The notes below the pieces were generated by a model, which saw only the letters and a program-made list of their open reading frames with translations, was not told where the DNA came from and made no database searches. A stretch of DNA of 57,117 nt from Microcoleaceae cyanobacterium (GTDB taxonomy: Bacteria; Cyanobacteriota; Cyanobacteriia; Cyanobacteriales; Microcoleaceae). The stretch lies in contig JBOFUV010000028.1 in the NCBI GenBank assembly GCA_051652765.1, forward strand, positions 1-57,117, written 5' to 3'. This document shows positions 1 through 57,117 of the stretch, piece by piece. Numbering within the stretch: position 1 is the first letter of the stretch; each line of letters starts with the position of its first letter. Made by a program: the position numbers and the translations under genes.

Positions 1-65
1 GAGGGACTTCAAGCAATTCTGGCTCCCCTTCTCCTGCCTTGGGAGAAGGGGCTGGGGGATGAGGG
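1..65. repeat. GC-rich hairpin repeat (REP/MITE-like dispersed element), truncated by window start
   Basis: Stem CCCCTTCTCC (25-34) / GGAGAAGGGG (42-51), then CTGGGGGATGAGGG; starts with GAGGGACTT, shared with the element at 905-950. Confidence 0.7.
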
Positions 66-73
66 ATGACGTT

Positions 74-631
74 CTACTCCACCACCAACTCAAACCCTGG
101 CAAAACATCCTCACCTTTCAACCTGGCAGGAATGGATAACACTTGAACGGGTTGACTAGGGCGGTAGATCTCAACGGTTGCCTCACTGGGGTTGATCAAC
201 CATCCGAGCCTGACCCCGTTGTCTAGGTATTCCTGCATTTTTTCCTGAGCGTCTACCAATCTGTCGCTGGGTGACATCAACTCTAAAGCAAAGTCAGGGG
301 CTAGGGGGGCGAATTTCTGGCGTTGTTCTTTGCTCAAAGCATCCCATCTGTCTAGTCGTACCCAGGCAGCATCAGGGGATCTGATGGCTCCATTGGGGAG
401 TTTGAACCCACCACTAGAGTCAAACGCTTTCCCCAACTGGGTCTGCTCATTCCAAATCCATACCCTGGCAGCGACCCCAAGGTTGTAGTTAGAGGTTTCA
501 CTTCCGGTGGGTGGATTCACAATCAGTTCTCCTGTCGCAGTCCGTTCTAGTCTGAGCTCTGGGTTGACCTGGCACAGATCCCAGAATAGTTCATCCGTCA
601 CATAAATCTTTGGGGGTGCAGTTGTCAGCAT
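74..631 (-). CDS. Uma2 family (DUF820) putative restriction endonuclease-like protein
   Basis: Motifs ELRLERTATGELIVNPPTG, FDSSGGFKLPNGAIRSPDAAWV, APDFALELMSPSD, GVRLGWLINP, GEDVLPGF. Confidence 0.92.
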   Translation of the reverse strand: MLTTAPPKIYVTDELFWDLCQVNPELRLERTATGELIVNPPTGSETSNYNLGVAARVWIWNEQTQLGKAFDSSGGFKLPNGAIRSPDAAWVRLDRWDALSKEQRQKFAPLAPDFALELMSPSDRLVDAQEKMQEYLDNGVRLGWLINPSEATVEIYRPSQPVQVLSIPARLKGEDVLPGFELVVE

Positions 632-693
632 GGCCTCAAGTCCTCCTCATTCCTTCTCTCCATTCAATCGCTGCAACGGGTTGATCTGGAGCA

Positions 694-701
694 GCGATCG
701 C
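694..701. repeat. HIP1 octamer GCGATCGC (representative copy; more than 30 across the window)
   Basis: Palindromic octamer read repeatedly, e.g. 694, 2164, 35761; hallmark of many cyanobacterial genomes. Confidence 0.9.
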
Positions 702-834
702 CACTCTACTGTTGTTACTAGTGTTTACAATCACTAATGGTGTTTACACTCATTTAAGCAAAGTTTAAATACAATCGATTGACACGGCATTTGAACTCTG
801 GGAAGTTTAAGTAAGTTTGTAATGCTACACCGCA

Positions 835-985
835 CCCTAAATCCACCAAGCTTAGGGGACTTTGAGAAATCTGACTGCCCTGTTCGGCTGACTGCCCCCT
901 AAATCCCCCTCACCCTAAATCCCTCTCCCAGAGCGGGAGAGGGACTTTGATGATCTAGCTCCCCCAAAATTGGGGGCCGGGGGGC
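835..985. repeat. Cluster of CCCTAAATCCC-type double-hairpin dispersed repeats
   Basis: Three CCCTAAATCC starts, hairpins TCCCTCTCCC/GGGAGAGGGA and CCCCCAA/TTGGGGG; reverse complement matches the interior of the element at 37240-37351. Confidence 0.8.
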
Positions 986-1023
986 GAACTGCTGTTGTTC
1001 CTATGAGCTTTTAAGGAGGGTTT

Positions 1024-4000
1024 ATGGCTGACTTTCTTGTTACTAATCTGAATGACAATGGGTCTGGCTCTCTGCGAGATGCGATTGCTCAGGCAAATAT
1101 ATTGGCTGGAGCCGACACCATCACGTTTGATAATTCCACCATCACGAACGGAACCATCACCCTAACCAGCGGTGAACTGAGCATCACACAAAGCCTACAA
1201 ATTAACGGCGACACCGACAGCAACCCCGCCACCCGAAATATTACGGTCAGCGGCAACAACACCTCCCGCGTATTCAATATCGACAATGGTAGTAACGCCA
1301 CCTTCCAAACCGTTACTCTAGATGGCCTAGCAGTTACTGGAGGAGTTGCAACAGGTAGTTTTTTTAACCGTGGTGGGGGGATTTATAATCGGGAAAATCT
1401 AACCCTGACCAACAGCACCATTAGTGGTAATAGTTCTGCTAATAATGGCGGGGGTATCTTCAATTATGGTGTAGCGACCCTGACCAACAGTACCATTAGT
1501 GGCAATAGTGCTGGGGATAATGGCACCAACTCTTTCAGCTACAAAGGTGGGGGTATCTACAACAGTGGTACAGCGACCCTGACCAACAGTACGATTAGTG
1601 GCAATATATCCGGTCGCGAAGGTGGGGGTATCTTCAACAGCACTAATGGTGCAGTGACCCTGAGCAATAGTACGATTAGTGGCAATAGTGCTAGGCTCTT
1701 CTCTGGATCAGGGATTTTTAACAATGGTGCTCCGATTCCTATTTCCAGCACTATTATTGCCAACAACATTGGCGCCAATAGTAATAGTTTAGATGTCAGT
1801 GGATCATTCACAGACAATGGCAATAACTTGATTGCTCAGGTCAGAGGGAGTTCTGACTTTACCAATCCTACTACTATTACTGGCCAAGACCCTCTCCTTG
1901 CTCCCCTTGGGGACAATGGTGGCCCCACTCAAACTCAAGCTCTCTTGTTAGGAAGTCCAGCATTTAATGTAGGAGCTAATAATGGTCTTACCACTGACCA
2001 GAGGGGAGCTGGGTTTAACCGAGTTGAATTGACAGCGGCTGACATTGGAGCCTTTGAGTCCACTACAGATCTGAGCTTTACTCGACCAGATAGCCTAGTG
2101 GTAGATACCCTCACGGATGAAGTTAACGGGAACTACAGCGCTGGAGATGTGTCCTTGCGGGAGGCGATCGCCCTAGTCAATGACGGGGGAACAGTTACCT
2201 TTGCGAACAACATTGCGGGAGGAACGATTCTCCTGAACCTAGGACCGTTACAAATTCTGAGCAAATCCATCACAATCAATGGGGACACCGACAGCGATCC
2301 AGCGACCCGCAATATTACAGTTAGTGGGAATAATGCCTCTCGGGTTTTCAACATTGATGATGGAAATGATACCGTCTTCCGAACTGTGGAGATTTCAGGA
2401 CTGACAATTACTGGGGGAATAGCACACTTCGGTGGTGGGGTTTTCAATGTAGAAAATTTGATTCTGACCAACAGCACCATTAGTGGCAATAGCGCTGCTA
2501 ATGGTGGGGGTATCTTCAATCATGGTGTAGCGACCCTGACCAACAGCACTATTAGTGGCAACAGCACTAGCTTTGGCCCTACTATCTTTGGCCCTACTTA
2601 TGGTGGTGGGGGTATCAGCAACAGCTTCCGGGGTACAGCGACCCTGACCAACAGCACCATTAGTGGTAATAGTTCTGCTAATAATGGCGGGGGTATCTTC
2701 AATTATGGTGTAGCGACCCTGACCGATAGTACCATTATTGGTAATTCGGCGGCTGGCAGTGGTGGGGGCATCCAAAACAGTTCTGGAACAGCAGCGATCA
2801 GCAACAGTACCCTCAGTGGCAATACCGCTGCTATTGGTGGGGGCATCCACAACAATCTTGGAATAGCGAGCATCAGCAACAGCACCCTCACTGGCAATTC
2901 GGCTAGCAATGGCAATGGTGGGGGTATCTTAAACTTTGGTGGAACAGCGAGCATCAGCAACAGCACCCTCACTGGCAATACCACTGCTTTCAGGGGCGGG
3001 GGCATCTACAACTTTAGTGGAATAGCAAGCATCAGCAACAGCACCCTCAGTGGTAATTCGGCTAGCATTGGTGGGGGCATCTACGACTTGGGTGGAATAG
3101 CTAGTGTTGTTAGTACGATTGTTGCGGTCAATACGGCAACCACAAACCCTGATGTTCAGGGAGCGTTCACAGATGCTGGCAATAACTTAATTGGGGATGC
3201 CACAGGCAGTACAGGCTTTACCGTCAGTACCTTAGTTGGAGATTCTACAACTCCAGTTAACCCCCTCCTCGGCTCCCTCCAGAATAACGGCGGCCCCACC
3301 TTCACTCAGGCTCTATCCCTCACCAGTCCTGGCATTGATACAGGCAGCAATCCCAACGGCCTCACCACTGACCAGCGGGGAACTGGGTTTGACCGAGTTC
3401 TTGGCCCTGCCGCCGACATTGGCGCATTTGAAGTACAGCCTCCGACTAGCCTGGTAGTTGACACGATTATTGATGAGAATGATGGGGACTTAACTCCTGG
3501 GGACGTGTCTCTGCGGGAAGCTTTAATTGCGATCGCCAACAACGGCACCATCACATTCGCCAACAGTATTGCCAATCAAACCATCACCCTAGGTCTAGGC
3601 GAACTCCTCGTCAATAAGTCTGTCACTATCAACGGCGACACCGACAGCGATCCCGCCACCCGAAATATTACGGTCAGCGGCAACAACGCCTCCCGCGTTT
3701 TCAATATCAACGATGGGAATAACGCTACCTTCCAAACCGTTACCATAGATGGCCTAGCAGTTACTGGAGGAGTGGCAACAGGCGATGGTGGAGGGATCTA
3801 TAGCCGAGAAAACCTGACTCTGACCAACAGCACAATTAGTGACAATTCGGCTGCTTTCAATGGTGGGGGCATCTTCAACCGTGATGGAACAGCGAGCATC
3901 AGCGATAGCACCCTCACTGGTAATACCGCTGCTTCTGGCAGTGGAGGGGCCATCAGCAACTTTTATGGAACAGCAAGCATCAGCAACAGCACCCTCAGTG

Positions 4001-6459
4001 GTAATTCGGCGGCTGTCAGTGGAGGGGGCATCTACAACGGTTATCGTGGAACAGCGAGCATCAGCAACAGCACCCTCAGTGGTAATTCGGCTAGCATTGG
4101 TGGGGGCATCTTCAACGGTGAAACAGCGAGCATCAGCAACAGCACCCTCAGTGGTAATTCGGCGGCTGTCAGTGGAGGGGGCATCCAAAACAGTGATGGA
4201 ACAGCGAGCATCAGCAACAGCACCCTCAGTAGCAATACCGCTAATAATGGTGGGGGTATCCACAACAGTTTTGGAACAGCGAGCATCAGCAACAGCACCC
4301 TCAGTGGTAATTCGGCTAACCAAGGTGGGGGCATCTTAAACTTTGGTGGAACAGCGAGCATCAGCAACAGCACCCTCACTGGCAATACCATTGCTTTCAA
4401 TGGTGGGGGCATCTTAAACTCTTATGGAATAGCAGCAATCAGCAACAGCACCATTAGCGGCAATTCGGCTTTCAATGGTGGGGGCATCTCCAACAATTCT
4501 GGAACAGCAGATATCAGCAACAGCACCATTAGCGGCAATTCAGCGGCTAGCTATGGCGGGGGCATCTACAACGATTCTGGAACAACAGATATCAACAACA
4601 GCACCATTACTGGTAATTCAGCGGCTAGCTATGGTGGGGGCATCTACAACCGTTCTGGAACAGCAGATATCAGCAACAGCACCATTACTGGCAATTCGGC
4701 TTTCAATGGAGGGGGCATCTCCAACAATTCTGGAACAGCAGCAATCAGCAACAGCACCATTAGTGGCAATGAGGCGGCAAGATTTGGTGGGGGCATCTTA
4801 AACAATTCTGGAACAGCAGCAATCAGCAACAGCACTATTAGTGGTAATGAGGCTTCCTATGGTGGGGGCATCTCCAACCTTTTTGGAACAGCAGATATCA
4901 ACAACAGCACCATTAGTGGCAATTCAGCGGCTAGCAATGGTGGGGGCATCTTCAACACTTTTGGAACAGCAAATGTTGTCAGTACGATTGTTGCAGTCAA
5001 CACGGCAAGCGCAAATCCCGATGTTCGTGGAGCGTTCACGGATGGCGGTAATAACTTAGTTGGGAATGCAACGGGCAGTTCGGGCTTTACGGTGAGTTCT
5101 CTGGTTGGAGATTCGAGTAATCCAATTGATCCGTTACTTGGCTCCCTTCAGGATAATGGGGGTTCAACCTTCACCCAAGCCTTGTTACTAGGCAGCCCTG
5201 CGATTAATACCGGCAGCAATCCTGGTGGTCTTCAATTCGACCAACGGGGAACAGGGTTTGATCGTTCCTTTGGAACAGAGGCAGATATTGGAGCCTTTGA
5301 ACTTCAAAGTACTGCGCCTACGGCTGTGGATGATCAGTTCACAACGGATGAAGATACTGCCTTCACCACAGGCAACGTTCTAGCCAACGATTCCGACCCA
5401 GAAGATGATGTTCTGAGTGTTGTGAGCATTGACACCACTGGAACCTTGGGATTGGTCACAGACAATGGCAACGGCACATTCAGCTACAACCCCAACGGTC
5501 AGTTCGATGGTCTGAGGACTGGAGAAACTGCAAGCGATTCGTTTACCTACACTATGAGTGATGGCGAGGCAGGGGAGTCTATGGCAATCGTTGAGATTAC
5601 CATTCGAGGCTTAAGTGAAATCACCGTCATTAATGGCGGTATCGGTAACGATAGTCTACGGGGCACGAATAGCATTGATCTGATTTTCGGGAATACAGGA
5701 GATGACTCCATCAGTGCTCTCGCTGGAGATGATACTGTGGAGGGTGGACGCGGCGGCGATACCCTTCGAGGAGGTGCTGGAGATGACGTTCTGGCTGCTG
5801 ATCAAGTTAACCGTTTTGATGATTTAGATGGAACCTTGAGCCTTCTGTTCGGGGATGGTGGCAATGACCTGTTGATTGGAGGCAGTAAAGCTGACTCGCT
5901 CCGGGGCGGTAATGATAATGATACTCTCCTAGGCAAAGAAGGTAACGATCAATTGTTTGGTGATGGTGGCAACGATGTACTTGCTGGAGATATTGGCAAC
6001 GATACCCTGAATGGAGGGGGAGGCATCGACACCGCTGATTATTCTGCTTTGATGTTCAACGCAGCATCGGGAGCTATTGGTCTGGATATCAATCTCCGAA
6101 GTACAATTGCCCGACACAGTAGCGTTGACAACGCCCTCACTTGGGCAGATAAGGTAACTGCTACTGAGATAGTGATTGGGACAAGTCGGACAGATCGCTT
6201 TGTTGGCAATGGCTCAAACAACACGTTTGAGGGGGGAGCCGAAAGCGCCAATGCAGCAGCATTAACTGATTTAAAGGAGAACAGTTACACCGTGACTGGC
6301 GATGTGGTGGAATACAACAATCCTCGCAGTCGGTTCACAATCGGGGGAACCGTTGATAACTTAACCCTAACTCGCACCGGAGATGGAACCGATACCCTGC
6401 TAGACATTGAATTTGTCAAGTTCAGTGATGGGGTGTTTGCAACGTCTGACTTATTCTAA
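1024..6459 (+). CDS. Large surface/secreted protein: three right-handed beta-helix modules with CSLREA-like starts and choice-of-anchor Q-like ends, Ig/cadherin-like domain, C-terminal RTX Ca-binding repeats
   Basis: GGGIxN..A.ISNST.SGN repeats; three GSLRDAI/VSLREA motifs; three L..L.DNGG.T.TQAL...DQRG...DIGAFE blocks; APTAVDDQFTTDED...NVLANDSD domain; GGxGND nonapeptides; RBS AAGGAGG upstream. Confidence 0.88.
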   Translation: MADFLVTNLNDNGSGSLRDAIAQANILAGADTITFDNSTITNGTITLTSGELSITQSLQINGDTDSNPATRNITVSGNNTSRVFNIDNGSNATFQTVTLDGLAVTGGVATGSFFNRGGGIYNRENLTLTNSTISGNSSANNGGGIFNYGVATLTNSTISGNSAGDNGTNSFSYKGGGIYNSGTATLTNSTISGNISGREGGGIFNSTNGAVTLSNSTISGNSARLFSGSGIFNNGAPIPISSTIIANNIGANSNSLDVSGSFTDNGNNLIAQVRGSSDFTNPTTITGQDPLLAPLGDNGGPTQTQALLLGSPAFNVGANNGLTTDQRGAGFNRVELTAADIGAFESTTDLSFTRPDSLVVDTLTDEVNGNYSAGDVSLREAIALVNDGGTVTFANNIAGGTILLNLGPLQILSKSITINGDTDSDPATRNITVSGNNASRVFNIDDGNDTVFRTVEISGLTITGGIAHFGGGVFNVENLILTNSTISGNSAANGGGIFNHGVATLTNSTISGNSTSFGPTIFGPTYGGGGISNSFRGTATLTNSTISGNSSANNGGGIFNYGVATLTDSTIIGNSAAGSGGGIQNSSGTAAISNSTLSGNTAAIGGGIHNNLGIASISNSTLTGNSASNGNGGGILNFGGTASISNSTLTGNTTAFRGGGIYNFSGIASISNSTLSGNSASIGGGIYDLGGIASVVSTIVAVNTATTNPDVQGAFTDAGNNLIGDATGSTGFTVSTLVGDSTTPVNPLLGSLQNNGGPTFTQALSLTSPGIDTGSNPNGLTTDQRGTGFDRVLGPAADIGAFEVQPPTSLVVDTIIDENDGDLTPGDVSLREALIAIANNGTITFANSIANQTITLGLGELLVNKSVTINGDTDSDPATRNITVSGNNASRVFNINDGNNATFQTVTIDGLAVTGGVATGDGGGIYSRENLTLTNSTISDNSAAFNGGGIFNRDGTASISDSTLTGNTAASGSGGAISNFYGTASISNSTLSGNSAAVSGGGIYNGYRGTASISNSTLSGNSASIGGGIFNGETASISNSTLSGNSAAVSGGGIQNSDGTASISNSTLSSNTANNGGGIHNSFGTASISNSTLSGNSANQGGGILNFGGTASISNSTLTGNTIAFNGGGILNSYGIAAISNSTISGNSAFNGGGISNNSGTADISNSTISGNSAASYGGGIYNDSGTTDINNSTITGNSAASYGGGIYNRSGTADISNSTITGNSAFNGGGISNNSGTAAISNSTISGNEAARFGGGILNNSGTAAISNSTISGNEASYGGGISNLFGTADINNSTISGNSAASNGGGIFNTFGTANVVSTIVAVNTASANPDVRGAFTDGGNNLVGNATGSSGFTVSSLVGDSSNPIDPLLGSLQDNGGSTFTQALLLGSPAINTGSNPGGLQFDQRGTGFDRSFGTEADIGAFELQSTAPTAVDDQFTTDEDTAFTTGNVLANDSDPEDDVLSVVSIDTTGTLGLVTDNGNGTFSYNPNGQFDGLRTGETASDSFTYTMSDGEAGESMAIVEITIRGLSEITVINGGIGNDSLRGTNSIDLIFGNTGDDSISALAGDDTVEGGRGGDTLRGGAGDDVLAADQVNRFDDLDGTLSLLFGDGGNDLLIGGSKADSLRGGNDNDTLLGKEGNDQLFGDGGNDVLAGDIGNDTLNGGGGIDTADYSALMFNAASGAIGLDINLRSTIARHSSVDNALTWADKVTATEIVIGTSRTDRFVGNGSNNTFEGGAESANAAALTDLKENSYTVTGDVVEYNNPRSRFTIGGTVDNLTLTRTGDGTDTLLDIEFVKFSDGVFATSDLF

Positions 6460-6460
6460 T

Positions 6461-6569
6461 AGGACTTACGCAGCTAAGCATTCTTTGGCCCCCTGCCCCC
6501 AAAGTTTGGGGGGAATCAAGCTCAAAGTCCCCCAGGATTAGGGACTTTGAGGGCAAGTGCGTAAGTCCT
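6461..6569. mobile_element. MITE-like element with 12-bp terminal inverted repeats AGGACTTACGCA/TGCGTAAGTCCT
   Basis: Perfect TIRs at 6461-6472 and 6558-6569, no ORF, second copy at 37240-37351. Confidence 0.8.
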
Positions 6570-6681
6570 GATCTGTTCAAATGAATACAGAGTAACCCTC
6601 CCTTTAAACCCCCTAATTCAGGAGTTTAAGGGAGAGAGACTTGATACCGTTTAGAGTTAAAGGTTAAAGTTAATCTACCGA

Positions 6682-7164
6682 CTACATCTTGCTAATAATC
6701 CGCTGGAGGATTTCAACTCCCGTTAACGCTTGCCAGCTAAACAAACCTAACAGCGTCACATTTAGGGCAATGTGGGTATATCTTGCCCAGTCGGCTCCCT
6801 TTTGCATGAAAGGGGTTAGAGAGGCTGAAACTGCAATCATTCCGGTCATTCCTAGACCCGCTAGCAAGTGAGAGCCAACAAATAACTTACCATTGTTGAT
6901 GTAGGTTACTGCCATCCCCCCCAGGGTGCCCAGTACCATTAGGGCTAGCACAACAGAACCGATTTGATGGTGCTTCAGGTTGAACTTACCCTTAATCAGT
7001 TCCTTCTTGAGATCCCCTTCCGCACTGCGAGTGCGACGAATCTGAACTCCCAAATAGAGGGCATAAATCGTTAGGGCCAGTAAAACCCACATTAGAGCAG
7101 GATGAATAAAATTAAGCCAAGGCTTAATGGACTCTGGGATCGGCAGATCCATAATGTTCTCCAA
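6682..7164 (-). CDS. DUF4079 family membrane protein
   Basis: FIHPALMW..., HHQIGS, NNGKLFVGSHLLAGL, ARYTHIALN; four TM segments with conserved His. Confidence 0.85.
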   Translation of the reverse strand: MENIMDLPIPESIKPWLNFIHPALMWVLLALTIYALYLGVQIRRTRSAEGDLKKELIKGKFNLKHHQIGSVVLALMVLGTLGGMAVTYINNGKLFVGSHLLAGLGMTGMIAVSASLTPFMQKGADWARYTHIALNVTLLGLFSWQALTGVEILQRIISKM

Positions 7165-7235
7165 CTGTTAGAAATCTTCATAAAAGTTAGCATAGCAGCT
7201 CTCAACTGCTCTTGCATCGGTGAGATGACCTTTAA

Positions 7236-8156
7236 CTAAGATCCTTGTGATGCCTGACGACGAACTTCGCCAACCCCCAAACTTTGGAGATAGAGTCCGC
7301 CGACCGTGACCAAGAAGCTCACATAGCCAACCGCCTGAACCAGATAGAGATGGTCGCGATAGCCCAACAACGCCTTGAACACAATCCCAGGAAATTCTCG
7401 ATCCGGTAATGCTGTGCTCGTATCCCAAACCAAAGGCCCCAGAATACAGGAATCCCTGGAAACGCAGATATGAGCATAGTTAGAATTAATTTGGGCCAAC
7501 AGGCTAGCCGCAGCATCAACGTGTTTTAGGGTCGAAACGACTAATCCCGCCACAATCAGCAGCAGCAAAATTCCCATCATCTGGAAAAACAAGCGAATAT
7601 TAATTCTCACACCCCATCGAAACAGCAACGCGCCTAATCCAGCCGCTCCCAAAATTCCAATCAGCGCTCCCAGAGCAGGGGCAATACCCTGTTGAAATTG
7701 GGCAGCAATAAACAAAACTGTTTCAAAGCCCTCTCGAAGCACAGCAATGAAAATCAGCCCAAACACCCCCCACCCCGCTTGACTGCCCTCCTGAATCACG
7801 CCTACAACAGCTCCTTCAACCTCTGCTTTCAGGGACTTGGCTTGTTGGGTCATCCAAATCAACATCCAACTCAACATCGCGATCGCCACTATTCCAAAAC
7901 CTGCTTCTAGAAGCTGTTTAAAAACAGGAGCATAGGGATTTTCAGAAGTTGCCACCCCCTGAATTAATCCATTGAAGAGAACACCAATACAGGCACTGGC
8001 CAGAATACCCGCCAGAACTCCTCCGTATACCCAGGAGCTGAGTTGACTCTGGCCCGCTTTTTTTAGGCAAGCCAGGACAATTCCCACAACTAAGGCAGCT
8101 TCAAAGCCCTCTCGTAAAGTAATCAGAAAAGTCGGCAAAGCATCACTGAAGGTCAT
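7236..8156 (-). CDS. ftr1: FTR1 family high-affinity iron permease
   Basis: Two REGFE (RExxE) motifs: ITLREGFEAALVV and AVLREGFETVLF; multiple TM helices. Confidence 0.93.
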   Translation of the reverse strand: MTFSDALPTFLITLREGFEAALVVGIVLACLKKAGQSQLSSWVYGGVLAGILASACIGVLFNGLIQGVATSENPYAPVFKQLLEAGFGIVAIAMLSWMLIWMTQQAKSLKAEVEGAVVGVIQEGSQAGWGVFGLIFIAVLREGFETVLFIAAQFQQGIAPALGALIGILGAAGLGALLFRWGVRINIRLFFQMMGILLLLIVAGLVVSTLKHVDAAASLLAQINSNYAHICVSRDSCILGPLVWDTSTALPDREFPGIVFKALLGYRDHLYLVQAVGYVSFLVTVGGLYLQSLGVGEVRRQASQGS

Positions 8157-8158
8157 GA

Positions 8159-8215
8159 GTGTTGAATGATTCCCAATTAATTTCCCACCCTCTAGTCTAA
8201 ATGGACTTTCTCAAT
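8159..8215 (-). promoter_or_regulatory. Putative Fur-box-like site upstream of the FTR1 gene
   Basis: Minus strand AATTGGGAATCATTCAAC next to the start codon plus an ATTGAGAA half-site at 8208-8215; resembles AT-rich cyanobacterial Fur operators. Confidence 0.35.
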
Positions 8216-8341
8216 AATCCCAACTCCCATCTCAACTCTGGAGTTAGAAAAATCCTACGCGCTAACCCGATCAGTTATGTCAAACTAGTAAAGGAATCGC
8301 CCGCTCGAACCTCCCTCAAGCAAGTCATTTGGCCTCTGTCC

Positions 8342-8668
8342 ATGCAAGCATTCTCCAACTGGTATAAACTCTTACTCCGTAATCCCAAGTCTCGATGGTG
8401 GATTATCCTAGGAACCCTTGTTTACTTATTCAGTCCCCTTGACATCTCGCCAGATGTGTTGCCAATTCTGGGACAAATTGACGATGTTATCCTCTTGACC
8501 CTTTTGTTTTCAGGGGTCTACGAAATTGTCGGAGACTACCTGCGATCGCTCAAAGGTCAACCTCCAGGGTCAGGGGTTAATCATCCCCCGGTCGATCAAC
8601 CCAATGCTTATCACAACTCCACTCCCGACCCAGCGGTGATCGACGTTGAAGCGAAAACCATTGAGTGA
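8342..8668 (+). CDS. YkvA/DUF1232 family membrane protein
   Basis: LVYLFSPLDISPDVLPILGQIDD signature; ATG 8342 (MQAFSNWY) preferred over track start 8201. Confidence 0.85.
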   Translation: MQAFSNWYKLLLRNPKSRWWIILGTLVYLFSPLDISPDVLPILGQIDDVILLTLLFSGVYEIVGDYLRSLKGQPPGSGVNHPPVDQPNAYHNSTPDPAVIDVEAKTIE

Positions 8669-8756
8669 ATCCCTGGAGTTAGCACAGGATCTATAGCCAT
8701 TTTTAGGGTTCCTCCGTTACACTGTCTGATTGATGGTCACTTCTGGTTGGAAGAAT

Positions 8757-10793
8757 ATGGAGTTGCAGTCTACATCCCCCGAACTCAAGCTGAAGCCTCG
8801 ACAGACGAACCCTGTCTCCTCTCCAAGTGAACCCTTGACGGCGAGTCCTGAAGTTCAGCTTTCCCCCGAACACACCCAGGCTTGGACGACTGAAGACAGT
8901 GAAAACCTGTATCGCATCCAAGGCTGGGGGGAACCCTATTTTGCCATCAACGCCGCAGGTCATATTACGGTCTCTCCCCAAGGGGATCGGGGAGGTTCCC
9001 TGGATCTTTATGAACTGGTAGAGTCTTTGAAACGCCGCAATTTAGGACTGCCCCTGTTAATTCGATTTCCCGATATTTTAGAAGATCGGATTGAACGGCT
9101 GAATGCTTGTTTTGCCAAGGCGATCGCCCGCTACAGCTACCCCGGTGTTTATCGGGGCGTGTTTCCTGTCAAGTGTAATCAGGAACGACACATTATTGAA
9201 GACCTGGTACGATTTGGCCAGCCTTACCGCTTTGGCTTAGAAGCGGGGTCAAAGCCAGAGTTGTCGATTGCCCTAGCGTTGCTCACAACTCCCGGTTCTT
9301 TGTTGATTTGCAACGGCTACAAAGACCGAGAGTATGTTGAAACTGCTATCCTAGCCCAGCGTTTGGGAAAACTGGCGATCATTGTCGTTGAGCAACTGGA
9401 AGAAGTGGGACTGGTGATTGCAGCGAGCCAACATCTGGGGATACGGCCTCTTTTAGGAGTACGGGCCAAACTCAGTGCTAAAGGGATGGGGCGGTGGGGT
9501 GGTACCACGGGCGATCGCGCCAAGTTTGGGCTAACAGTTCCCCAGATGATTGAGGCTGTAGAACAGCTCCAAGCCGTTAACATGCTGGATTGTCTACAAC
9601 TGCTGCACTTTCACATCGGTTCTCAGATTTCGTCGATTAGCGTGATCAAAGATGCCATTCGGGAAGCCAGTCAGATTTATGTTGAACTGTCCCAACTGGG
9701 GGCAGCCATGAAATATTTGGACGTTGGCGGCGGTTTGGGGGTAGATTACGACGGCTCGAAAACCAACTTTCACGCTTCCAAAAACTACAACATGCAGAAC
9801 TACGCCAACGATATTGTGGCGGAAGTCAAGGAAGCCTGTGAAGAGCGCAAACTCCCTGTTCCCACCTTGATTAGCGAAAGTGGGCGGGCGATCGCATCTC
9901 ATCAATCAGTCTTGGTATTTGATGTCTTGTCAACCAGTGATGTACCAACGGATTCACCCCCGACGGTGAGTGAAAAGGATCACTTGATTCTGCGAAATCT
10001 ATCTGAAACTTATCATTCAATTACACCTGAAAATTACCAAGAGGCTTACCATGATTCAATGCAGTTCAAGGAAGAAGCAATTAGCTTATTTAACTTTGGC
10101 TATTTGAGTTTGCGCGATCGCGCCAGGGCTGAGCAATTGTATTGGGGATGCTGTCAAAAAATCCAGGTAATTGGTCGAAATTCGGAGTATGTTCCAGATG
10201 ACTTGGAAGACTTGGAAAAAATCATGGCTTCGATTTATTACATCAATTTATCGGTGTTTAAATCGGCTCCCGATAGCTGGGCAATCGATCAACTTTTCCC
10301 GATTATGCCGATTCATCGATTGGAGGAAGAACCCACCCAGCGAGGAATTTTGGCAGATTTAACCTGTGATAGTGACGGCAAAATCGATCAGTTTATTGAT
10401 CTGCGAGATGTTAAATCCGTTTTAGAACTGCATACTTTGAGAAAGTCTCCTTCCTCTTCACATCATCAAGGCCAAACAGAGCCCTACTACTTGGGCATGT
10501 TTTTGGCAGGAGCCTATCAAGAAATCATGGGGAACTTGCATAATTTGTTTGGAGATACCCATGTTGTTCATATTAAGTTAACTCCCCAAGGATACCAAGT
10601 TGAATATGTCATTAAAGGTGACACCATGACAGAGGTTTTAGGCTATGTTCAGTATGATGCGGAAGACTTAATTGAAAGTATGCGCCGTCAAGCCGAGAAT
10701 GCCTTACAACAAAATCAAATCTCCATTGAAGAAGCTCAATTATTACTTCAAAATTATGAATATAGTTTGAGTCGATATACTTATTTAACGTAG
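8757..10793 (+). CDS. speA: Biosynthetic arginine decarboxylase
   Basis: GVFPVKCNQ (PLP Lys), GLEAGSKPEL, HFHIGSQI, DVGGGLGVDYDG, DLTCDSDG, GAYQEIMGNLHNLFG; start could be 8730/8733. Confidence 0.95.
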   Translation: MELQSTSPELKLKPRQTNPVSSPSEPLTASPEVQLSPEHTQAWTTEDSENLYRIQGWGEPYFAINAAGHITVSPQGDRGGSLDLYELVESLKRRNLGLPLLIRFPDILEDRIERLNACFAKAIARYSYPGVYRGVFPVKCNQERHIIEDLVRFGQPYRFGLEAGSKPELSIALALLTTPGSLLICNGYKDREYVETAILAQRLGKLAIIVVEQLEEVGLVIAASQHLGIRPLLGVRAKLSAKGMGRWGGTTGDRAKFGLTVPQMIEAVEQLQAVNMLDCLQLLHFHIGSQISSISVIKDAIREASQIYVELSQLGAAMKYLDVGGGLGVDYDGSKTNFHASKNYNMQNYANDIVAEVKEACEERKLPVPTLISESGRAIASHQSVLVFDVLSTSDVPTDSPPTVSEKDHLILRNLSETYHSITPENYQEAYHDSMQFKEEAISLFNFGYLSLRDRARAEQLYWGCCQKIQVIGRNSEYVPDDLEDLEKIMASIYYINLSVFKSAPDSWAIDQLFPIMPIHRLEEEPTQRGILADLTCDSDGKIDQFIDLRDVKSVLELHTLRKSPSSSHHQGQTEPYYLGMFLAGAYQEIMGNLHNLFGDTHVVHIKLTPQGYQVEYVIKGDTMTEVLGYVQYDAEDLIESMRRQAENALQQNQISIEEAQLLLQNYEYSLSRYTYLT

Positions 10794-10859
10794 AGTGATC
10801 CCAAAACATGTTCTGAAAACAATACAAAACTGACTGCAGCAAGCGTCTAAAATAGTTGG

Positions 10860-11933
10860 ATGCCCGGAAAACTTTTAGTCAATTTATCTATTCTAATTCC
10901 TGAGCCTACAGGAATTTCTGTGTATGCAAATGGGATTTTACCTCAACTGAAAGTCTTTGATCCAATTTTGCTCGCGGCCAACTCACAGCCTGGATTTTCC
11001 TACTATCCAGTGCCTAAGACAATGACCCCGGCTCAAGGAACAAAAGGACATTTACAGCGACTCATTTGGACTCAATTTAAACTCCCTAAACTCTATCGAA
11101 AACTTCACGGAGATTTATTATTTTCTCCTCTACCCGAAGCCCCACTGTATTCAGACTGTCGTTCAATTGTCATGGCTCATGACTTAATTCCACTCCGTTT
11201 TCCCCGCAAGGGATCTCGATTAACTGCTTATTTCAAATACTATATTCCGCAGGTGCTCTCTCAAGCTGAACATATTGTTTGTAATTCTATTGCAACGGCT
11301 CAGGATTTAACTCAATTTTTTAATATTCCTGAGACAAAAATCACGCCAATTCCCCTTGCCTACAATTCCAAACAATTTAAATTTCTCAATCTTCCTACTC
11401 ACAATTATTTTCTCTATATCGGTCGCCATGATGCCTATAAAAACTTACAGCGTTTGATCACAGCCTTTGCCAATTTACCGAACTATTCTGATTATGAATT
11501 ATGGCTTGCAGGGCCAACGGATAAAACCTACACTCCCCACTTAAAAGCTCAAGTGAAAGGATTGAACTTAGAGCCCTACGTGAAGTTTTTAAACTATGTT
11601 TCAGCCACAGACTTGACTCGAATTATTAACCGGGCGATCGCCTTAGTCTTTCCAAGTCTGTGGGAAGGATTCGGCTTACCCGTATTAGAATCCATGGCTT
11701 GTGGAACTCCTGTAATTACTTCAAATCTTGCATCTTTACCCGAAGTTGGTGGGGAAGCTGTTATATACATTAATCCTGATCAAGTAGAAGAGATGACAAT
11801 AGCAATGAAATTCCTAGCAGAAAATGCACAAGAGCGATCACGTTTGCGTCAACTTGGTTTAGATAAGGCAGCTCAATTTAGTTGGGAAAAAACCGGTCGA
11901 AAAACTGCTCAGGTCATAGAACAATACCTCTAG
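10860..11933 (+). CDS. Glycosyltransferase family 4 (GT-B, Glycos_transf_1)
   Basis: HDLIPLRFP, YIGRHDAYKNL, VFPSLWEGFGLPVLESMACGTPVITSN (EX7E). Confidence 0.93.
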   Translation: MPGKLLVNLSILIPEPTGISVYANGILPQLKVFDPILLAANSQPGFSYYPVPKTMTPAQGTKGHLQRLIWTQFKLPKLYRKLHGDLLFSPLPEAPLYSDCRSIVMAHDLIPLRFPRKGSRLTAYFKYYIPQVLSQAEHIVCNSIATAQDLTQFFNIPETKITPIPLAYNSKQFKFLNLPTHNYFLYIGRHDAYKNLQRLITAFANLPNYSDYELWLAGPTDKTYTPHLKAQVKGLNLEPYVKFLNYVSATDLTRIINRAIALVFPSLWEGFGLPVLESMACGTPVITSNLASLPEVGGEAVIYINPDQVEEMTIAMKFLAENAQERSRLRQLGLDKAAQFSWEKTGRKTAQVIEQYL

Positions 11934-11980
11934 TGCTTCACTAACGATTTGAATCTGCATTCAAGTAGAAGCGTTGAATT

Positions 11981-14233
11981 TCAGTGCTCAACTGTAATTG
12001 AAATCTCTTCTCCAACTTGAATGAATTGGTCATCTTGAGAATCATAGGCCCATACTTTTAAACTCGAAGTTCCAATGGGTAGAATTGCAGTCGGAACTCT
12101 CAGAGCCCAGCCTGAAACTTCATAGTTTTTATTGCCTAAAACTAGCGCAACGTCAGCTCGACTGAGATTTACAATTCCAGCTTCAAGCAGTTGATTTTGA
12201 CCGTTACTTAAGTAGACTGCATCTGCAGGCTTAAGCTTCTCTGGAAGAATCGCCCAACCCCCTAATGAAATTGCCTCTCCTCGCTTAACTGGATGAGTTG
12301 GCACTCCCTCTACAAAGCCATTCATCCCATTAACTTGAGTGAATTTTAAAGGGCGATCACTGCGTTTCCAAAACCAATGAGATTGGATAATTTTATAAGG
12401 TTTATAGTGCTTCATGACATCTTGATAAATCAAGGCAGCCGATTCTGATTTTAAGATTTCATCCCAAGGATTCTGAAACCACATCTCATTTGAAAAAAGC
12501 AGAATTTCTGGCTTAGTCTTCTCCAAATCAGCCAGAACAGTTTGTTGTGCAATTGTTGGTTTTGCATAGAGAAGATAGCTATATTTAGAGCAAGAGGGTT
12601 TGTTGAATAAGTAATACCATAATCCTTCAGAAGTGAGCGTAAAAAAGCAAGATTGCCGATCAATTTCTGACTGCATTTCTGTCCAGGCTTCTAAATAATC
12701 AAGTTTCAAAAGTTGACTGTCAGTTTGTATTAGAGCAATTGGTAGTTTGACTATTGATTTAATAGCATTATTTAAACTAAATCCTGGTTCTGTCAACAAA
12801 ATAATTAGACTTAAAATAGCGACTAGAAGATGCTGAATAGAATTCAATTTGACATCTAAAGCATTGGGCTGTAAGTACTTTTCATACCCTAAATAAATCA
12901 AGTATGCCACCAAAAATGAAGTTGGAATCGCCCCGTGATAGGCATGAGCCAAATCACTTCGATCTAGGGTAATTCTCATGTAAATTAATGAGGTAAAAAG
13001 CAGAAGAATAGTCAAGTAATTTTTCTGGACAAAAGTATGAACTCTAAACTTATATAGGCTTAAATCCAATAAAATGTAAACTAAAACAGCACTCTGAATT
13101 ACCATCGGCAACCAAAAATTTTGTGATGTCCACGTCAGTTTAAAGGCAGGTAGGGGAATGAAAGAAATATAGCGACCATATTTACCCCAATATGCAATTT
13201 GAGATAGGATAGCACTTACTTGATTAAATCCTAAGACAATAATAATAGTAATTGATGAAAGAATTATACCCACGATTGAGTTGCTCAACCAATTTCGGGC
13301 TAATTGACGATTAAGAACCAGTGTTAATCCTGAGGCACAAATATAGACTGCTAAGAAGTAAATTCCCCGATCATAGACATAGAGGAAACTCATCGGCAGC
13401 GATATTCCTACAAGCAGTGCCAGAAATTTTCCTGAGTTCTGACTTGAACTTTTTTCTAAAGAGACTCCTCGAAAAAATCGAACCGTTAAAGCCAGTTGCA
13501 AAATAAACCAAGTGCCACGGCGGCCATCAAACTTGAAGAAAATCCCGTCGAAAATACAAAAAATTAGGCAAGAAATCAGGAAAATTGGAAGTCGAGATCG
13601 ACCTAGTTGAACTGCTCCAGTTAACTCCCATAGAATCCAGAAATACCCTAAACATGCAAGTACGTTCTGTAAATTGACAAAAAAGCGGGTTAAGGCAATT
13701 CCGTTCTGATTGGAAATAAACTGGGTTGCGAACCAAGTTGGTAGTACATCTAGTCCCCAACCATGAATCAAAACTGTGTTTTCAAAAGGATTTTCTAACT
13801 GCATAAAGTTAGGTAAAAATCCTAAAAACTCACCTTGATGAAATGAATCAATCAGTGTTTTATCAATTGTAAATTGATTGAATGGAATATTGATTAACCA
13901 CGCTATTAGTAAGATAGAAGTAATCGTTATCCAAACAATATGATGATTGATTACACTGATGATTGAGCTAAAAGGCCGCTCTATCCATGAGTATTTCAAA
14001 ATTAGAGATAGAGCAGCGATTAAACTTGGAATAAGTAGTAAAATCAGATATTTAATATAATCTGTGTAGGGACTGATATTTTCAATATAAGCCAGAGAAA
14101 CTACACCTGTTTCATTACTTCCGATTGGAATTTTAACCCGATTTACGAAGGGGACAAACACCAGCCAACTGAGTAAAACAATACTTAAAACCCAGCTCAA
14201 ACGCGGCTCAAAATCACGTTTAGACTCAGACAT
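11981..14233 (-). CDS. Polytopic membrane protein (about 12 TM) with extracytoplasmic C-terminal domain; possible GT-C-type glycosyltransferase
   Basis: Many hydrophobic segments, DSFHQGE loop after the early TMs, C-terminal GWA...RADVA...SGW domain; function inferred from context. Confidence 0.6.
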   Translation of the reverse strand: MSESKRDFEPRLSWVLSIVLLSWLVFVPFVNRVKIPIGSNETGVVSLAYIENISPYTDYIKYLILLLIPSLIAALSLILKYSWIERPFSSIISVINHHIVWITITSILLIAWLINIPFNQFTIDKTLIDSFHQGEFLGFLPNFMQLENPFENTVLIHGWGLDVLPTWFATQFISNQNGIALTRFFVNLQNVLACLGYFWILWELTGAVQLGRSRLPIFLISCLIFCIFDGIFFKFDGRRGTWFILQLALTVRFFRGVSLEKSSSQNSGKFLALLVGISLPMSFLYVYDRGIYFLAVYICASGLTLVLNRQLARNWLSNSIVGIILSSITIIIVLGFNQVSAILSQIAYWGKYGRYISFIPLPAFKLTWTSQNFWLPMVIQSAVLVYILLDLSLYKFRVHTFVQKNYLTILLLFTSLIYMRITLDRSDLAHAYHGAIPTSFLVAYLIYLGYEKYLQPNALDVKLNSIQHLLVAILSLIILLTEPGFSLNNAIKSIVKLPIALIQTDSQLLKLDYLEAWTEMQSEIDRQSCFFTLTSEGLWYYLFNKPSCSKYSYLLYAKPTIAQQTVLADLEKTKPEILLFSNEMWFQNPWDEILKSESAALIYQDVMKHYKPYKIIQSHWFWKRSDRPLKFTQVNGMNGFVEGVPTHPVKRGEAISLGGWAILPEKLKPADAVYLSNGQNQLLEAGIVNLSRADVALVLGNKNYEVSGWALRVPTAILPIGTSSLKVWAYDSQDDQFIQVGEEISITVEH

Positions 14234-14259
14234 TTTATCAGGATTAGAAAGTTCAGGAT

Positions 14260-16140
14260 TCAGGACTCAAGACTGGAAACTGGTTCAGAAGATTGATTGA
14301 GGGAACCAAAAGAGTAAAGCTTGTGCCCTGCAAAACTGATCAAAGCAACACAAGCTGCACTAATCAGTCGTGCAACTGATGGATTCAGATTCAGTTCATT
14401 AATCAACAGTTGAAGTAATCCTAAATTTGCCAGTAAACTATTCAGAGCAACACTGGCAAACACAGCATATTGAATGAACCAATTTCTCCAATAAACTCCA
14501 AAAACAAAGCGACGGCTGAGCCAAAAGTTTGTACTTAAACCGAGGCAGTAACTAATTCCTAAGGCATAAACATACCACAGACCTGCCTGAGTTAAAATTG
14601 TGAATACTAAAACATCAATAATTGTCGCGGTGCCCCCGGTGAACAAGTACTTGAAGAATTGCTGAGTCACTTGTAATATCCGACGGCGATGGGAGGAACG
14701 GGCAAGTTTAGCTGTTGTTGTTGCTGAATCAGCCGTAGCTTCTTCAACATATTCACTGTCACTATTGACAGTCCAGAGATCATGTTTTCCAGGTTGAGTT
14801 ACATTCTCAGCCGCTAAAATTCCCATCAACAAACTATGATCTTGGTTATTGTATTTGAACGCCCCATACCGACCAACAAGCTGCAGGTTTTGGAACTGTC
14901 GTAAGTAGTTCTGAATTTCCGCCAGAGCTTGTTTGTAATTCCCCGCATAAATAGGGTAAGTTCGGGGAAGACGAATGGTAAACCCACTGCAAATAGGTTG
15001 AATTTCAAGGAGTCCAATTTGCCTCAATTCTTGCTCAGCTCTTCGACAAAGTTCTGTCTCGGATGTCTGCCATAATTCATCTCCAAAATTGCACCAATAC
15101 TCGCAACATAGGGGGGTTTGGTGGGAATTGGGCATCATATCTGGTGACCAATTAGCAAAGTTTGTAACACGCCCTAATTTCACTCTTGGGTCATTAATAT
15201 ATAACCAGTTGTCAGGAAAAAGATTGCTACCTTCAACCACTAGATAAACCAGAACAGTATTTCGAAACTTCAGGGATTTTGCGGCATCAATGACGGATGG
15301 GGGGGGTTCAGATCGAAGCTGTTGAATTAGAACAGTTAAGGGAATTGAAGAGATAATTCCTGCACAAGAAACTGTGGTTTGTGCTTGAGTTTGGCAATTT
15401 CTCAGCGTCACATGGGTGACTTTAGATCCTTGATGATGAACCTGAGTAACTTCTGTATTGAGTAAGATAGGTTGATGATTTTGCTGTAAATATTCAGCGA
15501 CCTTTTCGTAAAGCTGGCCCGATCCTAACCGGGGAAATTGGAACTGATCAATTAAGGTTTTAACCTTACCATCATTGCCCAAAATCGCATTACGCATTGC
15601 TTTCAACAGCGATAGCCCTTTAATCCGTTGTGCTGCCCAATCCGCACTAATTTCTGTACAGGGAATTCCCCAAAGCTTCTCGGTATAGCCTTCAAAAAAA
15701 ATTTCAAACAGCCGCTTGCCAAATTTTGCGGTGACCCATTCAGAAAAGTTCTGAGGATGATGTCGGGGGAAAAGGCGAGTTTGAAAGTAGGACGTGATGA
15801 TTTTTAGGCTTTCTCCCCAACCCAAGGTGAGCAAAATCTGTCTAGCTTTTAGAGGATAACTGAAATACTTTCCTCGATAATAAATCCGGGTCAGACGATT
15901 GACGGTAACTTGTTCTTGACCTAAAACATCATTCCAAAGTTTCAGGACAGGGGCTAGCTTGGTATAAAACCGATGAGGCCCATAATCCAAAATAAAATCT
16001 TGATATCGAAAGCTTTTGGCTAGCCCACCGACTTGTCCCTCGCGCTCAACAACTACTACAGAAATCCCTTGCTGCGTTAGGGTATAAGCTGCAGCAAGTC
16101 CTGCTGGCCCTGCTCCTAAAATATAAATCGGCTCCATCAC
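14260..16140 (-). CDS. FAD-dependent oxidoreductase (HemY/UDP-galactopyranose mutase-like) fused to C-terminal GtrA-like flippase
   Basis: ILGAGPAGL Rossmann motif, VGGLAKS, DYGPHRF, GRYGAFKYNNQDHS; C-terminal 4-TM FFKYLFTGG...NFWLSRRFVF...HKLYSF. Confidence 0.85.
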   Translation of the reverse strand: MMEPIYILGAGPAGLAAAYTLTQQGISVVVVEREGQVGGLAKSFRYQDFILDYGPHRFYTKLAPVLKLWNDVLGQEQVTVNRLTRIYYRGKYFSYPLKARQILLTLGWGESLKIITSYFQTRLFPRHHPQNFSEWVTAKFGKRLFEIFFEGYTEKLWGIPCTEISADWAAQRIKGLSLLKAMRNAILGNDGKVKTLIDQFQFPRLGSGQLYEKVAEYLQQNHQPILLNTEVTQVHHQGSKVTHVTLRNCQTQAQTTVSCAGIISSIPLTVLIQQLRSEPPPSVIDAAKSLKFRNTVLVYLVVEGSNLFPDNWLYINDPRVKLGRVTNFANWSPDMMPNSHQTPLCCEYWCNFGDELWQTSETELCRRAEQELRQIGLLEIQPICSGFTIRLPRTYPIYAGNYKQALAEIQNYLRQFQNLQLVGRYGAFKYNNQDHSLLMGILAAENVTQPGKHDLWTVNSDSEYVEEATADSATTTAKLARSSHRRRILQVTQQFFKYLFTGGTATIIDVLVFTILTQAGLWYVYALGISYCLGLSTNFWLSRRFVFGVYWRNWFIQYAVFASVALNSLLANLGLLQLLINELNLNPSVARLISAACVALISFAGHKLYSFGSLNQSSEPVSSLES

Positions 16141-16234
16141 ACCAAATTCACTCTGGCAAAATTGCCCTCATCATACACTATTCCTGCTGAGAGCCGACGG
16201 GGTTGATTGATCTTGAATTCATGTTTGGGTATTT

Positions 16235-16267
16235 CCAGGGTGCTCCTAGGGTGTTCCCAGGGTACTC
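16235..16267. repeat. 11-bp tandem repeat x3
   Basis: CCAGGGTGCTC CTAGGGTGTTC CCAGGGTACTC. Confidence 0.7.
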
Positions 16268-16560
16268 CTAAAAAAGTCATAGTTTTTTTGCAGGGGGTCA
16301 AGGGAACGCTGACCCCCAACACTAATCCCTGCGTGCAACACTACCGATGATTGAGACACATTGGGTGTAATTAGTGTAAATTGTCACTTTTCCGAGCGTT
16401 TCAAGTCTAAAGAAATCTGAGCTAAACTAGAGCAATATTTTGGTCAAACTTACTATAAATAGAGTGGTCTCAAAATTCAAGTTGTGGCTGTGTTAGGTGT
16501 ATAACCTCTGTTCTAACAACCCTCTGCTTCCGCTACTCACCTCCCAATTGACATTTGTGC

Positions 16561-18261
16561 ATGGCAAACTCCCTAAATCCTGAACTGCTAAATCCTGAAC
16601 TTTCTCAAATATTTGACATTTTAGTCATTGGCTCTGGAGCGGCTGGACTGTACACTGCCCTCTGCTTGCCGGAGCAATTTCGGATTGGTTTACTCTCCAA
16701 AGCCATGCTCAAAACTGGAGCAAGCCGCTGGGCTCAAGGAGGAGTTGCTGCTGCGATTGATCCTTCTGACTCCCCAACCTTGCACTTGGACGATACCCTC
16801 AAAACAGGGGCTGGGCTGTGCGATCGCCAAGCCGTACAATTCCTTGTCGATCATGCGGCTGAAGCCATTGACCATCTGGTCAATCTGGGGGTTGCGTTTG
16901 ATCGCCGGGGCGAGCAGTTGGCCCTGACCCTGGAGGCCGCCCACTCTCGTCCCAGGGTGCTGCACGCCGCAGACACAACTGGCAAAGCCATCGTAGATAC
17001 GTTAATTGCCCAAGTTTTGCAGCGGCCAAATATTCAGGTGATCTCCCCAGCAACGGCCTTAACCCTGGAACGCCATCCTCAAACAGGGGCCTGTCAAGGT
17101 GTGGGCGTGCTGTATCACAACCAAATTGTTTGGCTGCGGTCAAGGGCCGTGATTCTGGCAACGGGCGGCGGGGGTCAAGTGTTTGCCCAAACCACCAATC
17201 CTGCGATTAGCACTGGGGATGGTGTGGCCATGGCATGGCGGGCAGGTGCGGTGGTGCGGGATTTAGAGTTCTTTCAATTTCATCCTACGGCTTTGACCCA
17301 ACCAGGTGCGCCTCGGTTTCTAATCAGTGAAGCTGTGCGGGGGGAAGGCGCGTATTTAGTGGATGAAACAGGCGATCGCTTCACCTTTGCCTATGATCCC
17401 AAGGGGGAACTTGCCCCTAGAGATGTGGTCAGTCGAGCGATTTTTAACCATTTGCAGAAAATGGCTTCTGATCCAGCCCATGCTCATGTTTATCTGGACT
17501 TGCAGGCGATCGCGCCAGAGCACATTCGTTACCGTTTTCCAAATATTATTCAGATGTGTTTGAAGTGGGGCATTGATGTCTTTTCGCAACGGATTCCAGT
17601 TGCTCCCGCTGCCCATTATTGGATGGGAGGCATTGTTACAGATTTAACCAGTCAAACCTCGATTCCTGGACTCTATGCCACGGGGGAAGTTGCCAGCACC
17701 GGGGTTCATGGAGCCAATCGATTGGCGAGTAATTCCCTGTTAGAATGCCTGGTCTTTGCTGGCCAATTCTCTCAGATGAAACTTGATAGGCTTCCTCAAA
17801 TCCAAGAAAATTCGGTGCTCATTTGGGCCTCTGAACTTTGGGCAATGGACAATTGGAAACTTGAGATGGAAACGGTGAACTTGATTCGCCAGAAATTACC
17901 CGTATTAATGTGGCAAAGTGCTGGAATTTGTCGAGTTCAGGAAAACTTGGAACAGGCAATCGCCCAAGTGCAGGCTTGGCGGGGAGAACTTGCAGCTTTC
18001 TCGATGAATCAATCCTTTCTCAACTTACATCCCCATGAATGGATCAAGTTTGAATCTTCTGAAGCTGAACCACAACTCCAAATCTATGTGGAAACGATGA
18101 ATCTTTTAGAGATTGCCGGACTCATTCTGAAAAGTGCAATTTGGCGCACCGAAAGTCGCGGAGGACACTATCGCACAGACTACCCAAACCCTCAATCCGA
18201 TTGGCAGGTTCATACCTTGATTCAGGGCGATCGCTGGTGGAAATCCGAACTTGAACATTAG
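16561..18261 (+). CDS. nadB: L-aspartate oxidase
   Basis: GSGAAGL, SRWAQGG, LEAAHSRPRVLH, QFHPT, LISEAVRGEG, ELAPRDVV, PAAHYWMGG, GVHGANRLASNSLLE, RTESRGGHYR. Confidence 0.95.
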   Translation: MANSLNPELLNPELSQIFDILVIGSGAAGLYTALCLPEQFRIGLLSKAMLKTGASRWAQGGVAAAIDPSDSPTLHLDDTLKTGAGLCDRQAVQFLVDHAAEAIDHLVNLGVAFDRRGEQLALTLEAAHSRPRVLHAADTTGKAIVDTLIAQVLQRPNIQVISPATALTLERHPQTGACQGVGVLYHNQIVWLRSRAVILATGGGGQVFAQTTNPAISTGDGVAMAWRAGAVVRDLEFFQFHPTALTQPGAPRFLISEAVRGEGAYLVDETGDRFTFAYDPKGELAPRDVVSRAIFNHLQKMASDPAHAHVYLDLQAIAPEHIRYRFPNIIQMCLKWGIDVFSQRIPVAPAAHYWMGGIVTDLTSQTSIPGLYATGEVASTGVHGANRLASNSLLECLVFAGQFSQMKLDRLPQIQENSVLIWASELWAMDNWKLEMETVNLIRQKLPVLMWQSAGICRVQENLEQAIAQVQAWRGELAAFSMNQSFLNLHPHEWIKFESSEAEPQLQIYVETMNLLEIAGLILKSAIWRTESRGGHYRTDYPNPQSDWQVHTLIQGDRWWKSELEH

Positions 18262-18378
18262 AGCATTTCCCGATGTAACCCATTTTTGTTCAGATGTAGT
18301 GCATGGCTATAGTTCATGGCGACCCACTTAAAGCCTCTTAAAAAGGATGACTGGAGTGGCCAAGAGGTTTCTCACTGA

Positions 18379-18438
18379 ATTTAAAAACTAATTTCAAAAC
18401 CAATTTGAAAACTGATTTAAAAACTGATTTGAAAACCG
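18379..18438. repeat. 12-bp tandem repeat x5 (ATTT[A/C/G]AAAAC[T/C][A/G])
   Basis: ATTTAAAAACTA ATTTCAAAACCA ATTTGAAAACTG ATTTAAAAACTG ATTTGAAAACCG. Confidence 0.8.
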
Positions 18439-18868
18439 CCGTAAGGGTTTGTTTGAGAGGATGATTCAGTGATGATATTTTCTTTTCCCAAGCTATTCAA
18501 TGGATGGCAATTGCTCATAAATCATTCCTGACTGCCCCACAACCTAACAGGATCTCATGCAATGCAACAAAAGAACCGTCACTGCAAACCGTCACTGTAT
18601 AATTGAGATACCCTACAGCAGTGGGTGCAGTGGATAGTACTGGGGCTCCTAACGGGTTCTTCCTGTCATAGGCAGAGCGAGTATGATGGTAATGGGTCAA
18701 GCAAGGATCAAGAATCAAAGGCGACCAGGGAGTATTCACTTGCTGTCTGATTGGCTTAGTCAATTTTGATACTATTGACTGAGATTCGCTAGATTCTCTT
18801 GCTGTCCAAAAACTTGCTGTCCAGACAAATGTACACCATCTATTGTGATTTCCAGTTATAGCAATCTC

Positions 18869-19549
18869 ATGCAGACTGAAGCGTTCAGTGAGCTTTTCCC
18901 CCTGTTTAAGGGTTCAAGTCCAGAAACTCTAGAGTGGTTACTGTCCGTTGCGGTAAAGCATGACTATCCGGCTGGTCGGGCCGTTGTCATGGAGGATGCC
19001 TGGGGAAATGCGGTTTATTTTATTGTTTCAGGGTGGGTAAAGGTGCGGCGATTATCGGGTGAGAGTGCGGCGACCTTGGCAATTTTGGGTCGGGGAGACT
19101 TTTTTGGAGAGATGGCGATTTTGGACGAATCTCCAAGGTCTAATGATGTGATTGCCCTGTCTCCAGTCCGGTTAATTAGCGTCTCTGCCCAGCGATTTAT
19201 CCAAACGCTGTTTAAAGATTCTCAACTGCACCACCGGATGTTGCAACTGATGGTACGGCGACTGCGTCAGAGTAACCAGCGCTACCAAATGCGTCATCGT
19301 CCCCCTGCCGTGAAGTTGGCTGATACCTTGGTTGAGTTGGCTGAGAACTATGGTCAATCCACTGAGAAGGGAGTCGATATTTTTAATATTCCCACCAAAG
19401 ACTTGGCAGATATCACAGATATTGGCCCAGAGGATACCAGCAAAATTTTGGAAAAACTGGTGAGCAAAGGCTGGCTGAGCCTCAACGAAGAGAATAAAGT
19501 CATTCACCTGACCAATCTCAAGCATCTCCACCACCTTGCAAGCCAGTAG
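18869..19549 (+). CDS. Crp/Fnr family transcriptional regulator
   Basis: cNMP-binding GDFFGEMAILDESPRS, C-terminal HTH-like DLADITDIGPEDTSKILEKL; ATG 18869 preferred. Confidence 0.9.
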   Translation: MQTEAFSELFPLFKGSSPETLEWLLSVAVKHDYPAGRAVVMEDAWGNAVYFIVSGWVKVRRLSGESAATLAILGRGDFFGEMAILDESPRSNDVIALSPVRLISVSAQRFIQTLFKDSQLHHRMLQLMVRRLRQSNQRYQMRHRPPAVKLADTLVELAENYGQSTEKGVDIFNIPTKDLADITDIGPEDTSKILEKLVSKGWLSLNEENKVIHLTNLKHLHHLASQ

Positions 19550-19567
19550 TTATTTATTAGGCGATTC

Positions 19568-21421
19568 ATGACTGAAACGGTTCCGTCGCGATTTTCTCAA
19601 CAATTTGTAGCTCCTTTTGCTGCTTTACATTATCAGGTGGCCATGCCTCAGCCCGAAAATCACCTCTTTGGGGTGAGGCTGGAAGTCAATCTCAAGGGTC
19701 TATTTGGCATTGAGGCTGAACTGCAAGGTTTGCCAGACCCCCGAAGAGATAACTTGAAAGATGGCTTAAACGATCACTTGAATCTGAAAATGCCAGTCTG
19801 GACACCAGGCTCCTATCTCGTGCGAGAATATGCCCGTCATCTCCAGGGCTTTCAAGTGAAAGATGAGCAGGGGCGATCGCTCTCCTGGCAAAAACAAAGT
19901 AAAAATCACTGGCAAGTTCAGCTTCAAGGCGCTGAAAAGGTTGAGGTGACTTACCGGATCTTTGCCAATGACTTGAGTGTTCGAACCAATCACCTCGATG
20001 AAACTCACGGCTACTTCAATGGAGCAGCTTTATTTTTCTATATTCCTGGCTACGAAAATGTTCCGATTCGAGTCGAAATTTTACCTCCCCTCGACTGGCA
20101 AGTTGCAACCGCCCTGCCCCCGATTCCCCAGCAACCCCACACGTTTCAATCTCCAGATTTCGACACGTTAGTAGACAGCCCGTTTGAAATTGGGATTCAT
20201 CGTCGGTATGAGTTTCAAGTTGATGGGAAGCCCCATGAATTCGTTATTTGGGGCGAGGGCAATCTCAACTCAGAGCAAGTGATTACGGATATTCAGAAGC
20301 TGATTGCAGCAGAAGCTGAGTTGTTTGGGGGCTTACCTTACGAGCGCTATTTGTTTTTGCTCCATCTCTCTGGCCAGGGGTTTGGGGGCCTAGAACACAA
20401 AGATTGCTGCACCCTCAATTACCCTCGCTTCGGCTTCCAGGCCAGGGAAAAGTACAACCGTTTTCTCCAACTAGTCGCCCATGAATTCTTTCATCTTTGG
20501 AATGTCAAGCGCATTCGCCCCAAAGCCTTGGAAAAATTCGACTATGAACAGGAAAACTACACCCCGTCCCTCTGGTTTTGTGAGGGGGTTACGAGTTATT
20601 ACGATGGAGTGATTCCCTTTCGGGCTGGACTCTGGGATGTGAAAACCTATTTGAGCAGTGTGGCAGTCAACATCACCCGTCTGCAAGCTACGCCGGGACG
20701 GATGGTGCAGCCCTTGAGTGAGTCGAGCTGGGATGCGTGGATCAAGCTGTATCGCCGGGATGCTCACAGTGACAATACTCAAATTTCCTACTACCTCAAG
20801 GGAGAACTGGTCGCCTGGTTGCTGGATCTCCAGATCCGGGCGCAATCGGACAATCAGCGATCGCTTGATCAGGTCATGGAGCAAATGTGGCAACGGTTTG
20901 GGCAAACTGAGATCGGGTACACACCGGAAGAGCTACAGGCGGTGGTGGAGTCTGTGGCAGGGAGGAACTTGAGTGATTTTTTCCAATCCTACATCGAGGG
21001 AACGGAAGAACTGCCCTACGACCACTACTTGGAGCCCTTTGGTTTGAAACTTAGAGCTGAAGTCAATGAAAACTTGCCTGACTTGGGGCTCAAGGTCGTT
21101 TCAGAATCAGGGCGAGATCTGATTAAGTTTGTAATGGCAGACAGTCCGGCTCAGCGGGCCGGACTTGATCCCGATGATGAACTCTTGGCCTTAAACGGTT
21201 TTCGGGTGAGTGCAGAGCAATTGAGCGATCGCCTTAAGGATTTTTCCCCTGGAGATCCTGTGGAACTGACCGTCTTTCACCAGGATGAACTGCGAACTCG
21301 CCGGATCACCTTAGCCACTCCGCAACCAAGAAGTTATCAAATTGTGTCTCTCCCAAACCCGACGCTCCAACAGCAACGAAACTTTACGGGATGGTTGGGA
21401 TGTCCTTACCACCAGGTATGA
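19568..21421 (+). CDS. M61 family glycyl aminopeptidase with C-terminal PDZ domain
   Basis: MPVWTPGSY, GGLEH, AHEFFHLWN (HExxH), LWFCEGVTSYY, SPAQRAGL PDZ. Confidence 0.93.
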   Translation: MTETVPSRFSQQFVAPFAALHYQVAMPQPENHLFGVRLEVNLKGLFGIEAELQGLPDPRRDNLKDGLNDHLNLKMPVWTPGSYLVREYARHLQGFQVKDEQGRSLSWQKQSKNHWQVQLQGAEKVEVTYRIFANDLSVRTNHLDETHGYFNGAALFFYIPGYENVPIRVEILPPLDWQVATALPPIPQQPHTFQSPDFDTLVDSPFEIGIHRRYEFQVDGKPHEFVIWGEGNLNSEQVITDIQKLIAAEAELFGGLPYERYLFLLHLSGQGFGGLEHKDCCTLNYPRFGFQAREKYNRFLQLVAHEFFHLWNVKRIRPKALEKFDYEQENYTPSLWFCEGVTSYYDGVIPFRAGLWDVKTYLSSVAVNITRLQATPGRMVQPLSESSWDAWIKLYRRDAHSDNTQISYYLKGELVAWLLDLQIRAQSDNQRSLDQVMEQMWQRFGQTEIGYTPEELQAVVESVAGRNLSDFFQSYIEGTEELPYDHYLEPFGLKLRAEVNENLPDLGLKVVSESGRDLIKFVMADSPAQRAGLDPDDELLALNGFRVSAEQLSDRLKDFSPGDPVELTVFHQDELRTRRITLATPQPRSYQIVSLPNPTLQQQRNFTGWLGCPYHQV

Positions 21422-21478
21422 GAGAATTAGAGCTATCAGTTTTATCTGTCTAGCCTCAACTCTAGGAGCGCTCCGTTT

Positions 21479-21958
21479 ATGCAAACGCCCCAACCGCCCT
21501 CCATTACCCCCCGTCAAATGACTCTCCTGCGTGTGGTGACCTCCATGGCTTGGTCGGATGGTCATCTTGCTGAGGAAGAAATAGAGGTGATGCTGAATAA
21601 GTTTAGCCAACTGTTTGTCAAAGAAACACAACAGGAACAGCTTCGCCAAGAGTTGCGAGAGTACATGATTCAAAATATCCCTTTAGAAGAGTTAATCCCA
21701 AAGCTAGAAACCCCTGAAGAACGAGAGTTGGTGCTGATGCTGGGATACGAAGTGATTAAATCCAGCGCTCGTACGGCGGACGAACCCAATATCAATGCAG
21801 AGGAAGCCGCCGCCTATACCAGACTGGTAGAACTAGTCAATTTACCGGACGACGTAGTTCAGCGCGTTAGAGATGAGATCCTTCAATCTGGGGATAAGGT
21901 GGGATTGATTGAGACCCTGACGCAGAAGTTAGGAAACTTTTTTAAAGCCAATTCTTAA
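21479..21958 (+). CDS. TerB-like (tellurite resistance family) protein
   Basis: MAWSDGHLAEEE and INAEEAAAY motifs. Confidence 0.8.
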   Translation: MQTPQPPSITPRQMTLLRVVTSMAWSDGHLAEEEIEVMLNKFSQLFVKETQQEQLRQELREYMIQNIPLEELIPKLETPEERELVLMLGYEVIKSSARTADEPNINAEEAAAYTRLVELVNLPDDVVQRVRDEILQSGDKVGLIETLTQKLGNFFKANS

Positions 21959-22029
21959 CGCCAACTTTTTAAAGCGCACTTGTCATTAAGCTGGAGTCAG
22001 ACATTTTTGGGCGGTTGTCAGATTAACTC

Positions 22030-22980
22030 ATGTCCCATCTCCCTGAGAGCATCCCTCAAGACATTGTCCAACAAGCCCGTCAAGGCAAGGTTGCTGCAAT
22101 CCTGCAAGTTCTGAATCATCAGCTTGCTGAAAGCGGAATTCAGACTCGGGCTGTTCTTAGGGATGGAATGTTGCATCTGCTGTGCGAAGCTTTGACGTTA
22201 GAACTGCTAAACCGATCTGAGATTGTGGCTCAGGTTAAGGAGATTTTGACCGCCTTGTCACCGGATTATATTAACCACAGTCGAGTTTATGGTCGAGTTA
22301 TTCAACCAGAACAGTTACTTTGGCTGGATCATCTGATTCGAGATGCTAATCCTCAGGTTGTCTGGCAGGAAGACATTCTGCTTGGTTCGGCTAGCCTATT
22401 TCAGCGTCTTTTTAAGCATTTTAAGCATTCTCATACAGCCTCCTCTTCAAAAATACTCTCCCCAACCTGGGCTGAAAGGCTCCAAGAACAGCGCCTCTTT
22501 CGTCGGGGGGCCTTGGCTGGAGCCTGCTTAACACTGGGACTCGGGGGAATAGCGATCGCCTTGTACTCTGGGTTAAACTCCCGGCTGTTATTAAGTTCTC
22601 AATCCATTCCTCAGCCGACTGCACTCAGTCGCCCCGATTTCAATACACAGTCAGGGTCTACACATAGCACTCCATTGGAACCTCCGGCCAGTCCTAGTTT
22701 TAACGCTCCGCCTAGCCCGTCTTCGAACATTGAGGTTTCCCAGAACTCTGATGAAGAAAAGTTTGCCCAAGCCGTTCGTCTTGCAGAGGGAGCGGTGGAT
22801 TTAGGAAAATCAGCTCAAAGTCGGGCAGAATGGCTGACGATTGCGGACACCTGGGAAACGGCCTCAACCCTAATGACAGAGGTATCCCCAGACTATTCCC
22901 GCCATGCAACGGCTCAGAACCGAGCTGCTCTTTACCGTCGGAACGCTGAAGTGGCTCAAGAGGAAGCCGACAAACAGTAG
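22030..22980 (+). CDS. Conserved cyanobacterial hypothetical membrane-anchored protein
   Basis: N-terminal QARQG..AAI..LN domain, single TM, Pro/Ser linker, helical C-terminal FAQAVRLA...W..A..LM domain. Confidence 0.75.
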   Translation: MSHLPESIPQDIVQQARQGKVAAILQVLNHQLAESGIQTRAVLRDGMLHLLCEALTLELLNRSEIVAQVKEILTALSPDYINHSRVYGRVIQPEQLLWLDHLIRDANPQVVWQEDILLGSASLFQRLFKHFKHSHTASSSKILSPTWAERLQEQRLFRRGALAGACLTLGLGGIAIALYSGLNSRLLLSSQSIPQPTALSRPDFNTQSGSTHSTPLEPPASPSFNAPPSPSSNIEVSQNSDEEKFAQAVRLAEGAVDLGKSAQSRAEWLTIADTWETASTLMTEVSPDYSRHATAQNRAALYRRNAEVAQEEADKQ

Positions 22981-23263
22981 GCTTGGCAACAGTGGTTTTT
23001 AAAACAGTGAGGAACATCACAAGCATCCAAGTCCCCCTCTTTAAGGTTTAAGGAAGATTTACGGGAGTGCTTCATATCGCATCTGAACAAAAACGGTTGT
23101 AGCTTCAGAAGGCCAAAGTCATAGACTTATAAAGACCATCCGCAGGGAGTTATATAAAACGCCCTACGGATCAATAAATTATGATCAGCAATATGATCAG
23201 CAACTCAAACTGTGGAGGTTAATACCAACTAACATGAGTAATACTCCATTAGTCAATATTCCA

Positions 23264-23380
23264 TTAGTCAATATTCAACTGGTCACCCCGACGATACTGT
23301 TCGTAGGCTTTAAAAAACAGCCCTAACAGCGTAATGACGATCAGACCTAGTACAATTCCTGAAAGCAATGGCTCTACCAC
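23264..23380 (-). CDS. petG: Cytochrome b6-f complex subunit 5 (38 aa; not in ORF track)
   Basis: Manual translation [41 protein letters not shown] start, RBS AAGGAG 7 nt upstream. Confidence 0.96.
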
Positions 23381-23894
23381 GTCAGAACTCCTTGTGAATC
23401 AAATACTTCTGTCTTACAACTATAACGCCTTTTCACAACGCTACTTCCTCTGATTTGTGCTCAAATTTAAGCTCCACTCCGGGCCTATTCTTTGAGAGAA
23501 GCTACGTAGGGTGAAAGAGTTGGCGACAAAATACAGGATTCGTTGGTTGATACTCTGGCATAACCAACTAACATTATTTCAATTCCAGTCTAATCTATAG
23601 CGTTCTGATAATTTGACTTTAACACCGCTTTTGAGACACCACTAGGGGCTAAGATGAGAATTTAAGGGGTCTTAGACCTCTGTGTCAAAAACTTCTAAGT
23701 ATGGGAAATTAAAAATAACAAGGGTGCTGGGTACAGCAAGCGGATTGAATGGGTGAGTTCAGGTATTCTGCCTGTGATCAGGAGCGAGACACTCGCACTC
23801 ATTATTGCTTATGATTCATCTAGGATTGCTATCGTTCTAAGTTGTCGTTCTACCCGTTCACCTTGACGCTGCGTTATTAAGGAAACAAATCACA

Positions 23895-24653
23895 ATGGCT
23901 CAACCTTTTATCACTGTTAATGAGGATCAAGTCTCTCTTGGTCAATCCCTCAGATATTTACAAGCCTCTGGGAAATTGCAGACTTTTTTGGGAGAAATTC
24001 TGCGGCAGTATGTTTTGGATAAAGAACTCCAAACCCGCGAAGATCTAAATGTAAATGCCGGTGCAGTTGAACAAGCTGTGATTGATTTTCGCCTGAAGCA
24101 GAATCTGACCGAACCTCAAGCGTTTCAACAATGGTTAGAAAGCAACCGCCTCACCTATGATGGATTTCATCAGCAAATCACTTCGGGATTCAAGCGGGAA
24201 ACCTTGAAGATGGCGGTGGTTCAGCCCCAATTGGCAGACTACTTTCAGCAGCGCAAACCTTTTCTAGAGACTGTTATTTTATCTCGGATTGTGGTACAAG
24301 ACCATGAGCTTGCCAATAGCCTCCACAACCTGTTGCAGGATGGAGCATCCTTTGAACATCTGGCCAAGGAACATTCAATTGCTGCGGAGAAAGCAGTCAA
24401 CGGGATGATGGGGCCGATTAGTCGGGGAACCCTCCCTCCAGATTTGCAGGAAAAAGTGAATGCAGCAACACCTGGCGAAGTGATTGGCCCTGTTCAAGTT
24501 GAGGACAAGTGGTGTTTGTTCCGAGTTGAACAGTTAATTGACGTGTCCTTTGAAGACGCTAAAGTCAAACAAAAGTTGCAGAATGAACTCTTTGAGCGTT
24601 GGGTGAATGAACAGCTCAAAACCCTGACTGTTAAATTGCAAATTGGCGATTAG
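23895..24653 (+). CDS. PpiC/parvulin-type peptidylprolyl isomerase domain protein
   Basis: VILSRIVV, GASFEHLAKEHS, GMMGPI, PGEVIGPV rotamase fold. Confidence 0.85.
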   Translation: MAQPFITVNEDQVSLGQSLRYLQASGKLQTFLGEILRQYVLDKELQTREDLNVNAGAVEQAVIDFRLKQNLTEPQAFQQWLESNRLTYDGFHQQITSGFKRETLKMAVVQPQLADYFQQRKPFLETVILSRIVVQDHELANSLHNLLQDGASFEHLAKEHSIAAEKAVNGMMGPISRGTLPPDLQEKVNAATPGEVIGPVQVEDKWCLFRVEQLIDVSFEDAKVKQKLQNELFERWVNEQLKTLTVKLQIGD

Positions 24654-24671
24654 GAATGAACCGGTTCTTCT

Positions 24672-24705
24672 AAAACTTTGGGGAATCAAAAACTTTGGGG
24701 AATCA
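24672..24705. repeat. 17-bp perfect tandem duplication
   Basis: AAAACTTTGGGGAATCA x2 plus a degenerate third unit. Confidence 0.8.
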
Positions 24706-24850
24706 AAAATTGAAGAATCCAAAGTAGGCAATTTCTGAATAACTGTTTTAGTGAAATCGTTTAAACGGGTGGGCATATTGCCTGCCTGTTTAAGCCTACT
24801 CTTTTTTGCTATGCTGAATAGTCATGATTACTTCATCCGCATCTGAGATC

Positions 24851-25348
24851 ATGATCACGTTATATCTCATTCGCCACGGCATTGCTGCTGAACAGGAACT
24901 CCATAACTCTGACGAAGAGCGGCCTCTGACCAAGGAGGGCGATCGCAAAACCCGCAAGATTGCAGAACGACTCCTAGAGCTAGAGCTTCAGTTTGAGGTG
25001 ATTTTGACCAGCCCTCTGGTGAGAGCCAGACAAACGGCTGAGATTTTACAGATTTCAGGGTTGAGCAGTCAGATTGAGGAATTCCCGGCCCTGGCACCCG
25101 GTGGAGACATTACCCTTTGGCTGAATTGGTACAACAATTGGCGTTTAACATCTGGAAAAAGCGTTGCCCTGATTGGACACCAACCTGATTTGGGCAACTG
25201 GGCGGAAATTTTAGTTTGGGGAGAAGCTCGCGGTGTACTCATCGTCAAAAAGGCAGGAGTCATCGGCATCATGCTACCGGAAACCGGTTCTCCAGTCGGA
25301 AACAGTCAGCTCTTTTGGCTGACCCAACCCAAGTTTCTATTGGTTTAA
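24851..25348 (+). CDS. sixA: Phosphohistidine phosphatase SixA
   Basis: LYLIRHGIA, DEERPLT, TSPLVRARQTA, LIGHQPDL. Confidence 0.9.
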   Translation: MITLYLIRHGIAAEQELHNSDEERPLTKEGDRKTRKIAERLLELELQFEVILTSPLVRARQTAEILQISGLSSQIEEFPALAPGGDITLWLNWYNNWRLTSGKSVALIGHQPDLGNWAEILVWGEARGVLIVKKAGVIGIMLPETGSPVGNSQLFWLTQPKFLLV

Positions 25349-25407
25349 CTGATGCAGCCTTGATGAGGTTAAGGGATTGTTAGAATGATGCTATTCCCTA
25401 TTCTCCT

Positions 25408-28362
25408 GTGAACGTGGCTGCTAATCCTCCCCTGTTTATCCTTGTCGATGGTCATTCCCTGGCATTTCGGGCTTATTTTGCCTACGCAAAAAGTCGGGAT
25501 GGAGGATTACGCACGAAGACTGGAATTCCCACCAGTGTTTGTTTTGGGTTTCTAAAATCACTGTTGGAAATGATTAAAATTCACCAACCTGATTATCTAG
25601 CGATCGCCTTTGACCGAGAAGAACCCACCTTTCGCCACGAAGCAGACATTACTTACAAAGCAGATCGGGCTGAAACTCCTGAAGATTTTTTAGAAGATAT
25701 TCGCAATTTATATGACCTATTAGAAGGTTTTCATTTACCTGTTGTAACCCGCGCTGGCTATGAAGCCGATGATGTTTTAGGAACCTTAACTCACCAGGGA
25801 ATTGAAGCTGGATTTCAAGTTAAAATCCTGTCTGGAGATCAGGATCTCTTTCAACTGATCGACCCAGAAGAACGGGTTAAAATCTTACATCTTAGTCATA
25901 ACAAAGGCAGTACTCCAGTTGAATTTGGGATTCAAGAAGTCTATGAAAAGCTAAAGGTTCAGCCCGATCAAGTTGTGGATTACAAGGCTCTCTGTGGAGA
26001 TAAGTCAGATAATATTCCAGGAGTGCGAGGCATCGGAGAAAAAACAGCCGTTCAACTCTTACAAGAACACAACTCCCTAGAAGGAATTTACAACTCAATT
26101 GATCAAATTAAAGGAGCCACTCGCAAGAAATTAGAAGAAGGAAAAACCGCAGCATATCACTCTCAATATATGGCGAGAATTATCCGAAATGTTCCTCTCG
26201 ATCTGTCGCCAGAAATCTGTAAATTTCAAGGTCTTAATTTAGCAGACGTTTTGCCCTTATTACAAAAGCTTGAATTTCATTCTTTCATTCAGCAAATTCA
26301 ACCTCAAGCGTTAGAGCAAAATGTATCTCACCTCAAAGAGACGGCAACTTCTGAATCTTTCTGGGGTCAGGGCAGTGAAGATCTGTGGTTTTGGAGTGCG
26401 GAAGATACTCAAGTTGCTCAGCAGATTCAAGTCCCGATTATTCAACCACAAATTATTCAAACGGTTGAACAACTTCAGGCACTCTGTCAACATTTAGAGC
26501 GTTTCACCAATGTCGAAAATCCTGTGGCTTGGGACACAGAAACAACAGCCCTAGAGCCACGAGATGCCGAGTTAGTTGGCATTGGGTGTTGTTGGGGAGC
26601 GGGAACTTCAGATATGGCTTATATTCCCTTGGGTCATACCTTAGAACCGAACTTAGAACCGAGCTTAGAACCAAACTTAGAACAAGTTGTAAATCCAAAC
26701 CCGCAGTTAGCGTTACAACTAGAGTTACAACTTGTTCTAGATCAATTACGCCCAATTTTAGAGAGCGATCGCTATCCCAAAGCTCTACAAAACGCCAAGT
26801 TTGATCGCCTGATTTTTCGAGTTCAAGGCATTCAGTTAGCCGGAGTTGTATTTGATACCATGTTAGCAAGCTATGTGTTAAATCCTGAATCCACCCATAA
26901 TCTCAGTGCCCTTTCTTTGAAATATTTGGGAGCTGGATTAACGGCTCAGAGCTATAACGATTTGGTGCCAAAAGGAAAGACCATTGCTGATTTGGAGATT
27001 GCAACTGTTGCTCAGTATTGTGGTTTGGATGCCTACACAACATTTCAGTTGGTTTTCAAGCTAAAGTCAGAACTTCAGAAAAACCCTAGTTTGTTGCAAC
27101 TTTTTAATGAAATTGAACAACCGTTAGAGCCTGTTTTAGCGGAGATGGAGTTCCAAGGCATTCGGATCGATACTGCCTATTTGAAAACATTATCTCAGCA
27201 GCTAGAATATCGATTAATAAAAATTGAACAGCAAGCTTATCAGGCTGGTGGAGAAGAATTTAATCTGGGTTCCCCCAAACAGCTCAGTCAACTTCTATTT
27301 GAAACTCTAGCACTCAGTAAAAAGAAAACTCGCAAAACAAAAACAGGTTATTCAACAGATGCCAAGGTTCTAGAGAAATTAAAGGGAGATCACCCCGTGA
27401 TTGATTCTATTTTAGAGCATCGAACCCTAGCAAAATTGAAGTCAACTTATGTAGATGCCTTGCCAGAATTAGTTCATCCCCAAACTCAGCGAGTTCATAC
27501 GGATTTTAACCAAGCAATTACGGCAACAGGGCGACTCTCTTCCTCCAATCCCAACTTACAAAATATTCCTATTCGGACAGAGTTTTCTCGACAGATTCGT
27601 CAAGCTTTTATTCCCGAATCTGGTTGGTCTTTGGTGACGGCTGATTACTCTCAGATTGAACTCCGAATTCTCGCACATTTAAGTGGAGAAGAAGTTCTGA
27701 TTGATGCTTATAGAAATAATCAAGATGTCCATACTTTAACGGCACAGCTTTTATTTGAAAAAGAGATTGTTAGTGCTGATGAACGTCGGCTTGGAAAAAC
27801 AATCAACTTTGGTGTGATTTATGGCATGGGAGCCCAACGATTTGCCCGTGAGGCAAAAGTTAGTCAACTCGAAAGTAAACAGTTTATCGAACGTTTTAAT
27901 GAACGCTATTCCAAAGTTTTTGATTATCTTGAGATGCAAAAGAAAAAAGCTGTCACTCAAGGTTATGTCGAAACTATTCTAGGTCGTCGTCGCTACTTCA
28001 ATTTCCTCAGCGGTAGTTTACAAAATTTATTGGGTAGATCTCCGGATGATGTTGACTTAGAGCAGTTAAAAGGAGTAGGTCAAAATGATGCTCAATTGCT
28101 CCGAGCTGCCTCGAATGCACCAATTCAAGGGTCAAGTGCGGACATTATCAAGATTGCGATGGTCAAGCTTCATGAGATTTTGCGAGACTATAAATCAAGA
28201 TTATTATTGCAAGTTCATGATGAATTAGTGTTTGAAGTTCCTCCATCAGAATGGCAAGAATTGCAAACTCAGATTCAGGCATCTATGGAAAACGCCATTC
28301 AATTGAAAGTTCCCTTGCTAGTTGATATTCATGTTGGAGAAAACTGGATGGAAGCCAAATAA
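25408..28362 (+). CDS. polA: DNA polymerase I
   Basis: LVDGHSLAFR 5'-3' exo, WDTETT 3'-5' exo, TGRLSSSNPNLQNIP, ADYSQIELR, KTINFGVIYG, LQVHDELVFE. Confidence 0.97.
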   Translation: MNVAANPPLFILVDGHSLAFRAYFAYAKSRDGGLRTKTGIPTSVCFGFLKSLLEMIKIHQPDYLAIAFDREEPTFRHEADITYKADRAETPEDFLEDIRNLYDLLEGFHLPVVTRAGYEADDVLGTLTHQGIEAGFQVKILSGDQDLFQLIDPEERVKILHLSHNKGSTPVEFGIQEVYEKLKVQPDQVVDYKALCGDKSDNIPGVRGIGEKTAVQLLQEHNSLEGIYNSIDQIKGATRKKLEEGKTAAYHSQYMARIIRNVPLDLSPEICKFQGLNLADVLPLLQKLEFHSFIQQIQPQALEQNVSHLKETATSESFWGQGSEDLWFWSAEDTQVAQQIQVPIIQPQIIQTVEQLQALCQHLERFTNVENPVAWDTETTALEPRDAELVGIGCCWGAGTSDMAYIPLGHTLEPNLEPSLEPNLEQVVNPNPQLALQLELQLVLDQLRPILESDRYPKALQNAKFDRLIFRVQGIQLAGVVFDTMLASYVLNPESTHNLSALSLKYLGAGLTAQSYNDLVPKGKTIADLEIATVAQYCGLDAYTTFQLVFKLKSELQKNPSLLQLFNEIEQPLEPVLAEMEFQGIRIDTAYLKTLSQQLEYRLIKIEQQAYQAGGEEFNLGSPKQLSQLLFETLALSKKKTRKTKTGYSTDAKVLEKLKGDHPVIDSILEHRTLAKLKSTYVDALPELVHPQTQRVHTDFNQAITATGRLSSSNPNLQNIPIRTEFSRQIRQAFIPESGWSLVTADYSQIELRILAHLSGEEVLIDAYRNNQDVHTLTAQLLFEKEIVSADERRLGKTINFGVIYGMGAQRFAREAKVSQLESKQFIERFNERYSKVFDYLEMQKKKAVTQGYVETILGRRRYFNFLSGSLQNLLGRSPDDVDLEQLKGVGQNDAQLLRAASNAPIQGSSADIIKIAMVKLHEILRDYKSRLLLQVHDELVFEVPPSEWQELQTQIQASMENAIQLKVPLLVDIHVGENWMEAK

Positions 28363-28482
28363 ATAAAGTTAAAAGCTAGTCTTGAACTCAGAAGATTGAA
28401 AACAGAGTTGGAAATTAAAGTTGAAAGTTAAGGTTGAAAGTTAAAACCTGATCTTAAGTTTATATTAAGCATAAATCTTGCA

Positions 28483-28869
28483 ATGAAAAAGAAGCTAAAA
28501 ATCTGGAGAGTCCTGTGCTTTTCCTATTTCTTTCTCTTGTTCGGCATTATGATAACTGCCGATCTAGGGAAGCTCCCAATTGAGTTACTTTCTAAAGTTC
28601 CGAACTACGATATTATTGGGCATTTTGTACTTTATGGCATTGCATCTTTTCTAAGTTACCGAGCTTTAAATTGGCAAATGTTAGTAATTTTCAATATTGT
28701 GTTACCTGTAGGGCCATTTTTATTTGCACTCGTAACAATTGCTGAAGAGATGCTGCAACAAATACTGCCCAACCGTACATTTAGCCTCGTTGATATGGGA
28801 GCAAGTTTGTTAGGAATTATCGTATTCTACTGGCTAGGAAATCTATGGTTTCCTCAAAAAGTTACTTGA
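28483..28869 (+). CDS. VanZ-like family membrane protein
   Basis: YDIIGHFVLYG and EEMLQQILPNRTFSLVD motifs. Confidence 0.82.
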   Translation: MKKKLKIWRVLCFSYFFLLFGIMITADLGKLPIELLSKVPNYDIIGHFVLYGIASFLSYRALNWQMLVIFNIVLPVGPFLFALVTIAEEMLQQILPNRTFSLVDMGASLLGIIVFYWLGNLWFPQKVT

Positions 28870-29004
28870 AATTATTGCTCAAAGTTATAGAACTTTGCGT
28901 TATAGAATTTTGCGAAATTAACTAGTGCATTAACAACAGTGGACAAGCCAGCTCCGGCAAGATTTGCGATCTTACAGCGTTGGGGAAAATACTGTAAATC
29001 AGCC

Positions 29005-29406
29005 CTAACCCATCAAAATGACATTGCTCAACACATGAATCACGCCATTATCTACTTCAATATCAGGAGCAATTACAGTTGCATTTTTTACCTCAAATCC
29101 CTCAGAACAATCAATCGAAATGGGGGAACCTTCAACGGAGGTAACTGTTGTCAACTGTTCTAAATCAGCCTTCATGAACTTGCCTGCAACAACATGAAAC
29201 TTTAATATTCTTGCCAGTTGAGGGGGATTTTGTGCCAAAGTTTGAACCGTTCCAGGCGGTAGTTTGGCGAATGCATCATCATTGGGTGCAAATACTGTAA
29301 AAGGGCCAGGGCTTTTCAGTACGTCTACTAAACCCGCAATTTGAACAGCTTGCACAAGGGTTTGAAATGAACCCGCACTGACCGCAGTCTCAACAATATC
29401 AGCCAT
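29005..29406 (-). CDS. Fasciclin (FAS1) domain protein
   Basis: [13 protein letters not shown] and NGVIHVL motifs. Confidence 0.92.
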
Positions 29407-29568
29407 TGTAAGGTCAACCCTAAAAACTTTGTTTGATTGCCAATTGTGATCTAGTGTACCAGAGGTGGAAAACGAATCTAACTTTTGCTACCATCAGTCT
29501 ACGTTGATAGATTAACTACTCGAATTTTTCCAAAGTTCTTAAGGCTTGACAAAGCTTAACTCAATAGA

Positions 29569-29970
29569 ATGCCAAACATGATGCCAACTCCCACTGCAAC
29601 GACTTCTGCTCAAACGGTTGAACTTTCCCCTAGCTATCTTCTCCCTGCGGCTATCCTTTTAGGCGGTTTGGCATTGATTTTAATCCAAAAATGGTTGGGT
29701 ATAGCAATCATGATTTTTGGCTTATTTTTAATGATTCAAACTGCAACAATCCGACTCCAGTTTACTGAAGTTGCTTTGGAGGTTTATCGATCAGGTCAGC
29801 TAATTCGAAGCTTTCCTTACAAAAATTGGTTGAATTGGGAAATTTTCTGGTATCCTGTACCGATTTTATTCTACTTCAAAGAGGTGAACAGCATTCATTT
29901 TCTCCCCATACTGTTCAATGCGGAGATCCTGAAATCCTGCTTACAAGAACGTTGTGGGAATTTGAAGTAG
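29569..29970 (+). CDS. DUF3119 family protein
   Basis: VELSPSY, RLQFT..ALEV, PILFYFKEVNSIHFLPILF. Confidence 0.85.
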   Translation: MPNMMPTPTATTSAQTVELSPSYLLPAAILLGGLALILIQKWLGIAIMIFGLFLMIQTATIRLQFTEVALEVYRSGQLIRSFPYKNWLNWEIFWYPVPILFYFKEVNSIHFLPILFNAEILKSCLQERCGNLK

Positions 29971-30123
29971 GGGTTTCTCAAAGATTTAAAGGATTCAACG
30001 CACCTAAACTAGGTAATGGTATGAGAGAATACCAAACGGGAACTCCCCTAGATCCGCAGGTTCAGATATTCAGGGAATTTGTGACTCTAGGGCTCTCATC
30101 TTGCTGCATCTAATCAATGTACA

Positions 30124-31170
30124 ATGCCAACTTCAAAATCTTCAACGCCTTTAACAGTCGCTTGGTCTACTCCAAAAAGACGCTTGCGGATTGATCACTT
30201 AGTTGATAAAAACTCTCCCCTTGCGTTTCAGATTTCTTCGGGTTCTGATGTCGTTCAAGGCTTAACTCAAACCCCTAAAGTCCTTCCTCCTAAATACTTT
30301 TATGATGATCAGGGGTCACAACTCTTTGAGCAAATCTGTGAGCTACCGGAATATTATCCAACCCGAACAGAAACTGCGATCTTATTAAAGTGTGCTGCAG
30401 AGGTCGCTCGTCTAACCGGCCCTTGCGAATTAGTAGAGTTGGGAAGTGGTAGCTCTACAAAGACTCGAATTCTTCTTGATGCTTATCAACAGTTAGGACA
30501 CCCACTTTACTATTTACCGATTGACGTTAGCGGCGGGATTTTAGAGCAAAGCGCCTATGAACTGTTGCGAGATTACCAGACGCTCCAGATTCGTGGATTG
30601 GTCAGTACTTATGAGTTGGCCCTAGCAACCTTAGAATCCTCCCAGTTACCGGCTCGGATGATCTGTTTTCTAGGAAGCACTTTGGGGAATTTAAATCCCA
30701 CTGAATCCAATCAATTCTTTACTCAAATTACAGCAGCTTTGCAGCTCGGCGAATATTTTCTCCTAGGCATTGATTTAAACAAACCTCAAGAAATTTTGGA
30801 AGCCGCTTACAACGACAGCCAAGGAATCACAGCAGCATTTAATCTCAATATGTTGCACCATCTTAATCATCGATTCCAGGGAGATTTTGATTGCGCTCAA
30901 TTTGAACATTCAGCTTTTTATAACTCAGAGGAGTTTCAGATTGAGATGCATTTAAAAAGTCTACAACCGCAAGCCGTAACTTTAGAGCACTTGAATCTGA
31001 CGATTCAGTTTGAAGCTGGAGAAACAGTGCGGACTGAAATCTCGCGGAAGTTCGATTTGTTGCGTCTGGAAAGCGACTTAAAATCCTACGGTCTAGAAAT
31101 TCTCCAAACCTGGACAGATGAACAGCAGTGGTTTGGAGTTTTGTTGTGTCAGTTGAACTCTAGAGAGTAG
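30124..31170 (+). CDS. egtD: L-histidine N-alpha-methyltransferase (ergothioneine biosynthesis)
   Basis: PKYFYDDQGSQLFEQICELPEYYPTRTE, LVELGSGSSTKT, AYNDSQGITAAFNLN, TEISRKF. Confidence 0.93.
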   Translation: MPTSKSSTPLTVAWSTPKRRLRIDHLVDKNSPLAFQISSGSDVVQGLTQTPKVLPPKYFYDDQGSQLFEQICELPEYYPTRTETAILLKCAAEVARLTGPCELVELGSGSSTKTRILLDAYQQLGHPLYYLPIDVSGGILEQSAYELLRDYQTLQIRGLVSTYELALATLESSQLPARMICFLGSTLGNLNPTESNQFFTQITAALQLGEYFLLGIDLNKPQEILEAAYNDSQGITAAFNLNMLHHLNHRFQGDFDCAQFEHSAFYNSEEFQIEMHLKSLQPQAVTLEHLNLTIQFEAGETVRTEISRKFDLLRLESDLKSYGLEILQTWTDEQQWFGVLLCQLNSRE

Positions 31171-31284
31171 AAATCTAGAGAGTAAAGCAACTATTTGCAA
31201 GGTGGGCAACCAACGCTCACCTGCACAGCTTGGAACCAAATTTTCAGGCCACTGTTAAAGTCTCTTGCAGTCGCAGTCATCAGT

Positions 31285-31656
31285 TCACTCTTCAATCGAT
31301 TCAAGAGTTGTGGGTTGAACCTGTTGCTCAGTATTCAACTGACTTAACCCTGCAACAGAAAGCGTCAAAAACACCAGGCTACTGATGACAGCGGCCAGAG
31401 AGAGCCCCCGAGTTAAGCGGAGATCCCGACTAATCCGAGCGATTGGATGGCTTTGCCGTCGCAACATATGTCCGGCTGCCCACTTCTGAAAACAGAACGG
31501 ATCTCGAACGAAGTGGCCACTTTTGCTAATCACAAAATGAGTATGACAATGGGGGCAGGTAAATAAGCCCCCCAGCATTCCTAGAGAAGATAGGAAGCTC
31601 GTGTGATGACAAATTGGACAGGTGACGGAGTAGGTGTTGAAAGTGTCAGCGTTCAT
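31285..31656 (-). CDS. Hypothetical protein with zinc-ribbon (CPIC...CPHC) and C-terminal TM helix
   Basis: Two CxxC pairs, hydrophobic C-terminal segment. Confidence 0.7.
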   Translation of the reverse strand: MNADTFNTYSVTCPICHHTSFLSSLGMLGGLFTCPHCHTHFVISKSGHFVRDPFCFQKWAAGHMLRRQSHPIARISRDLRLTRGLSLAAVISSLVFLTLSVAGLSQLNTEQQVQPTTLESIEE

Positions 31657-31824
31657 AACAAAGGTTCACTGAGTTAGTTTAGGCGAACGAGGTCTGCAAT
31701 TAATTCGCTGCACCTGTTGCCTCAGCAGTTGCGATAGCCGTTGCTCTCTCTCTCTAGTCTACCTCTACTCACCCTGCAATCAACCCCGGAAAATACGGAG
31801 ATTGATTTTTTCCTAATATCGATC

Positions 31825-32625
31825 TTAATATCCAGTCTCTAGCGTCCAGTCTTGCAGGGTTTTGAGTCCAACAACACAGGTGAAATTATATTGCAAGGGA
31901 GTGATTGAAATATAGTTCTTCCGCAGGGCTTCAACATCAGTTGGAAAGTGGGCAGCAAGGTCAGAGTCTTGCGCTTGTTCTACCTCTTCTAAAACTTCCC
32001 CTGCCAGCCAATAATAACTTTTGCCCCGAGGGTCAACTCGTTTCTCAAAGGTATCAATGTAACGCCGAATTCCCTGACGAGCCAAGGTGACTCCGACAAT
32101 CTGCGACTCCTCAACTGCTGGAATATTGACATTCAGGAGCATCGTCTTAGGCGAGGGCTGTTGTTCAAACTGAGCTAAAAGCGTTCGGGCAAATTTAACT
32201 GCAGGCTCAAACTCTCGAGAGGAGTAATTGCCCAAGCTAAAGGCAATGCTAGGAATCCCTTCAATCATGCCTTCCATGGCTGCCGACACCGTGCCGGAGT
32301 AGAGTACATCGGTTCCCAGGTTGGGGCCATGATTAACGCCCGCTAATACAAAATCGGGCCGTTCGTCTAACAAACCAAATAGAGCAAGTTTCACGCAATC
32401 GGCTGGAGTCCCTGAACAAGCCCAGGCTTTTACGGTTGAATGAAACACGGCTTCTATCAGTTCAGCTCGAATCGGCTGATGTAGGGTTAACCCGTGACCC
32501 GTTGCTGACCTTTCCTGATCGGGACAAACCACCGTCACTTCATGGCCAGCTTCGGCAAGATGGTTGGCCAAACTACGGATTCCCTGGGCAAAAATGCCAT
32601 CATCATTGCTAATTAAAAGTTTCAT
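31825..32625 (-). CDS. surE: 5'/3'-nucleotidase SurE
   Basis: [36 protein letters not shown]. Confidence 0.96.
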
Positions 32626-32777
32626 TTTAAAAGTTTCATTGAACCCCTAAACTTCCGTCCTTTCACAACTGAGCCCCTGTTATTCCTAGACTAGAACAGT
32701 GTAATCTTATGGTAAGCCTTTTAACGATTGTCGTAATCTAATTGTCCTAACGTTCAACTCTAGAATTCAAGCCAAAA

Positions 32778-33779
32778 ATGACCATGCAAGTGACCGATTT
32801 GGAGGCTCAACTTCAAGACCTGGGCCAAGACGCTCAAACCACCATTGCCCAATGCAAAACCCTAGATGACTTGGAACAGCTACGAGTGAGTTACCTGGGG
32901 AAAAAAGGGAAGTTATCAGTCGTATTGGGGGCGATGGGGAAACTGGATGGCAGCGATCGCCCTCGAATTGGTGCCCTCGCGAATGAAGTCAAAGAAGTTT
33001 TGCAAACGGGCTTAGACCAAAAGCGGACAGATCTGTTGAATGCCGAGTTAGCGGCCAAACTGCAAACAGAAACCCTGGATGTCACCATGCCGGGGGTTTA
33101 TCGACCGCAAGGCCAGATTCATCCGTTGAATGGGCTGATTGATCGGGCCTTAGACATCTTTGTTGGGTTGGGGTACACCGTGTCCACCGGGCCAGAAATG
33201 GAAACGGACTATTACAACTTTGCAGCATTGAATATGCCCCCTGACCATCCGGCCCGGGACATGCAGGATACGTTCTACTTGCCCGATGGCAACCTGCTCC
33301 GCACCCATACTTCCCCCGTTCAAATTCGGTATATGGAGCAACATCAACCCCCGATTCGGGTTGTTGCCCCTGGGCGAGTTTACCGTCGGGACACCGTAGA
33401 TGCCACCCATGCCGCCGTATTCCACCAGATTGAACTTCTGGCTATTGATGAAGGATTGCGGTTTACAGACCTCAAGGGCACGATTAAGGAATTCCTCCGC
33501 CAGATGTTTGGTGACTTGCCGGTGCGCTTTCGGGCAAGTTATTTTCCCTTTACAGAACCCTCCGCCGAAGTTGATTTGCAATGGCAAGGACGATGGCTAG
33601 AAGTCCTCGGTTGCGGCATGGTTGATCCAAACGTGTTGAAGGCTGTGGGCTACGATCCTGAAAAATACACAGGGTTTGCCGCTGGATTTGGGGTAGAACG
33701 GTTTGCGATGGTACTCCATCAACTCGACGACATTCGCCGCGTTTATGCCAGTGATCTCCGCTTTCTGCGACAATTCTAG
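32778..33779 (+). CDS. pheS: Phenylalanine--tRNA ligase alpha subunit
   Basis: [44 protein letters not shown]. Confidence 0.97.
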
Positions 33780-33830
33780 ACATTCTGACTAGACATGCTA
33801 ATTCGTGGTGCACACTAAGGAGTTGAACGG

Positions 33831-34631
33831 ATGAGGAAATTGAATCCCCTGGGGCTTGGATTGACTGTGTTGTTAGTCGTTCCCTGGATTATTGAGTTTG
33901 GCGCTGTTGCAGCTAGCGACGGTTCTCCTGCTCGATTCTCTTCCATTCAGGTTGCTCAAGAGAAACCTGAAGAAAAGCCTGAAGAGAAACCTGAAGCAAC
34001 TTCCGAAGAGAAACCTGAAGAGAAACCGGAAGAAAAGCCCCAGCAGGCTGAAGAAACTGAAAAGCCAAAGCCTGCCACTGAACAAGCGCCCCTAGCAACC
34101 ACCTCCCGTTGTCGTAGAGTGATTCAGCCCCGTGGGCTAATCGTTCGGCAGCGCCCTACCCCCAATTCTCCGGTGGTCGGCAATGTGGCCTATAACCAGG
34201 AAGTCACCCTCGTGCCAAATTTTCAGGGAATTCGCGGGCCAGATGGTCGTTCCTGGGTTGAGATTACAGGGCCAGTTAAAGGGTTCATTTCCAACGGCTA
34301 TTCTGACGGGTGGAGCAACTTAGTCCTCTGTTCAGGTGATACTGGGTCTAAGCCCCCTGAAGAGCCCCCTGAGAAACCTCCTGAACAACCCTCAGCTAAT
34401 CTTTGTCGGCGGATTGATCGGCGGGCGGCTCCTCGGGGTGTTGTGGTCCGAGCTAAACCTTCCCGTTCTTCTGAACAAGTCGGCGGCATTCCGACAGGAG
34501 AAGAAGTCACTCTAGTGAAAGGCTATAAGTTGATTCCCGATCCAGATAAAGAACCTCGAAATTGGATCGAAATCACCGAGCCTGTAGCAGGATTCATCTC
34601 TGCTAACGTATTGGTTATGTGTTCGAAGTAA
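33831..34631 (+). CDS. Secreted protein with two bacterial SH3-like domains and EEKP repeats
   Basis: N-terminal hydrophobic leader, (EEKP)n linker, two GL/V.VR..P....G.....VTL...W.EI..PV.GFIS units. Confidence 0.8.
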   Translation: MRKLNPLGLGLTVLLVVPWIIEFGAVAASDGSPARFSSIQVAQEKPEEKPEEKPEATSEEKPEEKPEEKPQQAEETEKPKPATEQAPLATTSRCRRVIQPRGLIVRQRPTPNSPVVGNVAYNQEVTLVPNFQGIRGPDGRSWVEITGPVKGFISNGYSDGWSNLVLCSGDTGSKPPEEPPEKPPEQPSANLCRRIDRRAAPRGVVVRAKPSRSSEQVGGIPTGEEVTLVKGYKLIPDPDKEPRNWIEITEPVAGFISANVLVMCSK

Positions 34632-34638
34632 AAAAGTT

Positions 34639-34674
34639 CTGTGGTAGTTCAGGAAAATACCTGAACTACCACAG
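34639..34674. terminator. Perfect 15-bp stem-loop between convergent genes
   Basis: CTGTGGTAGTTCAGG-AAAATA-CCTGAACTACCACAG. Confidence 0.75.
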
Positions 34675-34688
34675 GAATTGCGAAACCT

Positions 34689-35672
34689 CTAACGGTTTTG
34701 CAGTTTCTCTTGAATTAGTCTCACCGCATTGATGATCACCCTGGGCTGATCCACCCAAACAAAATGACTACTTTCATCGGCTTGCAGTTGCGAAGAATTT
34801 TCAGACAATTTCAGCAGTTCTGGGTGCATTTGTTCTCGCAATTGATTGGCAGACCTGAGGGGAATTGCCCAAGTCCAAAGGGAAGGCTTGAAAAAACTTT
34901 TGGCTTTTATACTCACAATCGGCATCTCACCAAACTGCTGAGCAATACTCACTTGCCGTCCACTGCGATCCAGATTTAACAGTTCTTGGCTCATGGTGAT
35001 CCAATGTTTAGGACGGCAAAAAGAGCGTTTCACATAAGATAGATCTAACTTAGATAACTGTCTCAGTTCGGGTTTGACAAGTTCAAAGACACCCAAAGTT
35101 TTCAGGACACGAACAATGCCTAGAACTGTCCCTAAAACTGACATGAAAAACCCAGAGATAAAGAAAAGTTTTAAGGCTTTTAATTGAATTGGCATCTTCA
35201 GCATTCCAGCTTCATGCAAACCATCCGTCAACACCATCCCAACAACTTTTTCAGGAAAAGAATAGGCATAGAGCCGAACGTTGTAACTGCCAAAAGAATC
35301 TCCCACTAAAATGTAGGGTGGTTCAATGTTTGCCCGGTTTAACAATGCATCCAATTCCAAGACAATCTGCTGACTAGTTCGAGGATAGGGACTGCGATCG
35401 CTCCAACCGTATCCCGCCCGATCATAAATACAAACCCGGCCCAATTGAGCCAATTCTTCAATCAAAAAATACCCTTCAATTCCCCCCAGACTATGATCTA
35501 AAACAATCGTTGGATGAGTAGGATCAGAATTCCCTTTGCTGTAGAGATGCAGGGAGTAGCCACCAATATCAAACCGCTGACCAGGAGGCGAAACTCGATC
35601 TTCAAAGTAGCAAGCGATCGTCTGATAAAGTGTGGTAATTCCAAGTAGGAAAACTCTGATGTCAATTAACAC
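34689..35672 (-). CDS. Alpha/beta fold hydrolase
   Basis: YDRAGYGWSD, LVGDSFG (GxSxG), SSHFVWVDQP. Confidence 0.9.
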   Translation of the reverse strand: MLIDIRVFLLGITTLYQTIACYFEDRVSPPGQRFDIGGYSLHLYSKGNSDPTHPTIVLDHSLGGIEGYFLIEELAQLGRVCIYDRAGYGWSDRSPYPRTSQQIVLELDALLNRANIEPPYILVGDSFGSYNVRLYAYSFPEKVVGMVLTDGLHEAGMLKMPIQLKALKLFFISGFFMSVLGTVLGIVRVLKTLGVFELVKPELRQLSKLDLSYVKRSFCRPKHWITMSQELLNLDRSGRQVSIAQQFGEMPIVSIKAKSFFKPSLWTWAIPLRSANQLREQMHPELLKLSENSSQLQADESSHFVWVDQPRVIINAVRLIQEKLQNR

Positions 35673-35802
35673 GTTCTATTGCTCATAAAACAACAATAAT
35701 ATTCAGGAACTCTATTCAGATTGCAAAATCAGATGTTCGAGTCAGATCTTGTTGGGGATTGCGATCGCTCGATCTCCTGACAAAGCCAAAATTTGCTGAA
35801 GT

Positions 35803-37155
35803 TTAAAGCTCAAGCCAAGCTCTCATTTTACCAGGATTCAGTAATCCGTAAGGATCAACACGTTGCTTAAACTTTAACTGCTCAAGATTGACAGTTTTCA
35901 TGCCCCCATCTTCCAAAAAATACGTGTGGGGATTAAAAATCAATGCTCCTTGATCTTCATGATAACGAATGATTTCATTTAATCGACTTTCAGTTGTAAA
36001 TTTCACAATTTGTAGAGCGGCGGCTGCAACCTGTCCCTGGGCTCTAATAAATTCCAAATGGGGAACAACTTCGTCACCAAAGTGTTGATAACACTGTTCA
36101 ATTAATGTTAGGTTTCTATCCGGAGGAAACAAGGTTTGTAAATAAGTTAAAGATGGATCAACACTGCGAGCATGTAACGTTGTGTGATTCCAAGTATATT
36201 CAATAATCGTGGTTCCCTTACCCAATTCTTGGGGTAATTTTTGATAGCAAACTTTGCCGTTGAATGCTTTAATTAACTCTTGAAAGGGTTCCAAACTCGG
36301 CTCAGCAATCATCACTAATGCCCAGTGTTCGCCCTCTGAAATAATGTCTCGAAATGCCGCAAAGTAAGCAGGAATTGGCCATGCACAAATACAGATTAAT
36401 TTACTAACGATACCATCGGCCTCTCCTAATGCCTGACCGAAGGTTGCAGCGGCCATAAACTCTTCAAAACTAACGATTAATTCTGCCCAAGGATAGGTTG
36501 GCGCGAGGGGAATTTCTAAGGCTGTAATGATTCCGTTGGTACCATAGGCATGGTTCACGCTTTGGACTTGATCGCCTCGGAGTTCTAACACTCGAGGTTC
36601 ATCTTCCATCGTCACCACTCGAACGCCATGAAGATTGCCGCGATCGCGCAATTGACCATAATTAATTGAGCCGATCCCACCGCTACCGCCGCTAATAAAT
36701 CCACCAATCGTTGCTGTCTTGTAGGTGGAGGGAACCATACGTAATTCCCAGCCCGTGGCTTGGGCCTGCTTGTCAAAGGCGGCTAACTTGACTCCTGGCT
36801 CTACACAGGCTGACCCTGGCTGAATCCAATGAACTTGATTCATTTTGGAGAGGTCTAAAATGACACCCCCTTGCAACGGCACACATTGTCCATAATTCCC
36901 TGTTCCTGCTCCCCGAACAGTCAAAGGAATTCGGCGCTGTACACAAACCCGAGCGACTTGTAAAACCTCAGCTTCACTGACAGGGCGGACGACAATCTCT
37001 CCCACTTTTCCACTCAGAAGCCCTTGTAAAATCGGACTAAAATGATGATAGTCCTGGGAGAGCTTGGTGACTTGAGTGCGATCGCGAATCACTTCAATGT
37101 TGGCAAGCTCGGCGCAGACTTCATCCCAATTGATCTTCTGTGGGGCAGGTGACAT
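35803..37155 (-). CDS. FAD-binding oxidoreductase (FAD_binding_4/PCMH type)
   Basis: TVRGAGTGNYGQ, VEPGV, TIGGFISGGSGG, C-terminal DPYGLLNPGK. Confidence 0.9.
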   Translation of the reverse strand: MSPAPQKINWDEVCAELANIEVIRDRTQVTKLSQDYHHFSPILQGLLSGKVGEIVVRPVSEAEVLQVARVCVQRRIPLTVRGAGTGNYGQCVPLQGGVILDLSKMNQVHWIQPGSACVEPGVKLAAFDKQAQATGWELRMVPSTYKTATIGGFISGGSGGIGSINYGQLRDRGNLHGVRVVTMEDEPRVLELRGDQVQSVNHAYGTNGIITALEIPLAPTYPWAELIVSFEEFMAAATFGQALGEADGIVSKLICICAWPIPAYFAAFRDIISEGEHWALVMIAEPSLEPFQELIKAFNGKVCYQKLPQELGKGTTIIEYTWNHTTLHARSVDPSLTYLQTLFPPDRNLTLIEQCYQHFGDEVVPHLEFIRAQGQVAAAALQIVKFTTESRLNEIIRYHEDQGALIFNPHTYFLEDGGMKTVNLEQLKFKQRVDPYGLLNPGKMRAWLEL

Positions 37156-37239
37156 AGGCTAGAGATAAGGGGTTTGATCGAGCTTTGCAGGTTTCACTTT
37201 AGGAATGAGAATTGAATAAACCCTAAAAAATAAACCTTT

Positions 37240-37351
37240 AGGACTTACGCAGTTAAGCATTCTTTGGCCCCCCAGCCCCCAATACTGGGGGAGCCGGATT
37301 TCTCAAGATCCCCCAGTATTGGGGGATTTAGGGGGCAAGTGCGTAAGTCCT
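37240..37351. mobile_element. MITE-like element, second copy, 12-bp TIRs
   Basis: AGGACTTACGCA (37240-37251)...TGCGTAAGTCCT (37340-37351); shares G[C/T]TAAGCATTCTTTGGCCCCC and GGGCAAG with the 6461 copy. Confidence 0.82.
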
Positions 37352-37539
37352 GACCTTGAAATTTTGTGGGTTGGGTATCTTCCCGTGCAGACCTGAAAGC
37401 CTGCACCACAGACATCTCATGAATTATTCCTGAGTGTTATACCCATGTCACCTAATCTGCGACCTTTAGACAACTTATTTGGGGGAAAACTCAAGTTAGC
37501 CATCTACCCTCTGTCTTAACCCATTGTAATGTACCTACC

Positions 37540-37857
37540 GTGTCCATTTCTCCTATGACAACTCTGACAATTGCTCAACGGCTAGAACGCTACACTGAAA
37601 AGTGCCCTCAAGAGGTTTTAGTCGTCAAGATTTTGATCAATCAAGAACCGGATGAAATCCTAGTTTTCAAGGGGTTTTCCAGTTCTTTGGGCCGCCCGAC
37701 GGCGTTTGATCCAGATGTTCCCGTACTCCCGGATACGGCTGAAATTCTGACCATTGATCGAGTTCATAGTCCCTACAATCTAGCAAAACCTCGGTATATT
37801 CAACGGAACTTAACTTGGGAAACATTTCAACAGTTGCTTTCTGAGGCGGGAGCTTAG
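37540..37857 (+). CDS. Conserved cyanobacterial hypothetical protein
   Basis: RLERYT..PQEVL, VFKGFSSSL..PTAFDPDVPVLP, IDR..SPYN; start GTG 37540 or ATG 37555. Confidence 0.8.
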   Translation: MSISPMTTLTIAQRLERYTEKCPQEVLVVKILINQEPDEILVFKGFSSSLGRPTAFDPDVPVLPDTAEILTIDRVHSPYNLAKPRYIQRNLTWETFQQLLSEAGA

Positions 37858-37943
37858 GATTGTGAAGACAATCGCTGCTACCGTTGTATCTACCTGAAAG
37901 AAACCCGAACAAAACCAGAAAGAAATTAGCAGGATAGTGGATT

Positions 37944-38945
37944 ATGTCGAATAGTTTGAGAATTGCCACGTTTAACATTGAAAATCTGGATGATAAACCC
38001 TCAAAAAGTCAGAGTGAACCCACGTTTGAGGAACGGATCGCCGTGTTGCGCCCTCAGCTTAAGCGCTTGAACGCGGATATTCTCTGTCTACAGGAGGTTC
38101 ACAGTCAAAAAGAGGCTGATGGTCAGCGTCAACTGCGAGCCTTAGACCGTTTGCTCCAAGAGACCCCCTATGCTGACTACCATCGGGTGGCCACTCAAGT
38201 CGAGGTGAATGGTCAGCTTCAGTTCAATTCGGAGCGCAATTTAGTGATTCTAAGTCGGTTTGCCATCCTCAAAAGCGCCCAATATTTGAATCATTTAACA
38301 ACTCCTCCCCTCTACCAGTTTGTGACGGCGACTCCAGCCCAGACGAGTCCTGAAGAAATTGGCTGGGAACGCCCGATTCTCCACGCGACGATCCAATTGC
38401 CCAATGACCAAGTGGTAGAGGTGCTCAATCTCCATCTAAAATCGAAGCTGCCGACGGCAGTTCCTGGACAAATGAAGGATCGGTTTGCCTGGAAAACATC
38501 CTCGGGCTGGGCGGAGGGCTTTTTTGTCTCTTCGATCAAGCGGGTTGGTCAAGCCCTAGAAACTCGGTTGTTGGTTGACCAACTTTTTGATCAGAATGAA
38601 CAGGCTTTGATTGTGGTGTGTGGAGACTTTAACGCGGACTTTGACGAGGTTCCCATGGAGGCGATTCGGGGTCAGGTGGAAAATACAGGGAATGGAGATT
38701 TATCGCCTCGGGTGTTGGTTCCCTGTGAGACGAGTATTCCTGAAACGGCCCGGTATACTCTATTTCACCGAGGGAAAAAATGTATGCTCGATCATTTGTT
38801 AGTGTCGCGATCGCTCTTAGCCTACTACCAGGGCGCGGAGATTCATAACGAGTTGCTGCCGGATGAGTCGATTGCGTTTGCGACGGATAAGAAGTTCCCA
38901 GAAGCTGATCATGCCCCTGTAATTGCTCAGTTTGAGTTAGGGTAA
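37944..38945 (+). CDS. Endonuclease/exonuclease/phosphatase family protein
   Basis: ATFNIENL, DILCLQEV, HLKS, CGDFN, LDHLLV, DHAPV. Confidence 0.92.
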   Translation: MSNSLRIATFNIENLDDKPSKSQSEPTFEERIAVLRPQLKRLNADILCLQEVHSQKEADGQRQLRALDRLLQETPYADYHRVATQVEVNGQLQFNSERNLVILSRFAILKSAQYLNHLTTPPLYQFVTATPAQTSPEEIGWERPILHATIQLPNDQVVEVLNLHLKSKLPTAVPGQMKDRFAWKTSSGWAEGFFVSSIKRVGQALETRLLVDQLFDQNEQALIVVCGDFNADFDEVPMEAIRGQVENTGNGDLSPRVLVPCETSIPETARYTLFHRGKKCMLDHLLVSRSLLAYYQGAEIHNELLPDESIAFATDKKFPEADHAPVIAQFELG

Positions 38946-39067
38946 TTCCCTCTTCCTAAGTTCCTCCATGACTCAAGACCGGGATTCAAGGCCATTAACG
39001 CCTGAACCTCAATTCTCTATCCATGACTCAGAAGTTGGCGGATTTCCGACTGAGACTAAGTCCTAAA

Positions 39068-39120
39068 GGCCAGTTATGCTCTCTCAAATAGGTACTCTCT
39101 CAGAGGGAGTGCAACTGGCC
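39068..39120. terminator. Long imperfect stem-loop between convergent genes
   Basis: GGCCAGTTATGCTCTCTC...GAGGGAGTGCAACTGGCC (G-U pairs on + strand). Confidence 0.5.
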
Positions 39121-39145
39121 AAGACCTCTGTGTTAACAGGCTTTG

Positions 39146-39925
39146 TTAACAGGCTTTGGGCGGTGCAACCGATCCTGCATTAATTCGATTGAGGCCGCTT
39201 AAGTCCAGCAGTGCACTGTCGTATCGGACTTCTTGAGAGTTGATTTGTCGGCCCCGACGGACTTTTAATAAACCACTCGGGCCAAAAGTTGCAAAGGACT
39301 CTCCATCACTGAGAACTGAGAGAGACCTTCCCTTTTGTACTGCCATACCAGTGACTGTATTGCCATTAACCTTACCTGAGATACAAATCGCCTCTCCGTC
39401 AACATAAGCGAAAACACCCACTATGTTATTGGCTGCTTTGCGGAAGCGAAATAAAACGCCTCCCTTTTCTAACAACTCTTCATTCGTGACGACTGCATTA
39501 CTGGAGGAGCCATTCCAATAGCGATAGTTGCTATCTGCAAGACTTTGAATCTTTGAACTATTATTGGTGCTACTAGGAGAGGCTAAAACCTTAGCTTCCG
39601 TGATCAACATTACCTCTTCACTTTCCCCGCATTCGGGATTTCCCTGACAGGATTCTGCCATGATTTTGCCCGGTTTGTACGTAAGCTGAACTTGCTTGCC
39701 AACAAGATCCTGGTCACAAATATCAAATTCTGCAAACTGAGTAGAGGCTTGACCATTGCTATCGATCAGCTCAACATAACAGGCGCGATCGCCAGAAACT
39801 AACCGTTGAACTGTTGCAATGGTCGGAGGTTGATCTGCAAAAGTGGCTTTAGGCAGCGCGAGGAGAATTGAAAGGGCGATTACAACAACCCCAGAAAATT
39901 GAAAGACTTTTTTATGAAGGCTCAT
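39146..39925 (-). CDS. Secreted hypothetical two-domain protein
   Basis: Signal peptide ending ATFA, Cys-containing GDRACY...SCQGNPEC domain, Ser/Asn linker, second domain. Confidence 0.75.
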   Translation of the reverse strand: MSLHKKVFQFSGVVVIALSILLALPKATFADQPPTIATVQRLVSGDRACYVELIDSNGQASTQFAEFDICDQDLVGKQVQLTYKPGKIMAESCQGNPECGESEEVMLITEAKVLASPSSTNNSSKIQSLADSNYRYWNGSSSNAVVTNEELLEKGGVLFRFRKAANNIVGVFAYVDGEAICISGKVNGNTVTGMAVQKGRSLSVLSDGESFATFGPSGLLKVRRGRQINSQEVRYDSALLDLSGLNRINAGSVAPPKAC

Positions 39926-40070
39926 AGCAAAATAGATTGAGAGTAGAGATTAGTAACGGCAAAATCATACTCTTTTTTGATCAGGCGGATAGCAACTTTA
40001 TAATTTAGTTAACATTACAGCGGTTTTAGATTAAATCTTAGGTCGGAATTACGCAACGCTATTACAAATG

Positions 40071-40108
40071 AAAAAGGATATGCTGCCCGAATTCAGGCAG
40101 CATATTCT
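40071..40108 (-). terminator. Rho-independent terminator
   Basis: Minus strand AGAATATGCTGCCTGAATTCGGGCAGCATATCC followed by TTTTT, downstream of the 40139 gene. Confidence 0.75.
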
Positions 40109-40138
40109 TCAAGAATCTAATCTGGAGAGTAAAACACT

Positions 40139-40447
40139 TTAAGTTCTAGAGGTAGAGCTAGGGCGAGTTGTGTCGTTGGGATCACGATATATTTGAGCTT
40201 GCTCAGGCTTACGAGTTAAACCTGCTAAACCGGCCAACCCAAACAAGCCAATCCAACCCCAATCAAACCCACGATCGTCTCTTACAGAATCAACTTCTTG
40301 GGTGGACGTAGGATAATTGGTAGTGGAAGGAGTTGATGCATCACCCGGAGTGCCCGTTTGAGCAGAGGCAGGTAGCGTCAGGAGTAATGTAGCGACACTA
40401 AGTGCGAAGGTACCTGTGCAAATCGCTTTAGATAAAGTAGAAAGCAT
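40139..40447 (-). CDS. WGxxGxxG-CTERM family small exported protein
   Basis: Signal peptide ...PASAQ, low-complexity spacer, DWGWIGLFGLAGLAGL then RK; ATG 40447 with GAGG RBS. Confidence 0.88.
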   Translation of the reverse strand: MLSTLSKAICTGTFALSVATLLLTLPASAQTGTPGDASTPSTTNYPTSTQEVDSVRDDRGFDWGWIGLFGLAGLAGLTRKPEQAQIYRDPNDTTRPSSTSRT

Positions 40448-40761
40448 TGTGTTGTTCCTCTGATGTTTCAAATTTCTTGTAAACTCTAGCCTGTTCAACG
40501 GTGGATCAATCTATCCATCTGTTGTTACTAACTTAACTGACATCATTCTGCTGTGCATCTGCTAAAAGGGGTAAATACATTTGTTAATGGGTAAGTCCTG
40601 CTCTAGTTCCTGAATCATGAAGGGAGGTGATCCCAACTGACGAAATATATAGCAATCAGGAATAACTTGTGAGAAAAAAGTGGATAGGCATTGCTTTTTC
40701 TTTAAGACTTTTTATCCAAGATCCTTGCTAGTGTTCCTAGGATTGGTTTAGGATTGCTTCA

Positions 40762-41208
40762 TTAGTGATTGCAGTACTTATGATAGCTACCACCCTGCAA
40801 AATTGTTTTTGCTCTATAGAGTTGTTCAATGAAAATTAAGCGAGCCAGTTCATGGGGAAAGGTCATGGGCGATAAGCTCAGCCGTTGAGCCGCTTTTTGT
40901 TTGAGGGTCAGGCTCAATCCTTCAGCACTGCCAATCACAAATACCAGGCTATTAGAATCGAACTGACTTAAGTATTCAGCAAACTGGAGCGAGGACAGCG
41001 TATTTCCATCCTCAGTCAGGGCAACTAAGCGATCGCCTGATTTTAATAAAGATAAAACTTGTTCCGCTTCCTGTTCTAAAGTTGAATCCTTGAGTTCAAT
41101 GATTTCTAGCTCTGGCAAGCGTTTAAAGTAAACTTCAATGCCTGTTTCAATCCAGCTTTTTCTAATTTTACCAATGGCAATCAGTTTGACTTTTGGAAAA
41201 CCTTGCAT
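40762..41208 (-). CDS. rlmH: 23S rRNA pseudouridine-1915 N3-methyltransferase
   Basis: KLIAIGK, FVIGSAEGL, LSLSPMTFPHELARL..EQLYRA..I..G.SYHK; ATG 41208 avoids overlap with the upstream gene. Confidence 0.93.
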   Translation of the reverse strand: MQGFPKVKLIAIGKIRKSWIETGIEVYFKRLPELEIIELKDSTLEQEAEQVLSLLKSGDRLVALTEDGNTLSSLQFAEYLSQFDSNSLVFVIGSAEGLSLTLKQKAAQRLSLSPMTFPHELARLIFIEQLYRAKTILQGGSYHKYCNH

Positions 41209-41215
41209 AGTAATT

Positions 41216-42952
41216 TTAGGGACGTTTCCAGTTTTTAATATCCCAAGTGTTGGCATCCCAAGGTGAGGGCTCAACGCCAACCAAACGGTTACTCACTCCG
41301 TTCGCTTTGGCTCGCTGAACAATGGGCATCAATGCTACATCTTCGCGAAGTAACTCATCCATTGTTTGGAACAAATCTGCCCGTTTCTTCGGGTTCATTT
41401 CCTGGCTTGCCTGCTGCCAAAGTTTGTCATAGGCTGGATTGCAATATCGAGCATAATTATTTTTCTGCCAACTATTCGATTTCTGCGGAATTTCCTCACA
41501 AGTCCACCATTTCATATAGGGACTGGGATCAGGGCTATCATTTCCAGTTGCAAACCCTTGTAGATCAGCATAAAAGTGATTTAACGTTTCTGGATTGACT
41601 GGATCTCCCGAGAAAAATACACTGGCATCAATACTTTTGAGTTCAACTTGAACCCCAATCGAAGTTAAAGCTTGTTTGATAATTTCCTGAGTTTTCTGTC
41701 GAATTGGATTCACAGAAGTTTGGAACACAACATTCATTTCAATCCCGTTTTTATCTCGAATCTTGTTGCCATTGGTGTCTTTCCAACCTGCTTCATCTAA
41801 TAATTTTGCTGCTTTTTCTAGGTTAAATTCAGATGTAATCTGGTCAGATTTGTAAACTTGAGGAGCTACTAATAGTTGAGCGATGGGACGACCTGATTTA
41901 CCATAGAGCTGATTGGCAATGGTTTCTCGATCAATGGCTAGGTCAAACGCTTGCCGTACCTTTTTATCAGCAAAAAAGGGATGAGGAAACTGTGTACTGG
42001 ATCTTTCTCCCTCAGGAGTTGCTTGATTTGGGTCAGTAAAGTTAAACAAAATCCGCTCGATTTCAGAACCAAAATTCCCTAGAATTCGACCTTTGCCGTT
42101 GGCCTCTAGCTGTTGCAAGATATTGGCTTCAACTTGGAGGTTATAAGCATAGTCAGCATCCCCGGTTTGAAACACGGCCCGTGCGGCGGAAGTTGCATCC
42201 CCTCCGCCTTTCAATTCAACTCGTTGAAAATAGGGTTTTCCACTGTCCCAATAATTAGGATTGTCTTCATAGATCACAATATCTCCAGGCTTAAATTCCA
42301 CCACTTGATAAGGCCCAGTTCCAATGGGGTTTTGATTGGCGGGTGCTTCTCGAATGTTGGCTCCATTGTAAGGGGAAAAAATGTGCTTCGGCAGGATCAA
42401 ACCGTTCTGTCCTGTGAAAGGAATTGGCCAACTGGGTGTTGCGGTTTTAAACGTTATCTTAACCGTGTAATTATCCAACGCCTCAACACTTTTGATCGCT
42501 GAATAATATTCCTGACTCGCCGCCGCAACTGCAGGATTCATGACAAATTGATAGGTGAAAACTACGTCTTCAGCCGTTAAGGGTTTGCCGTCTGACCAGT
42601 TAATATTTTGCTTTAATTTCCAAGTCACAGACTTACCATCTTTGGCCACACCCCCATTTTCTAAAGATGGAATTTCTGCAGCCAAAAATGGCACCAACTG
42701 ATCATTTTTGTCATAACTGGCCAGGGGTTCATAGACAATTCGGGCGGCATCGAGGTCTTTGAATCCTGTAGCGAGATGAGGATTGAGAATTGTGGGAGCC
42801 TGCCAGTACAAAAGTTTGAGGGTGTCGTCGTCTCCAACGGGTACTGAAGGAGCCTGTTGTGTCGTGGACTGAGAGGTGGACTGAGGGGTGCAGGCGGTAA
42901 TCGTGAGTACGGTCAGCAGTGTTAATACAGCGCGGAGTCGGAACTGATTCAA
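41216..42952 (-). CDS. Peptide ABC transporter substrate-binding lipoprotein (family 5)
   Basis: Lipobox ITAC, WQAPTILNPHL, WSDGKPLTAEDVVFT, PIGTGPY, VRQAFDLAIDR. Confidence 0.93.
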   Translation of the reverse strand: MNQFRLRAVLTLLTVLTITACTPQSTSQSTTQQAPSVPVGDDDTLKLLYWQAPTILNPHLATGFKDLDAARIVYEPLASYDKNDQLVPFLAAEIPSLENGGVAKDGKSVTWKLKQNINWSDGKPLTAEDVVFTYQFVMNPAVAAASQEYYSAIKSVEALDNYTVKITFKTATPSWPIPFTGQNGLILPKHIFSPYNGANIREAPANQNPIGTGPYQVVEFKPGDIVIYEDNPNYWDSGKPYFQRVELKGGGDATSAARAVFQTGDADYAYNLQVEANILQQLEANGKGRILGNFGSEIERILFNFTDPNQATPEGERSSTQFPHPFFADKKVRQAFDLAIDRETIANQLYGKSGRPIAQLLVAPQVYKSDQITSEFNLEKAAKLLDEAGWKDTNGNKIRDKNGIEMNVVFQTSVNPIRQKTQEIIKQALTSIGVQVELKSIDASVFFSGDPVNPETLNHFYADLQGFATGNDSPDPSPYMKWWTCEEIPQKSNSWQKNNYARYCNPAYDKLWQQASQEMNPKKRADLFQTMDELLREDVALMPIVQRAKANGVSNRLVGVEPSPWDANTWDIKNWKRP

Positions 42953-43008
42953 TATGGCCTCCAGTTGTAGCAGCGATTCTTAGTTTATCGAATTTCTTGG
43001 GTTTATCC

Positions 43009-44403
43009 TTAATACTGCATCACCAAACTCTCAATGTGTTCCGCCTGGGTAGGCAGTTCAGCCGTTAACACGTCTGCTCCAGTTGAGGTCACCAAAACAT
43101 CATCTTCAATCCGAATACCTCGGACATCAGAAAACTGTTCTAATTGTTCCCAATTCACAACCGTTTGATATTTGGCTCGAATTTTAGAGTCGTTTAAAAT
43201 GGTTGGAACTTGATAAAAACCAGGTTCAATCGTGACCAACATGCCAATCTGTAAGGGACGATTTAACCGAAGAAATTTTAACCCAAAGCGATCGCTCCGG
43301 TTCCTGCCCTCCGCATACCCAGCTAAGTCTCCTAAATCTTCCATGTCATGAACATCCAGTCCTAACAAATGACCGATACCGTGGGGAAAAAATAAGGCGT
43401 GAGCATCCTGTTCAACGAGGTCTTCGACCTCCCCGTTCAGAATGCCTAAATTGACTAATCCTTCAGTAATGACAGTTGCTGCTAGGCGATGAATTTCTGC
43501 ATACTCAATGCCGGGTTTGATCTGGGCAATACAGGCATCATGGGCAGCAAGAACCAGGTCATAAATATCCCGTTGGGTCGTCGAAAATTTGCCAGAAACA
43601 GGCCAGGTTCGGGTGACATCTGCTGCCCATCCTAAAGGGGTTTCTGCACCGACATCCACTAATAGTAAATCTCCCGATTGCAACCGATGAAAATACTGTT
43701 CGTTGTGCAAGACTTCTCCCTGCACCGTCACAATGCTGTTGTAGGCACAAGTCATGTTGTGGGCCATGATCGTTCCTTCCATTGCCCCTCGCACTCCTGC
43801 TTCCTGTTGGGCTGCTGCTGTGGCGGCCATGCCAGTCTTGTGAGAGCTAACGGTTACCAATGCTGCTTTTCGCAGTTCAGTTAAAGCGCCCTGATCGTGG
43901 GTCAGCCGAAGGGTAACGATGGCTTTAACCAGGGTTAAGTCAATGCCCTTAGATTGGGTTGGGGGGTGGACAGGGCGTTGTAAAATCTTGTGTTGTTCTG
44001 CTTGAACCCTGGGATGCTGAACTAAAACCGTTGCTGCATCCTTGGATCGGGAACTGAGTTCTGATCGAGAGAACACAGCATCTGCCCCTAAACATGCGGC
44101 AATTGCGTCCCGTTTTGGTGTTGCGCCATGCCAAAGCGTACTCTCAAGGGGGGCTTCATCAAGAAACAGCTCTAATCGGCCTGCTTCCAAGCGAATTGCC
44201 GCGTTTTCTAAGGGTAGCCCCGCAAAGTAGAGAAAATGGCTACTGGCTCGAAACGGATAAGTGTTGGCCGGAAAATTTCGCGAGTGATGACAGCCTGACC
44301 AGAGGATCACGGGAAAATCCACCCGTTCTGCCAGATATTGGCGGCGTTTGTGGAGAGTGGATTGCAGGGCTGAATCAGTTGGCAGAAACATTGAATCGGA
44401 CAA
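43009..44403 (-). CDS. pepP: Xaa-Pro aminopeptidase (M24B)
   Basis: FRASSHFLY, LVDVGAE...ADVTRTWP, HGIGHLLGLDVHD, TIEPGFY, GIRIEDDV. Confidence 0.9.
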   Translation of the reverse strand: MSDSMFLPTDSALQSTLHKRRQYLAERVDFPVILWSGCHHSRNFPANTYPFRASSHFLYFAGLPLENAAIRLEAGRLELFLDEAPLESTLWHGATPKRDAIAACLGADAVFSRSELSSRSKDAATVLVQHPRVQAEQHKILQRPVHPPTQSKGIDLTLVKAIVTLRLTHDQGALTELRKAALVTVSSHKTGMAATAAAQQEAGVRGAMEGTIMAHNMTCAYNSIVTVQGEVLHNEQYFHRLQSGDLLLVDVGAETPLGWAADVTRTWPVSGKFSTTQRDIYDLVLAAHDACIAQIKPGIEYAEIHRLAATVITEGLVNLGILNGEVEDLVEQDAHALFFPHGIGHLLGLDVHDMEDLGDLAGYAEGRNRSDRFGLKFLRLNRPLQIGMLVTIEPGFYQVPTILNDSKIRAKYQTVVNWEQLEQFSDVRGIRIEDDVLVTSTGADVLTAELPTQAEHIESLVMQY

Positions 44404-44420
44404 TAAAACAAACTTTTTAA

Positions 44421-44460
44421 ACCCTAGGCCCTAGACCCTAGACCTTAGACCCTAAACCTC
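44421..44460. repeat. Heptamer tandem repeat (STRR-like), consensus ACCCTAG
   Basis: ACCCTAG GCCCTAG ACCCTAG ACCTTAG ACCCTAA ACCTC. Confidence 0.75.
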
Positions 44461-44600
44461 AGAAATTGAGGGCTAAGGACTGATCACGGGCCCCTGATTG
44501 TTGCTTGCTATAGCCACAATCCTTAGCCGATGACAATTCCCTAACCCTCCTTAAACAAACCTTACCTAAATAAAGCCCAATTAAACAGTAGGTTTTCAGC

Positions 44601-45086
44601 TTATGACATTCCTTGGATTAGAAAGTCAAAATAGGGGGCTGCTTCCTTGGCATCATCCTCGTCTAACAACGAAAGCGATGCTTCCTTGAGACAACGAATG
44701 GCTTCTACCATTCCAGGCATCGGCACGCCGAGGGAGTTGTACATGTCCTTGACTCCGATTAAGCCAATGCTTTCAATCGGATCTTTGTCCCCAGATAGCA
44801 CACCATAGGTGATTACGCGCAGATACCAACCATAATCCCGGAGGCAAAGGGCCCGTTCCCGCTGTCCAGAAGCGTTACCCCCCGGAGCGATGAAGTCGGG
44901 GCGCTTCTTCCAGAGTTGGCTACTGGCACGGTCAACAATCTTTTTCTCATTTCCAGAGAGAATGATGGCGATCCGAACTCGCTGTTCACCTGTTTTCAGG
45001 AAGTCATTGATGCTTTGCAGTTCACCAATGCTAGGATAACGGAGTTCATCGTCGGCTTTGAGAATAACTTGGCTTACTACAGTCAT
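44601..45086 (-). CDS. apcD: Allophycocyanin-B alpha subunit
   Basis: [30 protein letters not shown] (ApcD-type GWY), 161 aa. Confidence 0.95.
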
Positions 45087-45189
45087 CTGTAATTAGAATT
45101 TTTTCAAGATAACATTAACATTAAGTATCTTAGCGATTCTGAGGAACACAATCCAGAATTTAAAGATAGGTTACGAAATTGAGTATCCA

Positions 45190-46914
45190 TTGACACAAAT
45201 GAATAATGAAAACTGGCAACAGGGTCAGCAGGTTGAACTTTTAGTCACCGACCTGTCTGACGAGGGTAACGGAGTAGGGCGTTACCAAGATCGGGTGGTA
45301 TTTGTGCCAGATACCGTTCCAGGCGATCGCATTTTAGTCAAACTGATTCAGGTAAAGCCTCAGTTTGCCGTTGCCAGACTAGAAGAGTTGCTGGAACCTT
45401 CAGAACACCGAATTCGGCCTCGCTGTATTGTGGCGGACAAGTGTGGCGGTTGTCAGTGGCAATCCGTGGACTATGACTATCAACTTGTCGCCAAACAAAA
45501 TCAGGTCATGCAGGCCCTAGAACGAATTGGCGGATTTCAGCATCCAGTGATTGATCCAATTCTGCCTTCCCCAGCATCGTTGGGATACCGCAACAAAGCG
45601 ACTTATCCAATGGGCCTCTCGGCCACGGGCCAAGTTCAGGCGGGTTACTATCGCAAGGGCAGTCATCGGTTGGTGAACTTGAATCAATGTCCGATTCAGG
45701 ATGAGCGATTGAATCCGTTGCTGCTGAATATCAAGCAGGATATTCAGCAGCAAGGCTGGTCAATTTATGATGAATCCAGGCAGATGGGCAGATTACGTCA
45801 CCTGTCTCTGCGGATGGGTCGCTGCACGGGTGAGATCTTGTTGACGCTGGTGGTTAACCGTCCAGGGCAAGGGACTCAAAGGTTGGGCCGAGAAGAAGCC
45901 GCTGCCCTGTCTACCCCCCGTTCCCTGGGTCAGGAAAGTCCCCGTAAAATTCTAGTTTCACCTCGTCAAAACCCTCAACGTTCACCCATCGCCGCCCTCA
46001 AAAAAAGAGGAGTTGAGTTGAAAGGGCCTCGTGTTCGAGCCTATGAAACTAAGATGAATGAAACTAAGATGAATGAAACTAAGGCAAATGAAATTAAGAC
46101 AAATGAAATTAAGACGAATGAGACCAGACCGCAACAGAGTCCAAGGCAGAATCTAAGACAGGGTTCGGCGACTGTCGTGGTTGACTCCGCTAATCTGCCC
46201 AGACTAGAAACTCAAGCGCAGCGCTGGCTCGAACAATATCCTCAACTGGTTGGGGTTTGCCTGAACTTTAATTCTCACAAAAGTAACATCATTTTTGGTG
46301 AGGAAACATTTTGTGTTGCCGGTCGAGGCTATTTGCAAGAAGAATTTGCCGGGTTGATCTTTCGCTTGGCCCCCGAAACTTTTTTTCAGGTGAATCCAGA
46401 AGCGGCTGAACTCTTGCTCATAGAAATTCAGCAGGAGTTGAATCTTCAGGGCACTGAAATTTTAGTGGATGCCTACTGTGGAATTGGCACATTAACCTTG
46501 CCCTTAGCTCGACAGGTGCAGCAGGCGATTGGATTAGAAATTCAGGCTTCAGCCATTGAGCAAGCCAACCAAAATGCCAGTTTAAACACGGTTAAAAATG
46601 TGAGCTTTCAGTTGGGAACGGTGGAGCAATTATTGCCCAACTTAGAGGTGCATCCTGATATTGTTCTCCTCGATCCGCCGCGAAAAGGATGCGATCCAAA
46701 AGTAATCGAAACATTACTGACGCTGCAACCTGAACGAATTGTGTATATCAGTTGCAAACCTGCTACCTTGGCCCGCGATTTGAAGCTACTGTGTGAATCA
46801 GGAGTTTATCGTTTGACCCGTGTTCAACCGGCTGATTTCTTTCCTCAAACTTCCCATGTTGAATGTGTGGCTTTCTTAGTCAAAAATCCAGTTGAAAATC
46901 AGGCAGATGGATAA
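45190..46914 (+). CDS. rlmD: 23S rRNA uracil-1939 C5-methyltransferase with about 109-aa low-complexity insertion
   Basis: TRAM domain, C-x5-CGGC Fe-S motif, FFQVN, DAYCGIG, LDPPRKG, YISC, DFFPQTSHVE. Confidence 0.93.
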   Translation: MTQMNNENWQQGQQVELLVTDLSDEGNGVGRYQDRVVFVPDTVPGDRILVKLIQVKPQFAVARLEELLEPSEHRIRPRCIVADKCGGCQWQSVDYDYQLVAKQNQVMQALERIGGFQHPVIDPILPSPASLGYRNKATYPMGLSATGQVQAGYYRKGSHRLVNLNQCPIQDERLNPLLLNIKQDIQQQGWSIYDESRQMGRLRHLSLRMGRCTGEILLTLVVNRPGQGTQRLGREEAAALSTPRSLGQESPRKILVSPRQNPQRSPIAALKKRGVELKGPRVRAYETKMNETKMNETKANEIKTNEIKTNETRPQQSPRQNLRQGSATVVVDSANLPRLETQAQRWLEQYPQLVGVCLNFNSHKSNIIFGEETFCVAGRGYLQEEFAGLIFRLAPETFFQVNPEAAELLLIEIQQELNLQGTEILVDAYCGIGTLTLPLARQVQQAIGLEIQASAIEQANQNASLNTVKNVSFQLGTVEQLLPNLEVHPDIVLLDPPRKGCDPKVIETLLTLQPERIVYISCKPATLARDLKLLCESGVYRLTRVQPADFFPQTSHVECVAFLVKNPVENQADG

Positions 46915-49900
46915 TTACAACTGTTCAATCACGCCTTCAGCTTGATGAACAATTGCTCTCAATTGTTCTATTAAATCTGAATTGACAGATTGCCAGAATC
47001 CCCGCTGATTGGCTTCTAGCAATCGTTCAGCCATATCACGCAATGCCCAGGGATTTTTAGATTGAATGAACCTTTGAACTTCTTCATCCAGCAGATAAGC
47101 CTTGGCAACTCCTTCATACATGAAATCTTCTACACAGTGAGCCGTAACATCGTAAGCAAACAGATAGTCAACCGTTGCAGCCATTTCAAAGGCTCCTTTG
47201 TAGCCATGGCGCATCACCCCAGCAATCCACTTTGGATTGGTCACTCGTGAGCGATAAACCCGAGCAATTTCTGCGTGTAAATGCCGAATTTTAGGATTTT
47301 CAGGTTGGGAATGATCCCCAAAATAGATTTGAGGATTTTGTCCAGTGAACGCCCGAACAGCAGCGGTCATTCCCCCTTGAAACTGATAGTAATCGTCAGA
47401 ATCTAATAGATCGTGTTCTCGATTATCCTGATTTTGAAGGACAATTTGCAATTGCTTTAGGCGCTGTTCAAAGACTTCAGGAACAGAAATTCCAGAGGAT
47501 TTTGACTGAGTTGATCCTGAATAAGCATAGCTACTCCAGTTCAAGTAAGCCCTTGCTAGATCTTGATCATCCACCCAATTTTGGGCTTCAATTAATCCCT
47601 GCAATCCTGCCCCATAGGCCCCCGGTTTGGAGCCAAAAATTCGATAGCGCGATCGCGCTTGAGCCTGTTCTAAAGTCAATCCTGCCTCAATCCAAGCCTG
47701 GGTTTCCTGCTGAACCTGGGCTGCCAGCGGGTTGTCTGCCGCTGATTCCACCAACTGGGCAACCGCAGTCACCGCCTGATCAAACAAGTCGATTAAATTT
47801 GGAAACGCATCTCGAAAGAACCCGGAAATTCTCAAGGTAACATCCACCCGAGGTCGCCCTAAAATTGACAAGGGTAGAATTTCAAAATCAACCACTCGGC
47901 GTGAGGCTCCCTCCCAAACTGGTTTTACCCCCAACAAAGCCAACGCCTCAGCCATATCATCCCCTCCAGTTCGCATGGTGGAGGTTCCCCAAACGGATAG
48001 TCCTAAGGTCTGTGGATATTCGCCGTTTTCCTGGGTGTAGCATTCAATCAACGCTTCCGCTGCCAGTTGCCCGACTCTCCAAGCTGTTTCGGTGGGAATT
48101 GCCCGAATATCCACGGAGTAGAAGTTGCGTCCCGTGGGCAAAACGTCAGATCGGCCCCGTGTGGGTGCGCCGGAAGCCCCGCTGGGAATATATTGTCCAT
48201 TGAGACCTTTTAATAAGTTAGAAATCTCTTGATTGGTTTGTCGTAATTTAGGTAAAAGATTGGTTTGAATCCAGTGCAATTCCTGCTGAGTTTTGTGTCC
48301 GGGAGGAGCAGGAAGAGGGGGATTTAAAGGGGGGTCAATGAGGGTTTCAACTAAGTTTGCAGCATAAGTTTCAATCACTTCTACCGCATCTCCAACCGTG
48401 CGGCAAGAGAATTGTTGAAGGGTTAGTTCAGGGTTTGCCACCTCTGCAAGGTTATTATTCAAGTGATCTGAAAGATATTCTGAAAGATCAGTCGTTAATG
48501 GATCAAAATCTAAGCCCCAATCTTCTGCAATAGCACGGGTTAATCCCTGGCGATTGAGATCAGGATGACGGGCGATCGCCACAATTAAATCTCTCAACTG
48601 ACGACCTTGAGGACAGTGACCCAAAATATGTAAACCATCCCGAATTTGGGCTTCTTTGAGTTCGCACAAATAGCCATCAATTGAATTAAAAATTTCCTGT
48701 TCTTGAGCAGATTTGTCCTCAGAATTCTTTAGAGCTTTTCCAAGCCGTAATTGTTGTAAATTTAGCCTTAGGTCTTGATGTAAGTTTTCAGTTTCGATTA
48801 ACTGAACAATGCGATCGCGAATTAACGGTAATCGAATAGGATTTAAACTTTGAGCCTGATAATATTCATCCATTAAGCCTTCCAATTGTTGCAAAGAACC
48901 ATACAGTTCTGCTCGAGTCATAGGAGGGGTCAGATGATCCAGAATGACAGCTTGTGATCGCCGTTTGGCTTGAGATCCTTCACCCGGATCATTCACAATA
49001 AACGGATAAAAATGAGGTAAAGCTCCTAAAGCAATTTCAGGGTAACAATTCTCTGACAACGCCAAACTTTTCCCTGGCAACCATTCCAAATTTCCATGCT
49101 TACCCACATGAACAATGGCATCAGCAGCGAAATGATTCCGAATCCAATCATAAAATGCTAAATAGTCTGGGGTTGGCTCCAAATCTGGAGCATGATAATT
49201 CAAACTAGGATCGAGATCGTAGCCCCGCGAAGGTTGAATCCCGATGAAAATATTCCCTAGTTGAATCCCTGAAATTGGAATTTCTGCTGAACTCTCCGAG
49301 ATTGAACAAAAATAAGTTTGCCAATGAGTCTGCCAACGGGTTTTAATTCCAGCTTGAACGGCATCTGGCAAACTGGAGAAATAGGCTTGAAAGTCTTGAA
49401 TACTAAGGCTTTGGTAGATGGGGCGCAATCCTTTTCCTTCTGGATCATTTGTCACTCCCCGCGTTAACTGCTGAATTAATTCATCTCCCGTTTCAGGGCA
49501 GTTTTCAACTTGATAACCGGCTTGATGGAGAGCTTTCAGGATCTCGACACAACTGCTGGGGGTATCGAGTCCAACTCCATTAGCCAAACGTCCGTCTCGG
49601 TTAGGATAGTTGGCTAAAATTAGGGCAATTCTGCGGTTGATCACCGGAGTTTGTTGCAAGTTAATCCAGTTTTTTGCCAGGTCTGCAACGAACTGAATTC
49701 GGTTATTTAACGGAACATAACTAACGACATCTGCTTCTAAAATTGAATTCCAATTGTTTACAGCTTTGAAGGAAATAGCACGGGTGATAATCCGCCCATC
49801 AACTTCTGGCAAGGCGACGTTCATCGCCACATCTCGGGGAGAAAGTCCTTGAAAATCGGCCTGCCACTGTTCAACGGTACTGCTGCTAAAAATGACTTGC

Positions 49901-50769
49901 AAAATTGGAATTTCTAGAGAAAATAAAGGGGTGCGATCGCTAGGGTTTTCGGAAATTGAAACAATTGAAAAACTGGTTGTATCTAGCAAAAGACTGACTT
50001 TTTCTCCTGCCTGAGGCTGCAAGTATTCTAATAGTTCAGTCTGTAAATCTGGATCACGCAATGAGGAGACAAAGATAGGGATGGGTTCTAAATGACGGTC
50101 TGTTAAAAACTGGCAAAGTTGATCAATTGGGGCTGTATTTCCGGATAAATAATGAGCCCGATAGAACAGAATTCCGACTTTGGGTTGAATCGTTTTTTGA
50201 TCTAGATTGGGGCTACAATTCCAGGCATACAACCCAATTCGAGGCACAGAAATTGGTGGCTGAACTGGATAAGATTTCCCTAAAAATGTTGTCGCAATTA
50301 ACTTCAGGGCATTCTGATAGTTTTCAACCCCACCTTCAGTTAAATAACACCAAAGTTGATTGACAATTTTTAGGGTAACCGTTGAATGACTGATTAATTC
50401 GGGGTCAGGGCGATCATCTCCTGGCAAAATAATCAGATGTTTTTTAGTTTTATGACTAATCTCTTGCAGCACTTCTAACCCGTAAGACCAATAGGATCGT
50501 CCCCCCAAAAGTCTAACAACAATAACTTCTGCTTTTTCTAAAACGGCTTCACCATACGTATCAATGGTTAACTGTTGTTGCAGATGCAGTAAATTTGCGA
50601 CTCGAAGCGCAGGAAAGTTTTTTGGAAGTTGAGCGATCGCCTTGGCTAGAGTTTGAATTTCAGTGTCGGCTGCCGTGAGAAAAATGATGGGTGCAGGGGT
50701 TTGTTCGATAAAGACAACCCCCTGCATTTGAGGGTTCCACCCCCCTGGTGTTGCAGAGATGCGATGCAT
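46915..50769 (-). CDS. cobN: Cobaltochelatase subunit CobN
   Basis: MHRISATPGGW, VALPEVDGRI, HVGKHGNLEWLPGK, IRDGLH, LPTGRNFYS, RISGFFRDAFP, NPKWIAGVMRHGYKG. Confidence 0.96.
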   Translation of the reverse strand: MHRISATPGGWNPQMQGVVFIEQTPAPIIFLTAADTEIQTLAKAIAQLPKNFPALRVANLLHLQQQLTIDTYGEAVLEKAEVIVVRLLGGRSYWSYGLEVLQEISHKTKKHLIILPGDDRPDPELISHSTVTLKIVNQLWCYLTEGGVENYQNALKLIATTFLGKSYPVQPPISVPRIGLYAWNCSPNLDQKTIQPKVGILFYRAHYLSGNTAPIDQLCQFLTDRHLEPIPIFVSSLRDPDLQTELLEYLQPQAGEKVSLLLDTTSFSIVSISENPSDRTPLFSLEIPILQVIFSSSTVEQWQADFQGLSPRDVAMNVALPEVDGRIITRAISFKAVNNWNSILEADVVSYVPLNNRIQFVADLAKNWINLQQTPVINRRIALILANYPNRDGRLANGVGLDTPSSCVEILKALHQAGYQVENCPETGDELIQQLTRGVTNDPEGKGLRPIYQSLSIQDFQAYFSSLPDAVQAGIKTRWQTHWQTYFCSISESSAEIPISGIQLGNIFIGIQPSRGYDLDPSLNYHAPDLEPTPDYLAFYDWIRNHFAADAIVHVGKHGNLEWLPGKSLALSENCYPEIALGALPHFYPFIVNDPGEGSQAKRRSQAVILDHLTPPMTRAELYGSLQQLEGLMDEYYQAQSLNPIRLPLIRDRIVQLIETENLHQDLRLNLQQLRLGKALKNSEDKSAQEQEIFNSIDGYLCELKEAQIRDGLHILGHCPQGRQLRDLIVAIARHPDLNRQGLTRAIAEDWGLDFDPLTTDLSEYLSDHLNNNLAEVANPELTLQQFSCRTVGDAVEVIETYAANLVETLIDPPLNPPLPAPPGHKTQQELHWIQTNLLPKLRQTNQEISNLLKGLNGQYIPSGASGAPTRGRSDVLPTGRNFYSVDIRAIPTETAWRVGQLAAEALIECYTQENGEYPQTLGLSVWGTSTMRTGGDDMAEALALLGVKPVWEGASRRVVDFEILPLSILGRPRVDVTLRISGFFRDAFPNLIDLFDQAVTAVAQLVESAADNPLAAQVQQETQAWIEAGLTLEQAQARSRYRIFGSKPGAYGAGLQGLIEAQNWVDDQDLARAYLNWSSYAYSGSTQSKSSGISVPEVFEQRLKQLQIVLQNQDNREHDLLDSDDYYQFQGGMTAAVRAFTGQNPQIYFGDHSQPENPKIRHLHAEIARVYRSRVTNPKWIAGVMRHGYKGAFEMAATVDYLFAYDVTAHCVEDFMYEGVAKAYLLDEEVQRFIQSKNPWALRDMAERLLEANQRGFWQSVNSDLIEQLRAIVHQAEGVIEQL

Positions 50770-50776
50770 AAATTCA

Positions 50777-50814
50777 GGCTAAAAGTTGGGCTAAAAGTTG
50801 TAGGCTAAAAGTTG
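50777..50814. repeat. 12-bp direct repeat x3 upstream of cobN
   Basis: GGCTAAAAGTTG at 50777, 50789, 50803. Confidence 0.8.
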
Positions 50815-50824
50815 CAGATTCTAG

Positions 50825-51103
50825 TTACAGCCAATCTTCTTGATCCTGGGAACGACTCCGATAGACTTGACCTTTTGCATGAATTTCGCGGGTTTTTGCA
50901 AATAAGGTTGCTTCTGTAAATCCCCACCGTTGCATAGTTTCTTCTAAGTCTTGCTGAATATCTCTAGCCCCCGGAAACCCTTTGTAGCGAATTTTTAATC
51001 GGGCCAGTTCAGCGAGATTATGTTCCGTTGGATGGCTCTGTGGCAACGTATTAATGGTGGTGCGATCGCTTCTGTACTGAGGATGTTGCTGATCTTTAGC
51101 CAT
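50825..51103 (-). CDS. DUF3288 family protein
   Basis: DQQHPQY..DR, LAELARLKIRYKGFPGARDIQ, LFAKTREIH, C-terminal EDW. Confidence 0.88.
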   Translation of the reverse strand: MAKDQQHPQYRSDRTTINTLPQSHPTEHNLAELARLKIRYKGFPGARDIQQDLEETMQRWGFTEATLFAKTREIHAKGQVYRSRSQDQEDWL

Positions 51104-51177
51104 TATTTTTCTATAACTAGCCGGATAAGGTCAAAAAATTTTGTAATAAAGAGTGAACCTCTAGTCTAACAAAGATC

Positions 51178-51339
51178 ATGCATTCTAACCTCTGTGCCTG
51201 TCTCTTGGGTCTACTCTTCAGCCAACTCACCGCATTAACTGTGGTTGTTGGCTTTACCTCTGGGTCAACGTTTCAGACCAATAGCGCAGAGAGTTGTGAC
51301 AATCAGTGTCCCTATAGAGGGAGTGGTCGCAAGATTTGA
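51178..51339 (+). CDS. patX: PatX-like RGSGR-containing signalling peptide (53 aa; not in ORF track)
   Basis: Manual translation MHSNLCACLLGLLFSQLTALTVVVGFTSGSTFQTNSAESCDNQCPYRGSGRKI: hydrophobic leader and C-terminal PYRGSGRK. Confidence 0.78.
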   Translation: MHSNLCACLLGLLFSQLTALTVVVGFTSGSTFQTNSAESCDNQCPYRGSGRKI

Positions 51340-51538
51340 ACTTAACTAAAATTTTGTAGGTTAGGCATCTTAACTCAATGGGACAGCTAGGGCAGCCAGC
51401 CCACAAAACTCAATCTACGAACTTAGCAGCGGAGCTTCTCTTTAGATATGCTTTTAAAGATACCTCTAAGAATACTTTTAAACATTCCTTAATTCCTCTG
51501 ATCTCTGCTGTATTTCAATCTATTTTAGAGCCGCTCAA

Positions 51539-51952
51539 TTACTGTTCTTGATTGGGATTGATCTGGGGAATCATCCGGCCTAGGCTCAAGTCGTCTAGAT
51601 TAATAGCTTTGCTACCGCCGCTCTCAAGTTGAGTCAAGAGTTTGGAAAGCTGAAACCACACTAAACCTGCGAGTAAAGCGGTCGAGGGAGCCGAAAAAGC
51701 ATAGGCAAATTGGGCCGAAAATGTAAAAACCTGTAGGCAGGAGGCTAGGAAAACCCCAATCCCAATGGCTGTGCCCATAAAGGGAAGTAGCAATTGCACG
51801 CCTCGCATCTGAGAAAAGACTCGACTTGAACGGCTATTTTTCCACTCTTCCACTAGGGCTTTCAGAGTTGTAATAAATGCGGCGCAGGATGCAATTCCGA
51901 TCAGTAGGCCAGCAACAAGCAGAAAGTAGGGCGGTTGAGCAACCTCGTACAT
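51539..51952 (-). CDS. Conserved cyanobacterial hypothetical membrane protein
   Basis: PPYFLL..GL, three hydrophobic segments, C-terminal GGSKAINLD. Confidence 0.8.
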   Translation of the reverse strand: MYEVAQPPYFLLVAGLLIGIASCAAFITTLKALVEEWKNSRSSRVFSQMRGVQLLLPFMGTAIGIGVFLASCLQVFTFSAQFAYAFSAPSTALLAGLVWFQLSKLLTQLESGGSKAINLDDLSLGRMIPQINPNQEQ

Positions 51953-52054
51953 GATGTGACTTAAAGTAAAGGTTAAACGGACGGGGGTTAGGGCAAACTT
52001 GCCCCAGAACCAATTGATGAGTTCAATCTGGGATCAAACTAGGAGAACTCAACC

Positions 52055-53734
52055 CTAAGAAGACTGCCCTAAAGCTGCAACCTGAGTTGATGAAAACTCA
52101 ACTAAGGCACCTAAAGCTGCATCCAACAAACGTCTGGGACGAATGCTGGGCTGGATTAGGCTCCAAAGCCGCTGTACCTCATCAGTATGGAGGCGATCAT
52201 CCTCCGTTAAGGCCAACAGAATTTGACGACGCAGGAACTCTCCTTCCTCAGATAACAGAAATTGTAAGCCAAGTTGAGCCGTTGGTAACAGGTCAAAGCT
52301 TTGGTCAGACTGAGCAATCAGAATCATATTCTCTAGTCGTTGCCATTGGAACTTGCCATCTTTTAATAAAATCTCGACTAAGCGACGACGTAAAGCCGGA
52401 GTCTCCCCCTTTAACAGGCGACGCGCCACATAGGGATAGGCAACCTCGACAATCTTAAAGTTGGGATTCAAACTCAGGGCAATTCCCTCTTGAGTCACCA
52501 AGGAGCGAATAATTAACGCAAACTTGGCTGGCACTCGAAACGGATAGTCAAACATGAGTTCGGAAAAGCTATCGGTGATGGTTTTGAAGTTGAAGTCCTT
52601 GACACTCTCACCCATGGCATTGCCCAAAACCCGCTCTAGAGCAGGTAGAATTGGGTCAATACTCGTTTCAGGAGTTAAAAACCCCAGTCTAACAAAGTCT
52701 TTTGCTAGCTCATCGTAGTCTTTGTTGATCAGATGAACCACTGAATCCACTAAGGTTTCTTTAGTGTCCTGTTCCAGTTGATCCATCATGCCAAAATCAA
52801 TGAAGGCCATCCGTCCATCGGCCATGGCAAATAGGTTTCCAGGATGGGGATCAGCATGGAAAAATCCAAACTCTAACAGTTGGCGCAGTCCACTGGTGAC
52901 CCCAGCCACAATCAGAGAATTGATATCTAGTCCTGCTGCTTCGATATTTTCGGTATCCGTCAGCTTGAATCCTTCAATCCACTCCAAAGTCAGAACGCGG
53001 GTACTGGTATACTTCCAATAAATCGCTGGGACTTTGACTTGAGGGTCATCACTAAAATAGACTGCAAACTGCTCAGCGTTACGGCCTTCATGAATATAGT
53101 CAATTTCTTCAAACAGTTTTGTGCCAAACTCATCGACAATCAAGGTCAAATCATGGCCCAAGTTCAGAGGCAACCAGGGAGCAGCCCAACTCGCTAACCA
53201 ACGCATCAGATAGAGGTCAAGACTAATAATCGGCATCAGATTAGGCCGTTGGACTTTGACCGCAACCTGTTCTCCTGTCCACAGCTTGGCCCGATATACC
53301 TGCCCCAAACTTGCTGCTGCAACTGGCTGCGGTGAAATCTCAGGGAAGATAACGTTTACCTCTCGGCCCAATTCTGCTCTAACAATCGACATCGCCAGTT
53401 TTGTGCTAAACGGAGGCAGTTGATCTTGCAACTTCATCAGTTCGCCCAAAAAATCTTTGCGAACCAAATCAGGACGAGTGGATAACGCCTGACCCGTCTT
53501 AATAAACGTCGGGCCCAATTGAGTCAGAATTTGCCGGAGCTGGGCCGCCCGTTCAGGAGTATGCTGCCCCTCATGATTTCGCCACTGATCCCAGAGGAGC
53601 CCCAAAACAAATCCCGAAAAAAACCAAATTACCTCCACAGCTCGCCAGACTGGTCTCCAAGGACGAAAGCGATAATGTCGGGCAATCAACTTTGGATCGT
53701 AACGGCGCTCATGACTCAATTGATGTAAACTCAC
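52055..53734 (-). CDS. AarF/ABC1/UbiB family atypical kinase
   Basis: LGPTFIKTGQALSTRPD, AAASLGQVY, VAVKVQRP, GFFHADPHPGN, IDFGMM. Confidence 0.95.
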   Translation of the reverse strand: MSLHQLSHERRYDPKLIARHYRFRPWRPVWRAVEVIWFFSGFVLGLLWDQWRNHEGQHTPERAAQLRQILTQLGPTFIKTGQALSTRPDLVRKDFLGELMKLQDQLPPFSTKLAMSIVRAELGREVNVIFPEISPQPVAAASLGQVYRAKLWTGEQVAVKVQRPNLMPIISLDLYLMRWLASWAAPWLPLNLGHDLTLIVDEFGTKLFEEIDYIHEGRNAEQFAVYFSDDPQVKVPAIYWKYTSTRVLTLEWIEGFKLTDTENIEAAGLDINSLIVAGVTSGLRQLLEFGFFHADPHPGNLFAMADGRMAFIDFGMMDQLEQDTKETLVDSVVHLINKDYDELAKDFVRLGFLTPETSIDPILPALERVLGNAMGESVKDFNFKTITDSFSELMFDYPFRVPAKFALIIRSLVTQEGIALSLNPNFKIVEVAYPYVARRLLKGETPALRRRLVEILLKDGKFQWQRLENMILIAQSDQSFDLLPTAQLGLQFLLSEEGEFLRRQILLALTEDDRLHTDEVQRLWSLIQPSIRPRRLLDAALGALVEFSSTQVAALGQSS

Positions 53735-54215
53735 GTTGAATCCTTATCTTTTTAAATAGTTATGAACTAATATTGCTCACCCCTAGACAGCCAGTGCCAA
53801 GTCCCAGCTGACTCCATCAGTGCATCAATCACTAGCTTACTCTAATGATTAGTGAAGATTTTTCCATAAAAGATCTTGGAGTAAACATCCAACTCACCGC
53901 AATAAAAGTAAAGTTTTGTAGATTTTATAGATTGTGTAAACTTTGTAGATTGTGTAAAGGTAGTAGATTCGGCATTTCTTTACCCAGTCTAATAGTTATA
54001 TTAACCTATCTTAACAATCTCAGGGTTGGTTTTTACATCCTTTCCTGTGCTAAAGTTGCAAGATGACAATCTACAGACATCTATCAGTCGATCAGAATTG
54101 TCCATCCTCCCAGCTTCTAACCTGTTCAGTTGAGATCCTCGCCCACATTCACACTTCAGATTGGATCGCACAGACTCTCAGCCCTTAAGCTGATCGCGTT
54201 CAGTTTTAGCACTTC

Positions 54216-54244
54216 AAAACAGGCGAGGTCACCTCACCTGTTTT
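54216..54244 (-). terminator. Rho-independent terminator
   Basis: Minus strand AAAACAGGTGAGG-TGA-CCTCGCCTGTTTT downstream of the 54284 gene. Confidence 0.7.
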
Positions 54245-54283
54245 ATCAAACTTACACACACATCCGCAAAACTGTTGAGGCAT

Positions 54284-54973
54284 TTAGCCTGAACATTCCT
54301 GAGAGCAACAAGGCTTAGATTTGCTAGGTTGGAGTAGTTGGAAAGGACTCAGGGCAAGTAACCCACTGAGGCTCAGTAATGCCAGAAAAGCTGGACTTGG
54401 GAATGCTGTCTGCGATTTTATAGAAGTAATCTGCAGGTTGAGATCGGGGGCCGAGAACAGCGTGGTGTCTGAGATGTTCTGACCATATTCAATCGCTTGA
54501 ACCCCCTGATGTTCTTGCTGTCCAGTCGAAGTCGTAACCTCCCGATTCCAAATTTCTAGCACTTGAAGTTCAGGGAGTTTTTGGTTACGAGCAAACAAGT
54601 TCAGACCGCTGATGCCATGGGTACGCTCTTGGCCCTGACTGATCTGCTTTTCGCCCCACACAAAAGCTTCTAAGTCCTCTTTGCTCCAAGCGTAATCTCC
54701 CCAATTTGCCTGAAAGGATTGAAGTTCAGACAACTCTAGAACACCGTCAGTATCAGTATCAGATCCTTCAAAAACCCCGGATAGAATCTGGTTCCCAACT
54801 TGTTGCTGAAATTGAAAACGAGTGACTGTATTAAAACTCCAGTTGATAATACCAACGCTGATCGCGATGCTGACTGCAATGGCTATTCTTTGAGCAAGAC
54901 AACCTGGCGATTCCTGAGTAGGTGTGGAGAGTTTAGACGTAGAGAGTTTAGAAGTAGAAAATTGCTGCATCAC
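54284..54973 (-). CDS. Hypothetical exported protein with DxDxDG Ca-binding-like loop and degenerate PEP-CTERM-like tail
   Basis: N-terminal hydrophobic segment, FEGSDTDTDGVLELSEL, C-terminal FPSPAFLALLSLSGLLAL...KSK. Confidence 0.65.
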   Translation of the reverse strand: MMQQFSTSKLSTSKLSTPTQESPGCLAQRIAIAVSIAISVGIINWSFNTVTRFQFQQQVGNQILSGVFEGSDTDTDGVLELSELQSFQANWGDYAWSKEDLEAFVWGEKQISQGQERTHGISGLNLFARNQKLPELQVLEIWNREVTTSTGQQEHQGVQAIEYGQNISDTTLFSAPDLNLQITSIKSQTAFPSPAFLALLSLSGLLALSPFQLLQPSKSKPCCSQECSG

Positions 54974-55113
54974 TAAGAACTCCAGTTGTAGGGTTCACTA
55001 AAACATATGTCTGGACTTTGCGGCTTATGCAATAGATAGGCGATAGGCTACCGAATTGCAAACGTTTGCTCGGGGTAGACTTAGCTTCTAGCACTAGACT
55101 GTACAGTTTGATT

Positions 55114-55143
55114 ACAATTCTAGACTGTACAGTCTAGAATTGT
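55114..55143. promoter_or_regulatory. Perfect 30-bp palindrome, candidate operator
   Basis: ACAATTCTAGACTGT|ACAGTCTAGAATTGT; the 14-bp core CTAGACTGTACAGT is repeated at 55094-55107; lies between divergent genes. Confidence 0.55.
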
Positions 55144-55330
55144 CAACAGAAATCATGCTGGATTTCTCCGGTAACACAGTTCTACCAAGCTACAATGACC
55201 TGTAAATCGTCTTCAGATATCATGTCTGGCAAGCATTCTCCTCGATTGGCTTAAGACAGCTAATGTTCTCACCCTTTGATACGAAGCAACACTCAGAAAT
55301 CAACCGATTTAGGATTTGGAGAGCTGAATC

Positions 55331-55819
55331 ATGTGTCGATATTTAACCATTGCCTTACTTGCCCTGTTCTGTCTGATTTGGCCCTTGAGCGTTCATGCTG
55401 AAGATAACCCAGTGGGCTTATTTTTCAATCATAGTTTGTTACAGGGACGAGATTTCTCGAATCAGTCCTTTCCCCAAGCTGAATTTGCTAATTCCAATCT
55501 AGAGTCTGCTAAGTTTGACCATTCCTATCTAAAAGGTGCAATTTTCAGTAAGGCAATTCTGAAGAAAGCCAGCATGAAAGGAGTTGATGTCACCTACGGA
55601 ATGCTGGATCAAGCAGATTTTACAGATGCTGATTTGAGCGATGCAATTTTTACAGAAGCCTTGTTTCTCGGCTCAATCTTTAGGCATACAAAAGTGGATG
55701 GGGCAGATTTTACAGACGCTCTACTAGATGGCCTTCAAACTCGGCAACTGTGTGAACAGGCAACGGGAGTCAATTCCAAAACGGGTATCACTACCCGAGA
55801 TTCTTTGGGGTGTCGATAA
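55331..55819 (+). CDS. Pentapeptide repeat protein (exported/lumenal type)
   Basis: Signal peptide ending VHA, A(D/N)(F/L)xx repeats, C-terminal LC..ATGVN..TG..TRDSLGC. Confidence 0.92.
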   Translation: MCRYLTIALLALFCLIWPLSVHAEDNPVGLFFNHSLLQGRDFSNQSFPQAEFANSNLESAKFDHSYLKGAIFSKAILKKASMKGVDVTYGMLDQADFTDADLSDAIFTEALFLGSIFRHTKVDGADFTDALLDGLQTRQLCEQATGVNSKTGITTRDSLGCR

Positions 55820-55836
55820 GCTTGTAAAGTCAGAAA

Positions 55837-55880
55837 AAAAGAGTTCTGAGAAAAGCTTAGCTCAATCTCAAAACTCTTTT
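55837..55880. terminator. Bidirectional stem-loop between convergent genes
   Basis: AAAAGAGTTCTGAGA...TCTCAAAACTCTTTT. Confidence 0.55.
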
Positions 55881-55946
55881 ACAACAATAATTTAAACAAA
55901 TTCAATTAAGTCGAAAAGCCCTAAAATTCTGGCCCTGAAACAACGC

Positions 55947-57116
55947 CTAGAATCGGAACTGAGTCCGTAGAGTTCCAACAAAAATCGTGTCGTTCTCACT
56001 GTTGTGATCTGGATTTGTGACAACATAGAACCCAGGAGTTACAGCAATGTATTCACTCAACTGGAAGCGGTAGAACCCTTCAATGTGAAGGGCAGTATCT
56101 TCGTCTTCCAAGTCACTGACTTCATGTTCAACAACCTTCGGCGGCATACCAACGATAATTCCTCCAAGGTCTCCTTCCTTCAGGATATCGGGGAATGCCA
56201 AGGTGACCGCCCAGTTAATGATGGTTGCATCCCGATCCGTAGCAGCACTTTCTTGATTGGCCCATGTTGCTCCAAACCAACCTCCGAGTTGGAAGAAGTC
56301 GGCAAGAGCCCAATTTGCTTGGAAGCCCAAGTTATCAGTTGACGTTGCGGCATTGCCAAAGGGTCTGTTTGCAATGAAGCTACCTGTCCCCCCGGCCACA
56401 TTGACATCATCATCCCGGAAGTACTTGTGAGAATATTCAACGCTCAGGGCCAAATCTTCAAGGGGTGTAAACTTTATCTGAGCCGCTGCCGTATAGCTAC
56501 CGTTAAACAAGCCCCGTCCATCGTTGGCATTGGCTGCATCTCCAGTCAGGTAGCCAACGTTCAACTGAGCAAAGTCGCCAAAGGCATACTTGACAACAGC
56601 TCCAACCCCTTCTGGGCCCCGACCAATCAATGGGTTGAACCGGCCAAATCGAGAAGAGGATCCAGCTCCCTCTGGGGTAAAAGGAGACAGCATATCAATC
56701 AAGTCGTCAGTAGCAAGACCATTTGCTCCTATAAAGACCTGGCCATCACCAATGGGGAATCTATAAAACAAGGCATCTACAATAAAAGAGCCATCTCCAC
56801 CATCCGTGACTAGGCGACTCATCAGGGTATTGGTTGAGTCTACTTCACTGTAGTTGGGAATGTTGGCAACTTCTAAACGAGTGAATAGGAGGTCTTCCCC
56901 GGTGAAGCTAGTATTAAAGTTTAAGCGAGCCCGATAGCCTAGAGCAGTTTGAGTTGGGTCATCATCTTCATCCACTAAACCTGTACCATCAGGGCCTTGA
57001 TCGCCGTTAACGTTGTAAGTGGCGCGATCGCCAAACGTGTCAGCCAGGAAGAAGATGACTTCTCCAGTCAACTTTGTTGTAGTGGAGAACTGATTGGCCT
57101 CTAGTTCAGCCGTCCG
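55947..57116 (-). CDS. Cyanobacterial outer-membrane porin (SomA/iron-uptake porin, OprB-like), 5' part outside window
   Basis: Frame stays open to the window end: RTAELEANQFSTTTKLTGEVIF; RLNFNTSFTGEDLL; C-terminal VGTLRTQFRF. Confidence 0.93.
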   Translation of the reverse strand, partial: RTAELEANQFSTTTKLTGEVIFFLADTFGDRATYNVNGDQGPDGTGLVDEDDDPTQTALGYRARLNFNTSFTGEDLLFTRLEVANIPNYSEVDSTNTLMSRLVTDGGDGSFIVDALFYRFPIGDGQVFIGANGLATDDLIDMLSPFTPEGAGSSSRFGRFNPLIGRGPEGVGAVVKYAFGDFAQLNVGYLTGDAANANDGRGLFNGSYTAAAQIKFTPLEDLALSVEYSHKYFRDDDVNVAGGTGSFIANRPFGNAATSTDNLGFQANWALADFFQLGGWFGATWANQESAATDRDATIINWAVTLAFPDILKEGDLGGIIVGMPPKVVEHEVSDLEDEDTALHIEGFYRFQLSEYIAVTPGFYVVTNPDHNSENDTIFVGTLRTQFRF

Positions 57117-57117
57117 C

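Follow-up and report, generated by a model that had tools for sequence, protein, structure and literature searches.

PatX (Asl2332 in Nostoc/Anabaena PCC 7120; models NF047413 and PF28278) is a small precursor with a hydrophobic leader and a C-terminal Pro-(Tyr/His)-RG(S/T)GR. Our description of the family follows PMC7761841, PMC12756182, PMC5812504 and PMC7377430; the Y/H-RGSGR with its prolines is given in PMC5812504. According to PMC12756182, PatX of Nostoc requires Sec export and is cleaved by PatP, and the hexapeptide binds HetR and frees it from DNA. HetR holds XRGSGR by its free N-terminus, and binding weakens when the peptide is longer (PMC4649674). RGSGR is also carried by PatS (13–17 aa, ERGSGR, no signal peptide) and by HetN, a large reductase-like protein, neither of which is described with a cysteine loop. 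The roles of HetR and PatX in filaments without heterocysts, as well as PatX maturation, are treated as open questions in PMC7761841, PMC11298460 and PMC12756182.

Here we examine the RGSGR-carrying ORF of a window, that is the whole stretch of 57,117 nucleotides analysed, from a Microcoleaceae cyanobacterium (genome G000, 5.04 Mb, 99.97% complete). G001 is a sister species, G002 belongs to the same genus, and g followed by a number stands for other genera. The features of the locus are as follows.

50825..51103, minus strand: DUF3288 gene (PF11691, 130.5 bits), divergent neighbour and synteny marker
51120..51154, plus strand: sigma-HetZ/DIF1-type promoter, GCCGGA-N16-TGTA-N8-T, 58 nt before the ATG
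51178..51339, plus strand: patX orthologue ('B1' copy), 53-aa precursor, from translation, synteny and a named orthologue
51178..51255, plus strand: signal-peptide-like leader, residues 1–26, best 11-residue hydropathy 2.5
51295..51309, plus strand: C40-x3-C44 pair, predicted disulfide loop, from translation, G001, g4 and family statistics
51313..51330, plus strand: YRGSGR, predicted mature HetR-binding hexapeptide, from the XRGSGR binding mode in PMC4649674
51316–51330, plus strand: RGSGR within YRGSGR, with Pro before YRGSGR and KI-stop after
51539..51952, minus strand: convergent 137-aa membrane protein, no family over cut-off, flanking the patX ORF in G000 and G001 only

A divergent patX orthologue at the DUF3288 locus

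The initial annotation, made from the window alone, had proposed a PatX-like peptide of 53 aa with a leader, a spacer and CDNQC-PY-RGSGR-KI-stop, divergent from DUF3288 in a cobN context. The window translates in this way and DUF3288 and cobN lie as described, the latter beyond the former. Residues ~5–26 are hydrophobic, a polar spacer follows, and the precursor finishes with C40-D-N-Q-C44-P-Y-RGSGR-K-I-stop (C-terminal end CDNQCPYRGSGRKI; RGSGR at residues 47–51). The leader lacks Lys and Arg in its n-region and its hydropathy peak is similar to that of the orthologues. Its two cysteines (residues 6 and 8) stand, by eye, at the start of the hydrophobic stretch; a lipoprotein reading was rejected since no lipobox Cys comes after this stretch. 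No clear ribosome-binding site was visible upstream, and a scan of the gene's strand for sigma-70 promoters and terminators gave nothing above shuffles. Pfam held no family for the ORF, the exact protein sequence was not found in the protein collection, and a metagenome scan with the single window protein returned 596 pattern matches, of which 0 were confirmed.

We then examined the DUF3288 loci of relatives. A divergent RGSGR ORF was observed at 7 of 29, corresponding to 7/23 within the family and 0/6 outside it. Among loci taken by DUF3288 position, it was present in 11/11 of g3 and 4/4 of g6; it also occurred in 4/4 loci of g15, three of them fetched at motif matches. Conservation, a check for which the initial annotation had called, is thus found in both position and promoter at relatives' DUF3288 loci. 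One syntenic orthologue, the product of the Limnospira locus L026, is identical to an entry that NCBI names 'heterocyst-inhibiting protein PatX', and three syntenic orthologues pass NF047413 at 39–43 bits. Because it occupies the same DUF3288-divergent locus as the NCBI-named PatX of relatives, the window ORF is a real, unannotated and divergent patX orthologue at a conserved locus, of a known kind. By contrast, the suggestion that the DUF3288 context marks a variant fails, as the named Limnospira PatX and Planktothrix-type orthologues passing the model sit precisely there. We also looked at DUF3288 loci in 52 named cyanobacteria, most of which belong to other families. They yielded 6 short RG(S/T)GR frames, several of them truncated and none with a hydrophobic leader by eye, and the DUF3288-patX link was not found outside the family among the loci searched.

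In g3 and g6 the gene order is DUF3288, patX-B1, B2, tldD, where B2 encodes another peptide with a leader, has a DIF1-type promoter motif to itself and carries RGSGR in altered form (as seen at six g4 loci and one locus each of g3 and g6). The B1-B2-tldD portion is intact in g4, apart from DUF3288, and a B-type copy is close to tldD in g5, g14 and g2 as well. G000 and G001 show a break in the cluster between B1 and B2, and there the 137-aa membrane protein stands where other genera have patX-B2 and tldD. Judging from this order in relatives and its break in G000 and G001, the window ORF is the B1 orthologue; an ORF on contig C61 resembles B2, with an intact RGTGR. A duplication of the window and C61 copies on the cluster break within the genus was also considered and dropped, because tandem B1-B2 already exists in g3, g4 and g6 and C61 resembles B2. 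The B2 motifs read at L008:~2480-2710, L235:~1590-1800, L298 and L306-L310 are PGDGRR, RGAGRR, RGDTRR, RGESRR, RGDGRK and RGEDRR, and this PatX-like paralogue may be a decoy or may address another receptor. In G002, no such ORF was found at DUF3288, nor in the 205 assembled bases that follow the other flanking gene; a methyltransferase-like gene (L003:1833-2612) lies upstream of DUF3288 there, in the position of the patX copy of G000 and G001.

A longer, hetR-linked class A patX copy was found in most genera. At six g3 loci (L239-L244), the ~2.5 kb preceding hetR contained no RG(S/T)GR ORF, and none was detected upstream of hetR at the G009, G002 and G001 loci either (among L245, L246 and L145); the class A copy of G001 and of G002 is on another contig than hetR.

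The window protein shares with PatX its small size, the RG(S/T)GR near the C-terminus, a Pro-Tyr before the motif, a DIF1 promoter, co-occurrence with hetR and positional orthology with a named PatX, on which grounds the PatX-like assignment of the initial annotation stands. PY is the third commonest pair before the motif (11/130 representatives, among the best 150 of 179 described below). The protein differs from PatX in being shorter (53 aa), in carrying CxxxC directly before the motif, in being one of three intact copies and in scoring 11.8 bits against NF047413 (heterocyst_PatX), under the cut-off of 30, so that it is not filed under this model. The marine hetR-linked copies tested, with 20.6–25.2 bits, are under it too. 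Alignment of the window protein to a family profile by hhalign covered only 15 columns, and ESM Atlas matches to PatX (0.79–0.81) served as a lead only. With PatS and HetN the protein shares RGSGR and, by prediction, the same HetR hood pocket. A PatS reading was rejected for a 53-aa protein with a hydrophobic leader, YRGSGR rather than ERGSGR, and no NF047415 match.

Two further ORFs of the window were recorded. By the end of cobN, the plus-strand ORF 45190-46914 encodes a TrmA/RumA-type RNA methyltransferase of 574 aa with a long low-complexity insertion, repeated KxNE(T/I) units lying around 46000-46200. The ORF 54284-54973 (minus strand) encodes a 229-aa protein without a Pfam family, with a hydrophobic tail after 'FPSP', which by eye we take to be PEP-CTERM-like; a similar ORF lies at L300:3-623, and weak sub-cut-off NCBIfam matches to ANT(3'') models look spurious.

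Three promoted patX copies in a genome with hetR

A six-frame search of the genome gave 30 RGSGR and 15 RGTGR matches. With these 45 RG(S/T)GR matches, the pentapeptide alone is not beyond chance and is uninformative. Of the 45, only 4 belong to ORFs that do not exceed 130 aa and carry a hydrophobic leader; three of these 4 (window, C49 and C61) also have a DIF1-type promoter 58–62 nt upstream. The C49 copy (G000:C49:19501-19773, plus strand; L001:699-971) is the canonical hetR-linked patX: it encodes 90 aa with PHRGSGR followed by 11 residues, lies directly upstream of hetR, carries a TCCTGA promoter variant at -60 and scores 16.9 bits against NF047413, under the cut-off. The third copy, of B2 type (G000:C61:41024-41236, minus strand; L056:1488-1700), encodes 70 aa with PERGTGRREW and is convergent on a TldD-family gene; it has one cysteine, present in G002 too, whereas the G001 counterpart shows CAC and RGAGR. 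G000 thus carries three intact patX copies, each with its own promoter, in agreement with the extra paralogue suggested initially. Since Table S3 of PMC12756182 already lists more than one PatX per genome (two in five of the ten Planktothrix rows consulted), the patX gene and its context are ordinary.

The initial annotation had noted the absence of hetR from the window and asked for a genome-wide check. Profile search indeed found a single hetR, on contig C49 (NF009718, 578 bits, cut-off 489). The encoded HetR keeps R223, E253, E254, D256, D270 and D278, all six of the PatS6-contacting residues given in PMC4649674. The genome also contains hetZ (645 bits, cut-off 550), two VKOR matches and one S13 peptidase gene, S13 being the family of the PatX peptidase PatP. 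Two more HetZ-related genes (G000:C19:3384-4475 and C54:11360-12007) stay below the HetZ cut-off, with 482 and 77 bits. Nitrogenase searches in the genome gave no match over cut-off, the top scores being 216 bits against 394 for nifH and 43 against 654 for nifD. From the source names of family proteins (Limnospira, Planktothrix, Microcoleaceae, Okeania, Trichodesmium), we infer that the host is among the non-heterocystous filamentous cyanobacteria.

As for PatX, where a DIF1-type promoter is located ~60 nt upstream in genomes with hetR and hetZ, the window promoter has a single mismatch, at the first base, to the sigma-HetZ consensus TCCGGA-N16-17-TGNA-N7-9-T, and a change at this base is reported to be tolerated (PMC13342950). 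The initial annotation had made no mention of this promoter. The stricter promoter pattern occurs at 154 sites in the 5.04 Mb, or ~0.15% for every 100 bases on a single strand. Upstream of eleven B1 genes (the window ORF and ten orthologues), both the -35 and the -10 box align, the -10 box being degenerate in the G001 orthologue. In a hand-picked PatX set of 106 rows (104 ORFs at 102 of 104 loci, the start filter having removed the remaining two), the relaxed motif was found upstream in 103.

Cysteine pairs beside the motif

The cysteines before PYRGSGR had been read initially as a possible disulfide loop or modification site, with conservation of the pair to be checked. Both are kept in the G001 orthologue as C-D-N-C-P-Y-RGSGR (CxxC), at 41% overall identity. 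In g4, 6/6 B1 genes with enough flank carry CxxxC a few residues before the motif, with varying spacers (TTN, TNN, TAN, TTN, NSN, SSD); a seventh g4 tldD locus ended at a contig edge and is outside this count. No mature cysteines were found in B1 of g3, g6, g8 and g15, or in the B copies of g5, g14 and g2 examined.

Pairs were also observed in another paralogue. In the marine genera g9, g11 and g12, the hetR-linked copy has C-x6..11-C-P-H-RGSGR in 14 of 16 ORFs and the other two lack both cysteines. The pair-bearing loci are L216-L225, L126, L172 and L162; the two g9 genomes without both are those of L226 and L227. Over 28 marine hetR-linked-type proteins, two cysteines were counted in 22, one in 3 and none in 3. 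In this clade G128/P0183 and P0198 have lost the first Cys but have another at a distance of three residues, whereas both cysteines are absent from G010 and G143. Two tandem patX copies lie upstream of hetR in G132.

A cysteine-containing DNA pattern, run over 401 genomes of the order, brought up a third geometry in families f20 and f35, in which the cysteines flank the motif (CPHRGSGRC, CPHRGSGRRC, CPPHRGSGRC and CDPHRGSGRKDDC), as well as three g34 proteins that keep the downstream Cys only. This set, selected for cysteine, was kept out of the statistics. The differences in paralogue, spacing and family suggest that the pairs may have arisen independently.

For an unbiased test, a profile was built from 34 PatX without mature cysteines, and out of 179 representatives at 50% identity we took the best 150, of which the 130 carrying RG(S/T)GR formed the statistics set. 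In these 130 among the best 150 of 179, with the mature boundary set by hydropathy, 0, 1, 2, 3 and 4 mature cysteines were counted in 102, 14, 12, 0 and 2 proteins, against 92, 31, 6, 1 and 0 expected; 32 of the 46 mature cysteines are in even-count proteins, versus 12.3 expected (p 5e-5). The even-count excess held with one sequence per cluster at 68, 39 and 11 clusters (p 0.0005, 0.001 and 0.006, one random draw each), similarity clustering only partly removing kinship. The cysteines therefore pair up across the family, which favours the initial disulfide reading, the bond itself being predicted. An even post-leader cysteine count and the presence of VKOR genes are likewise found for disulfide-bonded exported proteins of DsbA/VKOR bacteria. 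The present pairs are unlike those proteins in that they adjoin or surround a peptide that needs release, in linear form, to act.

The main rival explanation is that of an ordinary PatX orthologue in which the cysteines pair without any special role: free thiols would be purged, so that cysteines survive two at a time. Bacteria with DsbA/VKOR show a bias towards even Cys numbers in their exported proteins generally (PMC12453122), most representatives (102/130) have no mature Cys, and cysteine-free orthologues hold the same locus in g3, g6, g8 and g15. However, in the same 130 among the best 150 of 179, a cysteine lies within 4 residues of the motif in 10 of 14 paired proteins, versus 3.7 expected (p 0.0007), and single cysteines lie farther away than pairs (Mann-Whitney p 0.01). 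Moreover, the pairs are kept across whole genera while spacers change, and they come in at least three geometries, in different paralogues. Motif clustering and retention across genera argue against cysteines that are merely tolerated in pairs, and we regard this explanation as unlikely, though still one to be reckoned with.

Several PatX-like proteins show related arrangements. P0110, P0141, P0143, P0165 and P0182 end in RGCGRR, PGCGRR or PGCSRR with exactly two mature cysteines each, and in P0172 and P0175 an RGCG/PGC-type module accompanies an RGSGR enclosed by cysteines. Between two and four RG(S/T)GR copies are present in the precursors of 13/130 representatives among the best 150 of 179, and also in those at L249 and L250.

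We found no title or abstract on PatX cysteines; the family-defining Elhai and Khudyakov 2018, with its supplements, was outside this search and may show paralogues or cysteines. The word 'cysteine' is absent from the main texts of PMC7761841, PMC12756182 and PMC5812504, and 'disulfide' from that of PMC12756182. The recurrent motif-adjacent cysteine pair thus appears, from sequence statistics, to be a supported variant feature for which we found no description.

Proposed mechanism and its meaning

The best explanation in our view, which we hold to be probable with some reserve, is that the window gene is a B1 patX orthologue whose product is exported, looped and trimmed to a HetR-inhibiting YRGSGR. 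It would be transcribed by sigma-HetZ. Export, processing and HetR inhibition are inferred by analogy with Nostoc PatX: the precursor is likely exported by Sec, and trimming is predicted to leave YRGSGR, a peptide that would return into cells and act there as an inhibitor of HetR. In the periplasm, C40 and C44 are likely oxidised to a disulfide loop. Weighing against this, most of the 130 representatives have no mature cysteine, and a single one is seen in 14 of them, in the three g34 proteins and in 3 of the 28 marine-clade proteins. C44 is two residues before Y46, outside the bound hexapeptide, and the loop must therefore act on the precursor; the cysteines can bear on precursor stability or processing, not on the HetR-bound peptide. 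The disulfide may protect the precursor by stabilising its C-terminal piece, or may block trimming immediately ahead of Pro-Tyr for as long as it is not reduced. Where the cysteines enclose the motif, their ring could also keep RGSGR off the extended strand bound by HetR. Compared with the hetR-linked copy, which lacks the cysteines, the looped copy would have a different lifetime, range or dependence on redox state. Because no nitrogenase was found, the presumed output is filament behaviour (growth, fragmentation) rather than heterocysts.

Alternatively, the target of the exported signal could be, instead of HetR, a receptor at the surface or in the periplasm that reads the looped form, with RGSGR kept for that receptor. 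Deletions of patX and hetR in Leptolyngbya BL0902 gave largely independent expression changes (PMC11298460). B2 and other PatX-like peptides keep leader and promoter with altered motifs (RGDTRR, PGDGRR, RGCGRR), those of the RGCG/PGC type invariably with two cysteines, and this points to other receptors. The window copy nevertheless has an exact RGSGR and faces an intact HetR pocket, its promoter links it to the HetR-HetZ loop, and PMC7761841 and PMC5812504 relay that a PatX from Arthrospira had an inhibitory effect on heterocysts in Anabaena. We consider such a target improbable.

Decay of a third copy whose expression or need was lost is more improbable still. It would fit the low HMM score, the weak leader, the ORF not found in G002 and the exact sequence not in the protein collection, but frame, motif, cysteine pair and promoter are all intact, and the divergence of G001 leaves conservation concentrated on the functional end.

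CxxC and CxxxC spacings are a metal-binding and modification pattern too. A metal site or an enzymatic modification substrate (thioether or other RiPP-type ring) fits such spacings, and the ancestral cluster adjoins a gene for a protease of the TldD family, which is reported to process microcin B17 (PMC5810440), but this reading is hardly credible: no modifying enzyme was found among the scanned neighbours of the window ORF, tldD is convergent and not co-transcribed, and spacings from x2 to x11, sometimes enclosing the motif, are better fitted by a disulfide.

Returning to the looped PatX precursor, a wider proposal is that several non-heterocystous filamentous lineages, including the marine Okeania/Dapis/Trichodesmium group, independently put a disulfide lock on PatX, either as a loop ahead of RGSGR or as a ring surrounding it, leaving the inhibitor inert and stable in the periplasm until reduced and trimmed. 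We put this forward tentatively and find it rather doubtful.

For the family, HMM-based PatX surveys undercount, since all three copies of G000 score below the cut-off, as do the marine hetR-linked copies that were tested. A loop with a purely structural role would leave no more than a small gain in annotation. Three separately promoted patX copies and the family-wide motif-side cysteine pairs offer simple handles on the role and maturation of PatX. If the lock is true, HetR inhibition would be redox-gated, and a single genome would operate several PatX signals that differ in range and timing.
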